From: Patescibacteria group bacterium
Lineage (GTDB): Bacteria; Patescibacteriota; Microgenomatia; UBA8517
Assembly: GCA_026416845.1 (NCBI GenBank)
Contig: JAOAEL010000003.1
Coordinates: forward strand, 5,447-69,446
Length of the DNA stretch: 64,000 nt
Direction: 5' to 3'
Part shown: positions 1-64,000 of the stretch, piece by piece
Layout: each line of letters opens with the position of its first letter
How positions within the stretch are numbered: the stretch's first letter is position 1
The notes under the pieces: generated by a model
The model's database searches: none
What the model saw: only the letters and a program-made list of their open reading frames with translations
Told to the model about the DNA's origin: nothing
Translations under genes and position numbers: made by a program

Positions 1-186
1 ATCGGTGCTTTTTCCATCTATTACTACAACATCAACAATCTTTGAATATTTTTTAATTTTCGACAACTGTCTAATTAATCTATTTCCTTCATTTACAACC
101 GGTATCAATAAAACATAATCTTTATTTTTTTCTTTATTGAATAAAAAAAACTCGGCCTGCAAATGATGCATTTTTCTCTAAATTAA

Positions 187-1854
187 TTAGTTAAAACCTG
201 CAAAAACCATTTCAATTTTGTCAATTGGCAAAGCAACAGCATAAGCATTAGAATAATAGCCTTGATTTTCGCTAGGATATAAAATTGCAAACTCTTCAGA
301 TCGCAATCTCAAAAAAACTTCCCCTAAATGAAAATTGCTCCACCCAAGGCTTAACAACCAAACTCTAGTGGGCAAATAATCAATCTTGGAAATTCCATAT
401 TCATAAGAAGACTTATAATGATCTTGTATGTTATGAACAAAACCCCAATCGTTACTAAAATATATTGGAACCTTTCCTAAAAAAGTAGTCTGACCAAAAT
501 CGCTTACAAAATCTTTTGTACTCAAACCTCCATTCAAATATCCAAAAAATAATCCAGTTTGACGATCACAAATAATAATATCCTTATCTTGAATATTAAT
601 ATTTAAAAAATCAAGGTAATTTTGAACCTGAGATTTTGTAACACTAAATTCCATACTTGCAATCAAATTGTCCCTATAGAAATTATTACTAATTGCAAAA
701 AACAAATTAAACAAAATCATGAAAATCAAACCGGCTGAACAAACAAATTCACTTTTTGCAGACAAAGCCCCTGCAAGCCAAATTAATAAACGCACTAAAC
801 CAAAACTCGTAATTAACATCATTGGAATGTAAATATGAATAGCATGCCTTGTCCCTGAAAAAGGATAAAGTTTATACATTGTCATAAAAACTTGCAAAAT
901 TAAAACTATTAAAAAAACCAACAACAATTTGTAATCTCTGTCCTTCAAAAAATTCCAAAAACCAAACAAAAAAGCAAATATAACAAAAATCAATATTGCT
1001 AAATGGTCAAAATTATACAAAGGAATACTAAAATAAGAAAAAATCATGATAAAAGAATTTAAAAATTCTAAAAATCTGCTAGGATAACCAGTAGCAAGCC
1101 ATTCCATTCTCGCAGATCTTTGATGTGTCGAAGACAAAGCCCATTGCGACTGCCCCTGATATAAAAAAGAAAAAGCTAGAAAAGAAATAATCAATAAACA
1201 AAATAAACCAAACGCCACCAAATAACTCTTCTTAAATTTTGAAACTGCAAAAATAGGTAAAATATAAACAACTTGAAAAGCAAAAAGCGTGATTAACATT
1301 AAATAATGACCTGTAACACTAATAAAGCCAAAAAACAAATGCAACCACAAATCTTTTGAAGCTTTGCTTTTTGAAAACCTAACTAAATAATAAATTGAAA
1401 TTTCTAAAAACAGCAAAGACAACATGTATTGCCTCAAGGACTGCGAAACTAAAATTAAACCATAACCAAAAGCTGAGAAAAAACAAAATATAATAGCAAC
1501 TTTTTTATCGAACATTTCTTTAGCTAAAAAATAAGACAAAGGTATAAGAAAAACACCCGGTATTAAGGAAACAAAGCGTAAAAATAAGTCATTGAAGTTT
1601 AAACTTAGAAGAATTTTAAGAAAAATATAAACAAGTGGAGGGTGTGTATCTACGGAATTTCTTTCTATAAAATCACCAAACGAATTAGCGCTTGCAATTG
1701 TCAACCTAATAATATCATCAGCCGAAAAATGATATTCCCATATACCCCAAAATCTGAAATAAGCGCCCAAAATAGTTAGCAAAAAAACAAGTGCCAGTTG
1801 ATTACCTAAAATTGGAAAAACTCTCAATAAAATTTTCAAAAAAAATTTTTTCAT
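187..1854 (-). CDS. GT-C superfamily membrane glycosyltransferase (PMT/ArnT-like, dolichyl/undecaprenyl-phosphate-sugar dependent)
   Basis: 555 aa, ~12 predicted TM segments throughout, large hydrophobic N-half with loop motifs typical of GT39/GT83-like enzymes. Two similar paralogs at 58499-61399. No ATG-proximal signal peptide. Confidence 0.5.
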   Translation of the reverse strand: MKKFFLKILLRVFPILGNQLALVFLLTILGAYFRFWGIWEYHFSADDIIRLTIASANSFGDFIERNSVDTHPPLVYIFLKILLSLNFNDLFLRFVSLIPGVFLIPLSYFLAKEMFDKKVAIIFCFFSAFGYGLILVSQSLRQYMLSLLFLEISIYYLVRFSKSKASKDLWLHLFFGFISVTGHYLMLITLFAFQVVYILPIFAVSKFKKSYLVAFGLFCLLIISFLAFSFLYQGQSQWALSSTHQRSARMEWLATGYPSRFLEFLNSFIMIFSYFSIPLYNFDHLAILIFVIFAFLFGFWNFLKDRDYKLLLVFLIVLILQVFMTMYKLYPFSGTRHAIHIYIPMMLITSFGLVRLLIWLAGALSAKSEFVCSAGLIFMILFNLFFAISNNFYRDNLIASMEFSVTKSQVQNYLDFLNINIQDKDIIICDRQTGLFFGYLNGGLSTKDFVSDFGQTTFLGKVPIYFSNDWGFVHNIQDHYKSSYEYGISKIDYLPTRVWLLSLGWSNFHLGEVFLRLRSEEFAILYPSENQGYYSNAYAVALPIDKIEMVFAGFN

Positions 1855-2374
1855 TTTTATTAGCTAGTAAACTTAAAACTTCATATTTATCAACCCATCT
1901 AACTTCAGATGTCTCATATCCAAAACCTTGAGGCAAATCACATTCCCATTTCATCAAATAAAAGGTAACAAATTTTAATACACGATAACCATTTTTGTCA
2001 TTAAAAGAATATTTGATAGTGCCTAACTTTTTTATTATTCTAGCTTCGATTCCAGCTTCTTCTTTCACTTCTCTGATCGCGGCTTCACGAATTTCTTCTT
2101 CTGTTGCTTTTTTAGCGCCAGATGCCAAAGGGCCAGGCATTCCATTGCCAGCATCATCTAACCAACCTTTTGGAAAACGCCAGTAGTTTTCAGGGAAAAA
2201 CGCGCTTGGTGTTGCTTTTGTAACTAACCAAAGAATACTAGAGGAATCAAATTCATTACCTGTTTTGTAAACTATTCCACCAGCAGAAAATTCTCTTCTA
2301 AATTTCTTCTTGAAACTCTTCTTCAATTTCATCTTTTGGAAATTCCTCTTCTTCGTCAAAATTATAATTCGCAT
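1802..2374 (-). CDS. NUDIX hydrolase
   Basis: Nudix box visible: GGIV...REVKEEAGI (GX5EX7REUXEEXGU pattern). 5' end overlaps the upstream ORF by 77 bp, so the true start may be an internal Met (MKLKK.. at ~2332). Confidence 0.6.
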   Translation of the reverse strand: MRIIILTKKRNFQKMKLKKSFKKKFRREFSAGGIVYKTGNEFDSSSILWLVTKATPSAFFPENYWRFPKGWLDDAGNGMPGPLASGAKKATEEEIREAAIREVKEEAGIEARIIKKLGTIKYSFNDKNGYRVLKFVTFYLMKWECDLPQGFGYETSEVRWVDKYEVLSLLANKNEKIFFENFIESFSNFR

Positions 2375-2798
2375 TTTGCTTTTTCCATACCTTAAAAGTG
2401 TCTCTCGCGTTTTTTAACATTGACAAATCATTTTTATTGTTCAATTTTTTCAAAGCTTTTGCGTAATCACACCAAGAAGATTCAAAAAAGCCAACTGCTT
2501 CTTTGCCTACATGTTTGGCAAGCAACAAATAATAAATAACTTTTTTAGGAATAGTTTTGCCATTTAAATTTGTAAATGTGTCTAACCTTCCAACTTCTTC
2601 TAAAACCTTAGCATTTATATTTGCCTGTTGACTAATAATACGCAATGCAGCCCTAACTGAAGACTCCCCTTTTCTAACAAGCACATGTGGAAATTCCCAA
2701 TTACTGTTTTCAAGAGTTTTTACTAAAAACCAAAGCAATTTATTATTCTCTTCCTTGCAAACTATTGTAACTGTTTCCAAAACTAAGTTTTTATTCAT
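2298..2798 (-). CDS. NUDIX-like protein (degenerate Nudix box), trimmed to internal Met start
   Basis: ORF-track ORF 2298..2894 runs into tRNA-Arg (2868-2939). Internal Met (MNKNLVLETV) at 2798 is the plausible start. WEFPHVLVRKGESSVRAALRIISQQ resembles a Nudix fold but lacks the EE of the REUXEE motif. Acidic C-terminus (EEEEFPKDEIEEEFQEEI). Confidence 0.35.
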   Translation of the reverse strand: MNKNLVLETVTIVCKEENNKLLWFLVKTLENSNWEFPHVLVRKGESSVRAALRIISQQANINAKVLEEVGRLDTFTNLNGKTIPKKVIYYLLLAKHVGKEAVGFFESSWCDYAKALKKLNNKNDLSMLKNARDTFKVWKKQNANYNFDEEEEFPKDEIEEEFQEEI

Positions 2799-2867
2799 TG
2801 ACACTTCAATGTTATTATACAACAAATTTAAATTACCAACAAAACGAATATCACAAATTAAAAACTG

Positions 2868-2939
2868 AGCGCTCGGGCAGAATCGAACTGCCATTAATAG
2901 TTCCGGAAACTATTGCTTTATCCATTAAGCTACGAGCGC
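2868..2939 (-). tRNA. tRNA-Arg (anticodon CCG)
   Basis: Reverse complement folds as a cloverleaf: acceptor GCGCTCG/CGAGCGC, anticodon stem ATAGT/ACTAT, loop TTCCGGA giving anticodon CCG, T-arm GGCAGTTCGATTCTGCC. No encoded CCA. Confidence 0.8.
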
Positions 2940-3002
2940 TTAATAATTTCCAAAATAAATAAAGTTCAACATTGCAAAATTAAAACTTACACAAAAAAGA
3001 TC

Positions 3003-3476
3003 TTACCGTTGCAATGCAAGAAGGTCAAAAAAAACATCTTTTGGATGGCTCCGAGGATCTACATTCTCATAAATTTTAACAATTCTTCCTTGAGGATCAA
3101 TTAAAAAAGACTTGCGAGCAACACTCTCATATTCTTTACCTATGAATTTTTCCTTTTGCCAAACACCATAAATTTTAACTACATTTTTTTCAAAATCTGA
3201 AAGAAGTGTAAAAGGCAATTTATATTTTTCTTTAAATTTTCTATGACTTTCAATAGAATCGGTGCTAACACCTAAAATAACCGTATTAATCTTCTCAAAG
3301 TCAGGAAAAACATCACGCAAACCACAAGCTTCCTTTGTGCATCCGGGAGTATCATCCTTTGGATAAAAATACAACAAAACCCAACGTCCTTTGTAATCTG
3401 ACAATTCGTGCTTTTTCCCAGCGTCATCAAGAAGGGCAAAATTAGGAGCAACAGAATTTATTTTTAACAAAGACAT
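3003..3476 (-). CDS. bcp: Peroxiredoxin, Bcp/thiol peroxidase type
   Basis: DDTPGCTKEACGLRD peroxidatic-Cys motif (TPGCT) with resolving Cys 5 residues on. 157 aa, AhpC/TSA fold pattern. Confidence 0.8.
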   Translation of the reverse strand: MSLLKINSVAPNFALLDDAGKKHELSDYKGRWVLLYFYPKDDTPGCTKEACGLRDVFPDFEKINTVILGVSTDSIESHRKFKEKYKLPFTLLSDFEKNVVKIYGVWQKEKFIGKEYESVARKSFLIDPQGRIVKIYENVDPRSHPKDVFFDLLALQR

Positions 3477-3481
3477 AAAAT

Positions 3482-4000
3482 TTATTTAATATGTTCAATT
3501 AACTTATCAAACATTTCATCAATTTTTTTGTCCCACTTCATATCTTTGATTTGACCAATATCATCAAAAAGCTGATCAACATTAGAAAAATAAACACTTG
3601 CCCCCAAAACTGTCATCTGCAAAGCGTTCAAAACAAGCTTAAGCTGTTCGACCATTCTAGCTCCACCAAAAATGCCACTAGATACACCACAAATAGCAAC
3701 AACTTTCCCGGCATAAGCCTCATATTCACTATCAAGAAGCATTTTAAGCTCTCCAGGATACCCATGATTATATTCTGGAGAGATTATTACAATAGCATCT
3801 GATATTGAAACAATTGACTTCCATTTGGTTAACTTGTTTTTGGGCAAACCAAAAGTTTTACTTTGCAAAAAATCCATAACATCAACTGCCAATGGTTCAA
3901 AGTCGGAACGCTTTCGAGCCAAAGACAAAACATAATCAAAAACTTTTTTACTGGCCCTACCTTTTCTAGCGGTGCCTAGAATAAACAAAATTTTCTTCAT
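3482..4000 (-). CDS. NADPH-dependent FMN reductase family flavoprotein
   Basis: MKKILFILGTARKGRASKKV... N-terminal flavodoxin-like motif of the NAD(P)H-dependent FMN reductase family. 172 aa. Confidence 0.65.
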   Translation of the reverse strand: MKKILFILGTARKGRASKKVFDYVLSLARKRSDFEPLAVDVMDFLQSKTFGLPKNKLTKWKSIVSISDAIVIISPEYNHGYPGELKMLLDSEYEAYAGKVVAICGVSSGIFGGARMVEQLKLVLNALQMTVLGASVYFSNVDQLFDDIGQIKDMKWDKKIDEMFDKLIEHIK

Positions 4001-4736
4001 AAATCACAAAAACAACCGATTTTACTCACAAAGCTAACAAGCATAACTATTCAATTATATTTACAATTTTTATTAATAAATTTTAATTAAAATTACCAAA
4101 AAACAAATTAAAAAACAAATTGCCAGCTAACTTCAAAAAATATTTCTAGCAATAAAGCAATTTTTTAGATAACGGAACTTGTTTTGTAAAAATAACATTA
4201 TTAAAAAATTAGCAAAAAATAAATTTTTTAAATCTTACAACCGTTATTGGTGCAAAACAACACTTATCAGCTTGTAGTATTTAAAAAAACCGAATCAATT
4301 TGATCAACAAAACCGGCAACAATCTAAACCTCTTCAATATTTTAGCTTTCCAAGCTACCCTGAAAAGCAAGCAAAAAAAGAACAACTTTAATCTGCTTAT
4401 TAATTACAACCAACAAAATTTCATAGATTTTTCCAAATTCTGTCCCAGATTTATCTTTAATATAAAATTAAGCTAGAAATTAAAAATAAAAACTGTAACC
4501 AGTGATTAAAGTAAATTCAGGTTTCTTTGAATTGGACAACGCATTTTTGCCTATCTTTTTACAAAAGTTTATACAATTTGATTTGTGATCGATTCAACGA
4601 TCGGAACAGCATGGGAAATTGCAAAATTGTCTGTAGACATGTGTGTCAGAAACAGGAATTTTGAAGGTATCTAAAGGAAGCCTGCAATCTTATACATTCA
4701 CGCGGGGTAAGTTTTCTCTAGTTTTTTTATGCAAAA

Positions 4737-5379
4737 TTAGAATTTGACGTCAGTCTTTATAATATCTGGCAAATAAGGTTCGTGAATAGCTGTTGAGATT
4801 TGCCAAGCCAAAACCAAAACATTACCTTTTGCTTTGTGTTTTTTAGTATATGCACGCAGATATCTCCAAGTGAGGTTTGTCAGTGTATATTTTTCTGGAA
4901 CATCTTTTTCCAATATATCTTTGATGGCCAGTTTTTTATCGTGTATTTCGGGAAAAGAAAAACTTAAATTTCTATCTCTGAAACCAACTATAAAAATTTT
5001 TCTTTGTGTTGTGGAATAATAACCTTTGCACTTATATGATAAAAAATATACCAAACCTTCCAAGGTCTCTTTTATTACAGAAAAAGTTATGCCATTATCC
5101 TGTCTTTCAAGATTCTCTACGTTTTCCGAGAAAAAGTCTTTGTTTTTTTTCTCTCTGATTATTCCTACTATTTCGTAAAATAAAGTTCCTTGCGCTTGGT
5201 CTGCAAAACCGTTCGGTCTGTCAAGACTATTCTTTTTTGATATGCCGGAAATAGAAAAAGATTAACAAGTGAACCTAACAAAATATCAAGTTCAGAAATT
5301 TCAGACGTAGAACTTTTTCTAATATCTCCTAGCAAAAAACCACCTCCCCCAAAGCCAATAAATCTTGAGATATACTCAT
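4737..5379 (-). pseudogene. Decayed DNA (cytosine-5)-methyltransferase (Dcm family): frameshifted and internally deleted
   Basis: On the minus strand three different frames carry consecutive C5-MTase pieces. (1) MSISQDLLALGEVVFC* and GFGGGGFLLGDI..ELDILLGS, which is motif I (FxGxGG) followed by a DI..GG region whose PCQ motif is lost. (2) RPNGFADQAQGTLFYEIVGIIREKKNKDFFSENVENLERQDNGITFSVIKETLEGL, which is motifs IV-VI (ENV motif intact). (3) The ORF-track ORF 4737-5063 with GYYSTTQRKIFIVGFR (motif VIII QxRxR) and the LKDILE..EKYTLT start of the target-recognition domain. The spacing between motif I and motif IV is far too short. Confidence 0.6.
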
Positions 5380-5454
5380 TAGAAACAAATTAACATTATA
5401 CAGATCATTAAGCGTTTTTTTAAACACACCTTTAATAAAACCTATGCAGAAAAT

Positions 5455-5985
5455 TTAGTTCAACAGTAATTCAACTAATATCTTTTCATCTAACTTTCTT
5501 ACTTTATCTACAACTTCATTATCCCAATTTCCACCATAACTTGCCCTTCCTCTTTCTCCTTCCCATTTCTTAAAAAATTCAAGTGGGTTTTTAGGTGTAA
5601 AATTACCATTCTCAAAGTTGAAAAATACCCAACCTATATTTTCAAAAAGTCTTTTTTCTATTTCGTGATACGGAAGGCCGCCATCTTTTGTGAAAGGTAT
5701 TGCATAGACAACACCTATACCTGCATTATTCAAAAATTCAGCAATTGCATGAAAGGGACGGTAGGAGTTGCCGAGAAATTTTTTGTAATCGGCGGATTTT
5801 ATTTCTTTTTCGGTGATAACAGATTGGTGAATGAAAAAAGAAAATCTGAATTTATAAAAATCAAGACTTTTGGATGCAAGCAGCCAGCAACCCGGTAAAA
5901 ATTTATCTCTACCATTTCTTCCGAATAAACCATTTCTTCCGAATAAATCTTTCCCGATTTCCTTCAAAAGTATTGACTGAACCAA
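5455..5985 (-). CDS. Hypothetical protein; positional candidate for the (probably inactive) nuclease partner of the decayed RM system
   Basis: 176 aa, no recognisable family. It lies collinear between the C-protein-like HTH fragment and the Dcm pseudogene. Contains an in-frame 18-bp tandem duplication (LFGRNG x2) at 5923-5958. Confidence 0.2.
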   Translation of the reverse strand: MVQSILLKEIGKDLFGRNGLFGRNGRDKFLPGCWLLASKSLDFYKFRFSFFIHQSVITEKEIKSADYKKFLGNSYRPFHAIAEFLNNAGIGVVYAIPFTKDGGLPYHEIEKRLFENIGWVFFNFENGNFTPKNPLEFFKKWEGERGRASYGGNWDNEVVDKVRKLDEKILVELLLN

Positions 5986-6054
5986 TAAACATTTAGCCTT
6001 ATTTCTTGGTTAAAATCCTGAAGAATTTTTACAATTTTGTTATTATCCATAATT

Positions 6055-6199
6055 CTACTTTATTAATTCATCAATTTTAATCCCAAGCCCATTTGCGATT
6101 TTTGCAACTGTATGAATTGAGGGTTTGGTTATAACATTGCTTTCAATTTTGGTTAGTGTCGTATAGGGGAGATCGGATTTTCTCGCCAATTTGTCCTGA
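6055..6199 (-). pseudogene. Truncated XRE-family HTH protein (controller/C-protein-like), N-terminus missing
   Basis: Minus-strand translation LDQDKLARKSDLPYTTLTKIESNVITKPSIHTVAKIANGLGIKIDELIK* matches helix 2 to helix 5 of XRE/Cro-type HTH domains (LSQEELAxKSGVSxSTISxIExG...P.L.TL.KIAKALGV..DEL). An in-frame TAG lies immediately upstream with no Met, so the first helix is lost. Confidence 0.45.
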
Positions 6200-6480
6200 T
6201 CTAATCCCTACTTATTTCTAATTTTTAAACTGTTTTATCTTATTTTCATTAATGGTTTCATTTAATTATTGTTTTGACTTTTTATAGTTCAAAGCATGAT
6301 AGTACTAGTATAAATGCTTATCAAAAACACTAAAAGATTTTACAAGTTTCATAAAAAATGGGCAAAACTGGATCCTGATCTTCCGTTTCGCGAAACAAAG
6401 GCAAAAAACTCAATTTTGCACCTAAAATCGGCTGAAAATTTATCACGAATGGCGAACTCAATTTCATTTCTTCTAACTTG

Positions 6481-6566
6481 CGGAGGTGGCGGGATTCGAA
6501 CCCGCGGGACTCTATTCGAGTCGAGGTTTAGCAAACCTCTGCCATAGGCCTCTAGGCGACACCTCC
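6481..6566 (-). tRNA. tRNA-Ser (anticodon GCU), class II with long variable arm
   Basis: Reverse complement GGAGGTGTCGCCTAGAGGCCTATGGCAGAGGTTTGCTAAACCTCGACTCGAATAGAGTCCCGCGGGTTCGAATCCCGCCACCTCCG. Acceptor GGAGGTG/CACCTCC, anticodon loop TTGCTAA, variable arm GACTCGAATAGAGTC, T-arm CGCGGGTTCGAATCCCGCC. Confidence 0.85.
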
Positions 6567-6643
6567 AATAACTTTTAACTAAAAACTGCTAAAACTAAGA
6601 CATTATATCAAAACTACTTGTAACATAACCTACAAAATGTATA

Positions 6644-7249
6644 ATGGTAACTATGCCATCCCAAGAAAAAACAAATTCTTCTACAAATGAAAAAGACAGT
6701 GAACCAATTAAAAAAAATAAATCTGAAGAAGTAGAAATTTTTTCTTGGGAAGGACCCAATATACCAGTTGTTAAGTACAATAAAGAGTTTTGGCTTTCAG
6801 CGGTAGTTATAGGAGGAATAATAAGTTTAATACTTTATATAACTGAAGGAATAATACCCGTAATATTAATTATTGCCTTAGGCTTTTTCTATTTCGTTCT
6901 TTCTTCAGTAAAACCTGAAACATTAAAATTTTCAATCACTAACAAAGGTATCAAAATTCAAGAGAATTTAATTGAGTGGAATTATTTGTACAGATATTGG
7001 TTTTCATATTGGATGGGAAACACAATACTTGTATTTCAAACATCTAGGTTTGGCGGTAGATTAGAAATTGTTATAAACAAAGATGATAAAAATAAAATAA
7101 GACAAGCACTTAGTGATTATGTTTATGAAGAACAAAATACACCAAGCAACATAGATAAACTTGCAACCTGGTTTTCCGAAAACATCGATCGAAAAAAAGC
7201 AAAATTACAACAAAACAACCAAGAATTAGCAAATAAAGCAAATAAATAG
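6644..7249 (+). CDS. Membrane protein with bacterial PH-like (YdbT/bPH_2-type) domain
   Basis: Hydrophilic N-term, two adjacent TM helices (WLSAVVIGGIISLILYI / IPVILIIALGFFYFVL). The following ~100-aa segment LKFSITNKGIKIQEN...TILVFQTSRFGGRLEIVINKDDKNKIRQAL has the beta-rich 'membrane-flanked' pattern of PF03703-type domains. Confidence 0.35.
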   Translation: MVTMPSQEKTNSSTNEKDSEPIKKNKSEEVEIFSWEGPNIPVVKYNKEFWLSAVVIGGIISLILYITEGIIPVILIIALGFFYFVLSSVKPETLKFSITNKGIKIQENLIEWNYLYRYWFSYWMGNTILVFQTSRFGGRLEIVINKDDKNKIRQALSDYVYEEQNTPSNIDKLATWFSENIDRKKAKLQQNNQELANKANK

Positions 7250-7466
7250 TACACTTTAATTCTAATCCTTTTCAAACTTATTAAACACAAAATTAAAAAA
7301 ACGATAAATTCTTACTAAATGTTATTTTAATTTGATAAGCTTACCAGTTAACAAATTTATTTCGCTTTAATATTAGTTATAGCGTACTTGCAATAATAAA
7401 TAGGCAACAATAAGGTTGTACTATAAGATAAGCATCGTTCCTAAACAAATATAAACCAAAGACGGT

Positions 7467-9080
7467 TTAAGCAACTTCAATACCTCTTTGTTGCAAAAAA
7501 TATTCAAGTTCGAGCAAATTTGTAATATAACGAAGATTGTTGTCCTCTAAATATCTTCCTTCCCTATCCTCTTTTAAATCATTGATTATCCTGTCTCTGA
7601 ATATATAACCTTTCTCGCCAAGAAGGGAGTTTTCAAGTAAATTGAGGATAAAATCCTTTTTGTCAGTTAAAAATCTGCCGTAATGTTCTTCTGTGCCTAC
7701 CTTTTCTTTGAATTGCGAATCCACAAAAATATCTCTTCTTCTTTTCAGCAAATCTCGCTTTGAAACATCCTTAATAGTATCAAAAGGAACCATGCTTGTA
7801 ACCTCTATCACCCGTGTGTCTACAAAAGGAGAAATTGGCCACACATTCGCCTCCCAAACAAAGGGGAACATTATGACCGAAAGGTAAGTAGCTGATTGGG
7901 GTATTACTGAGGCGTACGGAACCTTTTTTCTGAATCTTCCTCGATCGAGAAGAATACCTAGTGCTTTGTCTGTAAGCATACCCCCCACACCCTCTTGTGC
8001 CATAGATTGATACCTAAAGTAACTAGTATGAATCGGGAACTTAACTTTTAACCTTAATGACTTTCTTGTAGACCAGTAAGCCTCGTCACCTCCTTCGCCA
8101 TTGAAGCGAACATTAATCCCATCCTTCTTAATAAACTTAAAAAACGCATCAACCTGAGATTTTTGTATGTAACTTGGCCCTTCTTGCAAGATAAAATTCA
8201 GATCTTCTTTTGTAGAGAAAGGAAATATCTCATCGTACTCAAAAAATTTAACTTTTAACCCATGCTTTTTTGCAAAATCAAGCACAATTGCTGGATCAGT
8301 ATCACCATATGCAAATTTAGATATTTCGCTATAGCACATAAGTTCTCCTTTGTGGTTTTTGGATAGCAAATAGCATATAAGGGAACTGTCAAAACCAGAT
8401 GATATATCCGCACAAACCAAATGCTCGTTTTTTAGAGCCTTTAATCTGTCTTTAACAGATTCTTCAAGGGTAAAAATAAACCAATCGATAAATTCTTCTT
8501 TACTCTCGAACGTTTTCTTACTTTCTATGATTTTTTCATTCCTAAAAAGAGAAATAATTTCACATTTACCATTTTTAAACCTTGCTAGCATACCCGGAGG
8601 CAAAAGCCAAAGATTTTTGATGATTGTTGCCTTCCTTATCGAAGTATCACCTAATATAAACTCCAAAGCTCCCTCGATATCAAGAGATGGCTTGGCTATT
8701 GAACCAAGCACATCACGAAAAGATGTAGAAACCACAAATCCCTTACTGTTTTCGTACACATAACACGGGAATCTCCCAGTTTGGTCACTCAAAATCAAAA
8801 AATCTTTCTTCCTGGTATCAATTAAGAAAATAACAAAGTTTGCATTCAGATTTGCCACCTCGTGAAAGCCGTTATTCTCCAACAAAAGATTTGCCAACTT
8901 ATCAAGACTTATTTTGGGAAAATAAGATACAAAGTAACCTCCTAACACCATCTCTTCTCTTTTTACAAGAAACCTCTCAGGAAAGCTGTTACTAGGCAAT
9001 GTAACCTTTGACAAAAGGTAATCAATATCCTTAGTTTGCAATTCTTCCCAACTAATTTGAAAGTAAAAATGTTTTCTCAT
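7467..9080 (-). CDS. Asparagine synthetase B-like ATP-dependent amidotransferase homolog lacking the N-terminal nucleophile Cys (lasso-cyclase-like)
   Basis: C-terminal synthetase domain motifs LVCADISSGFDSSLICYLL (SGGxDS PP-loop) and NGEGGDEAYW (GEGADExFgGY). N-terminal Ntn-like domain retained in degenerate form (GNFVIFLIDTRKKDFLILSDQTGRFPCYVY...VVSTSFRDV), but the protein begins MRKHFYF with no Cys2. 537 aa. 8-bp gap to the upstream RRE-like ORF. Confidence 0.6.
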   Translation of the reverse strand: MRKHFYFQISWEELQTKDIDYLLSKVTLPSNSFPERFLVKREEMVLGGYFVSYFPKISLDKLANLLLENNGFHEVANLNANFVIFLIDTRKKDFLILSDQTGRFPCYVYENSKGFVVSTSFRDVLGSIAKPSLDIEGALEFILGDTSIRKATIIKNLWLLPPGMLARFKNGKCEIISLFRNEKIIESKKTFESKEEFIDWFIFTLEESVKDRLKALKNEHLVCADISSGFDSSLICYLLSKNHKGELMCYSEISKFAYGDTDPAIVLDFAKKHGLKVKFFEYDEIFPFSTKEDLNFILQEGPSYIQKSQVDAFFKFIKKDGINVRFNGEGGDEAYWSTRKSLRLKVKFPIHTSYFRYQSMAQEGVGGMLTDKALGILLDRGRFRKKVPYASVIPQSATYLSVIMFPFVWEANVWPISPFVDTRVIEVTSMVPFDTIKDVSKRDLLKRRRDIFVDSQFKEKVGTEEHYGRFLTDKKDFILNLLENSLLGEKGYIFRDRIINDLKEDREGRYLEDNNLRYITNLLELEYFLQQRGIEVA

Positions 9081-9087
9081 CTTTCAG

Positions 9088-9378
9088 CTATTTTTCAATT
9101 ATTATACCTTCGCTAATCATCAGGTCGATAAAATCTCTAACTTTTGTTTCATCTAACCCACATTTCAAAAGCACTTCCTCTAAACTAACCCCGGGAAACT
9201 CATAAATAAATCTTATGACTTTGTAACCCAAAGGCGAAACTTCAATGTGGCTCCACGAGCGATAACTATAAACTACACTAAAGTACCCATTAAGACTATC
9301 CAAATAGTCATCAAAAAATACAGAACGATCGTTGACAAATAAGCACATAAAGTTTTTCCTCTGAAAATAGTAGGCCAC
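9088..9378 (-). CDS. PqqD-like RiPP recognition element (RRE)-type small protein
   Basis: 96 aa, GTG start. C-terminal two-thirds LGYKVIRFIYEFPGVSLEEVLLKCGLDETKVRDFIDLMISEGIIIEK follows the PqqD/RRE pattern (L...IW.ll.G..sveEi...L...y.vd...v..Dv..Fl..L...Gli), with a beta-strand-rich N-part. Translationally coupled to the AsnB-like gene. Confidence 0.45.
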   Translation of the reverse strand: MAYYFQRKNFMCLFVNDRSVFFDDYLDSLNGYFSVVYSYRSWSHIEVSPLGYKVIRFIYEFPGVSLEEVLLKCGLDETKVRDFIDLMISEGIIIEK

Positions 9379-9440
9379 AAGTCATAAAATAGGCAATTAA
9401 AATTAAGCTAATTTGAAAAAAACAAAAACACACAAATCTG

Positions 9441-9512
9441 TGGGCCTTGATGGAGTCGAACCATCCTCTGGACTTTATAAGAATCCCGTCCTAACCGATG
9501 AACGAAAGGCCC
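9441..9512 (-). tRNA. tRNA with anticodon UAU (Ile, AUA-reading type)
   Basis: Reverse complement GGGCCTT TC GTTC ATCGGTTA GGAC G GGATT CTTATAA AGTCC AGAG GATGG TTCGACT CCATC AAGGCCC A. All four arms pair (one G-U in the D stem and one in the anticodon stem), with U33, A37, G53-C61, T-loop TTCGA and discriminator A73. Anticodon positions 34-36 are TAT. Confidence 0.7.
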
Positions 9513-9541
9513 TTGCACAAAGCCAATTATATCAAAAAAGA

Positions 9542-11866
9542 TTACAATTTTGCTCTCCTTGCAATCTCTTTTTCTACAAGCCTTACATCTCTTCCATATT
9601 TAAGCCTGCTGTTTTCCTTTATAATTTGTGCTACTCTTTCGTCTCTGTTTTTTATCTTCTGCACAATATCAGCCGAGAGCTTCATGGAAAACTGGGGGAC
9701 AGGTTCATTTTGTACAATGGTACGAACATATACATGATATTTTTCGATATTTAACAAATCTTCCTCCGAGAAAACCGGTGAAAATTCGCGAGCCAAATAA
9801 TTGGCATCCGTAACACCTACGCGATAAGTAATAATAGTTCCAACATTCCCAATTATTGCGTTTTTCACTTCTTCGTCAATTTGCCCAATAAATTGGTTTG
9901 CCACAGTAAGTGCAAGTTTGTACTTTCTGGCCTCGGAAAGTATTTGGGCAAAATCAGGAGTAGCAAAATTCTGAAATTCATCTACATATAGATAAAAATC
10001 ACGTCTTTGATCTTCTGGAATATCTGCTCTACTCATAGCCGCCATTAATATCCTTGGAACCAAAACAAGTCCTAAAAAACTGGAGTTTTCCTCTCCCAAC
10101 TCACCTTTCGAAAGATTTATCAATAAAATCTTTCCCTGATCCATAACTTCTCTAAAATTAAAAGATGATTTAGATTGTCCAATAATATTTCTTATCAAAC
10201 GATTGGTAACAAACCTTCCAAATTTTGAGGTAATATAATCAAGAACTTCAGATTTGTGAAAATCAGAAGTTTGAGCGATCTGATCTGTCCAATAACGTCT
10301 AACAATTGGGTCTTGCACCTTCGGCAAAAGTTCTTGCACATAGCGAGAATCAGTAAGAGCGCGCATTAGTTCCACAAAGGTGGTTCCGGGTTCTGACAAA
10401 ATAGTAAGAATTGCGTTTCTTACAGCATGCTCAAAACGAGGTCCAACTATTCCAGTTTTGTAAGGGTCAAAAAGTTTATACATCATGTTGATTACTGATG
10501 TGGCAACAAAGTGTTTCTGATCCTCCGTATAAGCCTCCATCAAATTAAGTCCCATAGGACGCTCAGAATCTGATGGTCTGAAATAAATCACATCATCAAC
10601 TCTTTCAAGCGGAATCATCCCCAACAACTCTTCCACCGCATCTCCATGCGGATCCATAAAGCATAGTCCTTTACCAGCTTCAATATCTTGCAAAATCAAG
10701 CTTTGCAAAAATTTAGTTTTACCAGTACCAGTTTTTCCTATAATGTACATATGCCGTTGTCTATCAAATTCAGAGATATATACCTTTCGCTCTATTCCAC
10801 GATAAATGGAAGTTCCCAAGAAAAGACCTTCTGTTGGAATTTCAGCTGGAGCAGGAGCTGATTTGGCATAAAGCCAATGAATGTGCGGTGTTGTAATTTG
10901 CTTATTTGGAAAGTGAAATATTGTTGCCAATTCTTCAGAATTTAGTATTGACACCCTGTTACTGCCAAAATTGAACATCGGTTGATATCGATACAAAAAA
11001 TCATCTATAAAATCTCCCTTTTTTATTATCGTTCTTTTGCCAAAACCATTAAACTCGCCATTAAACGCCTCAAAAGCGCTCATTATGTTTGTCAAATGCG
11101 CTTTTGCAGAAGGTTCATCATTTGCTACAGTAACAATGCGAATAGAAGTTTCAAATCCTGGCTTTGAGCATTTATTTTCCACTGCTTCCAAAGTTCTGGA
11201 AGAAACTGAAAATTTTGCCTTTTCTGGATCGGCTTCCTGTTTTTTTGTTGTAGCGATGAAATCTCTACCCTGTTTTTGCCAAGAATCATTAACCGGAGAT
11301 ATTAAAACCTGTATCGCAGCAGCTTCATCGTGGCCCATCTTAGCAAGAGCAGAAGTAATAACTGCCAAAGGATCAGTTGGTAAATCTTTAAAAACCTTTA
11401 TAGGGTAATAATTTTCCTTCTTAAGTTGCAAAGATGCATAAGCAACTTTGCCATGTTCTGTAAATATATTGTATTCTTCAACTTGTTTGATTTCCGCGTC
11501 AGGATAACAGCCATGGATTTGCTTTTCTATGAGATCTCTAAACTCATTGGGTGTCCATACATAAAACCGTATATCTTCAGGGCGAGCAACCAATTCAAAT
11601 GACACTGCAGGTTCCGTCGAATACTTTCTGCCGCTTTTGATAGAATAAAGCGCCGCAAAAAGTTGTTCCATTGCATCAATCCTAATTTCGTTTCCTTTGG
11701 GAACCGCTATCTGAAGTAAAACTGAATTTAAAGATCTTTCCTCTCGACCACGATTTTTGATAAAAACAAAAGCTATATAAACTCCAGCACCCAATAAAAG
11801 CACAAAAATTACCAAAAAAAACAGTGTTAAAAGCAAAATCGTAGGATCAAAAAAATCATTTCCCAT
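9542..11866 (-). CDS. TraD/VirD4/VirB4-like (type IV secretion-type) P-loop NTPase with N-terminal transmembrane anchor
   Basis: 774 aa. N-terminal TM helix (ILLLTLFFLVIFVLLLGAGVYIAFVFI). Walker A IIGKTGTGKTKFL and Walker B FYLYVDEFQNF. Domain order (membrane anchor, all-alpha region, RecA-like ATPase with C-terminal extension) resembles T4CP/AAA_10/DUF87-type conjugative ATPases. Confidence 0.5.
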   Translation of the reverse strand: MGNDFFDPTILLLTLFFLVIFVLLLGAGVYIAFVFIKNRGREERSLNSVLLQIAVPKGNEIRIDAMEQLFAALYSIKSGRKYSTEPAVSFELVARPEDIRFYVWTPNEFRDLIEKQIHGCYPDAEIKQVEEYNIFTEHGKVAYASLQLKKENYYPIKVFKDLPTDPLAVITSALAKMGHDEAAAIQVLISPVNDSWQKQGRDFIATTKKQEADPEKAKFSVSSRTLEAVENKCSKPGFETSIRIVTVANDEPSAKAHLTNIMSAFEAFNGEFNGFGKRTIIKKGDFIDDFLYRYQPMFNFGSNRVSILNSEELATIFHFPNKQITTPHIHWLYAKSAPAPAEIPTEGLFLGTSIYRGIERKVYISEFDRQRHMYIIGKTGTGKTKFLQSLILQDIEAGKGLCFMDPHGDAVEELLGMIPLERVDDVIYFRPSDSERPMGLNLMEAYTEDQKHFVATSVINMMYKLFDPYKTGIVGPRFEHAVRNAILTILSEPGTTFVELMRALTDSRYVQELLPKVQDPIVRRYWTDQIAQTSDFHKSEVLDYITSKFGRFVTNRLIRNIIGQSKSSFNFREVMDQGKILLINLSKGELGEENSSFLGLVLVPRILMAAMSRADIPEDQRRDFYLYVDEFQNFATPDFAQILSEARKYKLALTVANQFIGQIDEEVKNAIIGNVGTIITYRVGVTDANYLAREFSPVFSEEDLLNIEKYHVYVRTIVQNEPVPQFSMKLSADIVQKIKNRDERVAQIIKENSRLKYGRDVRLVEKEIARRAKL

Positions 11867-11911
11867 GTCAAAAAAATAAATTTTTATTACACTTAATATT
11901 AATTATTACAC

Positions 11912-12307
11912 CTAATGTGAAGTTTGTGTTGTTTGATTTTTGAACTGATCAGAAGAAGAATCAGGGCCTGTACCAAAAATGATCTGCCATCCTTTTTTTA
12001 AAGCTTTTTTGATTACTCTTTCCCAAAAATGAGCAAGCCAAGTCATAGAATTTGAAGCATTCCCGTGTACAGCATTGACAAGCGCTGATTGCGAAAATGG
12101 CACTGTAATATTTGGAGCATTGGCAACGTTAGGCGCACTTGTAGGTTGAGATTGTTGATCTGGCAGGCTTTGGTCAGGTTGTTTCGCAGGAGATGCAACT
12201 TGACTTTGCGTTCCCACCGGCTGAACAACTTCAACTTCTGAGATACCAATTTGCTCCTGTTTATCTACATCTGGTATCGGTTGTTCAATCTCGTGAGTTA
12301 TAGACAT
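11912..12307 (-). CDS. Pro/Gln/Ser-rich low-complexity protein with conserved-looking C-terminal segment
   Basis: 131 aa, residues ~20-75 are compositionally biased (QPVGTQSQVASPAKQPDQSLPDQQSQPTSAPNVANAPN). C-terminal WLAHFWERVIKKALKKGWQIIFGTGPD is ordered-looking. No family recognised. Confidence 0.25.
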   Translation of the reverse strand: MSITHEIEQPIPDVDKQEQIGISEVEVVQPVGTQSQVASPAKQPDQSLPDQQSQPTSAPNVANAPNITVPFSQSALVNAVHGNASNSMTWLAHFWERVIKKALKKGWQIIFGTGPDSSSDQFKNQTTQTSH

Positions 12308-12446
12308 ACAAAATCATTGTATCAAAAGCAACAAAATTAAAAAGGGAAACTTAAAAAAACAATTTAATATTTTGCGATTAAAGAATTTGCTGGTAAAATT
12401 TTTAACTAAACTAAACAGAACCACTAAAACTAAAATAAGTATTGCA

Positions 12447-12983
12447 TTACCTTTTTTCAAATACCCATATTTGCTCATCTATTCCGACTCTAAAATTTTC
12501 ATTTCTTGCAAGGGTAAAAAGATAATCTGATAAACGATTTAGAAACATAAGTACAGTTGATTTTATTTTCATATAAGAGGATAAAGCAACCATTCTGCGT
12601 TCCAGTAAACGCGCAAGCGTTCTAGCATAATGTAAATGAGAAGCAACAACTGATCCTCCTGGCATGACAAAATTGGCAAGCTTGGGCAACATTTTTTCCA
12701 TTTGATCAATTTGAATTTCTAAGTCAGTTGTAAATTTTTTAGTAAAAGGCAACTTTGCACCTGCAATAATTGATCCAATTGTTAGTAACCTAATTTGAAT
12801 TTTTGTAATCTTGTTATTCAAATCTTCAGATTCATTAAAAGATTTTACTACACCAAGATAGCTATTAAGCATATCCAATTCTCCAAGAACTTCTATAATT
12901 AAAGAGTCTTTGGGAATCCTATTTTTAGTTTGGCGTATAGTTTGTGTGGTACCTTTATCTCCTTTTTTGGTGTAAATTGGCAT
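12447..12983 (-). CDS. pduO: ATP:cob(I)alamin adenosyltransferase, PduO type
   Basis: N-terminal MPIYTKKGDKGTTQ (IYTRTGDxGxT signature of PduO-type ACA) and ~178 aa all-helical remainder. Confidence 0.75.
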   Translation of the reverse strand: MPIYTKKGDKGTTQTIRQTKNRIPKDSLIIEVLGELDMLNSYLGVVKSFNESEDLNNKITKIQIRLLTIGSIIAGAKLPFTKKFTTDLEIQIDQMEKMLPKLANFVMPGGSVVASHLHYARTLARLLERRMVALSSYMKIKSTVLMFLNRLSDYLFTLARNENFRVGIDEQIWVFEKR

Positions 12984-13209
12984 GTTTCATCATTCGCCAA
13001 ACATTTTGACATCACAATAAAAAACAAGATTGAATAAAGTAAAATGCTAAAAATTCAAAATCTAAAAAAACACATTCAAAGAGACTTGCCTGAAGCCGCT
13101 AAGTGGTCATAAAAGCTCTAAGCGTAAAACTTATAGCTTCCTGTTTATCACAGGATCTGGCGCCAACATAGCAGCCTCCGACAAGTCTTTTTGAAAATGT
13201 TAATCAATC

Positions 13210-15615
13210 CTAATTCTCAACAAAAAAATTATTTTGGGTAGAATTATTTAATTTGGAATAATCTTCAATTTCGCAAATTCCAGCAGTACAAGCAAGCTCT
13301 TGTGCAACTGTGGTGTAATCTTCTTCTTCGTATCTATAAATTTTAGAAAAATCAATATTAGGGAAAACACTTGCCAACTTTTCATACTCTTCTTTCGTTA
13401 TCTCTTCATAAGGCATTTGGGCATATTTGGCATTCATTGCTGGCAAAAAACTCATACCTCCAATATACTCCCTATGTTCCCACAACCAACGGGTAAGATC
13501 AAGTATCTCATAAGGCTGATAAGTAATTGTTACACTTGGATTATGCTCTGTCCAAAATATTTTGTTTTGCAACCAATATTCACACTGTGCAATTGCTCCT
13601 CTGTCTTTTTGGGTGATAGCACCATCAGGAGACTTAACAGGAAAATGAGCCACGTAAATAGTAGCATTTTCTAAAGTTTGACCATTTTCAGGATCCATAG
13701 GCACACCAGCATCTTTTAAAACTTTAAACACAGGAGTATGCGCCCCAACACGAACATTGCGAATATAGTAAGGAGCCATTCTAGCATGAAGACCTGATGA
13801 AGTATTTAAAAGTTGCGAAGAATTCCCTGAAGGCTTGACACAAGTTACTGCCGCAGATTGATTGATCTTAAAACGCTCCGCATAGATTCTATTAGTCTCA
13901 ACCGCCACTTGCCTAAGCCTCATCATAACAGAAGGGTCTTGAACCACTGGACAATCCATTTGTCCTGTAATATCAACTCCCAAAAGGCGCTCTTCTTCAC
14001 AATTTTTCTTCCATATCGGTCTTAAACCGGGAAAATGCGTAGCTAAAGATTGAATTGTGCCTAGGATAGTAGCCACTTCTACTTTTTCGCGCAAACTTTC
14101 ATACGTGTCTTCTTGACGCGCCACAGCTATGGACAAATTGCAAAATTCATTAGGACGCAAATTTATTTCCCCACAAGGATTTGTGCCAAAACGCGCTTCT
14201 TTTCTTCTTTCAGGCCGAAACTTAATCGCACCAGGTCTATTAAATATTCCAGGCTCTCCGCGCTCGCTTTCAAACATATCAAGCATCAACCTCATAAATT
14301 CTTGTTGAGTAATTCCTCCCTCCGGGATTACAACTGAATTATTAGCGTTCCACCTTTGCCAATTATCACGCTCGAAGTCTCCAGATTTTGCAAGTCTCAT
14401 ATCCATATCGTCCCAATCAAAAAGCGAAATCATAGCGGTTCTTCTGACTCCGCCTGAAACAGCCGCATGCCCTACCATACACATAATGTCATGCGCATCA
14501 ATCGTTCGCAAAAAACTACCTTGCCTGGCAAGTATCCTGTTCTTGGCAAAATCAAGCATTTGTTTTAGAGGTTCAGGTCCTGAGGCACGCCCTCCCTTTA
14601 CTTTAAGAATTGCACCTGCAGACCTAACCTGAGAATAATCAAATTTTATATCTCCACCATCCAGCCATGTGTTCATACCAATACGAAGCGCTTCTATCCA
14701 TCCTTCCGTAGTATCGGGAATAACAAAAGTGTCCTTTGTTTTGCCTGTTTGCCTTTTTACACGAGGAAGTTTTTCAACATACACGCTTTCTACTGAGAAA
14801 CCAACACCGCAACCACTCATGGAAATCAAAAGCGCTTCGCAAAAAGCATCCACACTGTCAACTGGCAAATAGGAACAGTTATAAATGCTAATGTTTTGAC
14901 GTCTTGCGCATTCGCCAGCTGTAGCAATCAATCTCATAGAGGGCATGGCTTTCATTTCTAAAATCATTGTTCGCAGTCTCTCATACTCTTGAGTCTTCAA
15001 AGCGTCGCCAGCAAGTTCGCGCAAGAAAGATACAGAACGATCTACCGTTTCTACCCATGTTTCTCTCCTGCCAAGCGTGTAGTTAAAACGAGAATACTTA
15101 TCAAAAAATTGAAACTTCTGAAGCTGTGTTGGAAAAAACTTGTCTGATTCTTCAAAAGCTTGCTTTACTTCTGGAGGGATCGGTCTAACTTCGCGGAGTT
15201 TGGCGTGTTCAGCCCTATACAAAATATATCTTTTTGCCGCTTCAAACTCACCTGCGGCTTGAAGAACTATTTCAACCGCGTCTTGCACATGCTCAACATT
15301 TGGAAGTTCATATTTGGCAGAAATTATATTTGCCACCCACTTTGCCAAATTAGAAACAGGTATCTCAGGAGTGCGATTAAAGGATGCAAAGCATTTTTCC
15401 ATTGCTGTTTCTATTTTCTTGATATCAAATTCCACCACCCGACCATCGCGCTTTTTTATTAACTTTGGCCATTTGGAACTATCAAAAGGCGCTTTAGTTT
15501 CCTTAATAAAATTAATCATTGAAGCGTTTGACGAGTGTCCGTTGGCTTGAGACGACTGACTATTTTTTACTTTTTTGGTTTTTGTGTTTTCAATTTTGGC
15601 TTTTTGTAATGACAT
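13210..15615 (-). CDS. nrdJ: Ribonucleotide reductase, large catalytic chain, probably adenosylcobalamin-dependent class II (NrdJ-like)
   Basis: 801 aa. N-terminal ATP-cone-like region. Catalytic barrel motifs including NPCGEI (active-site Cys/Glu region), with further Cys in the C-terminal tail. Cotranscribed downstream of nrdR and adjacent to a cobalamin adenosyltransferase, which supports B12 dependence. The class assignment is inference. Confidence 0.7.
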   Translation of the reverse strand: MSLQKAKIENTKTKKVKNSQSSQANGHSSNASMINFIKETKAPFDSSKWPKLIKKRDGRVVEFDIKKIETAMEKCFASFNRTPEIPVSNLAKWVANIISAKYELPNVEHVQDAVEIVLQAAGEFEAAKRYILYRAEHAKLREVRPIPPEVKQAFEESDKFFPTQLQKFQFFDKYSRFNYTLGRRETWVETVDRSVSFLRELAGDALKTQEYERLRTMILEMKAMPSMRLIATAGECARRQNISIYNCSYLPVDSVDAFCEALLISMSGCGVGFSVESVYVEKLPRVKRQTGKTKDTFVIPDTTEGWIEALRIGMNTWLDGGDIKFDYSQVRSAGAILKVKGGRASGPEPLKQMLDFAKNRILARQGSFLRTIDAHDIMCMVGHAAVSGGVRRTAMISLFDWDDMDMRLAKSGDFERDNWQRWNANNSVVIPEGGITQQEFMRLMLDMFESERGEPGIFNRPGAIKFRPERRKEARFGTNPCGEINLRPNEFCNLSIAVARQEDTYESLREKVEVATILGTIQSLATHFPGLRPIWKKNCEEERLLGVDITGQMDCPVVQDPSVMMRLRQVAVETNRIYAERFKINQSAAVTCVKPSGNSSQLLNTSSGLHARMAPYYIRNVRVGAHTPVFKVLKDAGVPMDPENGQTLENATIYVAHFPVKSPDGAITQKDRGAIAQCEYWLQNKIFWTEHNPSVTITYQPYEILDLTRWLWEHREYIGGMSFLPAMNAKYAQMPYEEITKEEYEKLASVFPNIDFSKIYRYEEEDYTTVAQELACTAGICEIEDYSKLNNSTQNNFFVEN

Positions 15616-15670
15616 AACAGCAAAATCTATAAAATTAAATTTAATAAATTTTTAAACAAGCTATAAAGTT

Positions 15671-16114
15671 TTACTTTTTTTCTATAGCCTTTGCGAAATC
15701 TTCTAAATCTTCAAATTCAAGATAAACACTAGCAAACCTTAACCATGCCACTTTGTCTATTTTTTTTAGACGTCTTAGAACCGCTTTGCCTATTGTCGAC
15801 GAATAAATTTCGTCGCGCCCTTTTTTAAACATTTCTTGTTCAACATTGTTGACTAAACTCTCAACTAAATCCAAGGATACCGGCCTTTTCTCTATCGCTT
15901 TTAATATCCCTTTTCTAACTTTTTCCCGATCAAAAGGCTCTCTTAAACCATTTTTCTTTACTACCCATAAAGAGCTTTTTTTTACCCGCTCATAGGTAGT
16001 AAAACGTTTTTTGCACTTTAGACATTTACGACGACGCCTAATACTTTCATGCTCGTTATCCACTCGCGATTCTAAAACCTGCGAATCTAAAAAACCGCAA
16101 CATGGACACTTCAT
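15671..16114 (-). CDS. nrdR: Transcriptional repressor NrdR
   Basis: MKCPCCGFLDSQVLESRVDNEHESIRRRRKCLKCKKRFTTYERV: N-terminal C4 zinc ribbon plus ATP-cone, 147 aa. Highly characteristic. Confidence 0.9.
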   Translation of the reverse strand: MKCPCCGFLDSQVLESRVDNEHESIRRRRKCLKCKKRFTTYERVKKSSLWVVKKNGLREPFDREKVRKGILKAIEKRPVSLDLVESLVNNVEQEMFKKGRDEIYSSTIGKAVLRRLKKIDKVAWLRFASVYLEFEDLEDFAKAIEKK

Positions 16115-16168
16115 AAAAAATCAAAACAAAAGTTTCAGATTTCTAAGCTGAAAACTTGACAATTTTAA

Positions 16169-16184
16169 TCACTATAGCTAGTGA
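16169..16184 (-). promoter_or_regulatory. Candidate NrdR box upstream of nrdR-RNR operon
   Basis: TCACTATAGCTAGTGA, an imperfect palindrome matching NrdR-box consensus acaCwAtATaTwGtgt. It is ~55 bp upstream of the nrdR start. A weaker second half-site-like element (ACACTAAATATGGATA, 16201-16216) lies ~32 bp away, the usual box spacing. Confidence 0.35.
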
Positions 16185-16384
16185 GCTAAACCATACTGCA
16201 ACACTAAATATGGATAGTCAACTAATACTAAAACGCACAAAATAGATCACGCAACCAATATTAAAGGGTGTAAATGGCTTTTTCAGAACTTTGTACCAAT
16301 TTTTACTGAAGTTTTTCCGTAAAAAAATTCAAAGACAAAATCTACAATAAAACCTCAAAAGCAAAAATTTCTCAAAACAGCAAC

Positions 16385-17008
16385 CTATTGCCAATTAAAC
16401 GGATTTTCTGGTGGAGTTAGTCCATCCTCAAGCAAATTGTTGCGAGATTGTTCGTAAACTCGCATTGGATACTTTTTAGTATTTGAAATCACAGGTCGCA
16501 ACTGATCAGGATAACTTGATTCTAATTCAAGCAGTATCTCATAATGTTTAAGAGCCGCCATCGCCAATCTTTTGTCAAACTCGCTGGTTTTTATTCCCCT
16601 AGCGCGATTCTTCTGGTTTTGATTTAGCGCTTCTTCAAGATATTTTTCTGCCTTTGTCGCGGTTGAAATCGAATTTTCTACATCTGAACTTTCCATCAAC
16701 AAAAGCGAGGAACCAATTCTTTTGTCTGCAAACAAAAGCAAAAGTTCAGCTCTCCTTGAATCGTTAGTTGTCACAAAAAGCCAAAACTTGTCTCGCGCCG
16801 CTTTTAGTATCCAAAATAAAGATCCAGGAAGAACCTTCCCCGGATACGCCAAATCATAATCTATCTGTAAATTTGAGTACGAAATGCTTTTTGAAGAATC
16901 TGGCGAAGACACTTTCTCGTACTTAACTGCGGCAGTTCGCAAAACAGAAATAAACAAAATAGCAAAACCAAAAAAAATAATTGTCCCACCAATTACAAAA
17001 AACTTCAT
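16385..17008 (-). CDS. Membrane-anchored hypothetical protein (N-terminal TM, extracytoplasmic helical domain)
   Basis: 207 aa, single N-terminal TM (FFVIGGTIIFFGFAILFISVL), remainder predicted helical. No motif recognised. Confidence 0.3.
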   Translation of the reverse strand: MKFFVIGGTIIFFGFAILFISVLRTAAVKYEKVSSPDSSKSISYSNLQIDYDLAYPGKVLPGSLFWILKAARDKFWLFVTTNDSRRAELLLLFADKRIGSSLLLMESSDVENSISTATKAEKYLEEALNQNQKNRARGIKTSEFDKRLAMAALKHYEILLELESSYPDQLRPVISNTKKYPMRVYEQSRNNLLEDGLTPPENPFNWQ

Positions 17009-17073
17009 TTGTAGATGCTATTGAGCACACACATATCAAAAAACAAATTATTCAATTTTAGTTTAAAATTAGT

Positions 17074-17337
17074 CTATCTTTCCTTTGAATTTTTACCTTT
17101 GAAACTTCCACAACTTTCATGAAAACAGGCAGCCATATTATTAAGAACAACAACATCTACCTCCCCACAAACACCACTTCTTGTAAACACTATCACTTTC
17201 CCGTCTTCGGTTATTTTGATTTCTTTAACTGGAATACTTAATTGATCAAGTTTTTGTTGCAACTGCGCAACAATACAAGGCAAATCTTTTAAATCATATA
17301 ACGGAACTGGTGACAAAAAACTAGGAATTCGTCTCAT
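17074..17337 (-). CDS. Small hypothetical protein (87 aa), possibly TusA/SirA-like fold
   Basis: LDLKDLPCIVAQLQQKLDQL...IKITED loosely resembles the TusA two-layered alpha/beta sandwich, but the CPxP motif is replaced by CIV. Four further Cys at the C-term. Weak. Confidence 0.2.
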   Translation of the reverse strand: MRRIPSFLSPVPLYDLKDLPCIVAQLQQKLDQLSIPVKEIKITEDGKVIVFTRSGVCGEVDVVVLNNMAACFHESCGSFKGKNSKER

Positions 17338-17487
17338 TAAGAGGATTATAAAATTTTTTACAAAAGATTCAACTTGTTAGTTTTGTTTTAGCAACATATT
17401 GGCACAATAAATAGACAATTTCATAGATTTGTTGCTGAAAAGCATTTTTCAAATTTATCCATACCGTGTTTCATTTTTTATCTAATT

Positions 17488-18138
17488 TTATCTAAACAAA
17501 ATAATTGGCCACTCCCAAAGAAAATGGAGAAAAATTGGAGCGATAATATTTTTAGTCTTTGCAAAAACATAACTAGCGCCAACTCCAAAGACAAAAGTCA
17601 AAAACAAATAAGTCAAAGAGTCCATAAGGTTAAATTGCCACCACAAAAAACTCACAGGCAAATGCACTAAAGACCATAAAAAACTTGATAAAAGATTGGG
17701 AATCCAAATTCCACCCAAAGCATGTTTCAATCTGGTATAAACATACCCTCTAAACGCAATTTCTTCAGAAATTGCAGTTGCAACTGAAATAATCAAAGCA
17801 GTATAGAATTCTCCTCCAATATTCGCCCCAAAATGAACCCAGCGGTATTTGATGATGTTTATCAATAAACCAAAAATAGCAAACAAAACTCCCAACCCCA
17901 AAACCCAATAAATTGAAGCAAAAAGCCCTTTCCCCGAAATACCAATTGTGGAAATGCTCGATTTCTCTTTTCTAAGCAAAAAAAAGACAGGTATAAGCCA
18001 AATAATTGGCTTTAAAAATAATTCTTCGATATCTTCAGGAAGTTTGTACAAAAACCTGTAAATTCCCCAAACCAAAAAAAGATATGCAAAAAAATAAATT
18101 GCGTTTCTGAAAGCTGTTTCTTTTCTAGGCATAGTCAT
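17488..18138 (-). CDS. CPBP-family intramembrane metalloprotease (CAAX protease/Abi-like)
   Basis: Multi-TM protein with the three CPBP motifs: EEIAFRGYVY (EExxxR), FLWSLVHL (FxxxH), HFLWEW (HxxxN/D-like). Confidence 0.65.
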   Translation of the reverse strand: MTMPRKETAFRNAIYFFAYLFLVWGIYRFLYKLPEDIEELFLKPIIWLIPVFFLLRKEKSSISTIGISGKGLFASIYWVLGLGVLFAIFGLLINIIKYRWVHFGANIGGEFYTALIISVATAISEEIAFRGYVYTRLKHALGGIWIPNLLSSFLWSLVHLPVSFLWWQFNLMDSLTYLFLTFVFGVGASYVFAKTKNIIAPIFLHFLWEWPIILFR

Positions 18139-18181
18139 TTAAATTCTACAAAGATTTTCTTTTCAGCCAGTAATTTTTTAC

Positions 18182-18727
18182 TTAAGCTAGTTTTAGTCTT
18201 GCTCTTTTATCTTTATTTTGATGCAAATCTAACCTGCACTGCTCAAAAGCTTTATCCATCGCGCTAACAATCAATTTTATGCATTTTTTGGCTTGGGCAA
18301 AAGTAAGAATGTTCTGAGAGTTAGGAAACCAATGAAAAACCAAATTTCTGCCATGTTTCCAAGCATTCCACAAAGTATCAGGAAGTTTATTGCCCCCACA
18401 ATACAAAACTAAACGATCATACACACTTTCATCTTTTCTAAACCTGGGTTCAAGAGCTGGATTTAAAGCGCGACCAATGCGAAATTTTTTGCCATTAAAA
18501 TCCTCTTTTGAGATGAATCCTAAATCATAAAAAAGAGTTTTCAAAAACCCTTCATAAGCCTTGGCAGCCGGAAAGACAATAAAGGAGTAGTCATGAAAAG
18601 TGTTGCGCCACAACCTCACATGATAAACCAACAAAATAGATTCCCTAAGAAGTTCTTGCATCTCACGATCTAAATAATGCCACCAACGCTTATTCTCTAA
18701 TTCATTTTCTGTGATAAACACATGCAT
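18182..18727 (-). CDS. Hypothetical protein, possible HEPN-like domain
   Basis: 181 aa, helical. R-x4-H arrangement (WKHGRNLVFHW) near the end of the predicted helical bundle, as in HEPN RNase-like domains. Weak. Confidence 0.2.
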   Translation of the reverse strand: MHVFITENELENKRWWHYLDREMQELLRESILLVYHVRLWRNTFHDYSFIVFPAAKAYEGFLKTLFYDLGFISKEDFNGKKFRIGRALNPALEPRFRKDESVYDRLVLYCGGNKLPDTLWNAWKHGRNLVFHWFPNSQNILTFAQAKKCIKLIVSAMDKAFEQCRLDLHQNKDKRARLKLA

Positions 18728-18873
18728 ACTAAAAATTCTAACTTTTAGACAAGTTATGTATCAATCAGGAAATTATCAATTTGTTTCAAAATCTCTGCAC
18801 TTCAATCTGTTATACACTTATGACATTAAATTCGCATTATTTAAATAAAATCATTTAGAGTATACTACAATCC

Positions 18874-21186
18874 ATGATCCAAAAAGCCATCGACTCAGCA
18901 AAAAAAGCAAAATTAAGAAAGTTAAAAAAAAACGCAAGAATTGCTCACAAAGCAAAAGAAATAAACGCAAGCAAAGAAAATAACAAAAACAAAAAAATTG
19001 TATGGACAAAAACGCGCTTTACCAAATTTTTTATTTACTGGGGAGCTGTTGTTTGTTTTTTTGCGTGGTTGCTTTGGGATATTCCTCTTCCTTCAAAATT
19101 AGCAACCCAGCAAATTCCAGTATCAACAAAGATCTATGATAGAAATGGAGAACTGTTATACGAAATATACGCTGACAAAAAAAGCACCCCTTATAAACTA
19201 TCAGAAATTCCAAATCACGTTAAAAACGCGACTATTGCAATAGAAGACAAAGATTTTTATAAACATTCAGGTATTTCTATTGCGGGGATTGCGCGAGCAT
19301 TCTACAAAACAATTGTGGAAGGCAAAATACAAGGAGGATCTACACTTACCCAACAGCTTGTAAAAAATTCACTTTTAACTCCTGAAAGGACAATACGCAG
19401 AAAGATAAGAGAATTTCTGTTAACCCAAGTTGTAGAAATTGTCTACTCTAAAGATCAAATTTTAGAGATGTATTTGAATCAATCGCCATATGGAGGAACA
19501 GCATACGGAATAGGAGCCGCAGCTGAAACTTATTTTGGGAAAGCGCCTTCAGAACTCACTCTTGCAGAAGCAGCACTTTTAGCAGGGCTCCCTCAAGCTC
19601 CAACACGATACTCTCCTTTTGGAGCATATCCGGAGCTTGCAAATCAAAGACAGCAAAGTGTATTAAAACGCATGGTCGAAGATGGTTACATCACTCAGGA
19701 AGAGGCTGAAAATGCAGCCAATGAAAAACTAAATTACGTTGATAGAAGCACTTTTAAAGCCCCTCATTTTTCCTTGTGGATTAAAAGTTTGCTGGCAGAA
19801 AAATACGGAGAGGCTGTCGTGGAAAAGGGCGGACTCAGGGTAACTACCACTCTTGACTTATCTTTGCAAGAATTTGCGCAAAATGCTGTCGCCACTGAAG
19901 TGGCAAAGCTTGCCAAACAAAATGTTAAAAATGGAGCTGTAATTGTAACTCACCCTTCAACAGGACAAATACTTGCAATGGTAGGATCAAAGGACTACAA
20001 CGCAAAAGACGAAGATGGAAAAGTAAATGTAATCTTTTCAAAAAGACAACCGGGAAGCGCAATAAAACCGCTAAATTATGCACTTGCCATTGAAGACCGC
20101 AAAATCACCGCATCGACACCACTTGCAGATGTACCAACTTGTTTCTTGGTAACAGGACAGTCTCCTTATTGCCCGAAAAATTATGACGGCTCTTTTCACG
20201 GAGCCGTGCAAACCAGATTTGCGCTTGCAAATTCATACAATGTACCAGCAGTGCGAGTTTTAGCGTTAAACGGAATTGATAAATTTGTGGAATTTACCAA
20301 TAAAATGGGACTACAGACTTTATCAGACACATCAAGATACGGACTTTCACTAACACTTGGAGGCGGAGAAGTAAGGCCATACGATATGGCAGTTGCGTTT
20401 GGGGTTTTTGCCAATGGCGGAATTCTACAGCCACTAACAGGTATCTTAAAAGTTGAAGATTACAAAGGTAAAATTCTAGAAAAATTTGATATAAACAATA
20501 CTCTCTCCGGAGAAAGAATAATCTCTCCAGAAACAGCATTTATAATATCCCATATGCTACACGATAACGGCGCACGATCTGCAACATTTGGCTTAAATTC
20601 TTTTTTAAATGTGCGCGGGCACCCTGAAGTCTCTGTAAAAACTGGAACAACTAATGACCTAAAAGACAATTGGACTGTTGGATACACAGCGCATGCGGTA
20701 GTTGTAACTTGGGTAGGCAACAATGACTATTCCTCAATGAGCGGAACAATATCAGGAGTATCAGGTGCATCACCTATATGGAACACGGTAATTAAAAAAG
20801 TTCTCGAAAAAGCAGAAGAAGGTATTTACCACCCCAATGACCGTGGCCACGCTTGGCCTAAAAAGCCAAACGGTGTTGTTGGCGCAACCGTTTGTGCAAC
20901 AAACGGCAATAGAGTTTCCGACCCCAACTCGCTTGAATGCCCCACCAGGTTTGAATATTTCTTAAAAGAGAATGTTGGAGCCAACGTTCAAACAGGAAAC
21001 ATGGATATGTTAATAGATCAAAAAACAGGAGAAATTATTTATGAAGGCACACAATCACAAAACACAGAAATTCAAAATAAAAAATATCTTGTTGATCCTA
21101 TTGGTACAATTGTATGCTTAGAATGTCCAATATCGAAAAAATTTGTCGAAAAAATAAAATATCCAATAAGTATCAAAAATCGCTAA
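18874..21186 (+). CDS. mrcA: Class A penicillin-binding protein (PBP1A: GT51 transglycosylase plus transpeptidase)
   Basis: N-terminal TM anchor. GT51 motifs IAIEDKDFYKHSGI (EDxxFxxHxG) and RKIREFLL. Transpeptidase SxxK (SGSAIKP), SxN (ANSYNVPA) and KTG (VKTGTT). Confidence 0.85.
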   Translation: MIQKAIDSAKKAKLRKLKKNARIAHKAKEINASKENNKNKKIVWTKTRFTKFFIYWGAVVCFFAWLLWDIPLPSKLATQQIPVSTKIYDRNGELLYEIYADKKSTPYKLSEIPNHVKNATIAIEDKDFYKHSGISIAGIARAFYKTIVEGKIQGGSTLTQQLVKNSLLTPERTIRRKIREFLLTQVVEIVYSKDQILEMYLNQSPYGGTAYGIGAAAETYFGKAPSELTLAEAALLAGLPQAPTRYSPFGAYPELANQRQQSVLKRMVEDGYITQEEAENAANEKLNYVDRSTFKAPHFSLWIKSLLAEKYGEAVVEKGGLRVTTTLDLSLQEFAQNAVATEVAKLAKQNVKNGAVIVTHPSTGQILAMVGSKDYNAKDEDGKVNVIFSKRQPGSAIKPLNYALAIEDRKITASTPLADVPTCFLVTGQSPYCPKNYDGSFHGAVQTRFALANSYNVPAVRVLALNGIDKFVEFTNKMGLQTLSDTSRYGLSLTLGGGEVRPYDMAVAFGVFANGGILQPLTGILKVEDYKGKILEKFDINNTLSGERIISPETAFIISHMLHDNGARSATFGLNSFLNVRGHPEVSVKTGTTNDLKDNWTVGYTAHAVVVTWVGNNDYSSMSGTISGVSGASPIWNTVIKKVLEKAEEGIYHPNDRGHAWPKKPNGVVGATVCATNGNRVSDPNSLECPTRFEYFLKENVGANVQTGNMDMLIDQKTGEIIYEGTQSQNTEIQNKKYLVDPIGTIVCLECPISKKFVEKIKYPISIKNR

Positions 21187-21314
21187 TTACCAATATGTTT
21201 TTAAGTTTTAAATAGAGCATGCTCGCTTTTCTTTGTTATAGCAGTAAAAAAATTCAAACTTGTATTTCATTTGTTGAATAAAAAAACTTGATTCTATAAA
21301 ATTAAAAAGACCAA

Positions 21315-21758
21315 ATGAAAAACAAAAAATTTCTTATATATTCATTCTCAACATTAACATTATTAATCATTATATTGACAAGTGTTTACATTGGAATTTT
21401 CTTTAAAAAAGAAATACAAGATGTTAACAATAACAAAGAAAATTACAGTTATCAGCCAACAATACAAAATCAAACAAATTCAAATCCAGAAAACATGCCA
21501 AATATTCCACAAAATGATCCTGTAGATTTTCCATTAACAGGTATTATTAAAAGTTCAAATAATTTGAAAAATTATTATTTGGACCTCAGAAACGGCAAAA
21601 TAATAAATCTTAAAATTAAAAATGAAACTTTATCTTTATCAAAATTGGCAAACAAAAAAGTGCTTATAACAGCTCCAGTCGATTTGTCAACTAATACAAT
21701 CGAAATTCAGGATATTTCTCAAATTACAATATTGCCAGATTTTGATGAAAAAAACTAA
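21315..21758 (+). CDS. Secreted/membrane-anchored hypothetical protein
   Basis: 147 aa, N-terminal signal/anchor (FLIYSFSTLTLLIIILTSVYIGIFF), N/Q-rich linker, small C-terminal beta-rich domain. Confidence 0.3.
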   Translation: MKNKKFLIYSFSTLTLLIIILTSVYIGIFFKKEIQDVNNNKENYSYQPTIQNQTNSNPENMPNIPQNDPVDFPLTGIIKSSNNLKNYYLDLRNGKIINLKIKNETLSLSKLANKKVLITAPVDLSTNTIEIQDISQITILPDFDEKN

Positions 21759-21838
21759 AATAAGTTTTAAATTTAAATTCAAAAAATTTAATCTTTTTAA
21801 ATTTATCGAAACATTAAATTAAATTAACAAAATAAAAA

Positions 21839-22963
21839 TCAATTAACCATGTTTTCGTAAACTATTTTAGATATCTCAGGAACTGCCAAATCTGCTTCGC
21901 GTTCTACAATCCCCTTGCTCATAATAACAATTACGTAAGGTAATCTCGCATAAACGATACCTGCATCATTTACAACGTGCAATTCTCTACCATATTTGTG
22001 AGAAGCTTTAACACTTTCGGGCAAACCAGCTGATATCCAAGCTTCATAAATTGTATCTGTAAGAAATAAGAGCATTTCCTCTGTATTTTTTTTATTTAAA
22101 ATGTTTCCTTTCCATAAACTTTCAAAAAACACCCCTATATCTTCCGGAGTGGTCATGTTATCATCAAAATTGGTATTTTTCATACCACTTTTTAGAATCA
22201 TTTCTCTTACTTTTGTAACACCCACCGTCTTGATACCAATAATATAAGCAGTGTTGTCTGATTGTTTGCCCATAGCAGAAATAATATTTCTATAAGTAAT
22301 TTGATAACCAACTGGCTTTCCCACCAAACTTCCAGAACCTCCAACTTTGTCAGATTGCATAAGGACATATTTACTATCTAAATCAATCTTGCCTTTTTCA
22401 CTTTCTAAATACATAGCCGCCATAACAGGAAGCTTCATCAAAGATGCTGCTTGAAATTTCTCAGTATGATTTATACCAAAACTAAAACCACTTGTAAGAT
22501 TAATCACATAAACACCATACACTCCATTTAATCTTTTGGTGATTTTTTTAATTTCAGAAATAATTTCGTCAGCTTTTTCTTTGTCTTTTTTTCTGCTATC
22601 TAAAACAATAGTTTCTTCGCTAACAAAAGGCATAGATATATCGGGTGGCTGAACGCGCGGAGCGTTCGCCAATTTCCAAGACCGCGAATGCAAAGCAAAA
22701 ATAACCGATAACCCCGCTGTAACAAATAAAGCAGTCATAACCACTATCCTTTCTTTTGTCCCCCATTCTTTTTTTGGTTCCCTTCGTTTTCTTTTATTGT
22801 GAGGGTTTAAGTCTTTAAAATCAGAGTCTTTTACTCTAAAAGAGCTTTTCTTAAAACCTTGCGATTTGTTTTCTTCCCTATCATCAGCTTCGCTATCTGA
22901 TTTTATATCAATTTGCTTTTTTAGCTTATTTTTACTATGATTTCCTTTGCCAAAGAAAAACAT
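21839..22963 (-). CDS. Class A beta-lactamase-like serine hydrolase (PBP-type fold) with disordered basic N-terminal extension and TM anchor
   Basis: SxxK (AASLMK), SDN (QSDNTAYI) and KTG-like (IKTVGVT) elements of the class A beta-lactamase/LMW-PBP fold. N-terminal ~70 aa K/E/D-rich, then a TM helix (IVVMTALFVTAGLSVIFAL). Confidence 0.5.
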   Translation of the reverse strand: MFFFGKGNHSKNKLKKQIDIKSDSEADDREENKSQGFKKSSFRVKDSDFKDLNPHNKRKRREPKKEWGTKERIVVMTALFVTAGLSVIFALHSRSWKLANAPRVQPPDISMPFVSEETIVLDSRKKDKEKADEIISEIKKITKRLNGVYGVYVINLTSGFSFGINHTEKFQAASLMKLPVMAAMYLESEKGKIDLDSKYVLMQSDKVGGSGSLVGKPVGYQITYRNIISAMGKQSDNTAYIIGIKTVGVTKVREMILKSGMKNTNFDDNMTTPEDIGVFFESLWKGNILNKKNTEEMLLFLTDTIYEAWISAGLPESVKASHKYGRELHVVNDAGIVYARLPYVIVIMSKGIVEREADLAVPEISKIVYENMVN

Positions 22964-23095
22964 ATAACAATTATACTAAATAAATCATCTTCAAATGAAA
23001 TGGGAAAGACAAGTCCGGAACAAAAAACCCAAGCCTATTACAACAAATTGACAAAATAGAGCAAAAGACATATATCAAATCAAATAAATACTGAA

Positions 23096-24370
23096 ATGTG
23101 GGTAACATTAAGTCAAGAAGCGTGGGAAACATTAACTCAATATGTAACAAAAAATTTTGAAACTAATCGTCCAGTCGAAGAAATAGTAGAATGTATTCTC
23201 GTACAATTAGCAATAGCAAGACAGCAAAGATCAATTATAGAAAAGACTCTAAGAGAGGCTCAAACACCAATTGAGATAATCGAAGCATTGAAAGCCTATG
23301 GAAATTGGTACCAAAGATACCCAAAGATTAAATTAACTGAAGGCCCTTTTAAAAAATGGGAATATAAAATTAGCTCTTGGAATTCACCACGTCTTGCTTG
23401 CCAAAAAATAGTCGATATGTTGATTTTGTATGATGGAAAGATAAATCAAGATCTCATCAATGTAGTAACATCAGAATTAGTTAATATTAGAAACAAAGGC
23501 GACAAAGAATTCTCAGAAATTTTCTTAAAAAATCTGCTATTTCATTCTTGTTTTGATAAAGATCACAAAGATGTTAAAAAACAGGAAGCCGCTTTGGCAT
23601 TGTGTGATGAATTAATAAAAAATGGATTAGCTCCTGCCAGTTTTTATTACAAACAAACAAGCAGTTATCCTTTATCTGGAAACTTATTATTCCTTTATAA
23701 ACTTTATGAAGGCTTATCAGGACAAGGAATCTGTGAAAATCCTAGTGAATACATACCAGAAAACGAAACGCCCGAAGTACTTTTTGATATTGCTACAAAA
23801 ATCGTGTATCAGGTAATAGAAAAAATAAACAAATCAGAGAGAATAATTAACATCCTAAAACCAAAGGAGGGAATAGGCTCTGTCCCATACACTGATTTTA
23901 TCAAATTAGCCAACCGCATAATTCAACTCTATCAAGGACAAGAATTGCATACAGGCATTAAATTTGAGACGCTAAATGAACAATCTTTAGATGATCTCCC
24001 TCAAGCTTTTCTCCGAATTATGCATTTTGCAACGCTTGTAAATAAGGAAACAACACAAGAAGCTAAAAACGAAAACGAATTAGAAAATCAAGGTCGTCTA
24101 GACTATTCAGACTACATTGATCTTGCTCTGCTAATTTGCGAGGAAGCGCTTGCAAGAAAAAACGCTCAGAAAGTCCTGACAATAGGAGATATAGCAATGC
24201 TATACCCCACCGCAAGTTCAAAGGAATTGCAAACAATCATAGAAAAATTACAACAAAATAACCAAGGACAAATGCCTTCTTTGGGAAAATTTCTTAGAGA
24301 AAAACAAGAACAAGGATCGCTAACACCTGGGTATAGAGTATTTAAACCGGGTTATGGAGCGAGCAGTTAA
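23096..24370 (+). CDS. Hypothetical cytoplasmic all-helical protein
   Basis: 424 aa, no signal peptide, no recognised motif. Confidence 0.3.
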   Translation: MWVTLSQEAWETLTQYVTKNFETNRPVEEIVECILVQLAIARQQRSIIEKTLREAQTPIEIIEALKAYGNWYQRYPKIKLTEGPFKKWEYKISSWNSPRLACQKIVDMLILYDGKINQDLINVVTSELVNIRNKGDKEFSEIFLKNLLFHSCFDKDHKDVKKQEAALALCDELIKNGLAPASFYYKQTSSYPLSGNLLFLYKLYEGLSGQGICENPSEYIPENETPEVLFDIATKIVYQVIEKINKSERIINILKPKEGIGSVPYTDFIKLANRIIQLYQGQELHTGIKFETLNEQSLDDLPQAFLRIMHFATLVNKETTQEAKNENELENQGRLDYSDYIDLALLICEEALARKNAQKVLTIGDIAMLYPTASSKELQTIIEKLQQNNQGQMPSLGKFLREKQEQGSLTPGYRVFKPGYGASS

Positions 24371-24394
24371 AAAAACCTAAAAAGAAAAAACAAA

Positions 24395-25384
24395 TCAGCT
24401 TTTTCTTTTGTCCCACACTTGCTTGTTCACAATGTTAGATGGCATTTTGCCTTCTAAAAAATCATTAATCGCGACCACCGCCAACTCTCCCATTTTTTCC
24501 CGAGCCTCGTATGTAGCAGATGCTATATGGGGAGTTAAAATCACATTTTCCATAGCAACTAATTCAGGGTTTATATTTGGTTCGTTTTCAAAAACATCAA
24601 GTCCTGCCCCCCCTAAATGCCCTTGCCTAAGAGCGTCAACCAAAGCTTGCTCGTGCACCACAGAACCTCTTGCTGTATTTACCAGAATTGCTCCTTTTTT
24701 CATTTTGTAAATAGTGTCATAGTTGATAAGATGATGAGTTTCTTTTGTCAATGGAACGTTAAGAGACACAAAATCGCTTTGAGAAAGAAGACTTTCTAAA
24801 CTTTCAGCATATTCCACTCCCAGCTCTGATTCCGCTTTCTGATCGCGAGAACGATTGTAGTAAAGAACTTTCATTTGAAAGCCTTGAGCTCGCCTTGCCA
24901 CCATACTTCCTATTCTGCCCATGCCAACTATTCCTAATGTTTTGCCTATAAAAGTGTGGCCCAAGAAAACGCTTGGCTCCCAGCCTTTGTAAGCGCCCTG
25001 TCTTGTAGCTTGATCCGCTTCAACCACACGCCGAGCTAAACTCATCATCAGACACCAAGTTAATTCTGCCACCGATTCGTTCACTTCGTCGCAAGGAGTA
25101 TTTGTAACTACAATTCCGCGTTTGGTCATCGCCTCAACGTCAATATTGTCATAACCAACAGCATAATTAGAAATCATCCTAAGCTGTGGGCCAATTGCAT
25201 CTGCCACTTCTGCAGTAATTTTGTCAGTCAAAAGAGTTAAAAGGATATCAGACCCCGCGCCCATTTCTAAAAGTTCAGACGCGCTAAGCGGCCTATCATA
25301 AGGAGAGACTACTACCTCTCGCCCGCCACCATTAAGCCAATGCAATTTTGAAGTGGGAATATTTCTGGTAACAAAAATCTTCAC
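24395..25384 (-). CDS. D-isomer-specific 2-hydroxyacid dehydrogenase (glyoxylate/hydroxypyruvate reductase or PGDH-like)
   Basis: NAD-binding GIVGMGRIGSMVARRA (GxGxxG) and the catalytic R/E/H arrangement (NTARG, ...E..., H in TPHIASAT) typical of the family. Confidence 0.75.
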   Translation of the reverse strand: MKIFVTRNIPTSKLHWLNGGGREVVVSPYDRPLSASELLEMGAGSDILLTLLTDKITAEVADAIGPQLRMISNYAVGYDNIDVEAMTKRGIVVTNTPCDEVNESVAELTWCLMMSLARRVVEADQATRQGAYKGWEPSVFLGHTFIGKTLGIVGMGRIGSMVARRAQGFQMKVLYYNRSRDQKAESELGVEYAESLESLLSQSDFVSLNVPLTKETHHLINYDTIYKMKKGAILVNTARGSVVHEQALVDALRQGHLGGAGLDVFENEPNINPELVAMENVILTPHIASATYEAREKMGELAVVAINDFLEGKMPSNIVNKQVWDKRKS

Positions 25385-25962
25385 AATTTAAATATAAGTT
25401 GAAAAATCGCTAAAGCGCAATAACGAATTTTATGTAATTAAAACAGATCTCTTCAAAATCACTCGCTAATATCAAAAAATCTCTGCCATTGGTGCATAAT
25501 GTATACACTAAAAATTTTCTAGGTATAAATACGCAAAACCTCACTCTCGTGAGCCAACTAGACTAATAGGCATATCGTTAGGCATATTGTGCGTTTTAAA
25601 TCGAAAAATTCGGCTAAGCCAAAATTTTGCAAAAGCTCAGTTAGAAATCAAATGTACCTGTTTCACAAAGTAACAGTAAATATATATAAAAATATAAAGA
25701 CAAATTAATTCTTTTATTTAAACCACCCACTCCACATTATTATTTGAACTTGCCCAATTGTCAAAATGATAATTAATTTAGCCACAAACAAATCATACTA
25801 AATGTTTGTTTAAATATCCCATTACATATAAATAAGACACATACATCAAAGCTCAAATTAGATTCATCACATAACTTAATTCTTTAGCAAGAATGTTTTG
25901 TGGGGAAGCATTAATAAAAACAGTTTCAATCACTTTTTGGTTATCCAGACTAATGCCACAAA

Positions 25963-26967
25963 CTACAAGTTGACCAATAAAGCATCTTTATCAATCTTAT
26001 CAAGCCAATCTCTCAATTGATTCTCGTAAAGAAGACCTCTTTGTGGACCAACAAAACCAATTTTAGATGCCGCGTTTACTGTTCCCCAAATCATCCCTTC
26101 CTGCAAACTTTTGCCTTTAATTAGGGCGGCAATACAACCTGAAGAATAAGAATCTCCAGCTCCGGTTTTTTCACAAACATCTACAGGCAAAATTCCACAT
26201 TTATAGTACCCATTGGCGTTTCTTGCATATGAACCATTTGCACCATCAGTAACAATAACATTTTTAGGACCCAGTGCGTATAAATCATCCAAAAGCTGTT
26301 TCTCTTCCCCATACGAATTGTTGTCAAACTCGCATATCTCCTGAGCCTCTTCACGATTTACTATCAGAATCTCGCATTTTTCCAAAAACCGCAAAAGCCA
26401 TGCTTTGCCTTTTTTTATTTGTCTTCCTCCGGGATTGAAAACCAACTTTGTGTCATTTTTAGAAAGCCAAAGATACACATCTTCAAAAAAATCTTCAAAA
26501 TTTTCTCCTATTGAAGTTAAATAAGCCCATTTTGCAGATGGCAAATCAGTTGGAAAAGGAGGCCTTTGAGGAGGATAGTACGAAAGTATGGTGCGTTCTC
26601 CTTGATAATTGATCACAGCGCCAAACCCTTCGGGAACTCCTTTCGTTTGGGTAACATATTTCATGTTTATCCCTTCAGAAACTAAAGTTTTGGCGGCGAA
26701 ATCAGCCATCATTCCACATCCAAGTTCGGCAACCAAATAATTATCTATTCCAAGCCTTTTTGTGCCAACAGCGACATTCGCGCCATTGCCGCCAAGCAAA
26801 TATGTCGCGCTTTTTAGCGAAATTTTTGCAGCGTATGTAAGTTTGATAAAACAATCCTTGCTATCAAGCGAACACTCCTGCTCCGCTTTGTCAGGAGGAA
26901 CTTCCAAAAAAGCGTCTACCCTTGCAGAACCAAAAACAACAAGCTCAGCCATGTAAATATTAAACAA
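25963..26967 (-). CDS. PfkB-family carbohydrate kinase (ribokinase-like)
   Basis: N-terminal GG (LGGNGANVAVG) and C-terminal anion-hole motif KTGAGDSYSSG (DTxGAGD). Confidence 0.65.
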   Translation of the reverse strand: MFNIYMAELVVFGSARVDAFLEVPPDKAEQECSLDSKDCFIKLTYAAKISLKSATYLLGGNGANVAVGTKRLGIDNYLVAELGCGMMADFAAKTLVSEGINMKYVTQTKGVPEGFGAVINYQGERTILSYYPPQRPPFPTDLPSAKWAYLTSIGENFEDFFEDVYLWLSKNDTKLVFNPGGRQIKKGKAWLLRFLEKCEILIVNREEAQEICEFDNNSYGEEKQLLDDLYALGPKNVIVTDGANGSYARNANGYYKCGILPVDVCEKTGAGDSYSSGCIAALIKGKSLQEGMIWGTVNAASKIGFVGPQRGLLYENQLRDWLDKIDKDALLVNL

Positions 26968-27074
26968 TGCATACTATTTCGTCTTTTATAATTGCAATTT
27001 CAAAAAAATCTTAGTTAACCTCTGCTAATAATAATCTTTGATCAAATAAACACAGCCATTTTAGTCTTTGCAAC

Positions 27075-28070
27075 CTAAATTTCCACAACTTCCACACCAC
27101 TACTTTTTGCCCTCTCGAGCCAAGTAATCATGTCACGTTCGTTTAAAAGTCCTTTTTGCGCGCCAACATATCCAATCACAGATGCCGAATTAACAGTTCC
27201 CCACAAAAGAGCTTCAGAAAAACTTTTGCCTCTTATAATCGCTGACAAACATCCGCTACCAAAAGCGTCACCAGCTCCTGTTCTTTCATAAGATTCGACC
27301 GGTAGAATTCCAACCTTCAAGTATTTCAATCCATCAAAAGCAAATGCTCCATTTGATCCATCTGTGATAACAGCAGTTCTGGGCCCAAGTTTTGTCAAAG
27401 CCAAAAGCAAATTTTTCTCATTACCATATGTATCGATAAGAGATGTTAATTTTTGAGCTTCTTCGCGATTCACATATATTAATTCACATCTTTCAAGAAT
27501 CGGCTTTATAACACTTATGTCTACCCTTAATTGTCTGCTACCGGGATTAAAAGCAAGTTTTACATTGGGATGTTTTACAAGCCAGTTTAAAAAATGATTG
27601 TAAAAAGGGGTAAAAGTCTCACCCATTGAAGTTAGATATACCCAAGCCACATCAGGAAGAGCAACAGGAAATTCATACGAGCGCGGAGCGTGATATGAAA
27701 ATATTGTCCTTTCCCCACAATAGTTAATTATTGTTGAATAATTAGTGCCAGCCGTTGGTTGCTGAATAACATAAGTTTGATCAACTTTCTCCCGATCCAA
27801 AATTTCAACTACTTGATTGCCTATAAGATCGCCACCCAATGTCGCCACAAGAGCGGTTTTTACTCCAAGTCGAGTTGTGCCAACCGCATTATTGGCAGCA
27901 TTACCTCCAAGACAAAATTCCAAATTCTTAACAGGTATTTTGTCTCCGTACGAAAAACAAATAAAACATTCTTTTGAATTTAATTGACACAAAGTATCAG
28001 TTTCCTCAGGCAACATAAACACATCCATAGAAACATCTCCAATTGTCAACAAATCAAACTTTTGATTCAT
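27075..28070 (-). CDS. PfkB-family carbohydrate kinase (ribokinase-like), paralog of 25963-26967
   Basis: LGGNAANNAVG and RTGAGDAFGSG motifs. Same architecture as the neighbour: a tandem paralog pair. Confidence 0.65.
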   Translation of the reverse strand: MNQKFDLLTIGDVSMDVFMLPEETDTLCQLNSKECFICFSYGDKIPVKNLEFCLGGNAANNAVGTTRLGVKTALVATLGGDLIGNQVVEILDREKVDQTYVIQQPTAGTNYSTIINYCGERTIFSYHAPRSYEFPVALPDVAWVYLTSMGETFTPFYNHFLNWLVKHPNVKLAFNPGSRQLRVDISVIKPILERCELIYVNREEAQKLTSLIDTYGNEKNLLLALTKLGPRTAVITDGSNGAFAFDGLKYLKVGILPVESYERTGAGDAFGSGCLSAIIRGKSFSEALLWGTVNSASVIGYVGAQKGLLNERDMITWLERAKSSGVEVVEI

Positions 28071-28124
28071 TTTTTATATTTTAAAATTTAATCAAAAAAT
28101 AAACGATCCTAATACAATAAGGTG

Positions 28125-29132
28125 CTAACCTTCGGCTTTCCAAACACCAATAGACGCATCGCTTGCTTTCTTTAAAATATTAACAAAAACTTCTTGAGCT
28201 TTCTTCACATTTTCTTCTAAGCCTCTCCAAGTTTCCATAACAGGAGACTGTAGTGCTCTTGAATAAGAAAAAGAAAGCCTCCAAGGTAAATTCTTTTCCT
28301 TGTTCATCTCTGCCAAATTTTCTATCGCCTGATTCGAATCTTGCCCACCCGACAAAAACATAATTCCGGGAACCTCACTAGGGACCACCGCTTTCAAACA
28401 AGAAAGCGTGGCTTTTGCAATTTCATCTGAACTTGTCTGTTCACTAGAAACTTTGCCTGGCAAAACCATGTTGGGTTTTAGGATAATACCAGTTAAATCC
28501 ACTTTTTCTCTCTCAATCGCTTGAAAGACAGTTTTCAAAGTTTTATAAGTCACCTGCGCGCAACGCTCGATATCATGATCTCCATCCATTAAAACTTCTG
28601 GTTCTATTATTGGCACCATTTGGAATTCCTGCACAATTTTGGCATATTTTGCCAAAAAACTGGCATTTTCTAACACACACCTCTCTGTGGGCATGTCCTT
28701 TCCTATTGATATAACAGCGCGCCATTTTGTAAAAAAAGCGCCTTTTGACTTATACACACTCAACCTTTCCACCAAATCATCCAATCCTTTAGTAATCTTC
28801 TCCTCGCTTCCGGGAACCAAAGACTGCGTACCTTGGTCTACTTTTATGCCCGGTAAAATACCACGATTTAGCAAAAATTCAGCAAAGTAAACCCCATCAA
28901 TAGTTTGTTGATCAAGTGTTTCTTCAAACAAAATTACTCCGCTTAAATATTTTTCAATATCTGGCGCAGTAAAAAGCATTTCTCGATAAAAACGTCTTGT
29001 TTCTGGTGTGCAATCTATTCCAAAAGCGGCAAAACGTCTTTCTATTGTTGGTACACTTTCATCGGCCGCCAAAAGACCTTTTGGAATTTGTATCATCTTA
29101 CTTATTATCTGGTGAATAGATAACAATTCCAT
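28125..29132 (-). CDS. fba: Fructose-bisphosphate aldolase, class I (eukaryotic-type)
   Basis: GLLAADESVPTIERRF matches the GILAADES(T)G..KR motif of eukaryotic-type class I FBA. 335 aa, Schiff-base Lys region (ILKPNMV) present. Confidence 0.75.
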   Translation of the reverse strand: MELLSIHQIISKMIQIPKGLLAADESVPTIERRFAAFGIDCTPETRRFYREMLFTAPDIEKYLSGVILFEETLDQQTIDGVYFAEFLLNRGILPGIKVDQGTQSLVPGSEEKITKGLDDLVERLSVYKSKGAFFTKWRAVISIGKDMPTERCVLENASFLAKYAKIVQEFQMVPIIEPEVLMDGDHDIERCAQVTYKTLKTVFQAIEREKVDLTGIILKPNMVLPGKVSSEQTSSDEIAKATLSCLKAVVPSEVPGIMFLSGGQDSNQAIENLAEMNKEKNLPWRLSFSYSRALQSPVMETWRGLEENVKKAQEVFVNILKKASDASIGVWKAEG

Positions 29133-29176
29133 AAATTTTTGCTACAAACACTATTACTGCCTTTGTTTATCTTATA

Positions 29177-29611
29177 ATGTATATTGCTAACAATACTAAA
29201 TATAGCCTTAACTACCATCTGATTGAAAGTGTTGAAAATATGTTTCACAATAATCACAATATAAAGATGGATAAACTAACAAATGCGAATTCTTCACAGA
29301 CAATCCTAGAAAAAACTGGTTTAGAGGGGAAAAACAGGACAAGTCTTAAAGAGAAGTTAATATATGTTTTTAATGATCAAATATTTAGATCTTTTTTGTT
29401 TGTTTTTCTGATAGCAATATTATTCTTTGCGTCTCTTTACATAGCATACCTAAAAAGCAAAAACGAAAAACTAGAAAAACAGTTAAAGGAAGCTCTTAAC
29501 GAAATACCTAAAGCAAAAGTTATTATTCCAAAAAATACCCCATCAACATATTATAAAGAAGAAGCTGCTGCTAATACCAACTTTTTACAGAATAAGATGG
29601 AAAATAATTAG
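29177..29611 (+). CDS. Membrane-anchored coiled-coil hypothetical protein
   Basis: 144 aa, TM helix FLFVFLIAILFFASLYIAYL followed by a KNEKLEKQLKEALNEIPK coiled-coil. Confidence 0.3.
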   Translation: MYIANNTKYSLNYHLIESVENMFHNNHNIKMDKLTNANSSQTILEKTGLEGKNRTSLKEKLIYVFNDQIFRSFLFVFLIAILFFASLYIAYLKSKNEKLEKQLKEALNEIPKAKVIIPKNTPSTYYKEEAAANTNFLQNKMENN

Positions 29612-29666
29612 GTTCATGCCCGATTGACAATAAATGTTTTAATAATATAGATTTAGGATATCATCC

Positions 29667-30611
29667 ATGAAGTTAATAAATTGGGTTAAAAGTAATTTGC
29701 TTTCAATAATCGCTATTGTTTTAGCCACCTACTTTCTTGCTCGTCCTCTACTTGGCATATTTAGCAATAATTTAAGTACTAGCTATCAAAAAAATATATC
29801 AACATCATTTTCTGGATCACCTATCAATTACGGAATTGAAGATTCTAAACATATAGATATAGGTAACGTAGGATATGGCAGAAGAATAGAAGGCACTCCA
29901 TCTTCAATAGGAGAATATCCACCGCAAACAACCACGCATGATCGTCTTGTGATCAGAGAGTCATCTCTTTCACTTCTGGTTGCAAATGTAACAGAAATTC
30001 GGCAAAAAATCATTTCTCACGCACAAAGCGTTGGTGGCTACATGGTTTCTGCCAGCACAACAAATCCTGACAATCAAGCAAGCGCTGTAGTTATTGTCAG
30101 AATTCCTGCTGAAAAACTTGAAGAAACTCTAAACGTTTACCGTTCTTTTGGCATAAGAGTAGTTTCTGAAAATTTATATGGTTATGATGTTACAGACCAA
30201 TATGTAGACATCGAGAAAAGAATCAGTCAATACGAAAAAACACTTAAAAGGTATGAAGATCTTTTGGATCGCGCCACTTTGGTTGCCGATATCACCAATA
30301 TTACACAGCAAATCTTATCCACTCAAAGCCAAATTGACTCGCTAAAAGGACAGCAAAATGCTTTAACCCAAAATGCCAAACTTGCAAAGCTAACAATATA
30401 TCTCTCCACAGACGAAATCGCGCTTCCCTACACTCCAGATGAAGCATTCAGGCCTCAAGTGATTTTCAAAAATGCCACCAGATCAATGATTGGTACCTTA
30501 AGAAACATTGCTGAATTTGCAATCTGGGCAGGTGTATACGCGGTAATCTGGGTGCCCGCTCTTCTAATTTTTATTGTAGTCAAAAAGCTATGGCAAAAAA
30601 GACCTAAATAA
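29667..30611 (+). CDS. DUF4349-like bitopic membrane protein (N- and C-terminal TM, central coiled-coil)
   Basis: 314 aa. N-terminal anchor, central helical region ending in a coiled-coil, C-terminal TM pair (FAIWAGVYAVIWVPALLIFIVV). Layout typical of DUF4349. Confidence 0.35.
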   Translation: MKLINWVKSNLLSIIAIVLATYFLARPLLGIFSNNLSTSYQKNISTSFSGSPINYGIEDSKHIDIGNVGYGRRIEGTPSSIGEYPPQTTTHDRLVIRESSLSLLVANVTEIRQKIISHAQSVGGYMVSASTTNPDNQASAVVIVRIPAEKLEETLNVYRSFGIRVVSENLYGYDVTDQYVDIEKRISQYEKTLKRYEDLLDRATLVADITNITQQILSTQSQIDSLKGQQNALTQNAKLAKLTIYLSTDEIALPYTPDEAFRPQVIFKNATRSMIGTLRNIAEFAIWAGVYAVIWVPALLIFIVVKKLWQKRPK

Positions 30612-30780
30612 TTTTCTGAGTTATTTCCCAACTTTTTAATTATTGACACAAATCGACAATTGCAAACTAGTCAAGCAAATTATTCTAAACTTAAAAAAAC
30701 AATAAAAAATTAAAAATAACTCAAACAATCAAAACACATAACAAATCAATACAATTGCTTCTTTCAAAATTCTAACATTG

Positions 30781-31785
30781 TTAGATATTTTTACGCTCAA
30801 TCACTCTTTTAACAGCGTTGACAATATCGCGAGGTTTCATACCATACTTTTCCAAAAGCTCGCCAGGGACTCCACTCTCTCCAAAAGAATCATGCACGCC
30901 AACAAACTCAATTGGAACTGGATAATTTTGCGCAAGAAATTCAGAAATAGCTCCTCCTAAACCACCTGAAATTTGATGTTCTTCCACAGTCACAATTGCG
31001 TTAGTTTTTTTAACAGCAGACAAAATAGCGCTTCTATCAAGAGGCTTTATGGTATGATTGTTTATTACAATTGAGCCTATTCCATTTTTATCTAAATCTT
31101 TCGCGGCAATCAAAGCTTCATAAAGCAAAGGCCCACAAGCTATGATTGTAACTTCCGGGTTTTTTGACTCCCAAAAAACAATTGCTTTGCCAATTTTAAA
31201 AGGAGTGTTGTCAGTTGTCATCACAGGAGTTTTCTCGCGAGTTAATCTTATGTAGCTTGGTTTGCCATTTTGAGCTAGAGCAATTGTTGCTTTTTTGGCT
31301 TCTTGAGCATCACAAGGAACAACAACCACCATATTGGGTAAAACTCTCATAAGAGCAATGTCTTCAAGCATTTGATGCGTAGCGCCATCTGGTCCAACAG
31401 AAATTCCAGCATGAGCTCCAACTATTTTTACCGGCACATTGTTTAGACAAATAGTAGTTCTAATTTGCTCCCAATTCCTTCCCGGTGAAAAAGCAGCATA
31501 ACTTGCCACAAAGGGAATCTTGCCATAATTTGCAAGTCCGCTACCGACAGTTGCTATTAATTGCTCCGCGACACCCGCTTCTATAAAACGATCCGGAAAT
31601 TTCTCTTTAAACAAAATGCTTCTTGTTGATTCTGTCAAATCAGCGCAAACCACAACAACACGATCATCTTCTTGTCCTGCAATCACAAGTCCTTCGCCGT
31701 ACCCTTGCCGAGTTGATTCTTGTTCCAATTCATCTGAAAAAATTTTGTTCGAGAGTTTAGCCAAAGAATTTATCATGACAATCAA
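30781..31785 (-). CDS. Transketolase, C-terminal (pyrimidine-binding/C-domain) subunit
   Basis: GEGLVIAGQ...GVAEQ..IATV.GLA, the Pyr and C-terminal domains of split transketolase. Immediately downstream of the N-terminal subunit. Confidence 0.85.
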   Translation of the reverse strand: MIVMINSLAKLSNKIFSDELEQESTRQGYGEGLVIAGQEDDRVVVVCADLTESTRSILFKEKFPDRFIEAGVAEQLIATVGSGLANYGKIPFVASYAAFSPGRNWEQIRTTICLNNVPVKIVGAHAGISVGPDGATHQMLEDIALMRVLPNMVVVVPCDAQEAKKATIALAQNGKPSYIRLTREKTPVMTTDNTPFKIGKAIVFWESKNPEVTIIACGPLLYEALIAAKDLDKNGIGSIVINNHTIKPLDRSAILSAVKKTNAIVTVEEHQISGGLGGAISEFLAQNYPVPIEFVGVHDSFGESGVPGELLEKYGMKPRDIVNAVKRVIERKNI

Positions 31786-31808
31786 ATAACAACTATTTTT
31801 AAAAAAAA

Positions 31809-32687
31809 CTACTGATGCTCAGAAATTATTTTTCCTTGTAATGTTCTTAACTCATGCAAAGCTTTTTGCGCTTCTTCTTTATTGGGTGGTTTGCCATGCC
31901 AAGCATAATCATTTTCCATAAAATCAACGCCCTTGCCCGGGATAGTGTGAGCAATGATAACGGTAGGATTATGTTGCATCGCGCGTGCCTGATTGCAAGC
32001 CTCAATGATTGCTTGTATATTATGTCCATCTATCTCCAAAACGCTCCAATTGAAAGCTTTGTATTTATCAGCCAAAGGCTCAAGTGGCATTACATCTTCT
32101 GTAAAACCATCTATTTGGATATTGTTCCTGTCAACAATCACTGTCAGATTTGAAAGATTATACTTGCCAGAAAATAAAACAGCTTCCCAATGATTGCCTT
32201 CGTTATGTTCCCCATCTGAACAAATACAATAAACTCTAAATTTTCTTTTATCCATTCTTGCGCCATACGCGTACCCTGCGGCTTGAGCAAGCCCACTGCC
32301 AAGTGGGCCAGATGTGCTTTCTAATCCGGGAAGTTTTTCCCTCTCAGGATGTCCTTGCAAACGCGACCCTAATTTCCTTAAAGTAAAAAGCTCTTCAATA
32401 GGAAAATACCCAGCATGTGCCATTGCCGCATAACGAACTGGCGCAATATGCCCACAGGACAAAAAAAGCCTGTCTCTCTCTGTCCAATTGGGATCATCAG
32501 GTCTGTGATTTAAAACACAAAAATACAAAGCGGTAAAAACATCGGCCATTCCAAGAGATCCGGCTGAATGGCCGCTACCTGCTTCAAGAAGCATTTTTAC
32601 AACACTTTGGCGAATCTCGTTTGCTTTTAAGTAAAGATTGTCAATGTCAGAATCAGGCATATAATCATAATATAATCCAAAAGACAA
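31809..32687 (-). CDS. Transketolase, N-terminal (TPP-binding) subunit
   Basis: GHSAGSLGMAD (GH..SLG TPP motif) and GDGEHNEG (GDGxxxEG Mg-TPP motif). 292 aa. Confidence 0.85.
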   Translation of the reverse strand: MSFGLYYDYMPDSDIDNLYLKANEIRQSVVKMLLEAGSGHSAGSLGMADVFTALYFCVLNHRPDDPNWTERDRLFLSCGHIAPVRYAAMAHAGYFPIEELFTLRKLGSRLQGHPEREKLPGLESTSGPLGSGLAQAAGYAYGARMDKRKFRVYCICSDGEHNEGNHWEAVLFSGKYNLSNLTVIVDRNNIQIDGFTEDVMPLEPLADKYKAFNWSVLEIDGHNIQAIIEACNQARAMQHNPTVIIAHTIPGKGVDFMENDYAWHGKPPNKEEAQKALHELRTLQGKIISEHQ

Positions 32688-32816
32688 AAAACTTAAAACA
32701 TCTTTTAAAAATAATGTAATGCCAATTGTCTTGAAATTTAATAAGAGTTATTTTTATAATAAGCAATAACCAAAAAAGCACCAAGAAAAATCTCAATCTA
32801 GTAAAATTCAAATCAA

Positions 32817-33269
32817 ATGGATCAAAACCCCGAAAATCACTTGATAAAAATCCCAAGCATATCCAAAAAAAGGGATGAAGTGGTTATTGCTAGTATAGAC
32901 ATAAGCACAGAAAACGTATATGCTAAAGCCGAAATTTTGCAATCAGAAAATGGCACCAAAACAGTTCACATTATCGGAATCGAAAACCTAACAAACAAAA
33001 AAGGCATTGGCAGAAGAGCACAAGAAGAAATTTTGAGACAGGCAATCCAGCGTGGAGCAACAAGAATTAGATCTGAAGTAGTTTCAGCCGCAATTGCACA
33101 TTTGTATGGGAACTGGTTTGGAAAAGATCCAGTGTTTGAAACCATTACAGGAGAAAGACTATCACCAGAGGAAGTAGCAGAAAAAATAAACACAGGCAAG
33201 ATTAAAATAGCTTACCTTGATGCTGAAATTTCTGAAAATTTGAAAAGAAAAATTCTAAATGATACTTAA
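32817..33269 (+). CDS. Small hypothetical protein, possibly GNAT-like acetyltransferase fold
   Basis: IGIENLTNKKGIGRRAQEEILRQAIQRGATRI resembles GNAT motif A (Q/RxxGxG/A followed by helix). 150 aa. Weak. Confidence 0.25.
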   Translation: MDQNPENHLIKIPSISKKRDEVVIASIDISTENVYAKAEILQSENGTKTVHIIGIENLTNKKGIGRRAQEEILRQAIQRGATRIRSEVVSAAIAHLYGNWFGKDPVFETITGERLSPEEVAEKINTGKIKIAYLDAEISENLKRKILNDT

Positions 33270-33352
33270 ATTTTTATATTTATATTTTTTAGTAAATTAA
33301 AAAAAATGAGCCTCGTAACTTTCTAAACTCATAATAAAACTCAAAATTTACT

Positions 33353-36106
33353 TTAATAATTTTCGATCTCTTTTTTTGCTTCCTCAAATATCTTAATAGC
33401 TTTATCAACTTGATTAGCTTTAACATATAAAGCGGTCAAATCTTCATAAACCGGAAAGTATTTATAATTCCAAAACAAATCAGGGTTAAATGCTTTTAAT
33501 TCCTCATAAAGAGATATCGCATCTTCACACCTTTGCTGTCTTTCATAAACCATAGCTAAAGTTCTTATATTGTCATAATTCTGGAAAAATGCGGCAGGCA
33601 AGTTTTTTCTTGCTTCCTCAAGCATAATTGCCGCTTGGTCATAGTCCCAAATTCCATCCCGTAAATATATTTCTTGCGCATAAAAACCAACCTCTTTTGC
33701 ATAAAACTTTCCGGCTTTACTTTTTATCTCACTAGCAAAAGTGACCAATTTATCACGCGTGATATAACCACTCCTTACCCATTCTAAATAAAGTTGCATC
33801 AATTTATGAAAAGGAGGCAAATAATCACTATCATCCCAAAATTTGGATTCTTGCCAAGTTTTAAACTCTTCATAAATTTTAATTTGTTCATCAATTTGCC
33901 CATCGTATAAACTTGCTATCTGAAGCACATTAAGCTTTTGATCGTAAAAAAGCTCTGGATTTTCGCTTCTTGCTTTTTGCATAAACAATCTAGCCTTATC
34001 TATAAGCTTCTTTTTGGATTTTCCTTTCGCTCTTTTCGCTTTGCTGATATAGTTAAATGTCAATTCATATATCCTTGAATAATAAGCCTGAGGATTTTTG
34101 TGTTTAGTTTCTTCAAATATTTTCAAAGCCGCATCTAAATCATCAAAATAATAAATACAAAACATAGCATGATCAATGCTTATTTCCTCCCAATAAAGAC
34201 TTGTTTTTTTGCTACGAATTTCTTCCAAAAACCGCATTTTTTGATTACCAGGCAAAATCTTTGCTAAACCAACATAAGCCTTGCCATCACAAGGATTAAT
34301 ATCAATATTTTTCTTTAAAAGATACATTCCTATGTCAACATAGTTTTTAGTGATAAATTGGCCTGTGTTACTGGCAAAAGATGAATTAATACAAACATTT
34401 CCATCCTTGTCTGGAGCCATAACTAAATGCGGGTATGGAATACTGGCTTTCCAAATTTCTTTTTGTTCCGTATAGGGATTAATCCTTATGAATAGATTAG
34501 GGATATCTTTAACTTGTCGTAACTGTTTATCATTTTCCACTCCTTGACGAGTATTTTCAGTTATGTATGTCAAAAATTTTGAGCTAACAGGAATAAAACG
34601 AGCGTTAACAAAAGCCATCTTTTTATATTTTAAAAAGGTCTGAATTTCCAAGTTTGAAACCAAAGGATTTCTCTTTCTTAGACCATCAATTAATTGTTCA
34701 TCAGTCTGGCTTTCTAAACCAAGGATGTTTTCAAAGCTTGTGTCCATGACAAGTTTACGTCCGCTGGGCAAATCAAACTCGCAACAAACATGCCCCTTAG
34801 TGTTATTATCTAACATCTCTTTTACACAACTAGCCCGCGCTCTAATCCCCAAATATTTAGAAATTGCAAGCAAAACACTCACTTTACCTGCACATACTGC
34901 TTCTTCTTTTTCCAAAACTTCAGTTAAGTTAGTGACCAAGTTGCCTAAATTAGGAAAAATCCGATCTAATTTATTACCAATAAAGATTAATAAACTTTGT
35001 ACCTGCTCGTCCAATTTCACAAGTTTTAGTCTTTCTTCAACTCTATCAAAATCTAGATTGCTTATTTTTCTAGCTTGATCTTGCAATTCTGAAAATTTCT
35101 TGCGCAAACTGACAATATCTATAGCTTCGTCTTTGTCGGGATTTTCAAATCCAGAGTTTGAAATAACAAAACTGCATTTATCTTTGAAACTATTTTGGAG
35201 CTTCAAAATTCTTTCTTTTTTTTCTTCATCATTTAAAGGTAATTTGTCTACTTTTATAATCTCATCTTTTAAATTGTCAAATTCTTGAGCCAAATTATTG
35301 CTTTCAATTACTTTTGCATAAGAGGAATCAAATTCATAACCTTCCAATATAGAAAATAATTTGCGAAACTTGCCAACAAAACCAAGCGGATTTTGCATTC
35401 TATTTAAAACCCTTGCAACATTTAACGTAAATGCGGTTTCTATATACTCGTTAATTAAAATATCAGCCAATGTCTGCACTTGTTTTGTATCTAGCCGATT
35501 GGAAATTGCCTTTAATATTTTTGGGGACTGAACCAATTTCTTAATTTTTTGCTTTGCTCGATTGCTTAATTTTGCCACATTTGTTTCGACAAGTTTTTGG
35601 TAATAATCTTTCTCTTTATCTCCCTCACATAAACCTAGCCCAATACGATCAATTATGCTTTTCCACGCTAAAACTTTGACTTCTAGCTCGCTACTCGCAC
35701 TATCATGTACGCAGTTTTGCAAAACATCAAACAACAATTTTGCCCGCGCAGAAACCATAGCAAGCTTGTCAATTAATCTAGATCTTTTTCCTAACAAAGT
35801 TCTAATAAATTCTTCTTGATTTTTAATTGCTTTTTTCTCAGGGGTATATCTTGAGAAATCTGTTATTTCTCCTTTTCTTGCTTGATCAAGCAAGGATTCT
35901 CTTAGTTGCAAAATTAGTTCAGCAACTCCAAAAAGCGAGGTCATTTTTGCTTTAACTTCCTCAGATAAATTTAAATTATTATCCTTTGCTATTTTGATTC
36001 CACACTGTTCCTGCAATACATAAGTTACTCCTAAAATTAACTTTGCTAGTTTCTCTTCTGCTAAAGAACTCAAATGATTAACAAAATGCTCCAATTTGCT
36101 ATTCAT
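33353..36106 (-). CDS. Large transglutaminase-like cysteine protease-core protein with C-terminal TPR-like repeats
   Basis: 917 aa. Central CAGKVSVLLAISKYLGIRARASCV ... KGHVCCEFDLPSGRKLVMDTSF gives the Cys/His/Asp triad pattern of transglutaminase-like domains (G.C.e.a.l...lR.lGIPAR.v.G ... H.w.Ev...g.W...D). N-terminal ~380 aa helical/coiled-coil. C-terminal ~350 aa with repeated Y/F-x-x-A/L helical-hairpin (TPR-like) units. Confidence 0.5.
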   Translation of the reverse strand: MNSKLEHFVNHLSSLAEEKLAKLILGVTYVLQEQCGIKIAKDNNLNLSEEVKAKMTSLFGVAELILQLRESLLDQARKGEITDFSRYTPEKKAIKNQEEFIRTLLGKRSRLIDKLAMVSARAKLLFDVLQNCVHDSASSELEVKVLAWKSIIDRIGLGLCEGDKEKDYYQKLVETNVAKLSNRAKQKIKKLVQSPKILKAISNRLDTKQVQTLADILINEYIETAFTLNVARVLNRMQNPLGFVGKFRKLFSILEGYEFDSSYAKVIESNNLAQEFDNLKDEIIKVDKLPLNDEEKKERILKLQNSFKDKCSFVISNSGFENPDKDEAIDIVSLRKKFSELQDQARKISNLDFDRVEERLKLVKLDEQVQSLLIFIGNKLDRIFPNLGNLVTNLTEVLEKEEAVCAGKVSVLLAISKYLGIRARASCVKEMLDNNTKGHVCCEFDLPSGRKLVMDTSFENILGLESQTDEQLIDGLRKRNPLVSNLEIQTFLKYKKMAFVNARFIPVSSKFLTYITENTRQGVENDKQLRQVKDIPNLFIRINPYTEQKEIWKASIPYPHLVMAPDKDGNVCINSSFASNTGQFITKNYVDIGMYLLKKNIDINPCDGKAYVGLAKILPGNQKMRFLEEIRSKKTSLYWEEISIDHAMFCIYYFDDLDAALKIFEETKHKNPQAYYSRIYELTFNYISKAKRAKGKSKKKLIDKARLFMQKARSENPELFYDQKLNVLQIASLYDGQIDEQIKIYEEFKTWQESKFWDDSDYLPPFHKLMQLYLEWVRSGYITRDKLVTFASEIKSKAGKFYAKEVGFYAQEIYLRDGIWDYDQAAIMLEEARKNLPAAFFQNYDNIRTLAMVYERQQRCEDAISLYEELKAFNPDLFWNYKYFPVYEDLTALYVKANQVDKAIKIFEEAKKEIENY

Positions 36107-36225
36107 AAATTCAACTTACAAAAAATAAAGCAAGAAATAAAGCTAAAAATTATTAAATATAAAAACTTTATCAATTGAGCAATATTCAAAAAAATTCAAG
36201 CTTTTCAAAAGAAGATGCTAAAAAA

Positions 36226-36870
36226 TTAAACCTTTTTTGCAAGTTTATCCCTATCTAGAAGCTGAAAGGCTTTTTCTTCCTCTTTGGGATTTTCTCTTAA
36301 AGAGATAGCCTGATCAAAAATCTTTATAGCTTTTAGAACCTCTTTTGGGTTATTACAAATTTTGTAAACCTTTAAATCTTCAGGGCGTATCCTCATATTC
36401 AGCCTAAAAGCTTTCATTATGTCATACCAATAATCACCATAAAGTACCAATGGTTTATGATGACCAAAATAAAGTCTTGCTAATCCCCAAGCCATACCAA
36501 ATTCAGAAATTGTGCCAGTCCCACCACGCAAAACAATATAAGCATCTCCCAATTCAAGAAGTTTCATGGTGCGAGACAAATAGTCTTTCTCAACAATTTC
36601 CTCGTCTAAAGGATTTTTTTTGTCTCTTCCTTCAAAATTAGTGATATCTCTAGGATAAAATGTGGCACCAATTACTCTTGCGCCACCAGCTTTTGCTCCT
36701 TCGCTTACAGCACGCATCGTTCCAGGACCTCCGCCATTAACAGCGTCATAACCATGCTCCGCCATAAACTTGGCAAGTTCATAAGCATCTTTATAAAGAG
36801 GATCCCATTCCTGCGCATCCGCAAACCCAAAATATGTTATTTGTTTTATTTTTCTACCTGTTTGATTCAT
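36226..36870 (-). CDS. LOG-family (TIGR00730) Rossmann protein, cytokinin riboside 5'-monophosphate phosphoribohydrolase-like
   Basis: GGGPGTMRAVSEGA (GGGxGxM) and PGGTGTISEF (PGGxGTxxE) motifs. Confidence 0.7.
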   Translation of the reverse strand: MNQTGRKIKQITYFGFADAQEWDPLYKDAYELAKFMAEHGYDAVNGGGPGTMRAVSEGAKAGGARVIGATFYPRDITNFEGRDKKNPLDEEIVEKDYLSRTMKLLELGDAYIVLRGGTGTISEFGMAWGLARLYFGHHKPLVLYGDYWYDIMKAFRLNMRIRPEDLKVYKICNNPKEVLKAIKIFDQAISLRENPKEEEKAFQLLDRDKLAKKV

Positions 36871-37513
36871 AAGTTAAAACATTTTTTAAATTTTCAATAT
36901 TCTCACTAATTTCTCCATTAAACAAACTTCGCCCGATACAAACCTCATCTGCTCCCGCTTGGTAAACTTTATGTATATTATCAGAATTTATCCCACCATC
37001 AACACATATCAAATATGCATAATTATAATTTTGCCTTATCTCTGCAAGTTTCTCTATTTTTTCAAGCGCTTTCTCCTGAAACTTTTGCCCGCCAAAACCA
37101 GCTTTAACACTCATTATCAAAACAACATCAATATCATCAATCGCCAAATCGTCAATCTCGGCAATATCTGTATCTATATCAATTGCCAAACCAACTTCTT
37201 TTTTAAAACTTGTAACAACATCAATAAATTCGACTTGATTATCCATCATTTCAATTTGACCAATTATCCGATCTGCATTGGCTTTTACACACTTTTTTAC
37301 CCAAGAATATGGATCGCAAACCATAAGATGATAGTCTAGAAAAAGTTTTGTTTTATAATCTGCAATAACAAGTGGGTCAATAGTTACATTTTTGGCAAAT
37401 TGGTTATCCACAACATCAATCTGGACACGATCCACCTGACTCTCGCAAATTGAAAGCAGTTTACAAACTTCATCTTTGCTGTTACTAAGAATTGCTGGAA
37501 TAATTTTTAACAT
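36854..37513 (-). CDS. rpe: Ribulose-phosphate 3-epimerase
   Basis: KIIPAILS..., HLMV, IGQIEMM..., GFGGQKF, VDGGIN: RPE TIM-barrel motifs. 219 aa. Overlaps the LOG gene by 17 bp. Confidence 0.8.
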   Translation of the reverse strand: MLKIIPAILSNSKDEVCKLLSICESQVDRVQIDVVDNQFAKNVTIDPLVIADYKTKLFLDYHLMVCDPYSWVKKCVKANADRIIGQIEMMDNQVEFIDVVTSFKKEVGLAIDIDTDIAEIDDLAIDDIDVVLIMSVKAGFGGQKFQEKALEKIEKLAEIRQNYNYAYLICVDGGINSDNIHKVYQAGADEVCIGRSLFNGEISENIENLKNVLTYESNR

Positions 37514-37602
37514 TAAAATTTAATAATAACTGGCATATTTTTTTTGATGTCAAAAACTAATGGTTCATATACGCAAAAGCTAAATATACAACAAGCAATT
37601 TT

Positions 37603-38724
37603 TCAACTTTGCGGATTAAACAAAAGTGTCAACGGATCACTGGGGGCATGATTCAATCCGTTTTCAAGCAATCGTCCCACTCTAATCACTTGCTCCACTA
37701 AACGATTGGCATACCCCCATTCGTTGTCATACCAAGCAAAAACTTTTACCAGATTTCCACCAACTACCTGTGTCAAACTAAGATCAACTATGGCTGACTC
37801 GCTTCTGCCTATAATATCCGCCGAAACAATCGGATCTTCTGTGTAAGCAAGAATGCCTTTGTAAAGGGCATTTTTATTTACCGCCTCTTTTATGACCATA
37901 TTAACTTCCTCCTTGGTAACATTTTTCTTAAGAACAAAAGTAAAATCGGTAATTGACCCGGTAATTGTTGGAACTCTTAAACTCATTCCGTCAAAAATCC
38001 CTTTCAAATCAGGCAAAGTTTCAGCAGTTGCAATAGCGGCTCCAGTTGTAGTGGGAACAATGCTTGCGGCGGCGGCGCGTCCTCTGCGAAGATCTTTGTG
38101 CGAACTATCTTGCAAAACTTGATCATCGGTATAACTATGAACAGTAGTCATCATAGCCTTTTCTATACCAAACGCAGAAAGCATAACCGCGGCAACAGGC
38201 GCGATACAGTTAGTGGTGCAGCTGGCATTTGAAATAACCATAGCTTCATTACTAACTTCATTCACTCCAAGCACATAAGTGTTCACATTTTCACCTCTTG
38301 CAGGAGCGGATATAACGACTCTTTTTGCTCCTCCCAAGGCATGTTTTTTGGCATTTTCTTCATCAGTGAACCTGCCAGTTGATTCAATAACCACGTCAAC
38401 TTTATATTTGCCCCAAGGAATTTTAGCCGGATCCTTCTGGGCCAAAACAGGAACTTTTAAATCTTTGCCTTTTACTACCAGATTGCCAATTTGAGGATCT
38501 TCATCTGTAATTTCTTCAGGCTTTTTGATTTCTTCATGCCCAATCTCGAGCTCAAATTTCCTATAGGTGGTATCATAGTTTGTCAGGTGAGCCCAACCAG
38601 AAGTAGGCATTGAACCTGAAGTGTTAACAGCTCCAAAGTTAATCTCGCTTGCATGCTTGGTAAGCCCTATTCGAAAAGCAAGTCTGCCAATTCTGCCAAA
38701 ACCGTTTATTCCAACATTTACCAT
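37603..38724 (-). CDS. gap: Glyceraldehyde-3-phosphate dehydrogenase
   Basis: NGFGRIGR N-terminal NAD motif and ASCTTNCIAP catalytic-Cys motif. 373 aa, slightly long, with an insertion near residues 35-75. Confidence 0.9.
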   Translation of the reverse strand: MVNVGINGFGRIGRLAFRIGLTKHASEINFGAVNTSGSMPTSGWAHLTNYDTTYRKFELEIGHEEIKKPEEITDEDPQIGNLVVKGKDLKVPVLAQKDPAKIPWGKYKVDVVIESTGRFTDEENAKKHALGGAKRVVISAPARGENVNTYVLGVNEVSNEAMVISNASCTTNCIAPVAAVMLSAFGIEKAMMTTVHSYTDDQVLQDSSHKDLRRGRAAAASIVPTTTGAAIATAETLPDLKGIFDGMSLRVPTITGSITDFTFVLKKNVTKEEVNMVIKEAVNKNALYKGILAYTEDPIVSADIIGRSESAIVDLSLTQVVGGNLVKVFAWYDNEWGYANRLVEQVIRVGRLLENGLNHAPSDPLTLLFNPQS

Positions 38725-38808
38725 AAGAGTTAAACCGTAATAATTTAAGAATAAGCAATGTAACTTATTTTGACAATGAGTTTTTTACCCCTAAAAGCAA
38801 TAATACTT

Positions 38809-39348
38809 TTACAACCACTCTTTCTTCAAAAACTCTTCCCGAAAGAAATCAAAATAAAAATAATCATGATTGTCTGCTTGCATCTTAACCAATTTAATAT
38901 CTTTATTAGCGCCATTTAAAAATTCTTTCACCTGATCATACAAGCCATGAGGATCTAAATCATTTTGCACAACCAAAATTTTTTTGGCGCTAATGCCAAA
39001 AAAACAATTTGCAAATTTTTCTTTTGCAAAAACACTTAAGTCATTAAGCGGCAAACCGCAAAAAATAATTCTTTCAAAATCCACATCTTGTTCATGTGCA
39101 ATCAAATTTGCTCCAACATAAGTTCCAATAGACTTAGCAAGCAAAAACAAATTATTTTGGTTTTTTATTTTTTCTTTTATTCCCAATATCTCTTTTTTAA
39201 GCGAAAAATCCTTTTTATTTCCTGTTCTCCAATGAGTCCATTCGCGCAAAATACAAGAATTTCTTTTCCCTTTCGACAAACTCTTGCCTGCCTCTTCAAG
39301 CCATATTTTGTTCTTTACTGAAAAACCAGGAAGAATTAAAACTTTCAT
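38809..39348 (-). CDS. Hypothetical protein, alpha/beta-hydrolase-like fold candidate
   Basis: 179 aa. MKVLILPGFSVKN start resembles small alpha/beta hydrolases. No clear GxSxG. Confidence 0.25.
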   Translation of the reverse strand: MKVLILPGFSVKNKIWLEEAGKSLSKGKRNSCILREWTHWRTGNKKDFSLKKEILGIKEKIKNQNNLFLLAKSIGTYVGANLIAHEQDVDFERIIFCGLPLNDLSVFAKEKFANCFFGISAKKILVVQNDLDPHGLYDQVKEFLNGANKDIKLVKMQADNHDYFYFDFFREEFLKKEWL

Positions 39349-39365
39349 TTGCGATTTTGACTTTT

Positions 39366-40379
39366 TTATTTCTGCACAAGAGCTTCAATTCCGGGCAAAG
39401 TTTTTAATGACAAATACTCAAGCATTGCCCCACCGCCAACTGATATCCAATCAAATTTATCATTTAGATTAAGTAGTGTAATCGCGGCTTCTGCGTCTCC
39501 ACCACCTGCCACTTTATAAGCGTGCGAATTTGCAATTGCTGTAAATACTTCTTTTGTGCCTTGCCGATGATCTTCATCTTCGTACTTACCGGGAACTCCA
39601 GCTAAAACTATTGTCCCTGCTTTGGCAATTTCCGCTTTGAAAATCTCAATAGTATCAGAATTTATATCTTCATTATCAAGAGTCAAACTGCCAATGATTA
39701 ATTTATCTGGATACGGATTTTCGTCACCGTAATATTTAGGCAAAAGCCCACCTGCAAGAATTCTATCAACATGATTTACCAAATGACTTATATAATCCAT
39801 TTTATCTCTTTTTACACCACTAATAACTGCCACTATAGGACGATTGGGGTTTTCCAAAACTCTTAAAAGCATCTCAACTTCCTTTTCAAATCTAAACCCT
39901 GCTGCTGATGGGAGAAAATTTGGAATTCCCACAATCGAGGCATGCCCACGATGCGACACAGCAAATGCTTCATTTACATAACATTGCGCAAGACTTGCCA
40001 AATGCCTTGCAAACTCTAAATCATTCTCTTCCTCCCTCTTGTCAAACCTAATATTCTCCAACAAAACAACATCTCCATCTTGCATTGTTTCTAATTTTTC
40101 TTGCCCAGCGCCAAAAATATCACGAATAAAAAAAACACTTCTGCCAAGCAATTCTTCTAAAACGAAAACTAACCTTTGAAGCGATAATTCTTCATTAATT
40201 CTCCCCTCAGGGCGACCTTTGTGTCCAATTATAATAACTTTTGAATTTGAGTTTAACAAATAATCCAAAGTGTCTTTGGAAAGTTCGATTCTGGAGAAAT
40301 CATTATCTACATCCAAATCCATTCGTAATATAACTTTCTTTTTTGACACATCCAAATCGTGGAGCTTTCTGATATTCAT
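39366..40379 (-). CDS. pgk: Phosphoglycerate kinase (shortened form)
   Basis: N-terminal VILRMDLDVD (RxDxNVP-like) and hinge/C-domain glycine-rich motifs (AGGGDA, GGGA). Only 337 aa versus ~390-400 typical. Confidence 0.75.
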   Translation of the reverse strand: MNIRKLHDLDVSKKKVILRMDLDVDNDFSRIELSKDTLDYLLNSNSKVIIIGHKGRPEGRINEELSLQRLVFVLEELLGRSVFFIRDIFGAGQEKLETMQDGDVVLLENIRFDKREEENDLEFARHLASLAQCYVNEAFAVSHRGHASIVGIPNFLPSAAGFRFEKEVEMLLRVLENPNRPIVAVISGVKRDKMDYISHLVNHVDRILAGGLLPKYYGDENPYPDKLIIGSLTLDNEDINSDTIEIFKAEIAKAGTIVLAGVPGKYEDEDHRQGTKEVFTAIANSHAYKVAGGGDAEAAITLLNLNDKFDWISVGGGAMLEYLSLKTLPGIEALVQK

Positions 40380-40380
40380 G

Positions 40381-40830
40381 TTAATTATTCTCTTCTATCT
40401 TTTTTATATCATCCAGTCTTCTTTTGTGCTTTTCTTTGCCGCTAAAGCCAGTTTCCAAAAAAGTTCGTGTCATCTCTTTAGCATCTTTTTCACTTATGAA
40501 ATCGGCCGCTAAAACAAGAATGTTCATATCGTCATCGTTTCTGCCCGCCTTTACTTGTTCGGGATTTATACCAATTGAGGCTCGAACTCCGTCAAATTTA
40601 TTCGCAGTAACATCCACCCCTACACCGCTTCCACATATTAGAATTCCACGATCTTTTGGATTATCAGCAACAACAATTGCCACTTTTTCAGCATAAAGCG
40701 TGTAATCATCAGCCAAATCAAGCTGGTAAGCTCCCATATCCAAAACCTGGTAATTATTTTCCAAAAGCCACTTGTAAATTTTTTGCTTAAGATAAAAGCC
40801 TCTATGGTCTGCACCAACGTATACTTTCAT
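40381..40830 (-). CDS. rpiB: Ribose-5-phosphate isomerase B (RpiB/LacAB family)
   Basis: MKVYVGADHRGFYLK...ILICGSGVGVDVTANK: RpiB signature with catalytic Cys in CGSG. 149 aa. Confidence 0.85.
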   Translation of the reverse strand: MKVYVGADHRGFYLKQKIYKWLLENNYQVLDMGAYQLDLADDYTLYAEKVAIVVADNPKDRGILICGSGVGVDVTANKFDGVRASIGINPEQVKAGRNDDDMNILVLAADFISEKDAKEMTRTFLETGFSGKEKHKRRLDDIKKIEENN

Positions 40831-40984
40831 AAAATTAACAAAGCATTAACAATAATTTATCATAATTTCACAAAACATATGCAAATCAACTGCCTGTTCA
40901 GTTACTTATAAAATCGAATATCATTGTAAATATTTAAAAAATTAACAAGAATAAACACTGCTAACACTTCATCTTTATTTAATT

Positions 40985-41716
40985 ATGACTAAAGAAATAA
41001 TTTTAATTCATGGTTGGGACTACAGATTCTACAACAACAATATAAACAAAAACGCTTCTAAAGACATAGCTTGGAGCAAAAGAAAAATACTGATTGAATT
41101 ACTAGGCAAACGATACAGGTTAAATTACTTTAACTTGCCTGGTTTTTGCAATGTGCCAGAACCATCAAGAGAAAGATTTGACGTTGAAGATTTTGGGGAT
41201 TATCTTGCCAACTGGATTAAAAGAAAAAGACACAAGCCTTACGCAATTCTTGGTTATTCATTCGGCTCAGTTGTGGCGCTTGACTACAAAGCAAGACACA
41301 ATAATCATATCCCGACAGTTTTAATCTCCCCGGCAATTCGCAGAAAAGAAACTTTTAAATCCGAAATTGCGCATTTAGCTAAAGGTCTAATTCCCGAATT
41401 TATATCGGGAGCGTTAAAAAATAGTTACCAATATTTATTTAGCAAGTACTATAGAAATGGCACCCCTTTTTTGAGAAAAAGTTATGATTTAATTGTCAGA
41501 AAAGACGAAACTTGCAAGTTACGGAGTGTTGATCCCAAAAGTTTATTGCTAATCTATGGATTAGAAGATAATGCCACTTTATGGCAAGATGTTGAAAACG
41601 TTGTTGTCAAAATTGGTATCAATTACGGTCTGATAAAAAATGGTAAACATAATATTGGCGAGACAAATCCTTTGGAAATAGTTAAATTGATAGATAAGTT
41701 TTTAGAATCAAAATGA
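40985..41716 (+). CDS. Alpha/beta hydrolase
   Basis: GYSFGS nucleophile elbow (GxSxG). 243 aa. Downstream acidic/His positions compatible with a Ser-Asp-His triad. Confidence 0.55.
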   Translation: MTKEIILIHGWDYRFYNNNINKNASKDIAWSKRKILIELLGKRYRLNYFNLPGFCNVPEPSRERFDVEDFGDYLANWIKRKRHKPYAILGYSFGSVVALDYKARHNNHIPTVLISPAIRRKETFKSEIAHLAKGLIPEFISGALKNSYQYLFSKYYRNGTPFLRKSYDLIVRKDETCKLRSVDPKSLLLIYGLEDNATLWQDVENVVVKIGINYGLIKNGKHNIGETNPLEIVKLIDKFLESK

Positions 41717-41720
41717 GGTA

Positions 41721-42101
41721 TTGCAAAAGATATTGTGCAAATATTATTCACACGCTTGTTTGCGTTTATTGGCAAATTTATTAATGCTTAAAAATCTGCT
41801 AAACTTGCCCGGTATGGAACAGGAAGGTTTAGAGTTAGAGAAAGAAAATACTCCAAACCAAGAAATAAGCTTAAGTATCATTTCGCCACGAGAATATGAC
41901 AGTCTTGGGACATTAAAATGGAGAGAATATCTTAATGCGCAAAGATCAGCCGAAGCATGGCGCCCTCCTGGCAACAGTTCTTGGAAAGAATATGCAAGAT
42001 ACCAAACCATACAAAGCATTGACGAATGGTCACAATATATCAAACCAAGATATAGTGACGGTGAGCGAGTTAGCATAATTGGAATAACAAATTTAATATG
42101 A
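41721..42101 (+). CDS. Hypothetical protein
   Basis: ORF only. Likely real start at internal Met (MEQEGLELEK). No motif. Confidence 0.2.
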   Translation: MQKILCKYYSHACLRLLANLLMLKNLLNLPGMEQEGLELEKENTPNQEISLSIISPREYDSLGTLKWREYLNAQRSAEAWRPPGNSSWKEYARYQTIQSIDEWSQYIKPRYSDGERVSIIGITNLI

Positions 42102-42128
42102 TCTGGAATTTCAGGTCCAAACACTGCC

Positions 42129-42713
42129 GTGGTGCTAGATAGTGGCGGCACTCACAGTGTTGCTATGGCCGTAAAGCTAGCAGAATCAGGATACCAGCCA
42201 ATTGTTATGCTTGACGCAATAGTTCATCCCAAAGGGATAGTGAGAGCAGAACAAGATTTGGCAGTGCTTTTGTACTTTGCCGGCGAGATGGAAAAATTAA
42301 AAACCGAAGGAAAAATAACAGACACCTCATCACCGGTTTTTGTTTTAAATTGTCATAGAATTGGTTTTTGTGAAAGTTTATTCGACAACAGCTATACATT
42401 CACAAACAAAGACTTCCCAAATGCCAAAGAATTAAAAGCAAACAGCATAACTTGCGTTGTTTACTTAAATGAAACCAACCAAAACGGGTACATATTACCA
42501 GACTTTCAAGCAATTGACCGTGTAAGCGATGATCTACAACCATTAATAATGGATTGGCAGGCAAATGGAATACAAGTACTTTATTCAGGAGTTTATCCTT
42601 GGCCAAACGATCCTCAATTACCAAAACCAATTGAATTTATAAGAACATATCAAATACACAATCAATCTGACACTACAATTACCAAAAACTGCGCAAGAGA
42701 AATCAAATGGTGA
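42129..42713 (+). CDS. Hypothetical protein
   Basis: 194 aa ORF with an alpha/beta pattern. No motif recognised. Confidence 0.25.
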   Translation: MVLDSGGTHSVAMAVKLAESGYQPIVMLDAIVHPKGIVRAEQDLAVLLYFAGEMEKLKTEGKITDTSSPVFVLNCHRIGFCESLFDNSYTFTNKDFPNAKELKANSITCVVYLNETNQNGYILPDFQAIDRVSDDLQPLIMDWQANGIQVLYSGVYPWPNDPQLPKPIEFIRTYQIHNQSDTTITKNCAREIKW

Positions 42714-42797
42714 ATCTTGACTTTCAAATCTATTAAAAAATCCAATATCATTTAAAAACAAACCTGTAAATTTCTATCAAAACAAAAATAATTATCC

Positions 42798-43445
42798 TTA
42801 ATACCCACTTGTCAAATCCAAAAGCACTTTTTTGGGATCTTCTGAAAGCACAACCGAAGAAGAAACCGCCACGCCGCTGGCTCCTAATTTTAGGCTTGTT
42901 TGAACATCATACCTATCTTTGACACCAGCCCCCACAATCACAGGAATCGGAGATACAACTTCAACAACAGAAGAAATAACATCAGGCTTGGCGCGAGCCA
43001 CCGAAGTCTCTAAAGACGCAATAAGTTCAGGCGGTTCGTATCCGATTAAATTAGGCCTATAAGCGATATAAGATCTTGCTTCTTCCAAACTTGAAGCAAA
43101 AACCAAAGTGGTAAGTCCAAGACTGCGAGCACGATTTATAGTGTTTTTCAAAACATCCTCAGAAAGTTTGTGTTCGGAATGATTAAGCAAAACACCAGTT
43201 GCTCCTGATTCTTGTATGGCTTCAAGAGTAATAAAACCAGTGGATTGACCAGGTTCGTAAAAATCGGCATGTTGCGCCCAAGTTCCTGTTATCATTGTTT
43301 GATGAACAAGTTGTAAATCAGTAATTTGAGGAGCCGCAATTATTTCCCTGCCAGTTTCAACTATTACCTCGCGTATAATTCTTGCCAAATTCTGCGCCCT
43401 TATATGACTAACCTGTTGGTAAGTTTTAAAATTAACTATTATCAT
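42798..43445 (-). CDS. tpiA: Triosephosphate isomerase, archaeal-type (short, ~215 aa)
   Basis: IIVNFKTYQQ (N-terminal NxK), LNHSEHK (catalytic His), EPPELIAS (catalytic Glu), VGAGV. Length and motifs match the archaeal tetrameric TIM type, not the ~250-aa bacterial type. Confidence 0.8.
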   Translation of the reverse strand: MIIVNFKTYQQVSHIRAQNLARIIREVIVETGREIIAAPQITDLQLVHQTMITGTWAQHADFYEPGQSTGFITLEAIQESGATGVLLNHSEHKLSEDVLKNTINRARSLGLTTLVFASSLEEARSYIAYRPNLIGYEPPELIASLETSVARAKPDVISSVVEVVSPIPVIVGAGVKDRYDVQTSLKLGASGVAVSSSVVLSEDPKKVLLDLTSGY

Positions 43446-43482
43446 GACTGTTTCTCAAGATTGGTTTTACAACTTAATAAAA

Positions 43483-44205
43483 TTAGACAAACAAAAACGA
43501 TAAATATTTATACCATGTTGGCGAATCAATTTTAACTATCTCTCCTGTCACTGCGGAAATGTAAGTTTGCACTGGCACTTTATATGTGTAAAAAGAATAA
43601 AAAGAAAAATGCTTCTCTCCTGAGAGTTTATAAAAAATCTTGCCATTTTCATCTATTATTTCAGAATCATTGGCAACTAAACTGACAATTCTGGAACGAA
43701 GCGCCGTAAAAACTGCCTGTTGAGGGAAGATAGTCAAATTTGATTCCCCATAGGAAGTTTTCAAACTAACCCTTGCTTCTTTGGGATCAATTAAAATCGG
43801 TAAAGAAGTTAACGCTTTGGTTTCGTCTTGAGCGATAACAAACTTGCCGTCTTGCACCGACACTGAGATTTTGCTTATCGCGGGTCTTTCTTCTATCTCC
43901 AAAATTTTATCTCCAAAGTTTGTCACTTCAAAAACTTTCTCTTTATTGTCTAATGAAACAATCATATTCAAACTGCTTCCAATTTTTGAAAGCTCAATTG
44001 CGGGATTTGACAATTTATGTGAAAGGTTTGCAATTTTAGTAACTGCAATCTCGGAAACCTGAGCCTCAGGCAAAACAACCTTGTCAGATAAAACATTCCA
44101 CCTTAACTCTCCTGATTTGTCGATAATAACTATTTGAGCCTTTATGTCGCTAGCACAACAAACAAAAAAGCAAAGAGCCACAATTAACAAATAAAACAAC
44201 CTCAT
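43483..44205 (-). CDS. Secreted hypothetical protein (signal peptide, possible lipobox)
   Basis: MRLFYLLIVALCFFVCCASD signal sequence. 240 aa beta-rich. No motif. Confidence 0.3.
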   Translation of the reverse strand: MRLFYLLIVALCFFVCCASDIKAQIVIIDKSGELRWNVLSDKVVLPEAQVSEIAVTKIANLSHKLSNPAIELSKIGSSLNMIVSLDNKEKVFEVTNFGDKILEIEERPAISKISVSVQDGKFVIAQDETKALTSLPILIDPKEARVSLKTSYGESNLTIFPQQAVFTALRSRIVSLVANDSEIIDENGKIFYKLSGEKHFSFYSFYTYKVPVQTYISAVTGEIVKIDSPTWYKYLSFLFV

Positions 44206-44299
44206 AAGCTACTTTCAAACAAGAGACTATAAAAAAAACCTACCAACAAATCAATAATAGAATTACCGCATTTTTAACGCAAAATTTCCGAGTTTGGTT

Positions 44300-44491
44300 T
44301 CAGTTATTTTTAAGATAAACGCCAAAAAGACCCAAAACTGATGCGACTAAAAGCCATTGTGTTGATGCAAGCCAAATATCCCAACCAAGATAGCCAATGG
44401 CAGATAGCACAACAGCTATCACAGCGCCAAACATCAAAAGCGGAGATAAAGACTGCATCATTGTTTCATTGTTACTTGATTTTTTTGCCAT
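44300..44491 (-). CDS. Small membrane protein (63 aa, two TM)
   Basis: Two hydrophobic helices. ORF only. Confidence 0.2.
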   Translation of the reverse strand: MAKKSSNNETMMQSLSPLLMFGAVIAVVLSAIGYLGWDIWLASTQWLLVASVLGLFGVYLKNN

Positions 44492-44596
44492 AATAAAAAA
44501 TCACCTCCCTTTTTTTGCTTGAAAAACTTTTTTTAACTTAAACTCAAATACTCAAATTCAGTATAACAACAAACGCGCAAATGTTTAAATATGTTA

Positions 44597-45118
44597 TTAC
44601 AAGACATAATACTCAATAAAATATCCTGTTAAATAGGCAAAACTCGCCGCCATGCCTCCAAGCAATAAAAGCTCAAAGCCTCCTTTGATAAAATTTTTGT
44701 GAGTAAAAAGCGAACGCAAAGCGCCAATAAAAAATAAAGAGATAACAACAACAATTATAGATCCCAAAAATTTGTTATGAAAATTAAAAACATAAGGAAT
44801 CATTGGCAAAAAACCTGCAACAACAAAAGAAATATAAGTAACAGCTCCATGCTTAAGTGGAGAATTTACAATTACCTTTTTCCCCAGCGCTTTTTCGTAT
44901 TCCATTTGACTTTTAATATTCATATAATTGCCAAATGCCATGGAAAGCCCATCGGCCAGTAGATTTGCAAATCCCAAAATTAACACAACAGAAGGCGCCA
45001 ATGAAGCTCCTGAGACTCCACTGACAACTGCAAAAGTGGTAATTATTCCATCGCTTGCCGCAAAAACACTGTCTCCTAAATAAGTGGCCTGCTGGTAAAC
45101 ACGAGAGACTTTGGGCAT
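44597..45118 (-). CDS. VIT1/CCC1-family (DUF125) iron/manganese transporter
   Basis: AASDGIITTFAVVSGVSGA matches the VIT-family G(A/S)NDGIVSTFALVAGV motif, with several C-terminal TM helices. Start set to the internal ATG (MPKVSRV, 45116-45118). The ORF-track 5' extension to 45229 (MRHSLGFSP...) looks non-native. Confidence 0.6.
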   Translation of the reverse strand: MPKVSRVYQQATYLGDSVFAASDGIITTFAVVSGVSGASLAPSVVLILGFANLLADGLSMAFGNYMNIKSQMEYEKALGKKVIVNSPLKHGAVTYISFVVAGFLPMIPYVFNFHNKFLGSIIVVVISLFFIGALRSLFTHKNFIKGGFELLLLGGMAASFAYLTGYFIEYYVL

Positions 45119-45329
45119 CAATTTTATACTAACACAAAAACATTCTTGCAAAGTACCAAACAAAAAACTATAGTGATGACTGTAAGCTGTGTTCAAGGAA
45201 TTGGGTGAAAATCCCAAACTGTGCCGCAACTGTAAATGGTTTTTTTGACATCTAAAGTCAAAAAAATCAAAGTCAGAAAACTAGCAGCTTATAATTTCTC
45301 GTTGGTCTTTTTCTCGAGCAAGAAAAACC

Positions 45330-45752
45330 ATGAGCACCATAGAAGGATTGCTTAATCAGTATTATGCTGGTTGGAAAAATCAGCCCGATAATAGAGTTGT
45401 GGTAGAAGTGGCTTCTGTTTATTTGGAACAGAAACATCTGCCTGAAAGTTATGGTTTTAAGATCACTTCAAATGGACTTGTTGATAATACATCTGGCAAG
45501 CTCGTTAGATCTTTTATCGCAAGAAACACAAGAACAGACCAGATAGAAGGAGAGGCGTTTGACAAAATAGAAAAATGGGCAGTTGAATACGGATTGAAAC
45601 AAGGGAAAAACGCAATCTCCTCAATATGGATTAGCCCTCCAAGCGCTGATCGATCGGAAGACACTAAATTTATAATTAGCACAATACAAAAAAAGTTGGT
45701 GGGGACAAGCCAGACTTTACAATTGCGCTTTTTTGGTAAGAGGCAGTCCTGA
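45330..45752 (+). CDS. Hypothetical protein
   Basis: 140 aa ORF. It overlaps the next ORF by 20 bp in a different frame, so the pair may be one gene split by a frameshift or a programmed overlap. Confidence 0.25.
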   Translation: MSTIEGLLNQYYAGWKNQPDNRVVVEVASVYLEQKHLPESYGFKITSNGLVDNTSGKLVRSFIARNTRTDQIEGEAFDKIEKWAVEYGLKQGKNAISSIWISPPSADRSEDTKFIISTIQKKLVGTSQTLQLRFFGKRQS

Positions 45753-46260
45753 TCAAGCTATCAATGTGGCAAACAAAATGATTTCAGCAATGAATCTTTC
45801 ATTGCCTTCGTTTACAGAATTAGATTCACTGCGAGCTAACCCATTTTTGTTCAAAGACAAAATTGATATTTCAGAAATTATAAGGATCATTGAATCCGAA
45901 TATCCTAGGCAAGAAGCGATTGAAATTATAAAGCAAGGCAAAGTTGATCAAGTTACTCGTCAAGCATCACAACTAGGCAAAGATTATCTGAGAAAAGCAA
46001 AATACGGACAAAAAATTGGCAATAAATCTCAACAATTCATGTCATCAACATACGAATATGAACCAAGTTGCCCACCTGTGTTTTATACCGAGACATCATC
46101 CGCATCTGAAATCATGCTAAAAGACGGAATAAAATATAAATTTGTCAAAAAATGTGGAGGAAAAACTTGGTGGGGCGGCACATGTAATGCAAAAATTGAA
46201 AAATTCATAGCAAAAGGGTATAAATGCCCACATTGCAAAAACATATACCAAGGGTGTTGA
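45733..46260 (+). CDS. Hypothetical protein with C-terminal C4 zinc-ribbon
   Basis: C-terminal KCGGKTWWGGTCNAK...YKCPHCKN contains CxxxC...CxxC spacing of a zinc ribbon. Confidence 0.25.
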   Translation: MVRGSPDQAINVANKMISAMNLSLPSFTELDSLRANPFLFKDKIDISEIIRIIESEYPRQEAIEIIKQGKVDQVTRQASQLGKDYLRKAKYGQKIGNKSQQFMSSTYEYEPSCPPVFYTETSSASEIMLKDGIKYKFVKKCGGKTWWGGTCNAKIEKFIAKGYKCPHCKNIYQGC

Positions 46261-46392
46261 ATGATGAGATCTTAAACAAAATCAATTAAAATGCCAGAAA
46301 CTTTGCAATTTATTAGAATCAAAAAGTTTTAAAAAGCAATTCTTGAAAACATTGGCAAACACAAAAAATTTGCTAGTTTTGGCGCAGTGTAA

Positions 46393-46701
46393 TCAAAAAT
46401 CAAATTGCTCTTGAACCCATTTTGCTGTTGGCGGATTACCGTTGAAACAGGGATTACCCGGTCTTTTTTGGCTCAACAGATGACAATTTTGTTTAGGATT
46501 ATCGCCAATCAAAACTTCCCAATACCTACCCCACACACAAATGTCATAAACTTTTCTTAAACTTCCATCCTCTGATCTTCTATAAACTTTATACATGTAC
46601 TGACAACTGTCACACTCTATTTTTCTACCAGTAGGGCTTCCATCCCACCTACCCCCTCTTGTGAGATTTTCATGCAAAATAATTCTCTCGGGATTAGACA
46701 T
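46393..46701 (-). CDS. Small Cys/His-rich hypothetical protein (possible zinc-binding, HNH-like not established)
   Basis: 102 aa with CDSC ... C ... NCH ... NPC arrangement. No confident family. Confidence 0.2.
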   Translation of the reverse strand: MSNPERIILHENLTRGGRWDGSPTGRKIECDSCQYMYKVYRRSEDGSLRKVYDICVWGRYWEVLIGDNPKQNCHLLSQKRPGNPCFNGNPPTAKWVQEQFDF

Positions 46702-46940
46702 AATTTAAATTGATCAAAAGCTTATCTTAAAAATTATAAAAAAATCGCATAAAGTCAAAGCGAGAGCATAAAATTGTTTTATTGGCAATAAGTCGTTTTA
46801 TCACTTCTAAACACAAAGCAAGCAATAATTTATTGCCAAAAACAAATCACTATTTTAATCTATTCTGGCAATAAAAAATTAAATTGTACCAACAATTTTA
46901 ACCTTGCGCACTTGATTAATAAAACAATATAATTTGTTCA

Positions 46941-48248
46941 ATGGATTATTCAAACCTGCCAACTTCAGCAAACTCAAAATTAAAGAATGCCAGTTCACAA
47001 ATACCAGCTAATGATTCTACGACAACAAATAATCAACCAGTTGAAAGCATAGTTATCATTAGCCCGGAGTCAATAGATACACAAACCGCAAGTAAACCAA
47101 CAGAAAGCTCCAAAGGAAAATCTAAAAAGCTTTTCTTAGGCATGGTAATTGCTTTTTTACTTCTGGCAATTGTTGTAAGCGGTGGAATGTATGCTCTTGC
47201 ATATAATAAAATCAAGCTTCCTCAATTTTCTGAATTTCAGAAGAAAGTTGAATTTTTGGTAATGGACTTGCCTTTCATACGAAAGTCAGCAAGATATCTA
47301 ATTTACAAAACATCCTTTGCAAACAAATCATACACATCATATGGTTTTGACATATCGTTAGCAATCAGCCCAAATGAAAGTACAATCCCAAACCTTTTAG
47401 GAATTTCCAATTTTGACTTTTCAGCAAAAGGACAAATAGATTATTCAGATTTAGAAAACATAATTTTATCCACAAATGTATCAGCAACAAAAGAATTAAA
47501 TATTGACTTTGCTCTCAAAAATAAGCTTCTCTATTTCAAAATCAACAAATTTCCACTGGCTATACTTGCTCTTACTGGACTTGACTCAGAGTCGGTCTCG
47601 ACCCTCACAAACGTTTGGGTTAGTTACGATACTACAACTCTTGCGACAAACGCTAGAGAGTTGCTTGATAACTCAAAATCTGAAAAAGGACAATTCCAAT
47701 TTTCTGAAAAATTAATTGAAGAAATCGATGAAACAATAGCAAAGGAGATTTCGGTCACTGAAGAATTAGATAATGGAATTAAAGTCTACAAACTTAAGCT
47801 AAACCCAACTAATGAAACTCTGAATAAGCTGATCATAGAAATTGAAAAGGAATTTGGGATCCAATCGGGTCAATTTAGTAAGATATCAGATATAATCAAA
47901 AATGCTTCAATTGAAATTTGGTTAGACGCAAAAAATTTTTACACAAAACAAATCTCGGCAATCTTTACAATCAAGCCAAACAAAAATAACCAAAATCAAC
48001 AATTTAATATTTCAGAAACACCAAGTATTTCCTATGATAATCTGATTGGTGAAAACACAGAAACAAAAGTAGCGCTAGTTATTAAGTTTTTTGACTTTGG
48101 CAAACCTGTCCAAATTGAGATGCCCGAAAATCCAATAACTTTTGAACAATACTTAGCAAAGTGGTCCTTAATCGTACTTGGACGCTACAAAAATTCAGAA
48201 ACAAATTTCAATCTGTATAAAGAATCTTTTGAACAACTTCCTCAGTGA
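46941..48248 (+). CDS. Membrane-anchored extracytoplasmic hypothetical protein
   Basis: 435 aa. S/T/N-rich N-terminus, single TM (LFLGMVIAFLLLAIVVSGGMYALAY), large beta-rich ectodomain. Confidence 0.3.
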   Translation: MDYSNLPTSANSKLKNASSQIPANDSTTTNNQPVESIVIISPESIDTQTASKPTESSKGKSKKLFLGMVIAFLLLAIVVSGGMYALAYNKIKLPQFSEFQKKVEFLVMDLPFIRKSARYLIYKTSFANKSYTSYGFDISLAISPNESTIPNLLGISNFDFSAKGQIDYSDLENIILSTNVSATKELNIDFALKNKLLYFKINKFPLAILALTGLDSESVSTLTNVWVSYDTTTLATNARELLDNSKSEKGQFQFSEKLIEEIDETIAKEISVTEELDNGIKVYKLKLNPTNETLNKLIIEIEKEFGIQSGQFSKISDIIKNASIEIWLDAKNFYTKQISAIFTIKPNKNNQNQQFNISETPSISYDNLIGENTETKVALVIKFFDFGKPVQIEMPENPITFEQYLAKWSLIVLGRYKNSETNFNLYKESFEQLPQ

Positions 48249-48250
48249 TT

Positions 48251-48646
48251 TTAGTGATTAAAGTATTTTTTTAATCCTTCGGTAGTGTCAAAATAGAACG
48301 CATGCTTGTCTAAAAGTTCTAAAAGTTCGGATTTCCTTATCCACTTTGACCATTCCCATTCTTGAGAATTAGGAATCTTACCATTATATATCAGTTCATA
48401 AAAATGAACATTGTAAAGTATTGGCCATAAACCCCAAGTTAATGTAAATAATTTTTTTGGAGTTTTATTAATTCCAGTTTCTTCAAACAACTCACGCTTA
48501 GCAGCTTCATCGACAACTTCTCCAAATTTAACCTTGCCCCCAGCTCCAACTCCCAAAAAGCCTGGAGCAACAATTTTTTTGACACTTCTTTTGTGTACAA
48601 AATATTCGCCTTTATTGTTTTTTATAAAAACAATTACTACATCCAC
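48251..48646 (-). CDS. NUDIX hydrolase
   Basis: GGGKVKFGEVVDEAAKRELFEETGI is a canonical Nudix box. 131 aa. Confidence 0.7.
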   Translation of the reverse strand: MDVVIVFIKNNKGEYFVHKRSVKKIVAPGFLGVGAGGKVKFGEVVDEAAKRELFEETGINKTPKKLFTLTWGLWPILYNVHFYELIYNGKIPNSQEWEWSKWIRKSELLELLDKHAFYFDTTEGLKKYFNH

Positions 48647-48819
48647 AATTTAGATTGTAAAATATTTCATGAATAAAACAATATCTCCAAAACCCCGAAA
48701 AAAGCTAAAAAAAAATGCATGTAAAAATTAAATCAATTTTCTTAATCTTAAAATTTATAAAAGAAAATAAAACAAATTTGCAAAAATAAAATAAAAGCAA
48801 AATAAAAAATTAAAAAATT

Positions 48820-50169
48820 TTAAATTTCAATTTCCTGGTTTAAATTCGGCAAAAACACTTCATTAATACTCAATGTTTCAGCAATTTTATCTGCCAAAAC
48901 TCTCCTTTGTTCATCCTCGCCATGTGTGAGTATTACTTTACTTACTCCTTTGATATTAGACAACCAATCTATCAGTTGTCCCTGATCCGCATGCGAGCTC
49001 ATGGATTCAGTATGAGAAACATGCGCTTTTATAAAAATAGTCTCTTCGTCTATAATCACCTGACTTGCACCATCTAAAATCTCTCTTCCTAAAGTCTCCT
49101 CGCCTTGGTAACCAACAAGAAAAATTCTGTTTTTACTATCACCTAAAAACGCCGCCGCGTGAGCTACAATTCTACCACCATTCATCATACCGCTTCCTGC
49201 AATTATAATTTTTGTTTCTTGCGAAGTTCTAATAGCAATACTCTCCTCATAACGCATCACAACCTTTAAACCCGGAAAATAAAAAGGGGGTTCTTTAGAC
49301 AACTCTGACTGAAAATTATAATTGAAAAAATCAAAGTACTTAAGATATATGTCAATTGCTTTTTGTGCCATTGGCCCATCCAAATAAACCGGCAATTCAT
49401 AAGGTATTTTGCCCTCTGCCTTTAAATGTTTAATCAAATGAAGCACTTTTTGAGTCCTATCAAGAGCAAAAGCTGGAATTAAAAGGGTTCCTCCTGTTTT
49501 TACTATTTCAATAATTTCTCGTTCCAATTCTTCACTTGGATCGCTTTTAGGATGAAGCTTATCCCCATATGTTGACTCCATAACAACAACATCCGCATCT
49601 TTTATGAACTCTAACGGCATTAGCAAAGAATCAGGGCTATTTCCCAAATCTCCGCTAAACACAACTTTTTTGATCTTAGAATTTGATTTTGTATCTTCTA
49701 CTAGAACACTTGCAGATCCTAAAAGGTGCCCTGCGTCAAAAAATGTGATTTCAAAATTGCCAATTTTAAATTTTTGATGATATTTAACTATAGCAAAGCG
49801 CGAGATAGTCTTAAAAACTTGCTTTTCATTAAAAAGAATAGGCCTATCATCTTTTATCGCTATCTTTGCCGTGTCCAGAAGCGAAAGAGCCGTTAAGTCA
49901 TATGTGGGAGCCGTAAGCCAAATTTTGCCTCTAAATCCATTTTTTATTGCAATAGGCAATCTACCGCAATGGTCCAAATGGGCGTGAGTAAGTATTATCC
50001 CAGAAAGCTTAGAACAATCATAATCATATCTAAGGTAATTAAGCTTTTCTATTTCTTCTGTTCCCTGAAACATCCCAAGGTCAATCAATATAGACTGCCC
50101 ACTATCCGAAGTTAAAGCATAAGATGAACCAGTAACAGTTCCAGCAGCACCTAAAAATTTTATTTTCAT
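48820..50169 (-). CDS. MBL-fold beta-CASP family hydrolase (RNA-metabolising, RNase J/CPSF-like)
   Basis: ILTHAHLDHCG (HxHxDH metallo-beta-lactamase motif 2). Downstream D and H positions and a ~450-aa length fit beta-CASP nucleases. Confidence 0.6.
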   Translation of the reverse strand: MKIKFLGAAGTVTGSSYALTSDSGQSILIDLGMFQGTEEIEKLNYLRYDYDCSKLSGIILTHAHLDHCGRLPIAIKNGFRGKIWLTAPTYDLTALSLLDTAKIAIKDDRPILFNEKQVFKTISRFAIVKYHQKFKIGNFEITFFDAGHLLGSASVLVEDTKSNSKIKKVVFSGDLGNSPDSLLMPLEFIKDADVVVMESTYGDKLHPKSDPSEELEREIIEIVKTGGTLLIPAFALDRTQKVLHLIKHLKAEGKIPYELPVYLDGPMAQKAIDIYLKYFDFFNYNFQSELSKEPPFYFPGLKVVMRYEESIAIRTSQETKIIIAGSGMMNGGRIVAHAAAFLGDSKNRIFLVGYQGEETLGREILDGASQVIIDEETIFIKAHVSHTESMSSHADQGQLIDWLSNIKGVSKVILTHGEDEQRRVLADKIAETLSINEVFLPNLNQEIEI

Positions 50170-50364
50170 AACAAATAAAATAAATAATATTAAATTAATT
50201 AATTATTGCATATAATCAAAAAAACTATCTTTGAACAACAAACTTAAATGACACTTGCATGTCTAAAAAAAAAGTTTTAAATTTTAGTTAATATAATAAT
50301 AAATACTAATATAAATACATATATACAAGCATTTTCAAAACTCAAATTTCTCTTAAAAAAATAA

Positions 50365-52338
50365 ATGAAAAAACTAAAAAAAAATCAGATTAAAAAGCAA
50401 TCTTTTATATTAGTTCTAACTGCGTTTTTAACTTTATCGCTAATAATAGCAATATATTTGCAAATAAACAGGAAACAAAAACCTATAGAACAAACAATTG
50501 CCACTACTTTAGTAAATGTTTCTCCAATTACAGATTCTATTTTGTCAGATTTTCCTTTCCCAAGAGGCAAATCAGCTCCTTTTGGTTGGTATAGTTGTGG
50601 AGGAGCAGAAGGAAACCCGCCAAGCTATTCTAATATCATGTCCCCAAATAATCCTTGTATTGTTGATAAGTACACTGTTATATTTCCAAGTTTTGGTTTC
50701 GGGGTCAGAAAAACATCTCCGCCTTACAACACCGGAAATCCTTTGATTACAAAAATGAGAGATCTTGATCGTGCAAAACAACATCTTGTTTACCTTGGTT
50801 GCAATTGGAGGAACCCTGATCCTAATGCTACTGGAAACAATTATTACTATAATGCAGCTTGCGAAGATCCTGTTCTTTGGGAAGAAGAAATAAAAAAATT
50901 AAAAGATCAAGGAGTAACAGAAAATGACTTTTTCGCATTTTACCAAACAGATGAACAACACCATTATAATGCACAATTAGCAATGTATAATGCTGTTAAA
51001 AAATACTATCCAAATGTTCCAGTGTTTGCATCACTAAATGACAAAACAAATCTCACCTACAGAGTACCTAAAATAGACGTTTTGGTCGCACAAAGTTATC
51101 CTTATGCTAATGGTGAAAAAATTGCTGGCACATATCTTCGTTTAGCACGAACAATACCTAGATGGCATAATAATAAAAACAACATAAGAATACCTGTTTT
51201 TATGGCAACAGAATCTTATGGAATTTGTAAAGTCGTTCCTGATAATCCTTCTTTAAACACTATTGAAAAAATAAAAAACAGAATAAAAGTTAGTAACATA
51301 ATGGGAATAATGGCCGGAGCGCAAGGAATCATTTCTTACTTTATGGGAACAGAATACGAAAAAGATTGCAACGACAAGTGTGCCAGGTCAACTCCATGTG
51401 AAATCGCACATAAAGAGTTTTATCCTATTTATAATCACATTTGGCCTTGGATTTTAGCAGGAAAAAGAGAAGAATTGCCTGTAAATATTCATAGCGGAGT
51501 AATGATTTCAAGATTAAATAAAACCAGCTTTGTTTATGAACCCAAAAACAACGATATCGGTCCGTTAGAATATAAAACTGTTGTTTCTTGGAAATTTTTA
51601 AACGATTCCAATCAACCTTTAATTTTAGTTGCAAGCCTACTGGAACCATCAGAAACTGTTGAACCAAACAATATAACAATTCAAAATGTACCAAATGGTA
51701 TATACGCAGTTATTGGAGAAAATAAAAATATTGCTGTAACTAGCAATACAATACAAGACACAATTTATCCTTATGGATATCGAATATATCAGTTTGTAAC
51801 TGGTTTTACACCAACACCAACACCAACTCCAACTCCAACACCAACACCAACACCAACACCAACACCAACACCAACTCCAACTCCAACACCAACACCAACT
51901 CCAACAAATTTTGTCAAGATATTAAGAAAATTTAGTAATGCTAAATACTCTATCTCCACTGTTTCTGAAAACATGCAACCATTTACAGACAGGTCAATAA
52001 CTTTAGTATCGGTACCCAAAAAATACTTAGGAGATGTAATACTTCGAACCCCTGTTGAAGATAGAAATAAAACTGAGACAAGATTAATAGAATTGAATAT
52101 AAGTCACAAATCTCAAGTCTATATCGCGTTTGACTCTAGAGTGCCAAGCACAAGTTTACCTTCTTGGCTTTCAGAAAAAAATGGCTGGACAAAAACAAAT
52201 GACGTGCTTCAGTTAAGTGAGTCATCAAAAAGTCATACCTTATATGTAAAAGAATACCCTGCAGGAAATCTGATTTTAAGCGGAGCCAGCCTTCCAGATT
52301 ATTACTTTAATTACTATGTGATAATAAAAAAGATTTGA
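50365..52338 (+). CDS. Secreted/anchored multidomain protein: clan GH-A-like (beta/alpha)8 glycosidase-like domain, (TP)n linker, C-terminal ~145-aa beta-rich module
   Basis: N-terminal signal/anchor (FILVLTAFLTLSLIIAIYL). Central domain has FFAFYQTDE (strand-4 acid/base position, where the paralog has NEP) and VFMATESYG (strand-7 nucleophile TE-x-G pattern). The two are ~90 aa apart, as in clan GH-A. Then about 17 TP dipeptide repeats and a C-terminal beta-rich module of unknown function (CBM- or cohesin-like is not established). Confidence 0.45.
   Translation: MKKLKKNQIKKQSFILVLTAFLTLSLIIAIYLQINRKQKPIEQTIATTLVNVSPITDSILSDFPFPRGKSAPFGWYSCGGAEGNPPSYSNIMSPNNPCIVDKYTVIFPSFGFGVRKTSPPYNTGNPLITKMRDLDRAKQHLVYLGCNWRNPDPNATGNNYYYNAACEDPVLWEEEIKKLKDQGVTENDFFAFYQTDEQHHYNAQLAMYNAVKKYYPNVPVFASLNDKTNLTYRVPKIDVLVAQSYPYANGEKIAGTYLRLARTIPRWHNNKNNIRIPVFMATESYGICKVVPDNPSLNTIEKIKNRIKVSNIMGIMAGAQGIISYFMGTEYEKDCNDKCARSTPCEIAHKEFYPIYNHIWPWILAGKREELPVNIHSGVMISRLNKTSFVYEPKNNDIGPLEYKTVVSWKFLNDSNQPLILVASLLEPSETVEPNNITIQNVPNGIYAVIGENKNIAVTSNTIQDTIYPYGYRIYQFVTGFTPTPTPTPTPTPTPTPTPTPTPTPTPTPTPTPTNFVKILRKFSNAKYSISTVSENMQPFTDRSITLVSVPKKYLGDVILRTPVEDRNKTETRLIELNISHKSQVYIAFDSRVPSTSLPSWLSEKNGWTKTNDVLQLSESSKSHTLYVKEYPAGNLILSGASLPDYYFNYYVIIKKI
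51808..51906 (+). repeat. Hexanucleotide microsatellite (ACACCA/ACTCCA)n encoding a (Thr-Pro)n linker
   Basis: About 16.5 tandem 6-bp units seen directly in the sequence. On the opposite strand it gives a spurious GV-repeat ORF. Confidence 0.9.
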
Positions 52339-52545
52339 CTTAAATCTGTTTTATTTCTAAAGTATGAATTATTTTTTTATGACTTCGTAGTTTCTTCTTA
52401 GTTAGTTAATTGGTTAGCATTTCAATATAAAACAATTTTTAATAAATAAATGTTATAATCTTTATTTGTATATTTGTATTCGTAAATTTTTAAAAGTAAG
52501 ATTAAGTATATTTCCTTTTAACTTTCATATAATTCTTAGATATGT

Positions 52546-53967
52546 ATGTCTAAATTTTACATTACTACAACTCTACCTTATGTAAATGCGAATCCTCATA
52601 TAGGATTCGCGCTTGAAATAGTTCAGGCAGATACAATAGCTCGCACGCATAGATTGCTCGGCGACGAAGTAATATTCAACTTTGGTACAGATGAGCACGG
52701 CCTAAAAATTTACAAAAAAGCTTTGGAAGAAGGAAAAAATCCACAAGACTATGTAGATGAATACGCCAAAAAGTTTGATGCTCTCAAAGAAGCTTTAAAT
52801 CTAACTTACACTAATTTCATAAGAACAACAAATCCTATCCATAAAAAGGCCGCTCAAGAATTTTGGAAAAGATGTCTGGAAAACAAAGATATTTACAAAA
52901 AAATGTACAAAGTCAAATACTGTGTAGGTTGCGAATTAGAAAAAACAGAATCCGAACTTGTTGAAGGTAAATGTCCTCTTCATCCTAACTTGGAATTGGA
53001 AATAATAGAAGAAGAAAATTATTTTTTTAGATTTTCAAAATATCAAAAACCACTTTTGAATTTTTACAAAGAGAACCCAAACTTTATTGTTCCAAACAGT
53101 AAATTTAAGGAAATTAAATCTTTTGTTAAAAAAGGGCTGCAAGACTTTTCTATCTCGCGACTAAAAGCGAAAATGCCTTGGGGTATTGACATACCAAATG
53201 ATCCAGAACAGGTAATGTATGTTTGGTTTGACGCGCTTATAAATTACATATCCACACTTGGATGGCCTAAACAAGATAGCAACTATAAGAATTTCTGGCC
53301 AGGATACCAATTTGCAGGCAAAGACAATTTACGCCAGCAAGCAGCAATTTGGCAAGCAATGCTTATGTCCGCAGGATTGCCCAATTCACGTCAAATATTC
53401 ATACATGGTTTTATAACCGTAAATGGGCAAAAAATAAGCAAGTCTTTAGGAAATGCCATTAATCCCATTGAGATAGTTAACAAATATGGCACCGATGCTT
53501 TAAGATATTACCTCCTAGCAAAAATCCATCCTTACGAAGATAGCGATTTTACTTATGAAAAATTTGAAAAAGTTTACAACGCTGATCTTGCCAACGGACT
53601 TGGAAATTTATTTGCTCGCATTTCTGCAATGACTCGAAATTTGCAAATAGAAACTGACAAAAAAAAGTTAAAAATTTCCAAAGAGGTCGTAAATTGGTTA
53701 TCTGAATATCGTTTTGACAAAGCTTTAAAATTTGTATGGCAACAAATAAAAAAAGCTGATATTTACATAAATGAAAACAAAGTTTGGGAGTTGCCAAACA
53801 TAAAGAAAAAAAACGCACTCTCTTATTTAATCAATGCAATCGAACAAATCGCATTTGACCTTCAACCATTTTTGCCAGAAACTGCAGAAAAAATCCTTAA
53901 TTACGATTTCACATTAATAAAAGCTCCTCAAAAACCTCTCTTCCCAAGGTTAAAACAAAATAAATGA
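52546..53967 (+). CDS. metG: Methionyl-tRNA synthetase (minimal form without C-terminal tRNA-binding appendix)
   Basis: TTTLPYVNANPHIGFA (P-Y-x-N-x-x-PHIGH class I HIGH motif in its MetRS context), KISKSLGN (KMSKS), and zinc-knuckle Cys pairs (CVGC...C). 473 aa. Confidence 0.75.
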   Translation: MSKFYITTTLPYVNANPHIGFALEIVQADTIARTHRLLGDEVIFNFGTDEHGLKIYKKALEEGKNPQDYVDEYAKKFDALKEALNLTYTNFIRTTNPIHKKAAQEFWKRCLENKDIYKKMYKVKYCVGCELEKTESELVEGKCPLHPNLELEIIEEENYFFRFSKYQKPLLNFYKENPNFIVPNSKFKEIKSFVKKGLQDFSISRLKAKMPWGIDIPNDPEQVMYVWFDALINYISTLGWPKQDSNYKNFWPGYQFAGKDNLRQQAAIWQAMLMSAGLPNSRQIFIHGFITVNGQKISKSLGNAINPIEIVNKYGTDALRYYLLAKIHPYEDSDFTYEKFEKVYNADLANGLGNLFARISAMTRNLQIETDKKKLKISKEVVNWLSEYRFDKALKFVWQQIKKADIYINENKVWELPNIKKKNALSYLINAIEQIAFDLQPFLPETAEKILNYDFTLIKAPQKPLFPRLKQNK

Positions 53968-55454
53968 AAACCTTTGTATCAAAACACGATCAATTAATAA
54001 CACGATTACTGGAAATTTTACCCGGATTTACATCGTGGAACTTAATACTGTTCCCTTATTGGGGAATATTTTTGATTCCAAATTTAACAGCATATTTCAT
54101 ATTAGTTTTTAATGTTTACTGGTTTTATCAATCTCTAACAATCGCAATCTCTTCAGTAATCACGCATCTGCGAATACAAGAAACAATCAAAACAAATTGG
54201 GTTAACGAACTCAAAAAATTAAAAAATTACAAGCATGTGCATCATGCTATCATTGTTACCACATACAAAGAACCACTTCATACATTAGAAAAAACACTTG
54301 ACAACATCGCAAATCAAACACTTCCCAAAAACCAAATTTCAGTTTGTTTGGCAATGGAAGCCGCTGAACCGGAAGAAGAAAGAATACCCAAAGTAAAAGC
54401 ATTGCAAAAAAAATTTAGAAACAAATTTGCAAATTTTTTTGTAACTGTGCACACGCTCGCCAAAGGAGAAATCAAAGGCAAAGCCTCAAACGAAAGATAC
54501 GCGGCAATCTGGTTAAAAAATGAACTTGTGGACAAAAGAAAAATGAATATAAAAAATATCATAGTCACAAGTTGCGATGCCGATCATGCATATCACCAAA
54601 GCCATTTTGCGCTTCTAACTTACCAATTTTTGAAAAACCCAAACAGATTGGATACATTCTGGCAAGGGGCGGTTTTGTTTTACAAAAATATCTGGGAATT
54701 GCCAATGATAAGCAGAGTCCTAAACACTCTAATGTCCATGTGGCAATTTTCTCAACTATCAAGAAAAGATAGACTAATAAACGGACAAAATTACTCTTTG
54801 CCACTTTACCTGCTTGACAAAGCTGGCTACTGGGACCCTGACAAAATACCTGAAGATTGGGGAATATTTTTCAAATCTTTTTATGCAAATAATGGCAAAG
54901 TGGAAGTTGAACCTTTGTATTTGCCTGTTTTGGTAGACGCGGCCCAATCAACAACATTTTGGAAAACGATGGTAAACCAATACGAACAACTCAAACGTTG
55001 GGCATGGGGAGTTTCCGACACTCCCTGGATTGTAAAAAATTATTTATTTTCAAGAAACGTTCCCTTCGCATCAAAAACTTTCAGATTAATAACATTTGCT
55101 TGGTCGCACTTCTTGTGGCCTGTAAATTGGTTTCTGATTACAATAGGACTTACTTTGCCATCTTTTATAAATCCAGCTTTTGGAAGAACCACATTAGGAT
55201 ACATGGTTCCACAAGTGTCTTCTCTTCTTCTGACAATAGCGTTATGTTTTTTGGTTGTAATGCTTATTTTTGACAACATTTATCGTCCACCTAAACCTGC
55301 AAATTACCCAAAATGGAAAGTTTTTATAAAACCGCTTGAGTTTGTGTTAATGCCTGTTGTTGGTTTTGTGTTTGGAGCATTGCCGGGGCTGGATGCACAC
55401 ACCAGACTGATGATGGGAAAATATATTGACTATAGGGTTACCGAAAAAGTGTAA
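53964..55454 (+). CDS. Processive family-2 glycosyltransferase (cellulose/chitin-synthase-like) with C-terminal TM domain
   Basis: GT-A fold with DxD (SCDADHAY) and the processive-GT2 motif QYEQLKRWAWG (Q(Q/R)xRW). Two N-terminal and ~4 C-terminal TM helices. Start ATGA overlaps the metG stop (ATAAATGA). Confidence 0.65.
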   Translation: MKTFVSKHDQLITRLLEILPGFTSWNLILFPYWGIFLIPNLTAYFILVFNVYWFYQSLTIAISSVITHLRIQETIKTNWVNELKKLKNYKHVHHAIIVTTYKEPLHTLEKTLDNIANQTLPKNQISVCLAMEAAEPEEERIPKVKALQKKFRNKFANFFVTVHTLAKGEIKGKASNERYAAIWLKNELVDKRKMNIKNIIVTSCDADHAYHQSHFALLTYQFLKNPNRLDTFWQGAVLFYKNIWELPMISRVLNTLMSMWQFSQLSRKDRLINGQNYSLPLYLLDKAGYWDPDKIPEDWGIFFKSFYANNGKVEVEPLYLPVLVDAAQSTTFWKTMVNQYEQLKRWAWGVSDTPWIVKNYLFSRNVPFASKTFRLITFAWSHFLWPVNWFLITIGLTLPSFINPAFGRTTLGYMVPQVSSLLLTIALCFLVVMLIFDNIYRPPKPANYPKWKVFIKPLEFVLMPVVGFVFGALPGLDAHTRLMMGKYIDYRVTEKV

Positions 55455-55559
55455 TACAAAACAAACAAATCAAATAAAATATAAATCTGTTTAAATACTA
55501 TTTCAATATTAATCACTCAAATTTTAATTCGTGGAATAACACAAGCAATCTTAAAGTAA

Positions 55560-56075
55560 AACTTAGCTTCTCTTTTCTCTTAAAGCGTCAACCAAAGGAC
55601 TTGGTGAAATTTTTGGATCTGAAGAGACATCAGCCATGGCTAACAAAAATCTAATCATCTCATATCCATTATATACAGCGCCTATTCTAATCATATTTAC
55701 TTTGTCCATAATTTTTTATCAATTCAGCAACCTTACGCAAGTTTTCAGTAAAAGAACCTATTTGAGTATCCAAAACTAAACTTATGGTACCTCTAATTCT
55801 ATTAGCATATTCATCACTATCATAAAATCCAAAAGCGGATATTACACTTCCTTGAAAGATCCGAAAACATCTGATTCATCATAATATCTTGTCCCAAAAA
55901 CAAATCCTATTGGTTTTAATCTCTCTAAAGGTGTGGCAATCGCAATTTCCACCTTTAATCTACTATAAATTTCATCTGAAAAAATATAACTCGCAAATAA
56001 AAAATACTCTGTCTCCAAACAATCAACATATTTAGTAATCTTTCCAGAAATTCTTCCAGAAATTCTTAGTAACAA
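55560..56075 (-). pseudogene. Frameshifted remnant of an unidentified gene
   Basis: Three consecutive minus-strand frames read ...LETEYFLFASYIFSDEIYSRLKVEIAIATPLERLKPIGFVFGTRYYDESD.. / SVISAFGFYDSDEYANRIRGTISLVLDTQIGSFTENLRKVAELIKNYGQSKYD / VYNGYEMIRFLLAMADVSSDPKISPSPLVDALRE, all without stops. This fits a ~170-aa gene broken by two frameshifts. Confidence 0.3.
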
Positions 56076-56342
56076 AGGACAAAAGAAACATGATCTTTAA
56101 GCCTAGCTTGTTTTACTTGGTGCAATATTATTAAAAAAAGCCAATTTCATTATTAACTTTGTTGTTGAAACATTCGCAAATGTTGCTTGGCTTTGGTTGT
56201 TTTTATAATATCTTCGTACGGATTTATAGAAAACAATATCATCAATCCTATAACTACCAAACTTGCAGCATAAAAAATTTGTGGATACAAATTAAAGCAA
56301 ACTAAAACAATAAGCAATATTCTGTCAAGCTCAGTAAGTAAA

Positions 56343-57005
56343 TTAGATATATAAATAAATTAACAAAAACGCCAAAATTGCCAAAATAGCAACAATTATA
56401 ACTCCCAAACTAATAATCCACGCTAGTACTTTCCTCGCTTTACTAACCTCTCTAACCTGAAGAACTACTGTTTTTGCAATTTTGTCATGCCATCCCTGGT
56501 TTTTCTTATCAAACAAAATCCACAAAAATCCAATCATAAAAAATAATGAAGAAATTGTCTTGCCAACCACTTCTCTTAGTATCACTCTAAACCAAGTAAT
56601 CTCTGCCCCGTCTTCTGATCTAACCTCCAAACCAACAAATTGCTTGCCAAATGTCGCATTTTTAAACCTTAACAAAAAAACACCATAAAAAACAGAAATT
56701 AAGCTGGATAAATTCTGAGCCATATTCCAATTTTGTAATACACTTAAGTTATTACTCCTATAATTACTTGCCTCATAAAGCAAAGCGTAATAAAAAGGAA
56801 ATAAGAAAAAAATAACCATGACAAAAATTATCAATGCATCAAGAATAGCTGCAATAAAACGAAGTGATAAACTTGCATATGCGTACGTCTCCCTAGTACC
56901 AGTAGTACAAGTCTGACCCTCGGCAACCGCAGCAACATTATTATTACTTTTAGTTTGATTTACCGATCCTATGTTTTCACTTACCTCACTTGTGTGTTCG
57001 TACAT
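56343..57005 (-). CDS. RDD-family membrane protein
   Basis: RFIAAILDALIIFVMVIFF ... R ... NQGWHDKIAKTVV: RDD-domain pattern (conserved Arg and two Asp in a three-TM domain). S/T/N-rich N-terminal tail. Confidence 0.5.
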   Translation of the reverse strand: MYEHTSEVSENIGSVNQTKSNNNVAAVAEGQTCTTGTRETYAYASLSLRFIAAILDALIIFVMVIFFLFPFYYALLYEASNYRSNNLSVLQNWNMAQNLSSLISVFYGVFLLRFKNATFGKQFVGLEVRSEDGAEITWFRVILREVVGKTISSLFFMIGFLWILFDKKNQGWHDKIAKTVVLQVREVSKARKVLAWIISLGVIIVAILAILAFLLIYLYI

Positions 57006-57162
57006 GTGTATTTACACTTTACCACATACCAGAGATCTCTCAATACTCTATTTGAATTAAACAAATGCCTTGGTCAACAGATATCAAAATTGCTTAACAA
57101 AAACTTTGGCATTGGCATCCCAAATGCCTATTCTATACCATTATTTTGCTAGTCAAATGTTA

Positions 57163-57900
57163 CTATAACTGATAATTTTTCAACCAGATCACATAATCAA
57201 TTCCATCTATCAATCCATTGTTGTCAAAATCACCATATCTCGCTCCTTTTTTAGCTTGCAAATAATTATTTAACCATATCACATAATCACTTCCATCTAC
57301 TTTATTGTCACAATTTGCATCTCCGGCTTTTGTACAATAAATAGACGGAATTGGACTGGTTGACATTAGACTGTTATTAATACAAGTTTCTTTCACATCT
57401 TTAATAACTCCATGCAACTGCGGCGAGTTAAAAAGATATTGACGATACTCTGCAGGATTTCTCCATGGGTAATAAATTAATCCATCAAGAGTTCCTGTAC
57501 TAATTATTTCACAAGTAAAATTTTTCAATTGCGAATATGTCGGCATTATATAATTACCACTTGGAGCTCCACCAAAAGTCTGAACCGAAAAAAATAATTG
57601 TGCATTAATGCCTCTTTCTTGTAAAATTTTTCTATCATTTTTTACACTCTCGATAGCATCCTGACAACTTCCCTCTGCGCCACCAAAACAATGAAGCCAA
57701 ACCGCAATTATATCTCCCATACCATTTGTAATTTTGGCACTAGAATTTTGTTTCTCTAAATCCGCAATTCCATCCATATAGACAAAAACTGGAACGTCTG
57801 GCGCTATTCTCTTCATTGCGGCATAAAGATTCCTGATGTCATCATTTGCTGTAGCCAAGTTGAGACCAGCTGACCAATATGGCTCATTAATATTGAACAC
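57163..57900 (-). CDS. Dockerin-containing protein with N-terminally truncated, probably non-catalytic GH-A-like domain (paralog of 50365-52338 core)
   Basis: C-terminus DANCDNKVDGSDYVIWLNNY ... DFDNNGLIDGIDYVIWLKNY gives two 12-residue Ca-binding loop plus helix repeats, a type I dockerin pattern. N-terminal 190 aa aligns with the catalytic-like domain of 50365-52338 (APDVPVF/YPNVPVF, DIIAVWLHCF/DVLVAQSYPY, FFSVQTFGG/VFMATESYG) starting exactly at the strand-4 NEP motif. GTG start. The in-frame upstream reading (..ALIKSCLRIIIVLVVFNINEP) continues as a beta strand until a stop at 57964-57966. Confidence 0.5.
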   Translation of the reverse strand: MFNINEPYWSAGLNLATANDDIRNLYAAMKRIAPDVPVFVYMDGIADLEKQNSSAKITNGMGDIIAVWLHCFGGAEGSCQDAIESVKNDRKILQERGINAQLFFSVQTFGGAPSGNYIMPTYSQLKNFTCEIISTGTLDGLIYYPWRNPAEYRQYLFNSPQLHGVIKDVKETCINNSLMSTSPIPSIYCTKAGDANCDNKVDGSDYVIWLNNYLQAKKGARYGDFDNNGLIDGIDYVIWLKNYQL

Positions 57901-58498
57901 TACAAGTACAATTATTATCCTTAAACATGATTTAATTAATGCATATTCACCCCAAGACTTGCCTCAATACCGTTTCGCAAACAACACGCGGTTTTACTTG
58001 ACATATAATCTTAAATACCACAATTATCTAATCACTTCAGATAACTTCCCAAAACATCTCTTTGGAAGCAAAGATTCCATCACAAAATTTAATTCATGTG
58101 ATTTTACACAAACCATATCTTGAACATCAACTGTACCGCGTCATGCCATTAAAAGAACTTTAGATTGTGCAAAAACAATTTGATTAGAAAGAAAAAAAAG
58201 ATAAAAATGTCTTAATTTCAAGCATTTTTTGTAAAATCCTATAACCTAATTTATTTCTAGTTTAATTTGCTGTCTTTACATCTGGGTTTTGATAGATGAA
58301 ATTTCAATTTATGGAAATTTAGTTTGCGTTATTTTTCTCTAAGACAGAAAAAGCCTGACAAAAATTAAACAAATAAAAAACATATAATGAAAAACAACCT
58401 AATTTTAATTATTTTAAATATACAAAAAGAAACTAACCTTTATCTAAATTAACTATTATTATAGTGTTATCAATTATAGTGTTAGCAATAAGCTTTTT

Positions 58499-59869
58499 AT
58501 GGATAACCAACTAATAACAAGTATTTGGGGAGATGAAGGATTTAGCGCAATTTTGTCAATGAGGCCAATACCAGAAATTTTAAAAATTGTCTCTCAAGAT
58601 ACATCTCCTCCCCTTTGGAATATTTTGCTACATTGCACTTTTCAGCTTTTTGGTACAAGTGAAGTTGTAATAAGAAGTCTATCGTTAATTTTCTACATTC
58701 TGGCAATAATTTTTACATTCAGAATCGGATCGATTTTGTGGAGTAAAAAAACAGGCGCGATTGCCGCTAGTCTTACAGCTCTAAATCCATTTTTCTTTAT
58801 GTACGCGTTTGAAGGTCGCATGTACTCTATTCTCGCGCTTGGAGTAACAGCTTCTATGTACCATTTCTTAAAGATCATCACTCGTGAAAAAGGTGAAATA
58901 ACAAAAACAACAACAAAAATCGGCTATGTTTTTTGGACTCTTTGGGCTTTGTACTCGCATCATTTTGCAACATTTGCACTTGTTGCGCAAGGTTTGTGGT
59001 TTTTATACGAAATCGCTTTGGGAAATCGCAAGAACGGTCGTATCTTATTTAAACTTTTCCTTTTTGTAGGACTCGGCTATATCCCATGGATCTGGCCACT
59101 TTACATGCAAATTACAAAGTTAAGTAGCGGCTTTTGGCTTGGCAAACCCGACTATGAAGATCTGAAAATCTTAATATATGACTACTTGGCGGAAGGAATA
59201 AAGAGCCTTGATTATAAAATTCCACTTCTGAATCTGCCAATTCATAAATTAGCTTTGTACTCCGTTTTTGGCATTTTGCTAACTCGCAAATGGTGGAAGG
59301 GGATCAAAAAAAGTTTGTTTCTTCTTTTATGGTTTTTCGCGCCAATCGCCACTGTTTGGATTATTTCACAATATTTCACATCAATTTTTTACAATCGCTA
59401 TCTTTTATTCACAATACCAAGCGCTATGCTTATACTGGCTTCACTAAGATCAAAATTATCTATAATTCCAATTTCATTAACAATAATTATCTTTGGCATA
59501 ATTGATTTTCATTATTTTGTAAATCCAACAAAAATGCCCTTCCGTGAATATTCAGCTTATGTAAAAAATATTTTAAGCGAGGATGAGAATATCTTTTTAA
59601 TTAATTGGAATTCAAGCGCTCATCATTTATGGGAATCAAAATACTACAAAATTACAGCACCTTTGTACCTGCCAAACGGAAACAATTTGCCTTATTATGT
59701 TGGCACTGCCTTAATGACAGAAGAAGATATAATACGAAAGCTTCCCAACGCTTCAAAAATTGGTGTAATAACGTCTGGAAACCCAGATGAGGTTGTCTTT
59801 GAAGGCTACAAAAAAACTGAAATGAAAAATTTTGAAGGTTTGAAATTTTTGTTGTTTGAGAAAGGATAA
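58499..59869 (+). CDS. GT-C superfamily membrane glycosyltransferase (ArnT/PMT-like)
   Basis: 456 aa, ~11 TM helices, first extracytoplasmic loop with D/E-containing motif (WGDEGFS) typical of GT-C enzymes using polyprenyl-phosphate sugars. Confidence 0.5.
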   Translation: MDNQLITSIWGDEGFSAILSMRPIPEILKIVSQDTSPPLWNILLHCTFQLFGTSEVVIRSLSLIFYILAIIFTFRIGSILWSKKTGAIAASLTALNPFFFMYAFEGRMYSILALGVTASMYHFLKIITREKGEITKTTTKIGYVFWTLWALYSHHFATFALVAQGLWFLYEIALGNRKNGRILFKLFLFVGLGYIPWIWPLYMQITKLSSGFWLGKPDYEDLKILIYDYLAEGIKSLDYKIPLLNLPIHKLALYSVFGILLTRKWWKGIKKSLFLLLWFFAPIATVWIISQYFTSIFYNRYLLFTIPSAMLILASLRSKLSIIPISLTIIIFGIIDFHYFVNPTKMPFREYSAYVKNILSEDENIFLINWNSSAHHLWESKYYKITAPLYLPNGNNLPYYVGTALMTEEDIIRKLPNASKIGVITSGNPDEVVFEGYKKTEMKNFEGLKFLLFEKG

Positions 59870-59956
59870 AAATTATTTACTCCGTACAAATAAGCATACT
59901 ATACTTAACCAATACATTAACAGAATGTTAGCAAATAACTCAAAAAGCAATTTATT

Positions 59957-61399
59957 ATGCCAAAATGGCTATTCTTACTTTTAATTGCAGTTCTTTTGAT
60001 TAGAATACCAACTTTTTTTGAACCATATTCTTATGGGGATGAGATGATATACCTCACAATAGGTGAAGGAATCAGGCAAGGACTAACTCTTTACAAAGAT
60101 CTGCACGACAACAAACCACCACTTATTTATTTTACCGCCGCAATTGCGCAAAGCTTATTTTGGTTTAAAGCAATTCTTGCCTTGTGGAATTTGGTGACAA
60201 TTTTTTTGTTCTGGAAATTAACTGAAAAATTTTTCAACGAAACAAAAAAAGCAAGACTGGTGGCAACTTCAATTTTTGCAATTTTGACAAATATTCCCCT
60301 CTTGGAAGGAAATATAGCAAACGCCGAAATTTTTATGATTGGATTTACAATTATCTCTCTCTTATTTCTGTTTAAAAAAAATGCGAGTTTCAACGACTTT
60401 TTTATAAGCGGGATTTTTTTATCCATTGCAGGACTTTACAAAATTCCCGCCTTACTTGATTCTTTGGCAATTTTAATGCTTTTTGCTTACAAATCAAAAA
60501 CAGATCAAATCAAACTCATAAATCTAATAAAAAACCTAACCCACTTTGTCGCTGGACTTTCTGTCCCGATAATCTTTACTCTTGTCTGGTATTCGTCCAA
60601 GGGTGTTTTAAATGAATATGTTTCAGCAACAATAATCCAAAATTTCGATTATTTGTCATCTTGGAGGCCGGATGATGTTCAAAAATCATTTTTCATTAGA
60701 AACTATCCCCTTTTTGTGCGCTTTTTAATTTTAGCAGTGGTGTTTGCAATCATCTTTGTAAAAAGAAGAGAAATTGATAAAAATTTCGCATTTGCCACTG
60801 CGTGGTTGCTTACATCCACTTTCGCGGTAACATTATCCGAAAGACCATACCCTCATTATCTGATTCAATCTGTACCCGGAATTTCTATAATGTTGTCCTA
60901 TTTCTTAACCAATAAATCAAAATTCCAAGTATATGCTTTATTCCCCCTGTTTATAGTAATTGCTGTTCCTTTTTATTACAAATTCTGGTACTACGAGCCA
61001 ATTTCATATTATAAATCGTTTATATCATTCGCGTTAGGCAACTATACAAAAGAGGAATACTTTCAAACTTTCGGAGAAAACATCAATAGAAACTACAAAA
61101 TAGCAAAATACATAAACAATAATTCCCATCGCTATAACAACATTTTTGTATGGGACGACTCTCCATCTTTATACGCCCTTACCAGAAGACTTCCCACAAT
61201 CAAATACGTGGCAGGATACCACATTAATGAATTTGCAAACAAAAAGGATATTATTGATCAAATGCAAAAAAAACCGCCAGAGTATGTGGTAGTCATTCCT
61301 AATTCGGAACAATTTAATGAACTGGAAATTTTTTTACAGGAAAGATATGCTTTTGCTTTACAAATTGATGAAGCTAAAATCTGGAAAAGGCTTTATTGA
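59957..61399 (+). CDS. GT-C superfamily membrane glycosyltransferase (ArnT/PMT-like), paralog
   Basis: 480 aa, polytopic. First-loop acidic motif (YSYGDEMIY). Same architecture as 58499-59869 and 187-1854. Confidence 0.5.
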   Translation: MPKWLFLLLIAVLLIRIPTFFEPYSYGDEMIYLTIGEGIRQGLTLYKDLHDNKPPLIYFTAAIAQSLFWFKAILALWNLVTIFLFWKLTEKFFNETKKARLVATSIFAILTNIPLLEGNIANAEIFMIGFTIISLLFLFKKNASFNDFFISGIFLSIAGLYKIPALLDSLAILMLFAYKSKTDQIKLINLIKNLTHFVAGLSVPIIFTLVWYSSKGVLNEYVSATIIQNFDYLSSWRPDDVQKSFFIRNYPLFVRFLILAVVFAIIFVKRREIDKNFAFATAWLLTSTFAVTLSERPYPHYLIQSVPGISIMLSYFLTNKSKFQVYALFPLFIVIAVPFYYKFWYYEPISYYKSFISFALGNYTKEEYFQTFGENINRNYKIAKYINNNSHRYNNIFVWDDSPSLYALTRRLPTIKYVAGYHINEFANKKDIIDQMQKKPPEYVVVIPNSEQFNELEIFLQERYAFALQIDEAKIWKRLY

Positions 61400-61464
61400 T
61401 GCCTAATTAATTTCTTATAATTTTAAGCCTGATTCTTCTTAAATAAACAAAGTATAATGCTTCC

Positions 61465-61827
61465 ATGCATACTGAAAAAAACTTGATCTCGGAAACCAAA
61501 TCCTTGCCTTTAATCAAACTTGTTTTTCTGGCTTTAATTATAAATATTGCAACAATAATTCTAATTGTCCTCGTAAAAGAAAACATGCCACCTGAGATTC
61601 CTCTTTTTTACGGCAAAACAGAAGGTTCAGAACAACTTGCTCCGTTAAACTACATTTATATTCCTCCTGTTATGTCTATTTTAATACTATTTATTAATGT
61701 CGGATGTTCTATCTTTGTAAAAGATAAATTTATAAAAAATTCACTGTCTGTGGTGTCTTTTATTTGTAGTTTATTCACAACTATTGCGGTAATCAAAATA
61801 ATAAACCTTGTCGGATCAATATTGTGA
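61465..61827 (+). CDS. Small membrane protein, DUF1648-like
   Basis: 120 aa, 3-4 TM. MPPEIPLFYGKTEGSEQ matches the lP..iP.Hfn..Ge.d start of DUF1648. Confidence 0.35.
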   Translation: MHTEKNLISETKSLPLIKLVFLALIINIATIILIVLVKENMPPEIPLFYGKTEGSEQLAPLNYIYIPPVMSILILFINVGCSIFVKDKFIKNSLSVVSFICSLFTTIAVIKIINLVGSIL

Positions 61828-61830
61828 AAA

Positions 61831-62904
61831 ATGTTTGAGAATATACCGAATTTAAACAACGTGGCGATTGCGGCGATTACCGCTTTAACAATTAGTTTGC
61901 TTTCAACTCCATTTGTAATATTTTTATCTGAAAAATTTGGTCTGATAGACGATCCCGCTACAAATAAACATCCAAAAGTAATCCATACTTATCCGGTACC
62001 TCGCGCTGGGGGACTAGCAATATACTTAGGAGTTCTTTTTGCGTCCTTGCTTTTTCTACCACTAGACAAACATTTGCTTGCAATATTGCTTGGGGCAAGC
62101 ATTATCACAATATTAGGACTGTTGGATGACAAATATAATATAAATCCGTACATTAGAATGGTCGCTTTACTTGTAATAAGCTTTATCCCTGTTGCTTCAG
62201 GAATAGGAATTTCTTATTTCACAAATCCTTTAGGTGGAACAATAGATCTTTCCAACTATCAAATCAGTTTTAATCTATTTGGAAATAGTCATAACATTTG
62301 GATAATCGCCGACATTTTCGCAATTTGCTGGATATTTTTTTTGATGAATATAATTAACATGGGTGCAAAAGGCGTAGACGGGCAACTCCCCGGTGTTTCC
62401 ACAATTGCAGCAATATTCATCGCAGTTTTATCATTTAGATACTCCGCTGATATAACACAATGGCCTGTAATAGTACTCGCTTCCATCACTGCTGGCGCTT
62501 TCTTAGGTTTTTTACCTTGGAACTTTTATCCGCAAAAAATTATGCCAGGCTATTCTGGATCAACACTTGCAGGATACTTGCTTTCAGTACTTTCAATTTT
62601 GTCAACCACAAAAGTTGGAACTCTTTTTGTTCTGCTTAGCATACCAATCATCGATACATTATACACAATAATAAGAAGAATAATTTCAGGTAAATCCCCC
62701 GTATGGGGAGACAAAGGACACCTGCACCACAGACTCCTCGAATCCGGACTTTCCAAAAGAATGGTAGCAATTTTTTATTGGTTAGGCGCTTTTGTACTTG
62801 GAATCTTTGCAATTTCGTTGAATGCTCAATTTAAGTTATATACTATATTTATAGTTGCAATATTTGTGGGATTTTTACTGCTTACACTTAAAAAATCAAA
62901 ATGA
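61831..62904 (+). CDS. Polyprenyl-phosphate N-acetylhexosamine-1-phosphate transferase (WecA/MraY GT4 family)
   Basis: Polytopic. DDxxN-like loop (GLLDDKYNINP), NMGAKGVDG (NxxNxxDGIDGL-like) and VL..P.IDTL motifs of the MraY/WecA family. 357 aa fits WecA better than MraY. Confidence 0.7.
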   Translation: MFENIPNLNNVAIAAITALTISLLSTPFVIFLSEKFGLIDDPATNKHPKVIHTYPVPRAGGLAIYLGVLFASLLFLPLDKHLLAILLGASIITILGLLDDKYNINPYIRMVALLVISFIPVASGIGISYFTNPLGGTIDLSNYQISFNLFGNSHNIWIIADIFAICWIFFLMNIINMGAKGVDGQLPGVSTIAAIFIAVLSFRYSADITQWPVIVLASITAGAFLGFLPWNFYPQKIMPGYSGSTLAGYLLSVLSILSTTKVGTLFVLLSIPIIDTLYTIIRRIISGKSPVWGDKGHLHHRLLESGLSKRMVAIFYWLGAFVLGIFAISLNAQFKLYTIFIVAIFVGFLLLTLKKSK

Positions 62905-63836
62905 GCATAAAAATAATTTTTTACCTCATAAAAGCCTTTCGACCAGTACATTGGATCAAAAATCTTTCTATTTTTGCAGCACTTTTGTTTTCTCCTCATC
63001 TACTTTCAATTAAAAGCTTTGAGCTCTTAGTCAATGCTTTTTTTGCTTTTTGTTTGGCAACTTCAGCAACCTATATTTTCAACGATATCATCGACGCTCC
63101 ATATGATCATGCGCATCCAATCAAAAAACATAGACCTATCGCATCAGGAAAAATTTCAATACGTCTTGCCGCTATGACCGCTTTAATATTGATAGGAATT
63201 TCAACTTTTATCGCTTCATTCATAAATAATCCCATTTTTTCAATTTTACTTTATATTTATCTTTCCTTGCAATTTTTGTACACAATTTGGCTAAAGAACA
63301 TTTCTGTAATAGATATTTTGACAATAGCATCAGGATTTGTATTAAGAGTTTACGCGGGAGCTTTTGTAATTGACGCTCACTTGTCTGTTTGGTTCATGTT
63401 GTGTGTTATTTCAGTAGCCCTTTTTTTAGCGTCAGGAAAAAGAAGAGCAGAAATTGGAATTATTCAAAAAGCAAACGTCACACGCAAAAGTCTATCAAAT
63501 TACTCAAAACCCTTACTCAATTCATATGTGACTATGTTTGGAAACGCCGCGTGGATGAGTTGGGCTCTTTATACATTTTACGAATCACCTCAAGTAACAA
63601 ACGACATCTGGGTACTGTTGTCAGAAATATCAAGAACAACAACAATAAGCAAACTTTTAATGATAACAATTCCAGTGGCTATCTTTGGGATCATGAGATA
63701 TCAAAGTTTAATATTTCAAAACAAAACCGAAGCTCCTGAAAAACTTTTGCTTACGGATAAAAGCTTAGTAATCTCAAGTTTATTGTGGGTTGGACTTGTA
63801 ATAATAATTTTATACGCTGGTATTGCGGAACATTAA
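62901..63836 (+). CDS. UbiA-family prenyltransferase, decaprenyl-phosphate phosphoribosyltransferase (DPPR synthase)-like
   Basis: NDIIDAPYDHAHPIKKHRPIASGKIS carries the first UbiA Asp-rich motif (NDxxDxxxD) followed by the KxxRP segment typical of the DPPR-synthase subgroup. 8-9 TM. Start overlaps the stop of the WecA-like gene (ATGA). Confidence 0.65.
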   Translation: MSIKIIFYLIKAFRPVHWIKNLSIFAALLFSPHLLSIKSFELLVNAFFAFCLATSATYIFNDIIDAPYDHAHPIKKHRPIASGKISIRLAAMTALILIGISTFIASFINNPIFSILLYIYLSLQFLYTIWLKNISVIDILTIASGFVLRVYAGAFVIDAHLSVWFMLCVISVALFLASGKRRAEIGIIQKANVTRKSLSNYSKPLLNSYVTMFGNAAWMSWALYTFYESPQVTNDIWVLLSEISRTTTISKLLMITIPVAIFGIMRYQSLIFQNKTEAPEKLLLTDKSLVISSLLWVGLVIIILYAGIAEH

Positions 63837-64000
63837 AACAATTTATTTACAACCATACTCAATAAGAATTATTGTTTTTAAGTGCTTTTTTTAATTAAAA
63901 AATCAATACAAATAACAATTTTGCGTAATTTAATTTTTTAAAATTATAAACAAAGCAAATCAAATATGAAATGTGAAGACATCTAATAACTATTATTCCT

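Follow-up and report, generated by a model that had tools for sequence, protein, structure and literature searches.

A discrete RRE protein and a Cys-less AS-like enzyme in a Patescibacterial genome: the probable enzyme half of a compact RiPP-type module

What is the function of a gene pair encoding an RRE-like protein and an enzyme resembling asparagine synthetases (AS-like) when neither a precursor peptide nor a leader protease is visible beside it? We analyze this question for a locus in a 64,000-nucleotide stretch of DNA (hereafter, the window) on contig JAOAEL010000003.1 of assembly GCA_026416845.1, from a Patescibacteria group bacterium. An initial annotation had described the pair as a lasso-peptide core and had offered three options for its incompleteness: a partial remnant, a system with its missing parts in trans, or a non-canonical peptide-modification system. 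The evidence presented here favours the third. We propose, with a probability of roughly 0.6, that the window pair represents the enzymatic half of a compact RiPP-type module, in which the AS-like enzyme serves as a leader-protease-independent macrolactam synthetase derived from the lasso system. The features of the locus are collected in Table 1.

Table 1. Positions of the two module genes and adjacent features in the window
Feature	Position	Strand	Basis
AS-like enzyme, 537 aa	7467..9080	(-)	ORF and Pfam Asn_synthase match
Discrete RRE (PqqD-like peptide-binding protein, putative)	9088..9378	(-)	Family-level PqqD matches and fold
Shine-Dalgarno-like AGAGGA	9357..9362	(-)	Sequence read directly; 8 nt upstream of ATG at 9348
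tRNA-Ile(TAT)	9440..9512	(-)	ARAGORN; outside module

The translation of the larger gene begins with MRKHFYF, with no Cys at position 2, and carries the motifs SSGFDSS (residues 227-233) and GEGGDE (residues 328-333). It passes the Pfam Asn_synthase model (PF00733) with 39.1 bits against a cutoff of 21, which bears out its earlier description as an AsnB homolog that keeps both motifs and lacks Cys2. The AlphaFold model (pLDDT 91.5) comprises two domains, an N-terminal one that is Ntn-glutaminase-like but has no Cys nucleophile and a C-terminal one of the PP-loop ATP-pyrophosphatase/synthetase type; both are matched in Foldseek, where TsnB9, CarA, AsnB and beta-lactam synthetase lead the results (E 1e-16 to 1e-12). 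By its Pfam match, PP-loop and two-domain fold, the protein is a member of the Asn_synthase superfamily. The residues of the synthetase site are retained throughout the 61 members of its family: the S-S-G-x-D of the PP-loop in 55-61, G328 and P418 in all 61, G330, G331, D332 and E333 in 56-60, and K/R441 in 59, with E329 variable. Cys2 is missing from 60 of the 61.

The enzyme is unlikely to be a bona fide glutamine-dependent asparagine synthetase B, given the missing Cys2 and a score of 56.8 bits against the NCBIfam model asn_synth_AEB (TIGR01536), far below the cutoff of 267. Judged by the same kind of score, it also does not reach the curated lasso-cyclase model NF033535, which is its second-best NCBIfam match at 40.3 bits, again far below the cutoff (525). 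Other Cys-less AS-like enzymes, among them beta-lactam synthetase, carbapenam synthetase and the lasso cyclases, catalyse intramolecular lactamisation. The predicted role of the present enzyme is ATP-dependent amide-bond (macrolactam) formation on a peptide. PADLOC defence models matched neither this protein nor its small neighbour.

The small neighbour had been described as a 96-aa ORF, separated by 8 bp from the AS-like gene, with a PqqD/RRE pattern in its C-terminal part. The two genes are indeed adjacent, with a spacer of 7 nt rather than 8. An ORF of 96 aa is present from a GTG at 9378, but the most likely start is the ATG at 9348, giving 86 aa, because the family alignment begins there, because the AlphaFold model shows no order for residues 1-10, and because the Shine-Dalgarno-like AGAGGA stands 8 nt ahead of it; the NCBI annotation also gives 86 aa. 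As for the PqqD pattern, the window protein has no match to PqqD (PF05402) at E<1 in Pfam and none in NCBIfam, its only Pfam match is HTH_24 (E=0.0037), and a single-sequence database search returned only the protein itself. The RRE assignment is therefore drawn from relatives and structure. Among 24 homologues in the RRE family, 11 match PqqD at E<=1 (best E 8.4e-10), with scores such as 23.1 bits (L022) and 22.1 bits (L017) against a cutoff of 23.4, and one relative is named “PqqD family protein” in UniRef. The AlphaFold model (pLDDT 87.3) predicts strands at residues 12-15, 34-38 and 43-47 followed by helices at 49-60, 66-73 and 77-89, that is, a three-stranded beta-sheet and then a three-helix, winged-helix-like bundle. 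In two fold searches with this model, RiPP RREs made up most of the top matches, with 70-80 residues aligned, and the lasso B1 proteins TbiB1 and TfuB1 were among the best. Together, the family-level PqqD matches and the two fold searches support the reading of the small protein as an RRE.

A winged-helix bundle also occurs in transcription factors, and one could suppose that no RiPP system is present at all, the pair being a housekeeping or cell-wall/tRNA-related AsnB paralog next to a winged-helix regulator. The sole Pfam match to HTH_24 would fit this reading, as would the MarR-family label that JGI gives to one relative and the result of comparing the RRE-family profile with PDB sequences, where only MarR/BlaI-type winged-helix regulators were matched, with weak E-values. 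In the fold searches, however, the alignments to transcription factors are confined to the helical half, and RREs account for most of the top full-length matches; we rejected a MarR/BlaI-type identity on this ground. The enzyme, moreover, is without the glutaminase Cys and far from the TIGR01536 cutoff, its family, with about 75 clusters among 1.84 billion representative proteins, is rare and not universal in Patescibacteria, and it is strictly linked to a conserved small peptide gene under purifying selection. We regard the absence of any RiPP system as very improbable.

This linkage is apparent from the related loci. Named members of the AS-like family belong to Microgenomates-type Patescibacteria, and the closest relatives beyond the family are further uncharacterised Cys-less AS-like proteins; the nearest outgroup proteins lie on contigs of only about 2 kb, whose gene context is uninformative. 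In 25 of 35 compared loci, the RRE gene directly precedes the AS-like gene, and most often the stop codon of the first overlaps the start codon of the second. A small ORF of 41-82 aa comes shortly before the RRE gene in about 25 of the 29 loci with enough upstream sequence to judge. Independent pipelines call this ORF as a gene, it is preceded by a strong GGAGGTGA Shine-Dalgarno sequence, and its pN/pS of 0.08-0.43 together with third-codon-position bias points to purifying selection. The resulting module (precursor, then discrete RRE, then Cys-less AS-like enzyme) is mainly Patescibacterial. We found no description of it in the literature searched. One clade is without the RRE gene; its precursors are also missing the E-P motif and retain the Glu, the Lys and the acid described below.

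Leader proteases are missing from the family as a whole. The initial annotation had noted that no B2 peptidase and no obvious precursor lie within 3 kb of the pair, and both observations extend to the full 64 kb. For the peptidase, we searched 54 of the roughly 57 window ORFs of at least 110 aa, about 10 of which have no Pfam match of any kind, and found no Transglut_core3 domain (the lasso B2-type peptidase). The absence of B2 is real at this locus but is not specific to it, as the peptidase is absent from all 35 compared loci, which come from diverse lineages. Across the same 35 loci, no protease or transporter is conserved, and the Pfam lists for the module neighbours in L001-L006 contain no protease. 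A 917-aa protein at 33353-36106, which had been pointed out as a distant TGase-like protein, was rejected as a B2 candidate: it has TPR repeats and a sub-threshold Transglut_core match (E=0.023; 15.4 bits vs a cutoff of 23).

The substrate side of the module can be described from 34 distinct precursor peptides of related loci, to which the window copy contributes none. Their N-terminal “leader” is hypervariable, and the conserved part is the C-terminal 30 residues. One Glu is invariant and is always followed by 23-25 residues, with an N-terminal part of 11 to 52 residues before it. Pro is present in 28 of 34, with A/V/I at Pro+2 in 28 of 34. An Asp/Glu follows exactly 20 residues past Pro in 29 of the 34 and 19-21 residues past it in all of them; beyond this acid there is a tail of 6-8 residues. 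A Lys stands 5-6 residues ahead of the acid in every peptide. The Lys-to-acid span varies (6 or 7 residues), more than the Pro-to-acid distance does. No conservation is seen at the C-terminal residue or in the last few positions. Two further Glu (positions 0 and +7) are conserved and have no role in the model that we favour.

These spacings recall lasso precursors, in which the leader carries Y(-17), P(-14), L(-12) and T(-2), the first core residue is small, and an Asp/Glu stands at core position 7-9 (PMC12070363; PMC13381572). The P-x-[A/V] motif, the invariant Glu and the acid appear to reproduce the lasso-leader geometry: a Pro-to-acid distance of 20 equals that from lasso P(-14) to an acid at core position 7 (PMC12070363; PMC13381572). 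When the peptides are aligned with this scheme, the -2 position is S/T in 18 of 34, core position 1 is Gly/Ala in 12 and Q, K, E or R in 22, and an invariant Lys occupies core position 1 or 2. They have no counterpart of the aromatic residue in the lasso [Y/W]xxP motif. Separately, we considered double-glycine leader cleavage after E-V-L-G and rejected it, since hydrophobic and acidic residues are not spaced as in that motif.

On this basis we propose the following route. The RRE would bind the central P-x-[A/V] motif of the precursor, which corresponds to one half (“PxPhi”) of the motif by which lasso leaders are recognised, and would present the C-terminal 13-15 residues to the AS-like enzyme. 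With ATP at its intact PP-loop site, the enzyme would activate the invariant Asp/Glu (20 residues past the Pro, 6-8 short of the C-terminus) by adenylation of its side-chain carboxylate, and intramolecular attack by an amine would then form a macrolactam. The nucleophile would most likely be the side-chain amine of the invariant Lys, 5-6 residues upstream of the acid. No leader cleavage is needed in such a route, which would explain why the leader peptidase is missing from the family. For the chemistry itself, we put a Lys-to-Asp/Glu isopeptide a little below an even chance. The broader proposal, that the module represents a new and mainly Patescibacteria/CPR class of RiPP, in which a lasso-cyclase-derived AS-like enzyme and a lasso-type RRE cross-link Lys to Asp/Glu in an uncleaved precursor, is offered tentatively, with the balance leaning somewhat further against it.

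The main competing chemistry is that of a genuine, minimal lasso system. Here, an unlinked or housekeeping protease, acting in trans, would cut the precursor about 11 residues past the invariant Glu, and the AS-like enzyme would link the alpha-amine so exposed with the Asp/Glu that lies seven residues further along, giving a cationic lasso peptide of 13-15 aa with a 7-membered ring. Much of the family resembles a canonical lasso cluster (A, B1, B2, C): a discrete PqqD-like RRE whose structural matches include lasso B1 proteins, an AS-like enzyme that lacks the Cys and retains its adenylation site, the gene order A, B1, C, and a precursor with P-x-Phi, an acid at the distance of the core-7 ring acid, and a tail of 6-8 residues. 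The rank of the lasso-cyclase model among the NCBIfam matches is in keeping with this, and the S/T at -2 and the Gly/Ala at core 1, which fit a lasso cleavage site, lend an unlinked protease some plausibility. Against it, B2 is found neither in the 35 family loci nor among the scanned window ORFs, and the precursors depart from the lasso pattern in several respects: the [Y/W]xxP aromatic is absent, -2 is S/T in about half rather than Thr, the “leader” is the hypervariable part, and the residues Q, K, E or R that prevail at would-be core 1 are atypical for lasso peptides. A true lasso would leave the invariant Lys without a role. The enzymes form a separate, rare family, and their window member, at 40 bits, is far short of the lasso-cyclase cutoff of 525. 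The lasso-peptide core of the initial annotation stands as regards the pairing of an RRE with a Cys-less AS-like enzyme, but is not supported as regards the class. We consider a true lasso product unlikely, though by no means negligible.

A second competing chemistry is modification of the C-terminal carboxylate, with the fixed distance between RRE-binding motif and C-terminus as the presumed ruler. TsrC, ScdTA, PesC (nitrilobacillin) and FzmA (fosfazinomycin) are non-lasso AS-like RiPP enzymes that act on C-terminal carboxylates (PMC13060819; PMC13622209), without a dedicated protease (PMC13622209; PMC13060819), and FzmA, on a peptide of 22 residues, does so together with an RRE (PMC13622209; PMC13060819). 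The present family shares with these systems an AS-like enzyme acting on a short ribosomal peptide with no dedicated leader protease for that step, shares with FzmA the use of an RRE, and has, in addition, its recognition motif at a fixed distance from the C-terminus, as the constant 23-25 residues after the invariant Glu illustrate beside an N-terminal part of such unequal length. The nitrogen that these enzymes install, however, comes from glutamine, ammonia or glutamylhydrazide. As PesC and FzmA draw on glutamine or glutamylhydrazide, they would be expected to need the glutaminase Cys, which is missing from all but one of the 61 AS-like family members. Their precursors have conserved C-terminal residues, whereas ours end variably and carry an invariant internal Lys/acid pair, and the acid, at its lasso-like distance, would be left unaccounted for. 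From sequence, then, the family appears to have neither the functional glutaminase domain nor the conserved precursor C-terminus of the TsrC/PesC/FzmA type, and we hold C-terminal modification to be improbable. Some further chemistry beyond those named here is also unlikely, although it seems a better prospect than C-terminal modification and a slightly poorer one than a true lasso.

Since a precursor gene next upstream of the RRE gene is a conserved trait of the family, the lack of one in the window is an exception. In that position, directly upstream of the RRE gene, the window has the tRNA-Ile gene. Six-frame searches of the 64-kb window with two precursor-family profile HMMs, with a pattern based on the invariant Glu and the tail length, and for small ORFs with a strong ribosome-binding site found no precursor; a 55-aa ORF at 5168-5335 was inspected and did not fit. 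Among annotated proteins in the protein database, 25 family precursors were found, none of them from this MAG. A scan of positions 7000-9700 for promoters and terminators gave nothing above chance. With no precursor in 64 kb and a tRNA-Ile gene in its place, the window copy is an orphan: either the precursor is supplied in trans, or the module has recently been disabled.

The latter would make the pair a non-functional remnant, with the precursor lost in a local rearrangement and the enzyme genes not yet decayed. Apart from the missing precursor and the tRNA gene in its position, the surroundings agree with such an event, as the neighbouring 4-6.6 kb contains a methyltransferase fragment, an XRE HTH fragment and two further tRNA genes, and the RRE and AS-like genes are separated by their 7-nt spacer in place of the stop/start overlap usual in relatives. 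Yet neither ORF is truncated and neither has lost a family-invariant residue, the search space was 64 kb out of a 151.7-kb contig, and a precursor might be too divergent for the profile. We judge a remnant rather less likely than not. The window pair should be annotated as an incomplete module and labelled neither an asparagine synthase nor a lasso cluster.

Two other known systems help to place the favoured reading, a lasso-derived macrolactam synthetase that works without a leader protease. Triculamin-type clusters (triA/triC) likewise combine an AS-like macrolactam synthetase with the absence of a B2 peptidase (PMC12070363). They differ in having no RRE, in a precursor that has a follower and no leader where ours has a long N-terminal part, and in a cyclase without the N-terminal domain, both domains being present in our family (PMC12070363). 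Graspetides/microviridins would be alike in product if the favoured mechanism is right, with a Lys-to-Asp/Glu omega-amide on an uncleaved precursor; their ligases, however, are of the ATP-grasp, acyl-phosphate type, in contrast to a PP-loop, adenylating AS-like enzyme, and recognition through a discrete RRE is a further difference of the present family.

New peptide chemistry is increasingly being traced to AS-like enzymes. In a recent count, about 3,800 of them are associated with RiPP elements: about 3,500 lasso cyclases, a few characterised C-terminal modifiers and about 300 whose function is unknown (PMC13060819). With the present family, one uncharacterised AS-like group gains a concrete, testable prediction of substrate and site, in a lineage, the Patescibacteria, whose ribosomal natural products have barely been studied. 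If the Lys-to-Asp/Glu prediction is true, it would reveal a route by which lasso machinery can lose its protease, the leader peptidase becoming dispensable once a Lys side chain takes over from the alpha-amine as nucleophile, and it would add an adenylation-based route to side-chain macrolactams beside the ATP-grasp route. The product would then be a small cationic cyclic peptide from ultra-small, host-dependent bacteria.

As a side observation, the module has pilus genes next to it in L001 and L003-L006. Pilus genes are not conserved across the loci, and we rejected a functional link to type IV pili, taking the adjacency to be coincidence. The complete three-gene module occupies less than 2.2 kb, a size that suits heterologous expression.

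The 537-aa protein resembling asparagine synthetase (AS-like protein) and the small protein encoded upstream of it, in AT-rich surroundings (~33% GC), are as the initial annotation described them, including the lack of Cys2 in the larger protein; the genes lie 7 nt apart rather than 8. For the small protein, we favor the 86-aa over the 96-aa start, because its homologues begin at this ATG in the family alignment, residues 1-10 of the 96-aa reading are disordered in a structural model, a Shine-Dalgarno sequence (AGAGGA) lies 8 nt 5' of the ATG, and the NCBI annotation is likewise 86 aa.

Features of the window discussed in the text
Feature	Position	Strand	Remark
tRNA-Arg(CCG)	2867-2939		
DNA cytosine methyltransferase-like fragment, 108 aa	4737-5063		judged by eye only
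XRE-type HTH fragment, 44 aa	6055-6189		judged by eye only
tRNA-Ser(GCT)	6480-6566		
AS-like ORF, 537 aa, start MRKHFYF	7467-9080	-	intact ORF
Small-protein ORF, intact, 96 aa from GTG at 9378 or 86 aa from ATG at 9348	9088-9378	-	
tRNA-Ile(TAT)	9440-9512		directly upstream of small-protein ORF
TraD/VirD4/HerA-like ATPase, 774 aa, membrane-anchored	9542-11866	-	directly upstream of tRNA-Ile
B12-dependent dNTP synthesis cluster	12447-16114	-	
Rce1-like CAAX/CPBP intramembrane protease	17488-18138	-	
HEPN/RnlA-like toxin-resembling protein	18182-18727	-	
917-aa TPR-repeat protein	33353-36106	-	

The AS-like protein matches Pfam Asn_synthase at 39.1 bits (threshold 21) and falls far below every curated NCBIfam cutoff, scoring 56.8 vs. 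267 for generic AsnB, 40.3 vs. 525 for lasso cyclase and 34.7 vs. 300 for albusnodin-type macrolactam cyclase. A structure predicted with AlphaFold from 15 family sequences has high confidence (pLDDT 91.5). Searched with Foldseek against the PDB, where lasso cyclases are not represented, it matches TsnB9, carbapenam synthetase, AsnB and beta-lactam synthetase along both domains at E 1e-16 to 1e-12. When 1.84 billion representative proteins were searched exhaustively with a family profile, only 75 matches reached E ≤ 1e-30 before a sharp drop in score, which marks the family as rare and self-contained. The closest sequences outside it are likewise uncharacterised AS-like proteins without the Cys; further out, one near-lasso-cyclase and one true AsnB score about equally. 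The 61 full-length members share 19-54% identity with the window protein. Of these, 55-61 retain the PP-loop S-S-G-x-D, all retain G328 and P418, and 59 retain K/R441; G330, G331, D332 and E333 are each kept in 56-60, E329 varies, and the glutaminase Cys is missing from 60. Given this near-invariant synthetase site and the missing Cys, the protein looks like an active adenylating enzyme that would be unable to take ammonia from glutamine. Beta-lactam synthetase, carbapenam synthetase and lasso cyclases likewise take no ammonia from glutamine, and all carry out intramolecular lactamisation.

The small protein had been read as a PqqD-like RiPP recognition element (RRE). On its own it matched no PqqD model in Pfam or NCBIfam, its only match being HTH_24 (E = 0.0037), but the assignment is supported by its family: it gives a good alignment with 23 proteins whose genes directly precede the AS-like gene in related loci, Pfam PqqD is matched by 11 of these 24 family members (best E = 8.4e-10), and one relative is named PqqD family protein in UniRef.

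Related loci were gathered by exact-protein look-up and by scans of genome and metagenome collections, and 35 were compared by all-against-all ORF clustering. Only two genes are conserved, those for the AS-like enzyme (35/35) and the RRE (25/35), with the RRE stop codon usually overlapping the AS-like start codon; no recurrent protease, transporter or immunity gene was found. The named hosts are Amesbacteria, Blackburnbacteria, Collierbacteria, Woesebacteria, CPR3 and unclassified Patescibacteria. Automatically binned TPA MAGs carrying four of the loci (L007, L011, L012, L013) are labelled Gammaproteobacteria or Pseudomonadales, labels that may be wrong, as every curated source is patescibacterial.

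In almost every related locus, an ORF of 41-82 aa, the putative precursor, lies just upstream of the RRE gene. A core HMM recovers it in ~25 of 29 loci with enough upstream sequence, and 25 of these peptides had been annotated beforehand by independent gene callers. These ORFs are under purifying selection (pN/pS 0.08-0.43, with substitutions mostly at third codon positions), and a Shine-Dalgarno sequence of the GGAGGTGA type stands ahead of most of them. One locus has a second, divergent precursor-like ORF (...VAEKLGKFSKMVAKNGAGDKSGIYGH; L039:6989-7159; core HMM E = 0.006) downstream of the AS-like gene, so some modules may have two substrates.

Across 34 distinct precursors, the last ~30 residues are conserved, and the N-terminal part, 11-52 residues long, is hypervariable in length as well as sequence. 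With the invariant Glu (34/34) as position 0, the conserved positions are Glu at -4 (25/34), Pro at -3 (28/34), Ala/Val/Ile at -1 (28/34), hydrophobic residues at +1 and +2 (32/34 each), Gly at +3 (25/34), Glu/Asp at +7 (31/34), Lys at +11 or +12 (34/34) and Asp/Glu at +16 to +18 (34/34), after which 6-8 residues remain. Natural variants without a discrete RRE gene occur (L023:3120-4929, same as L024; L041, L043, L047); in L023 and L024, the first ~12 RRE codons (KYFVNPF...) appear fused to the AS-like gene. The Collierbacteria-type clade, which has no discrete RRE, places the precursor directly before the AS-like gene, and its precursor carries KTKKE in place of EPxAE and still has the invariant Glu, Lys and acid. 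This joint absence of the RRE gene and the E-P motif, with the Lys/acid pair kept, fits E-P-x-A as the RRE contact and the Lys/acid pair as the reaction site.

Lasso leaders follow the rules Y(-17), P(-14), L(-12) and T(-2), with [Y/W]xxPx[L/V/I/A/F/Y] as the RRE-binding motif (PMC12070363; PMC13381572). When the family Pro is set onto P(-14), A/V/I lands on -12 and the conserved acid on core position 7, the Pro-to-acid distance being exactly 20 in 29 of 34 precursors and 19-21 in all. From conservation and knowledge of the superfamily, we infer that the invariant Asp/Glu would be the carboxylate adenylated by the AS-like enzyme, because the RRE and enzyme are lasso-type and the motif-to-acid distance is lasso-like. 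The attacking amine is tentatively the side chain of the invariant Lys (probability roughly 0.45), with no cleavage needed; this would explain both the invariance of this Lys, which falls on would-be core position 1 or 2, and the lack of an accompanying leader peptidase in the 35 loci and the window. It is unlikely, if still a serious contender, that an unlinked protease cuts the precursor and the alpha-amine of residue +11 attacks, giving a cationic lasso peptide of 13-15 aa with a 7-membered ring; part of the family suits this, with S/T at would-be -2 in 18/34 precursors and G/A at would-be core position 1 in 12/34, the rest having Q, K, E or R there. Modification of the C-terminal carboxylate, the type of reaction carried out by TsrC, PesC and FzmA, which the module does not resemble, is suggested by the fixed tail length but is improbable given the missing glutaminase Cys and the unconserved precursor C-terminus.

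The lasso-like core proposed initially thus stands in its pairing of an RRE with a Cys-less AS-like enzyme, but two defining lasso-family features are absent, namely the B2 leader peptidase, in all 35 loci, and a lasso-cyclase model score that reaches the cutoff; a third, the set of precursor rules, is followed only in part by the precursors of related loci. A 917-aa "TGase-like" protein noted in the window carries TPR repeats at its C-terminus, matches Transglut_core only below threshold (E = 0.023, residues 392-450), and is not a lasso B2-type peptidase. The broader option, a non-canonical peptide-modification system, is favored by the evidence: we class the module as RRE-guided AS-like peptide modification. 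Triculamin-type clusters differ from it in lacking an RRE and in having a truncated cyclase and a precursor without a leader (PMC12070363). Some 300 RiPP-associated AS-like enzymes are uncharacterised (PMC13060819), and we found no description of this module or its precursor in the literature searched; the family is a compact, testable candidate for a new RiPP class.

The window copy is incomplete. The precursor reported missing near the pair was not found by any method used in the whole 64 kb, part of a 151.7-kb contig, and database proteins from the window's MAG, labelled Patescibacteria by NCBI, include no family precursor; its usual position is taken by the tRNA-Ile gene. Both enzyme genes nonetheless retain every family-invariant residue. 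The copy thus either relies on a precursor gene located elsewhere or has recently become an orphan, and the interest lies more in the family than in this locus. Downstream of the pair are a convergent 201-aa membrane protein, the tRNA-Ser gene and a run of gene fragments; the adjacent 4-6.6 kb holds these fragments and two further tRNA genes. The three tRNA genes, all within 7 kb, bracket these apparent fragments in what looks like a rearranged or decayed island beside the module.

Several neighboring genes deserve mention. In L001, L003 and L004-L006, the module is flanked by genes of type IV pili (PilM/N, T2SS E/F ATPase and platform proteins, prepilin peptidase, pilins); as this does not hold across all 35 loci, we treated the adjacency as coincidental. 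In one relative (L002:1937-6051), whose contig begins only 167 nt upstream of the AS-like gene, a second and different set of peptide-modification genes comes after that gene, encoding a 7TM_transglut protein and three ATP-grasp (RimK/ATPgrasp_ST) ligases. Four loci (L010:11316-12764, L022, L043, L047) have, within ~5 kb of the module, a radical SAM/SPASM enzyme with an N-terminus that by eye looks PqqD-like; it may act in tailoring or belong to another RiPP cluster.

In the window, the 774-aa ATPase matches Pfam TrwB_AAD_bind (E = 5.7e-8) and also, at E = 4.4e-17, PADLOC's mad8 model, which represents one component of the methylation-associated defence system MADS. About 8 kb from the module, the CPBP protease gene adjoins the HEPN gene; it has no conserved counterpart beside the module in other loci. 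CPBP proteases are occasionally linked to bacteriocin maturation or immunity. The remaining genes are ordinary housekeeping ones (glycolysis, pentose-phosphate pathway, B12-dependent ribonucleotide reductase, PBP1, MetRS, NUDIX), among which a PduO-type cobalamin adenosyltransferase, the class II reductase (ATP-cone) and NrdR form a compact cluster, an ordinary but tidy arrangement for B12-dependent dNTP synthesis in a reduced genome.

What the first reader, a model, noticed from the sequence alone, without database searches (positions are those of the whole stretch)
57163..57900. Type I dockerin-like module on an N-terminally truncated, nucleophile-lacking paralog of the secreted GH-A-like enzyme
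Two canonical 12-residue Ca-binding loops plus helices (DANCDNKVDGSD.. and DFDNNGLIDGID..) end the protein. The N-terminal domain aligns with 50365-52338 but has Thr where the paralog has the putative nucleophile Glu (VQTFGG versus ATESYG). It also lacks strands 1-3: an in-frame stop lies upstream, the beta-strand-like sequence continues before the GTG start, and no signal peptide is visible. Dockerins imply a cohesin-bearing partner and cell-surface assembly. Finding one in a CPR-like genome on a probably non-catalytic or decaying carrier is notable.
Basis: partly seen in the sequence, partly recalled or inferred. Interest (0 to 1): 0.55.

Follow-up and report, generated by a model that had tools for sequence, protein, structure and literature searches.

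The report
Broken gene for dockerin-tagged surface enzyme
The dockerin tag is real, but it sits on the surviving rear two-thirds of a broken gene for a secreted sugar-enzyme-like protein, so in this candidate-phyla-radiation (CPR) bacterium it is most likely a gene relic, not a working cell-surface part.

Summary
The ORF 57163-57900 (minus strand, 245 aa; NCBI MCX7928472.1, "hypothetical protein") ends in a genuine dockerin-like module. It has two 12-residue Ca loops, each followed by a helix. Pfam Dockerin_1 scores below threshold (18.6 versus 22.9 bits), but the best solved-structure matches are dockerins, and it aligns without gaps to above-threshold dockerins of relatives.

The rest of the ORF is strands 4 (end) to 8 of an unannotated, secreted, clan-GH-A-like (beta/alpha)8 barrel family (about 110 clusters, no Pfam model).

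"Thr instead of the nucleophile Glu" is off by one residue. The equivalent residue is Gln, which is in 101 of 108 family members and is never Glu. So it is a family trait, not decay. The 657-aa neighbour is only a remote relative.

The truncation is real, but the 5' third was not deleted. A degenerate in-frame remnant lies at 58057-58188, and four in-frame stops lie between 57964 and 58143. The signal peptide is lost.

In intact relatives a membrane-anchored, weakly cohesin-like protein is encoded directly downstream. The 64-kb window has none.

One puzzle remains: the 3' part looks fully conserved while the 5' part is eroded.

Most likely this is a pseudogene. Dockerins and cohesins in CPR bacteria are already published.

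The parts
57163..57900 (-). Surviving 3' ORF (GTG start, 245 aa plus TAG). It holds the end of strand 4 to helix 8 of the barrel, a linker and the dockerin-like module. It is annotated in NCBI as hypothetical protein N2558_02195 / MCX7928472.1.
   Evidence: The AF2 model has pLDDT 89.6 and four full barrel strands (39-41, 64-68, 101-107, 140-144) after a 2-residue stub of strand 4. A C-half family HMM built without this sequence scores 163 bits, the same as intact members.
57166..57330 (-). Dockerin-like module (res 191-245), made of two F-hand repeats.
   Evidence: Pfam Dockerin_1 E=0.0022, 18.6 bits, below the gathering score. PDB best hits are dockerins. It aligns without internal gaps to the dockerins of P0025, P0021, P0008 and P0040, which pass Pfam's threshold. 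It is 59% identical to a Gottesmanbacteria protein that UniRef names 'Dockerin domain-containing protein' (P0003). Helices 203-214 and 233-242 appear in the AF2 model.
57286..57321 (-). Ca-binding loop 1, DANCDNKVDGSD (res 194-205).
   Evidence: Asp/Asn occupy loop positions 1, 3, 5, 9 and 12.
57196..57231 (-). Ca-binding loop 2, DFDNNGLIDGID (res 224-235).
   Evidence: The DNA of the two repeats (57172-57209 and 57262-57299) is 89% identical over 38 nt.
57883..57885 (-). Codon of Glu6 in NINEP. This is the family-invariant Glu after strand 4, at the acid/base position of clan GH-A.
   Evidence: Glu is in 100 of 102 family members. The family HEP motif aligns to NEP of a PDB chain named as having a GH2 catalytic domain.
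57580..57582 (-). Codon of Gln107 in VQTFGG, the last residue of strand 7. This is the position of the clan GH-A nucleophile, occupied by Gln throughout the family.
   Evidence: Gln is in 101 of 108 members and never Glu. Strand 7 is 101-107 in the target model and 223-229 in P0008. The HMM alignment puts this Gln opposite E283 of the 657-aa protein.
57901..57963 (-). In-frame extension upstream of the GTG that is still homologous to the family (end of helix 3 and most of strand 4: GKSWGEYALIKSCLRIIIVLV). It has no ATG, GTG or TTG start.
57964..58056 (-). 31 in-frame codons with no recognisable similarity in any frame. They carry three stops: TGA 57964-57966, TAA 57994-57996 and TAA 58024-58026. 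The length matches the helix 2 / strand 3 / loop region of relatives.
   Evidence: The plus strand was also tested.
58057..58188 (-). Degenerate remnant of the N-terminal part (end of the leader, strand 1, helix 1, strand 2), in the same frame as the ORF. It includes a TGA at 58141-58143 at the Gly of the family YYG motif.
   Evidence: tblastn with the N-part of the closest relative (L024) gives E=3e-6 with 17 of 44 identical. Smith-Waterman score is 65 against shuffles of 22.9 +/- 3.9, reached by 0 of 1000 shuffles.
58162..58221 (-). Possible former start (TTG 58219-58221) and signal-peptide-like stretch MKLRHFYLFFLSNQIVFAQS. This is inferred only.
   Evidence: Read from the frame-0 translation. 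The total of 353 codons from here to the stop fits family lengths (326-390 aa). There is no statistical support.

Best explanation
The ORF is the still-open 3' two-thirds of a gene that once encoded a secreted protein. That protein had a signal peptide, a roughly 265-aa (beta/alpha)8 barrel of an unannotated clan-GH-A-like family, a short linker and a C-terminal dockerin.

In this genome the 5' third has decayed in place. A degenerate remnant lies in the same frame, and four in-frame stop codons (2 TGA, 2 TAA) interrupt it. What remains begins inside strand 4, at a GTG.

A product made from it would lack the signal peptide and strands 1-3. It could neither close the barrel nor reach the cell surface, where a Ca-dependent dockerin works. 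It is therefore most likely a pseudogene (inferred).

How intact relatives most likely work is partly shown and partly inferred:
- The protein is exported.
- The barrel binds or cleaves a glycan using the invariant Glu after strand 4. It has no carboxylate nucleophile on strand 7, where a Gln is invariant. This fits a mechanism that needs only one acid, such as substrate-assisted hydrolysis or lytic transglycosylation.
- The dockerin holds the protein on a single-pass membrane protein with a weakly cohesin-like domain, which is encoded directly downstream.
- That partner gene is absent next to the relic.
For: Family and truncation:
- A profile search finds 110 cluster representatives. In full-length ones the match starts at residue about 125-190.
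- Members have N-terminal signal or anchor sequences. Their accessory domains are typical of surface and glycan proteins: Dockerin_1 in 15 of 109, plus SLH, T9SS tail, CBM9 and CBM96.
- AF2 of the homologue P0008 gives pLDDT 90.4, eight beta/alpha units and two dockerin helices. Most of the top Foldseek hits are clan GH-A barrels (GH164 at E=6.7e-9, then GH72, GH26, GH2, GH39, GH5).

Decay in place:
- The in-frame N remnant has E=3e-6.
- The four in-frame stops are mapped.
- TGA is a true stop in this genome: it ends 10 of 45 genes, including metG and GAPDH.
- There is no start codon in the homologous extension.

Disrupted relatives:
- The three closest relatives are also disrupted: L001/L020 by a frameshift, L022 by a TGA at a conserved Trp, and L024 by an internal deletion plus a stop.

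Genome context:
- The syntenic sister contig L019 lacks the gene and has a degraded RDD gene at the same spot.

Dockerin:
-.

Partner in relatives:
- A coh1 or coh2 domain protein lies directly downstream in L001, L020, L002, L004, L014 and L018.
- Support for a cohesin relationship is weak: Pfam Cohesin at E=0.024 and E=0.066, PF00963 precomputed on 6 of 12 close homologues, and PDB cohesin 5g5d at E=0.024.
- None is present in the window.
Against: - The decay is strikingly uneven. The 3' part (266 open codons) scores like intact members (163 bits) and is 62% identical to its closest relative. The N remnant is 39% identical (Fisher p=0.0085) and scores 0.3 bits.
- At the stop density seen upstream, about 12 stops would be expected in the 3' part (P of none about 4e-6). 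A simple, uniformly neutral pseudogene does not predict this.
- NCBI annotates the ORF as a normal CDS.
- No expression data are available.
- Only 64 kb of a contig of about 152 kb, and an unknown fraction of the genome, could be searched for a cohesin or for an intact second copy.
- The substrate and chemistry of the barrel family are untested.
Confidence: 0.6

Rival explanations
1. The 3' ORF is kept by selection as a protein in its own right. It would be a leaderless half-barrel (strands 5-8) plus dockerin, perhaps dimerising or pairing with another fragment.
For: - The C-half HMM score equals that of intact members, and all family-invariant residues are retained.
- No stop occurs in 266 codons of an AT-rich gene, while the 86 codons upstream carry four.
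- Three of the four closest lineages are broken in the same strand 3 / helix 3 loop, each leaving a C-terminal ORF of similar extent.
Against: - There is no signal peptide, so a Ca-dependent extracellular docking module would stay in the cytoplasm.
- A half barrel exposes its core.
- The start is GTG, used by only 3 of 45 genes here.
- No partner gene is adjacent.
- The sister genome L019 has lost the gene altogether.
- The search query was itself the C-terminal part, which biases hits towards such ORFs.
Confidence: 0.2
2. It is a relic whose 3' part was recently overwritten by gene conversion or recombination with an intact copy elsewhere in the genome. This would make the 3' part look conserved.
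For: - The family occurs as tandem or multiple copies in other genomes (L001 and L013).
- This would explain the uneven decay without needing a function.
Against: - No second copy lies in the 64-kb window.
- The protein database holds no close relative above 62% identity.
- Homology fades within a few codons of the TGA at 57964-57966 rather than at a clean recombination junction.
Confidence: 0.08
3. The C-terminal repeats are a generic EF-hand or other Ca-binding motif, not a cohesin-binding dockerin.
For: - The Pfam score is below the gathering threshold.
- The canonical Ser-Thr recognition pairs are absent (Gly-Ser and Gly-Ile instead).
- No cohesin lies in the window.
Against: - Only Dockerin_1 is hit in Pfam; no EF-hand or RTX family appears.
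- PDB best hits are dockerins.
- It aligns without gaps to threshold-passing dockerins at the same position in homologues.
- Weakly cohesin-like proteins lie directly downstream in six related loci.
Confidence: 0.05
4. The truncation is an assembly or sequencing artefact, and the real gene is intact.
For: This is a metagenome-assembled genome, and the closest relatives come from low-coverage contigs.
Against: - Four separate stops, loss of the YYGxD and WP motifs, and 31 unrecognisable codons cannot come from a few read errors.
- Both flanks are syntenic with L019, so a chimeric join is unlikely.
Confidence: 0.03
5. A full-length protein is still made by reading through or recoding the stops.
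For: Two of the stops are TGA. One relative (L022) has a single TGA exactly at a conserved Trp.
Against: - Two of the four stops are TAA.
- TGA terminates 10 of 45 genes here, including conserved ones.
- The N-part has lost its invariant motifs and scores 0.3 bits.
Confidence: 0.02

Closest known systems
Dockerin modules (Pfam PF00404), such as the enzyme-borne type I dockerins of cellulosomes
   Same: - Two tandem repeats of about 22 residues, each with a 12-residue Ca loop (Asp/Asn at positions 1, 3, 5, 9, 12) running into a helix.
- The two repeats are nearly identical, as in dual-binding-mode dockerins.
- The module is C-terminal and follows a linker.
- The best solved-structure hits are dockerins.
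   Different: - It scores below the Pfam threshold.
- Positions 10-11 are Gly-Ser and Gly-Ile, not Ser-Thr.
- A Cys pair flanks loop 1 (CTKAGDANC), with a similar pair in a CPR relative (P0003) and in one L001 protein.
- The helix motif DY.IW..NY is shared with other CPR dockerins.
- The carrier here has no signal peptide, and no cohesin is nearby.
Clan GH-A (beta/alpha)8 glycoside hydrolases (GH164 beta-mannosidase 6t5o, GH26 lichenase 2cit, GH72, GH2, GH39 PslG, GH5)
   Same: - The fold (Foldseek E down to 6.7e-9, TM 0.45-0.63).
- A Glu directly after strand 4 in an (N/H)-E-P motif, which aligns to NEP of a PDB chain named as having a GH2 catalytic domain.
- Aromatic residues on strand 8.
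   Different: - Sequence identity is about 11%, and the barrel matches no Pfam or NCBIfam model.
- The nucleophile position at the end of strand 7 holds an invariant Gln, never Glu.
- The target ORF keeps only the end of strand 4 and strands 5-8.
TIM-barrel glycan enzymes that need no enzyme nucleophile: the Cwp19 lytic transglycosylase of C. difficile (5oq2; PMC6016235), and GH18 chitinases and GH56 hyaluronidase (substrate-assisted; own knowledge)
   Same: These are the best Foldseek hits of the target's own model (Cwp19 at E=1e-4, then GH18 and GH56 at about 4e-3 to 5e-3). They share the one-acid logic suggested by the Glu/Gln pair.
   Different: The matches are weak (TM 0.3-0.46) and made with a partial barrel. 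No residue-level superposition could be obtained. No activity is known for any member of the family.
Reported cohesin and dockerin proteins of Patescibacteria
   Same: These are CPR genomes encoding dockerin-bearing surface proteins, some with cohesins:
- an essential dockerin protein, SEML1_0315, in Southlakia (PMC10633639);
- expressed cohesin and dockerin proteins in Shapirobacterales, and a 'cellulosome' reported in Roizmanbacterium (10.1101/2021.08.21.457207).
   Different: Those reports rest on domain annotation. The specific barrel family, the enzyme-then-anchor gene pair and the broken state of this copy are not described there.

Membership tests
Dockerin (PF00404) | Reaches Pfam's gathering score for Dockerin_1. 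| tested here: not met
   18.6 bits against a cutoff of 22.9, E=0.0022, covering profile positions 1-54 of 57. NCBIfam dockerin_GC scores 14.9 against 29.
Dockerin (PF00404) | Two tandem F-hand repeats: a 12-residue Ca loop with Asp/Asn at positions 1, 3, 5, 9 and 12, followed by a helix. | tested here: met
   Loops at res 194-205 and 224-235. Helices 203-214 and 233-242 in the AF2 model at pLDDT 87-95. The module aligns without gaps to threshold-passing dockerins of homologues. PDB best hits are dockerins.
Dockerin (PF00404) | Carried by a secreted protein. | tested here: not met
   The ORF starts inside strand 4 and has no hydrophobic N-terminus. Only a degenerate, stop-interrupted leader-like stretch lies upstream. 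Full-length relatives do have signal or anchor sequences.
Dockerin (PF00404) | A cognate cohesin is encoded in the same genome. | tested here: inconclusive
   None lies in the 64-kb window (tblastn, Pfam on candidate proteins, and six-frame HMM searches). The rest of the genome could not be fetched. Relatives have weakly cohesin-like anchors directly downstream.
Type I dockerin in the strict sense (C. thermocellum type) | Ser-Thr type recognition pairs at positions 10-11 of each repeat, and binding to type I cohesins (own knowledge of the family). | tested here: not met
   Positions 10-11 are Gly-Ser and Gly-Ile. Binding cannot be tested with these tools.
Clan GH-A glycoside hydrolase | A complete (beta/alpha)8 barrel. 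| tested here: not met
   It is met for the family: P0008 model and Foldseek. The target ORF has only a stub of strand 4 plus strands 5-8.
Clan GH-A glycoside hydrolase | Acid/base Glu at the end of strand 4 (N-E-P). | tested here: met
   NINEP in the target. Glu is in 100 of 102 members and aligns to NEP of a solved chain named as having a GH2 catalytic domain.
Clan GH-A glycoside hydrolase | Nucleophile Glu at the end of strand 7. | tested here: not met
   Gln is in 101 of 108 members and never Glu. It is the last residue of strand 7 in both models.
Close paralogue of the 657-aa protein (50365-52338) | Significant sequence or profile similarity over the domain. | tested here: not met
   BLASTP E=0.009 over 24 aa. 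hhalign probability 2.8%. Family HMM 12 bits over res 188-286 only, and the reverse HMM is not significant.
Pseudogene | Homologous sequence interrupted by stops or frameshifts relative to intact relatives. | tested here: met
   In-frame N remnant at E=3e-6. Four in-frame stops. Invariant N-terminal motifs are lost.
Pseudogene | No purifying selection on the remaining sequence. | tested here: inconclusive
   The 3' part looks fully conserved. No close relatives are available for a dN/dS estimate.

The most novel reading that the evidence does not exclude
The barrel is the founding example of an undescribed clan-GH-A-like family. Its canonical nucleophile is always Gln, and in CPR bacteria it is displayed through a minimal two-gene dockerin/cohesin-like pair.

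In several lineages, including this one, the C-terminal half (strands 4-8, with or without the dockerin) persists under selection after the gene is broken in the same strand 3 / helix 3 loop. That would make it a recurrently retained half-barrel product rather than plain decay.
Probability: 0.12. Interest if true: 0.6.

Novelty: new member of a known kind. Interest (0 to 1): 0.3.

Why it matters
For this genome it matters little. The dockerin should not be counted as evidence of a working surface assembly, and the ORF should be flagged as a probable pseudogene.

The by-products are more useful:
- An unannotated family of about 110 clusters of secreted GH-A-like barrels, with an invariant Glu/Gln pair in place of Glu/Glu. 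It is spread over Patescibacteria, Chloroflexia, Bacteroidota, Gammaproteobacteria and Thermoplasmata MAGs.
- A conserved gene pair, a dockerin-tagged enzyme followed by a membrane anchor with a weakly cohesin-like domain. This gives a simple, testable model for how small-genome CPR bacteria pin enzymes to their surface.

Tried and rejected
- An N-half family HMM and Smith-Waterman scans against 89 family N-halves found no remnant upstream. I first concluded that the 5' part had been deleted. This was overturned when the N-part of the closest relative (L024) gave a significant in-frame match.
- The 31-codon unrecognisable middle is not a double frameshift, since the other frames show nothing. 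It is not an inversion either: the plus-strand hit is a single distant member, reached by 4 of 300 shuffles.
- TGA recoding is rejected.
- Promoter and terminator scans gave counts no higher than shuffled sequence. Rfam found nothing. No flanking repeats or mobile-element ends were found.
- The genome shows almost no Shine-Dalgarno-like motifs upstream of its genes, so the lack of one before the GTG says nothing.
- A mixed profile of the putative cohesin domains found nothing relevant in PDB. The coh2-only profile likewise found nothing. hhalign of coh2 against coh1 gave only 11.8% probability.
- The contig could not be extended beyond the window. P0114's contig is not syntenic.
Full report
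**What is at the coordinates.** The feature is an ORF on the minus strand, 57163-57900, with a GTG start, 245 aa and a TAG stop. The identical protein is in NCBI as MCX7928472.1, "hypothetical protein N2558_02195" of a "Patescibacteria group bacterium" MAG, on a 151,731-bp contig. The window has 34% G+C. The gene's G+C (35%) and third-position G+C (26%) are like those of its neighbours. TGA, TAA and TAG all serve as stops: TGA ends 10 of 45 genes, including metG and GAPDH. So the standard bacterial code applies.

**The dockerin-like module.** The protein ends with DANCDNKVDGSD (res 194-205) and DFDNNGLIDGID (res 224-235), each followed by DYVIWL.NY.
- A loop pattern scanned over all six frames of the 64-kb window matches only these two sites.
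- Pfam finds only Dockerin_1. It covers profile positions 1-54 of 57 at E=0.0022 and 18.6 bits, below the gathering score of 22.9. No EF-hand or RTX model is reported.
- phmmer of the last 63 residues against PDB sequences gives dockerins as all the best hits: 8x39 at 2e-5, ScaH dockerin 8ajy_B at 0.0036, then 5nrm_B, 5m2s_B and 2vn5_B.
- The module is 59% identical to the dockerin of a Gottesmanbacteria protein (P0003). That protein reaches Pfam's threshold and is named "Dockerin domain-containing protein" by UniRef.
- It aligns without internal gaps to the C-terminal dockerins of barrel-family members that pass the threshold: P0025 at 44.6 bits, P0008 at 30.8, and P0021 and P0040 at about 25.
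- The AF2 model of the ORF itself (pLDDT 89.6) has a disordered linker at 180-186 and two helices (203-214, 233-242), each starting inside a loop, at pLDDT 87-95.
- At DNA level the two repeats are 89% identical over 38 nt.

I therefore accept "dockerin-like". I do not accept "type I" as a specific type. Positions 10-11 are Gly-Ser and Gly-Ile rather than the Ser-Thr pairs of the classical type (own knowledge), and no partner was tested.

**The carrier domain.** A profile of the ORF and its best homologue was searched against 1.84 billion cluster representatives. It found 110 proteins (66 below 1e-10). In the full-length ones the match begins at residue about 125-190.
- These proteins start with signal or anchor sequences.
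- The barrel matches no Pfam or NCBIfam model.
- Accessory domains are those of surface and glycan-active proteins: Dockerin_1 in 15 of 109, Metallophos in 9, plus SLH, T9SS sorting tail, CBM9, CBM96 and Ig-like domains.
- AF2 of the member P0008 with the family alignment gives pLDDT 90.4, eight beta/alpha units and two dockerin helices.
- Foldseek against PDB returns mostly clan GH-A barrels at the top. GH164 beta-mannosidase 6t5o has E=6.7e-9 and TM 0.50. It is followed by GH72 Gel4/Gas2, BT_0435 (4h41), GH26 lichenase (TM up to 0.63), GH2 glucuronidases, PslG and GH5, at about 11% identity.
- The family profile also hits, weakly, a PDB chain named [quoted passage not shown] (E=0.005) and chains named "Endoglucanase" (E=0.02). 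In the printed alignment of the first of these, its NEP faces the family's HEP.

So "GH-A-like" is right at the level of fold.

**The "missing nucleophile".** Across the family, Glu after strand 4 is present in 100 of 102 members. The last residue of strand 7 is Gln in 101 of 108 and never Glu. Strand 7 is 223-229 in P0008 and 101-107 in the target model, so Gln229/Gln107 sits where clan GH-A has its nucleophile. The family HMM aligns "lvQtFa" with "ATESYG" of the 657-aa protein, placing Gln opposite Glu283, and "hEP" opposite "DEQ". The substitution is a defining family trait, not a lesion of this copy.

A barrel with one acid and an amide suggests chemistry that needs no enzyme nucleophile, or binding only. 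In line with this, the best Foldseek hits of the target's own partial model are:
- the lytic transglycosylase Cwp19 (5oq2, E=1e-4; PMC6016235);
- BT_0435;
- GH18 chitinases;
- a GH56 hyaluronidase.

This is a weak lead, not a result.

**Relation to the 657-aa protein.** BLASTP gives E=0.009 over 24 residues. Profile-profile comparison gives probability 2.8%. The family HMM gives 12 bits over residues 188-286, and the reverse search is not significant. The 657-aa protein has only four real homologues, one of them with a CBM60. The two share at most superfamily-level ancestry, so "paralog" is not supported.

**The truncation.** The ORF begins with the last residues of strand 4 (MFNINEPYW). Homology continues for 21 codons upstream (GKSWGEYALIKSCLRIIIVLV) to an in-frame TGA at 57966-57964, with no start codon in between.

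My first tests found no trace of the N-terminal half further upstream. The closest relative of the barrel, P0006 (62% identical over 126 aligned residues), lies on Logan contig L024. With the N-terminal piece of that gene as query, the region 58188-58057 gives a significant match in the same frame as the ORF:

- target: SNQIVFAQSKVLLMA*RGTVDVQDMVCVKSHELNFVMESLLPKR
- L024: SNNSSPAQSNRLKYYGTDEVAIEDLAYMKSQGVNFVMTSMWPNR

The match has tblastn E=3e-6 and Smith-Waterman score 65, against 22.9 +/- 3.9 in shuffles (0 of 1000 reach it).

The 31 codons between this remnant and the ORF extension match nothing in any frame or strand. Their length fits the missing helix 2 / strand 3 region. In-frame stops lie at 58143-58141 (TGA, at the Gly of the YYG motif), 58026-58024 (TAA), 57996-57994 (TAA) and 57966-57964 (TGA). 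A TTG at 58221-58219 followed by MKLRHFYLFFLSNQIVFAQS may be the old start and leader. That would give 353 codons in all, within the family range, but this is inference only.

The 5' third was therefore not deleted. It decayed in place.

**Context.**
- Neighbours are an RDD-family membrane protein (56343-57005, minus) and a divergent PMT_2 glycosyltransferase (58499-59869), followed by GT4 and UbiA genes.
- A syntenic contig from a related organism (L019, 73-79% nucleotide identity in the flanks) has only 776 bp between the 496-aa gene and PMT_2. It holds a degraded RDD remnant and no trace of the target.
- So this is a variable, eroding spot. Here it holds two non-coding stretches, 888 bp at 55455-56342 and 535 bp at 57964-58498.

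**State of the closest relatives.** All three are broken too:
- L001/L020 (P0002) has a -1 frameshift in a G5 run after NNWDISGG, identical in two contigs.
- L021-L023 (P0007) has a single TGA at the conserved Trp of TPW.
- L024 (P0006) has lost helix 3 and strand 4 and then runs into a stop.

Intact members exist further out (P0004, P0005, P0008 and others).

**The partner.** In L001/L020 the broken enzyme is followed by:
- a small dockerin-repeat protein;
- a 378/394-aa paralogue with a single dockerin-like repeat;
- two membrane-anchored proteins whose domain I call coh1.

Evidence that coh1 is cohesin-like is weak: it hits Pfam Cohesin at E=0.024, six of its twelve close homologues carry a precomputed PF00963 hit, and its profile's only real PDB hit is the cohesin 5g5d at E=0.024.

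In L002, L004, L014 and L018 (Patescibacteria, including Woesebacteria and Amesbacteria, and one MAG labelled Gammaproteobacteria) the enzyme carries a two-repeat dockerin of the same CPR type. It is followed directly by a single-pass membrane protein with a second conserved domain, which I call coh2. Its only Pfam hit is Cohesin at E=0.066. This enzyme-then-anchor pair in six loci is the best evidence that these dockerins dock onto a cohesin-like anchor. The cohesin assignment itself stays below threshold.

In the window there is no coh1, coh2 or Pfam-Cohesin match. This was checked in the candidate secreted proteins and in the six-frame translation. The rest of the genome could not be reached.

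**What does not fit.** The decay is lopsided.

| Measure | 3' part | 5' part |
|---|---|---|
| Family half-HMM score | 163 bits (intact members 164-175); HMM built without the target | 0.3 bits (intact members 60-78) |
| Identity to closest relative | 62% (78 of 126) | 39% (17 of 44) |
| In-frame stops | 0 in 266 codons | 4 in 86 codons |

- The identity difference gives Fisher p=0.0085.
- At the upstream stop density, about 12 stops would be expected in the 3' part (P of none about 4e-6).
- Three explanations are possible: the 3' ORF is still under purifying selection, it was refreshed from another copy, or the 5' damage came from a few large events. I cannot decide between them with the window alone.
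- Three of the four closest lineages are broken within about 15 residues of the same loop. This may be chance: TGG to TGA is the easiest nonsense change, and my query favoured C-terminal ORFs. I record it as unexplained.

**Verdict.**
The dockerin is genuine, and the carrier is a truncated GH-A-like barrel without a signal peptide.
- The "lost nucleophile" and the "paralog" are misreadings.
- The most likely explanation is a pseudogene of a once-secreted, dockerin-anchored glycan-active protein, with its partner absent locally (confidence about 0.6).
- A retained function of the 3' ORF is the main rival (about 0.2).
- Dockerins and cohesins in CPR bacteria are already in the literature, so the finding itself is of modest interest.
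- The unannotated Glu/Gln barrel family and the enzyme-anchor gene pair are the parts worth following up.

Noticed in passing
L001:779-4493 and L020:797-4721 (JGI sample 3300009034): A compact cluster holds the broken barrel enzyme, a 104-aa secreted protein and a 378/394-aa paralogue. All three end in a single dockerin-like repeat (GDFNGDGEVDLLDFEIFRDIYVE.L), that is, half a dockerin. Two membrane-anchored, weakly cohesin-like proteins follow. Single-repeat 'half dockerins' next to cohesin-like anchors may be a minimal docking system.
   Followed up: partly
L002:4164-5594, L004:10734-11942, L014:10685-12193, L018:11158-12894: A conserved domain of about 150 aa (here 'coh2') lies after an N-terminal membrane anchor, always encoded directly downstream of the dockerin-tagged barrel enzyme. 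Its only Pfam hit is Cohesin at E=0.066, and there is no PDB sequence hit. One fragment (P0201) joins this domain to a dockerin.
   Followed up: partly
L022:2457-3455 (also L021, L023); L001:1150-1175; window 57964-57966: Three of the four closest family members are interrupted within about 15 residues of the same strand 3 / helix 3 loop (TPW.W..NNWDISGG). Two have a TGA, one of them exactly at a conserved Trp codon, and one has a -1 frameshift in a G5 run.
   Followed up: partly
window 50365-52338: This is a 657-aa secreted protein with a long Pro-Thr linker and a C-terminal domain of unknown kind. It has only four real homologues in 5.8 billion clusters, one of them carrying a CBM60. It has invariant DEQ and ATESYG motifs spaced like a GH-A acid/base and nucleophile, and no Pfam match.
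   Followed up: partly
window 55455-56342 and 57964-58498; L019:15365-16141: There are two unusually long non-coding stretches for a CPR genome (888 bp at 29% G+C and 535 bp at 26% G+C) around the RDD gene and the relic. The sister contig has only 776 bp here, and its RDD gene is degraded, whereas RDD is intact in the window.
   Followed up: partly
window, all genes: Only 3 of 45 genes (one of them the target) have any Shine-Dalgarno-like motif in the 25 nt upstream. 40 of 45 genes start with ATG. Stop usage is TAA 27, TGA 10, TAG 8.
   Followed up: no
window 9542-11866 (minus strand): A 774-aa membrane ATPase matches the type IV secretion coupling-protein domains TrwB_AAD_bind and TraG-D_C.
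   Followed up: no
L004:8612-10744, L014:8441-10648, L018:6662-11152: In other Patescibacteria the barrel is fused behind a calcineurin-like metallophosphoesterase domain (9 of 109 family members). In L018 it is also fused behind beta-helix and other domains, in a 1496-aa protein with an internal dockerin.
   Followed up: no
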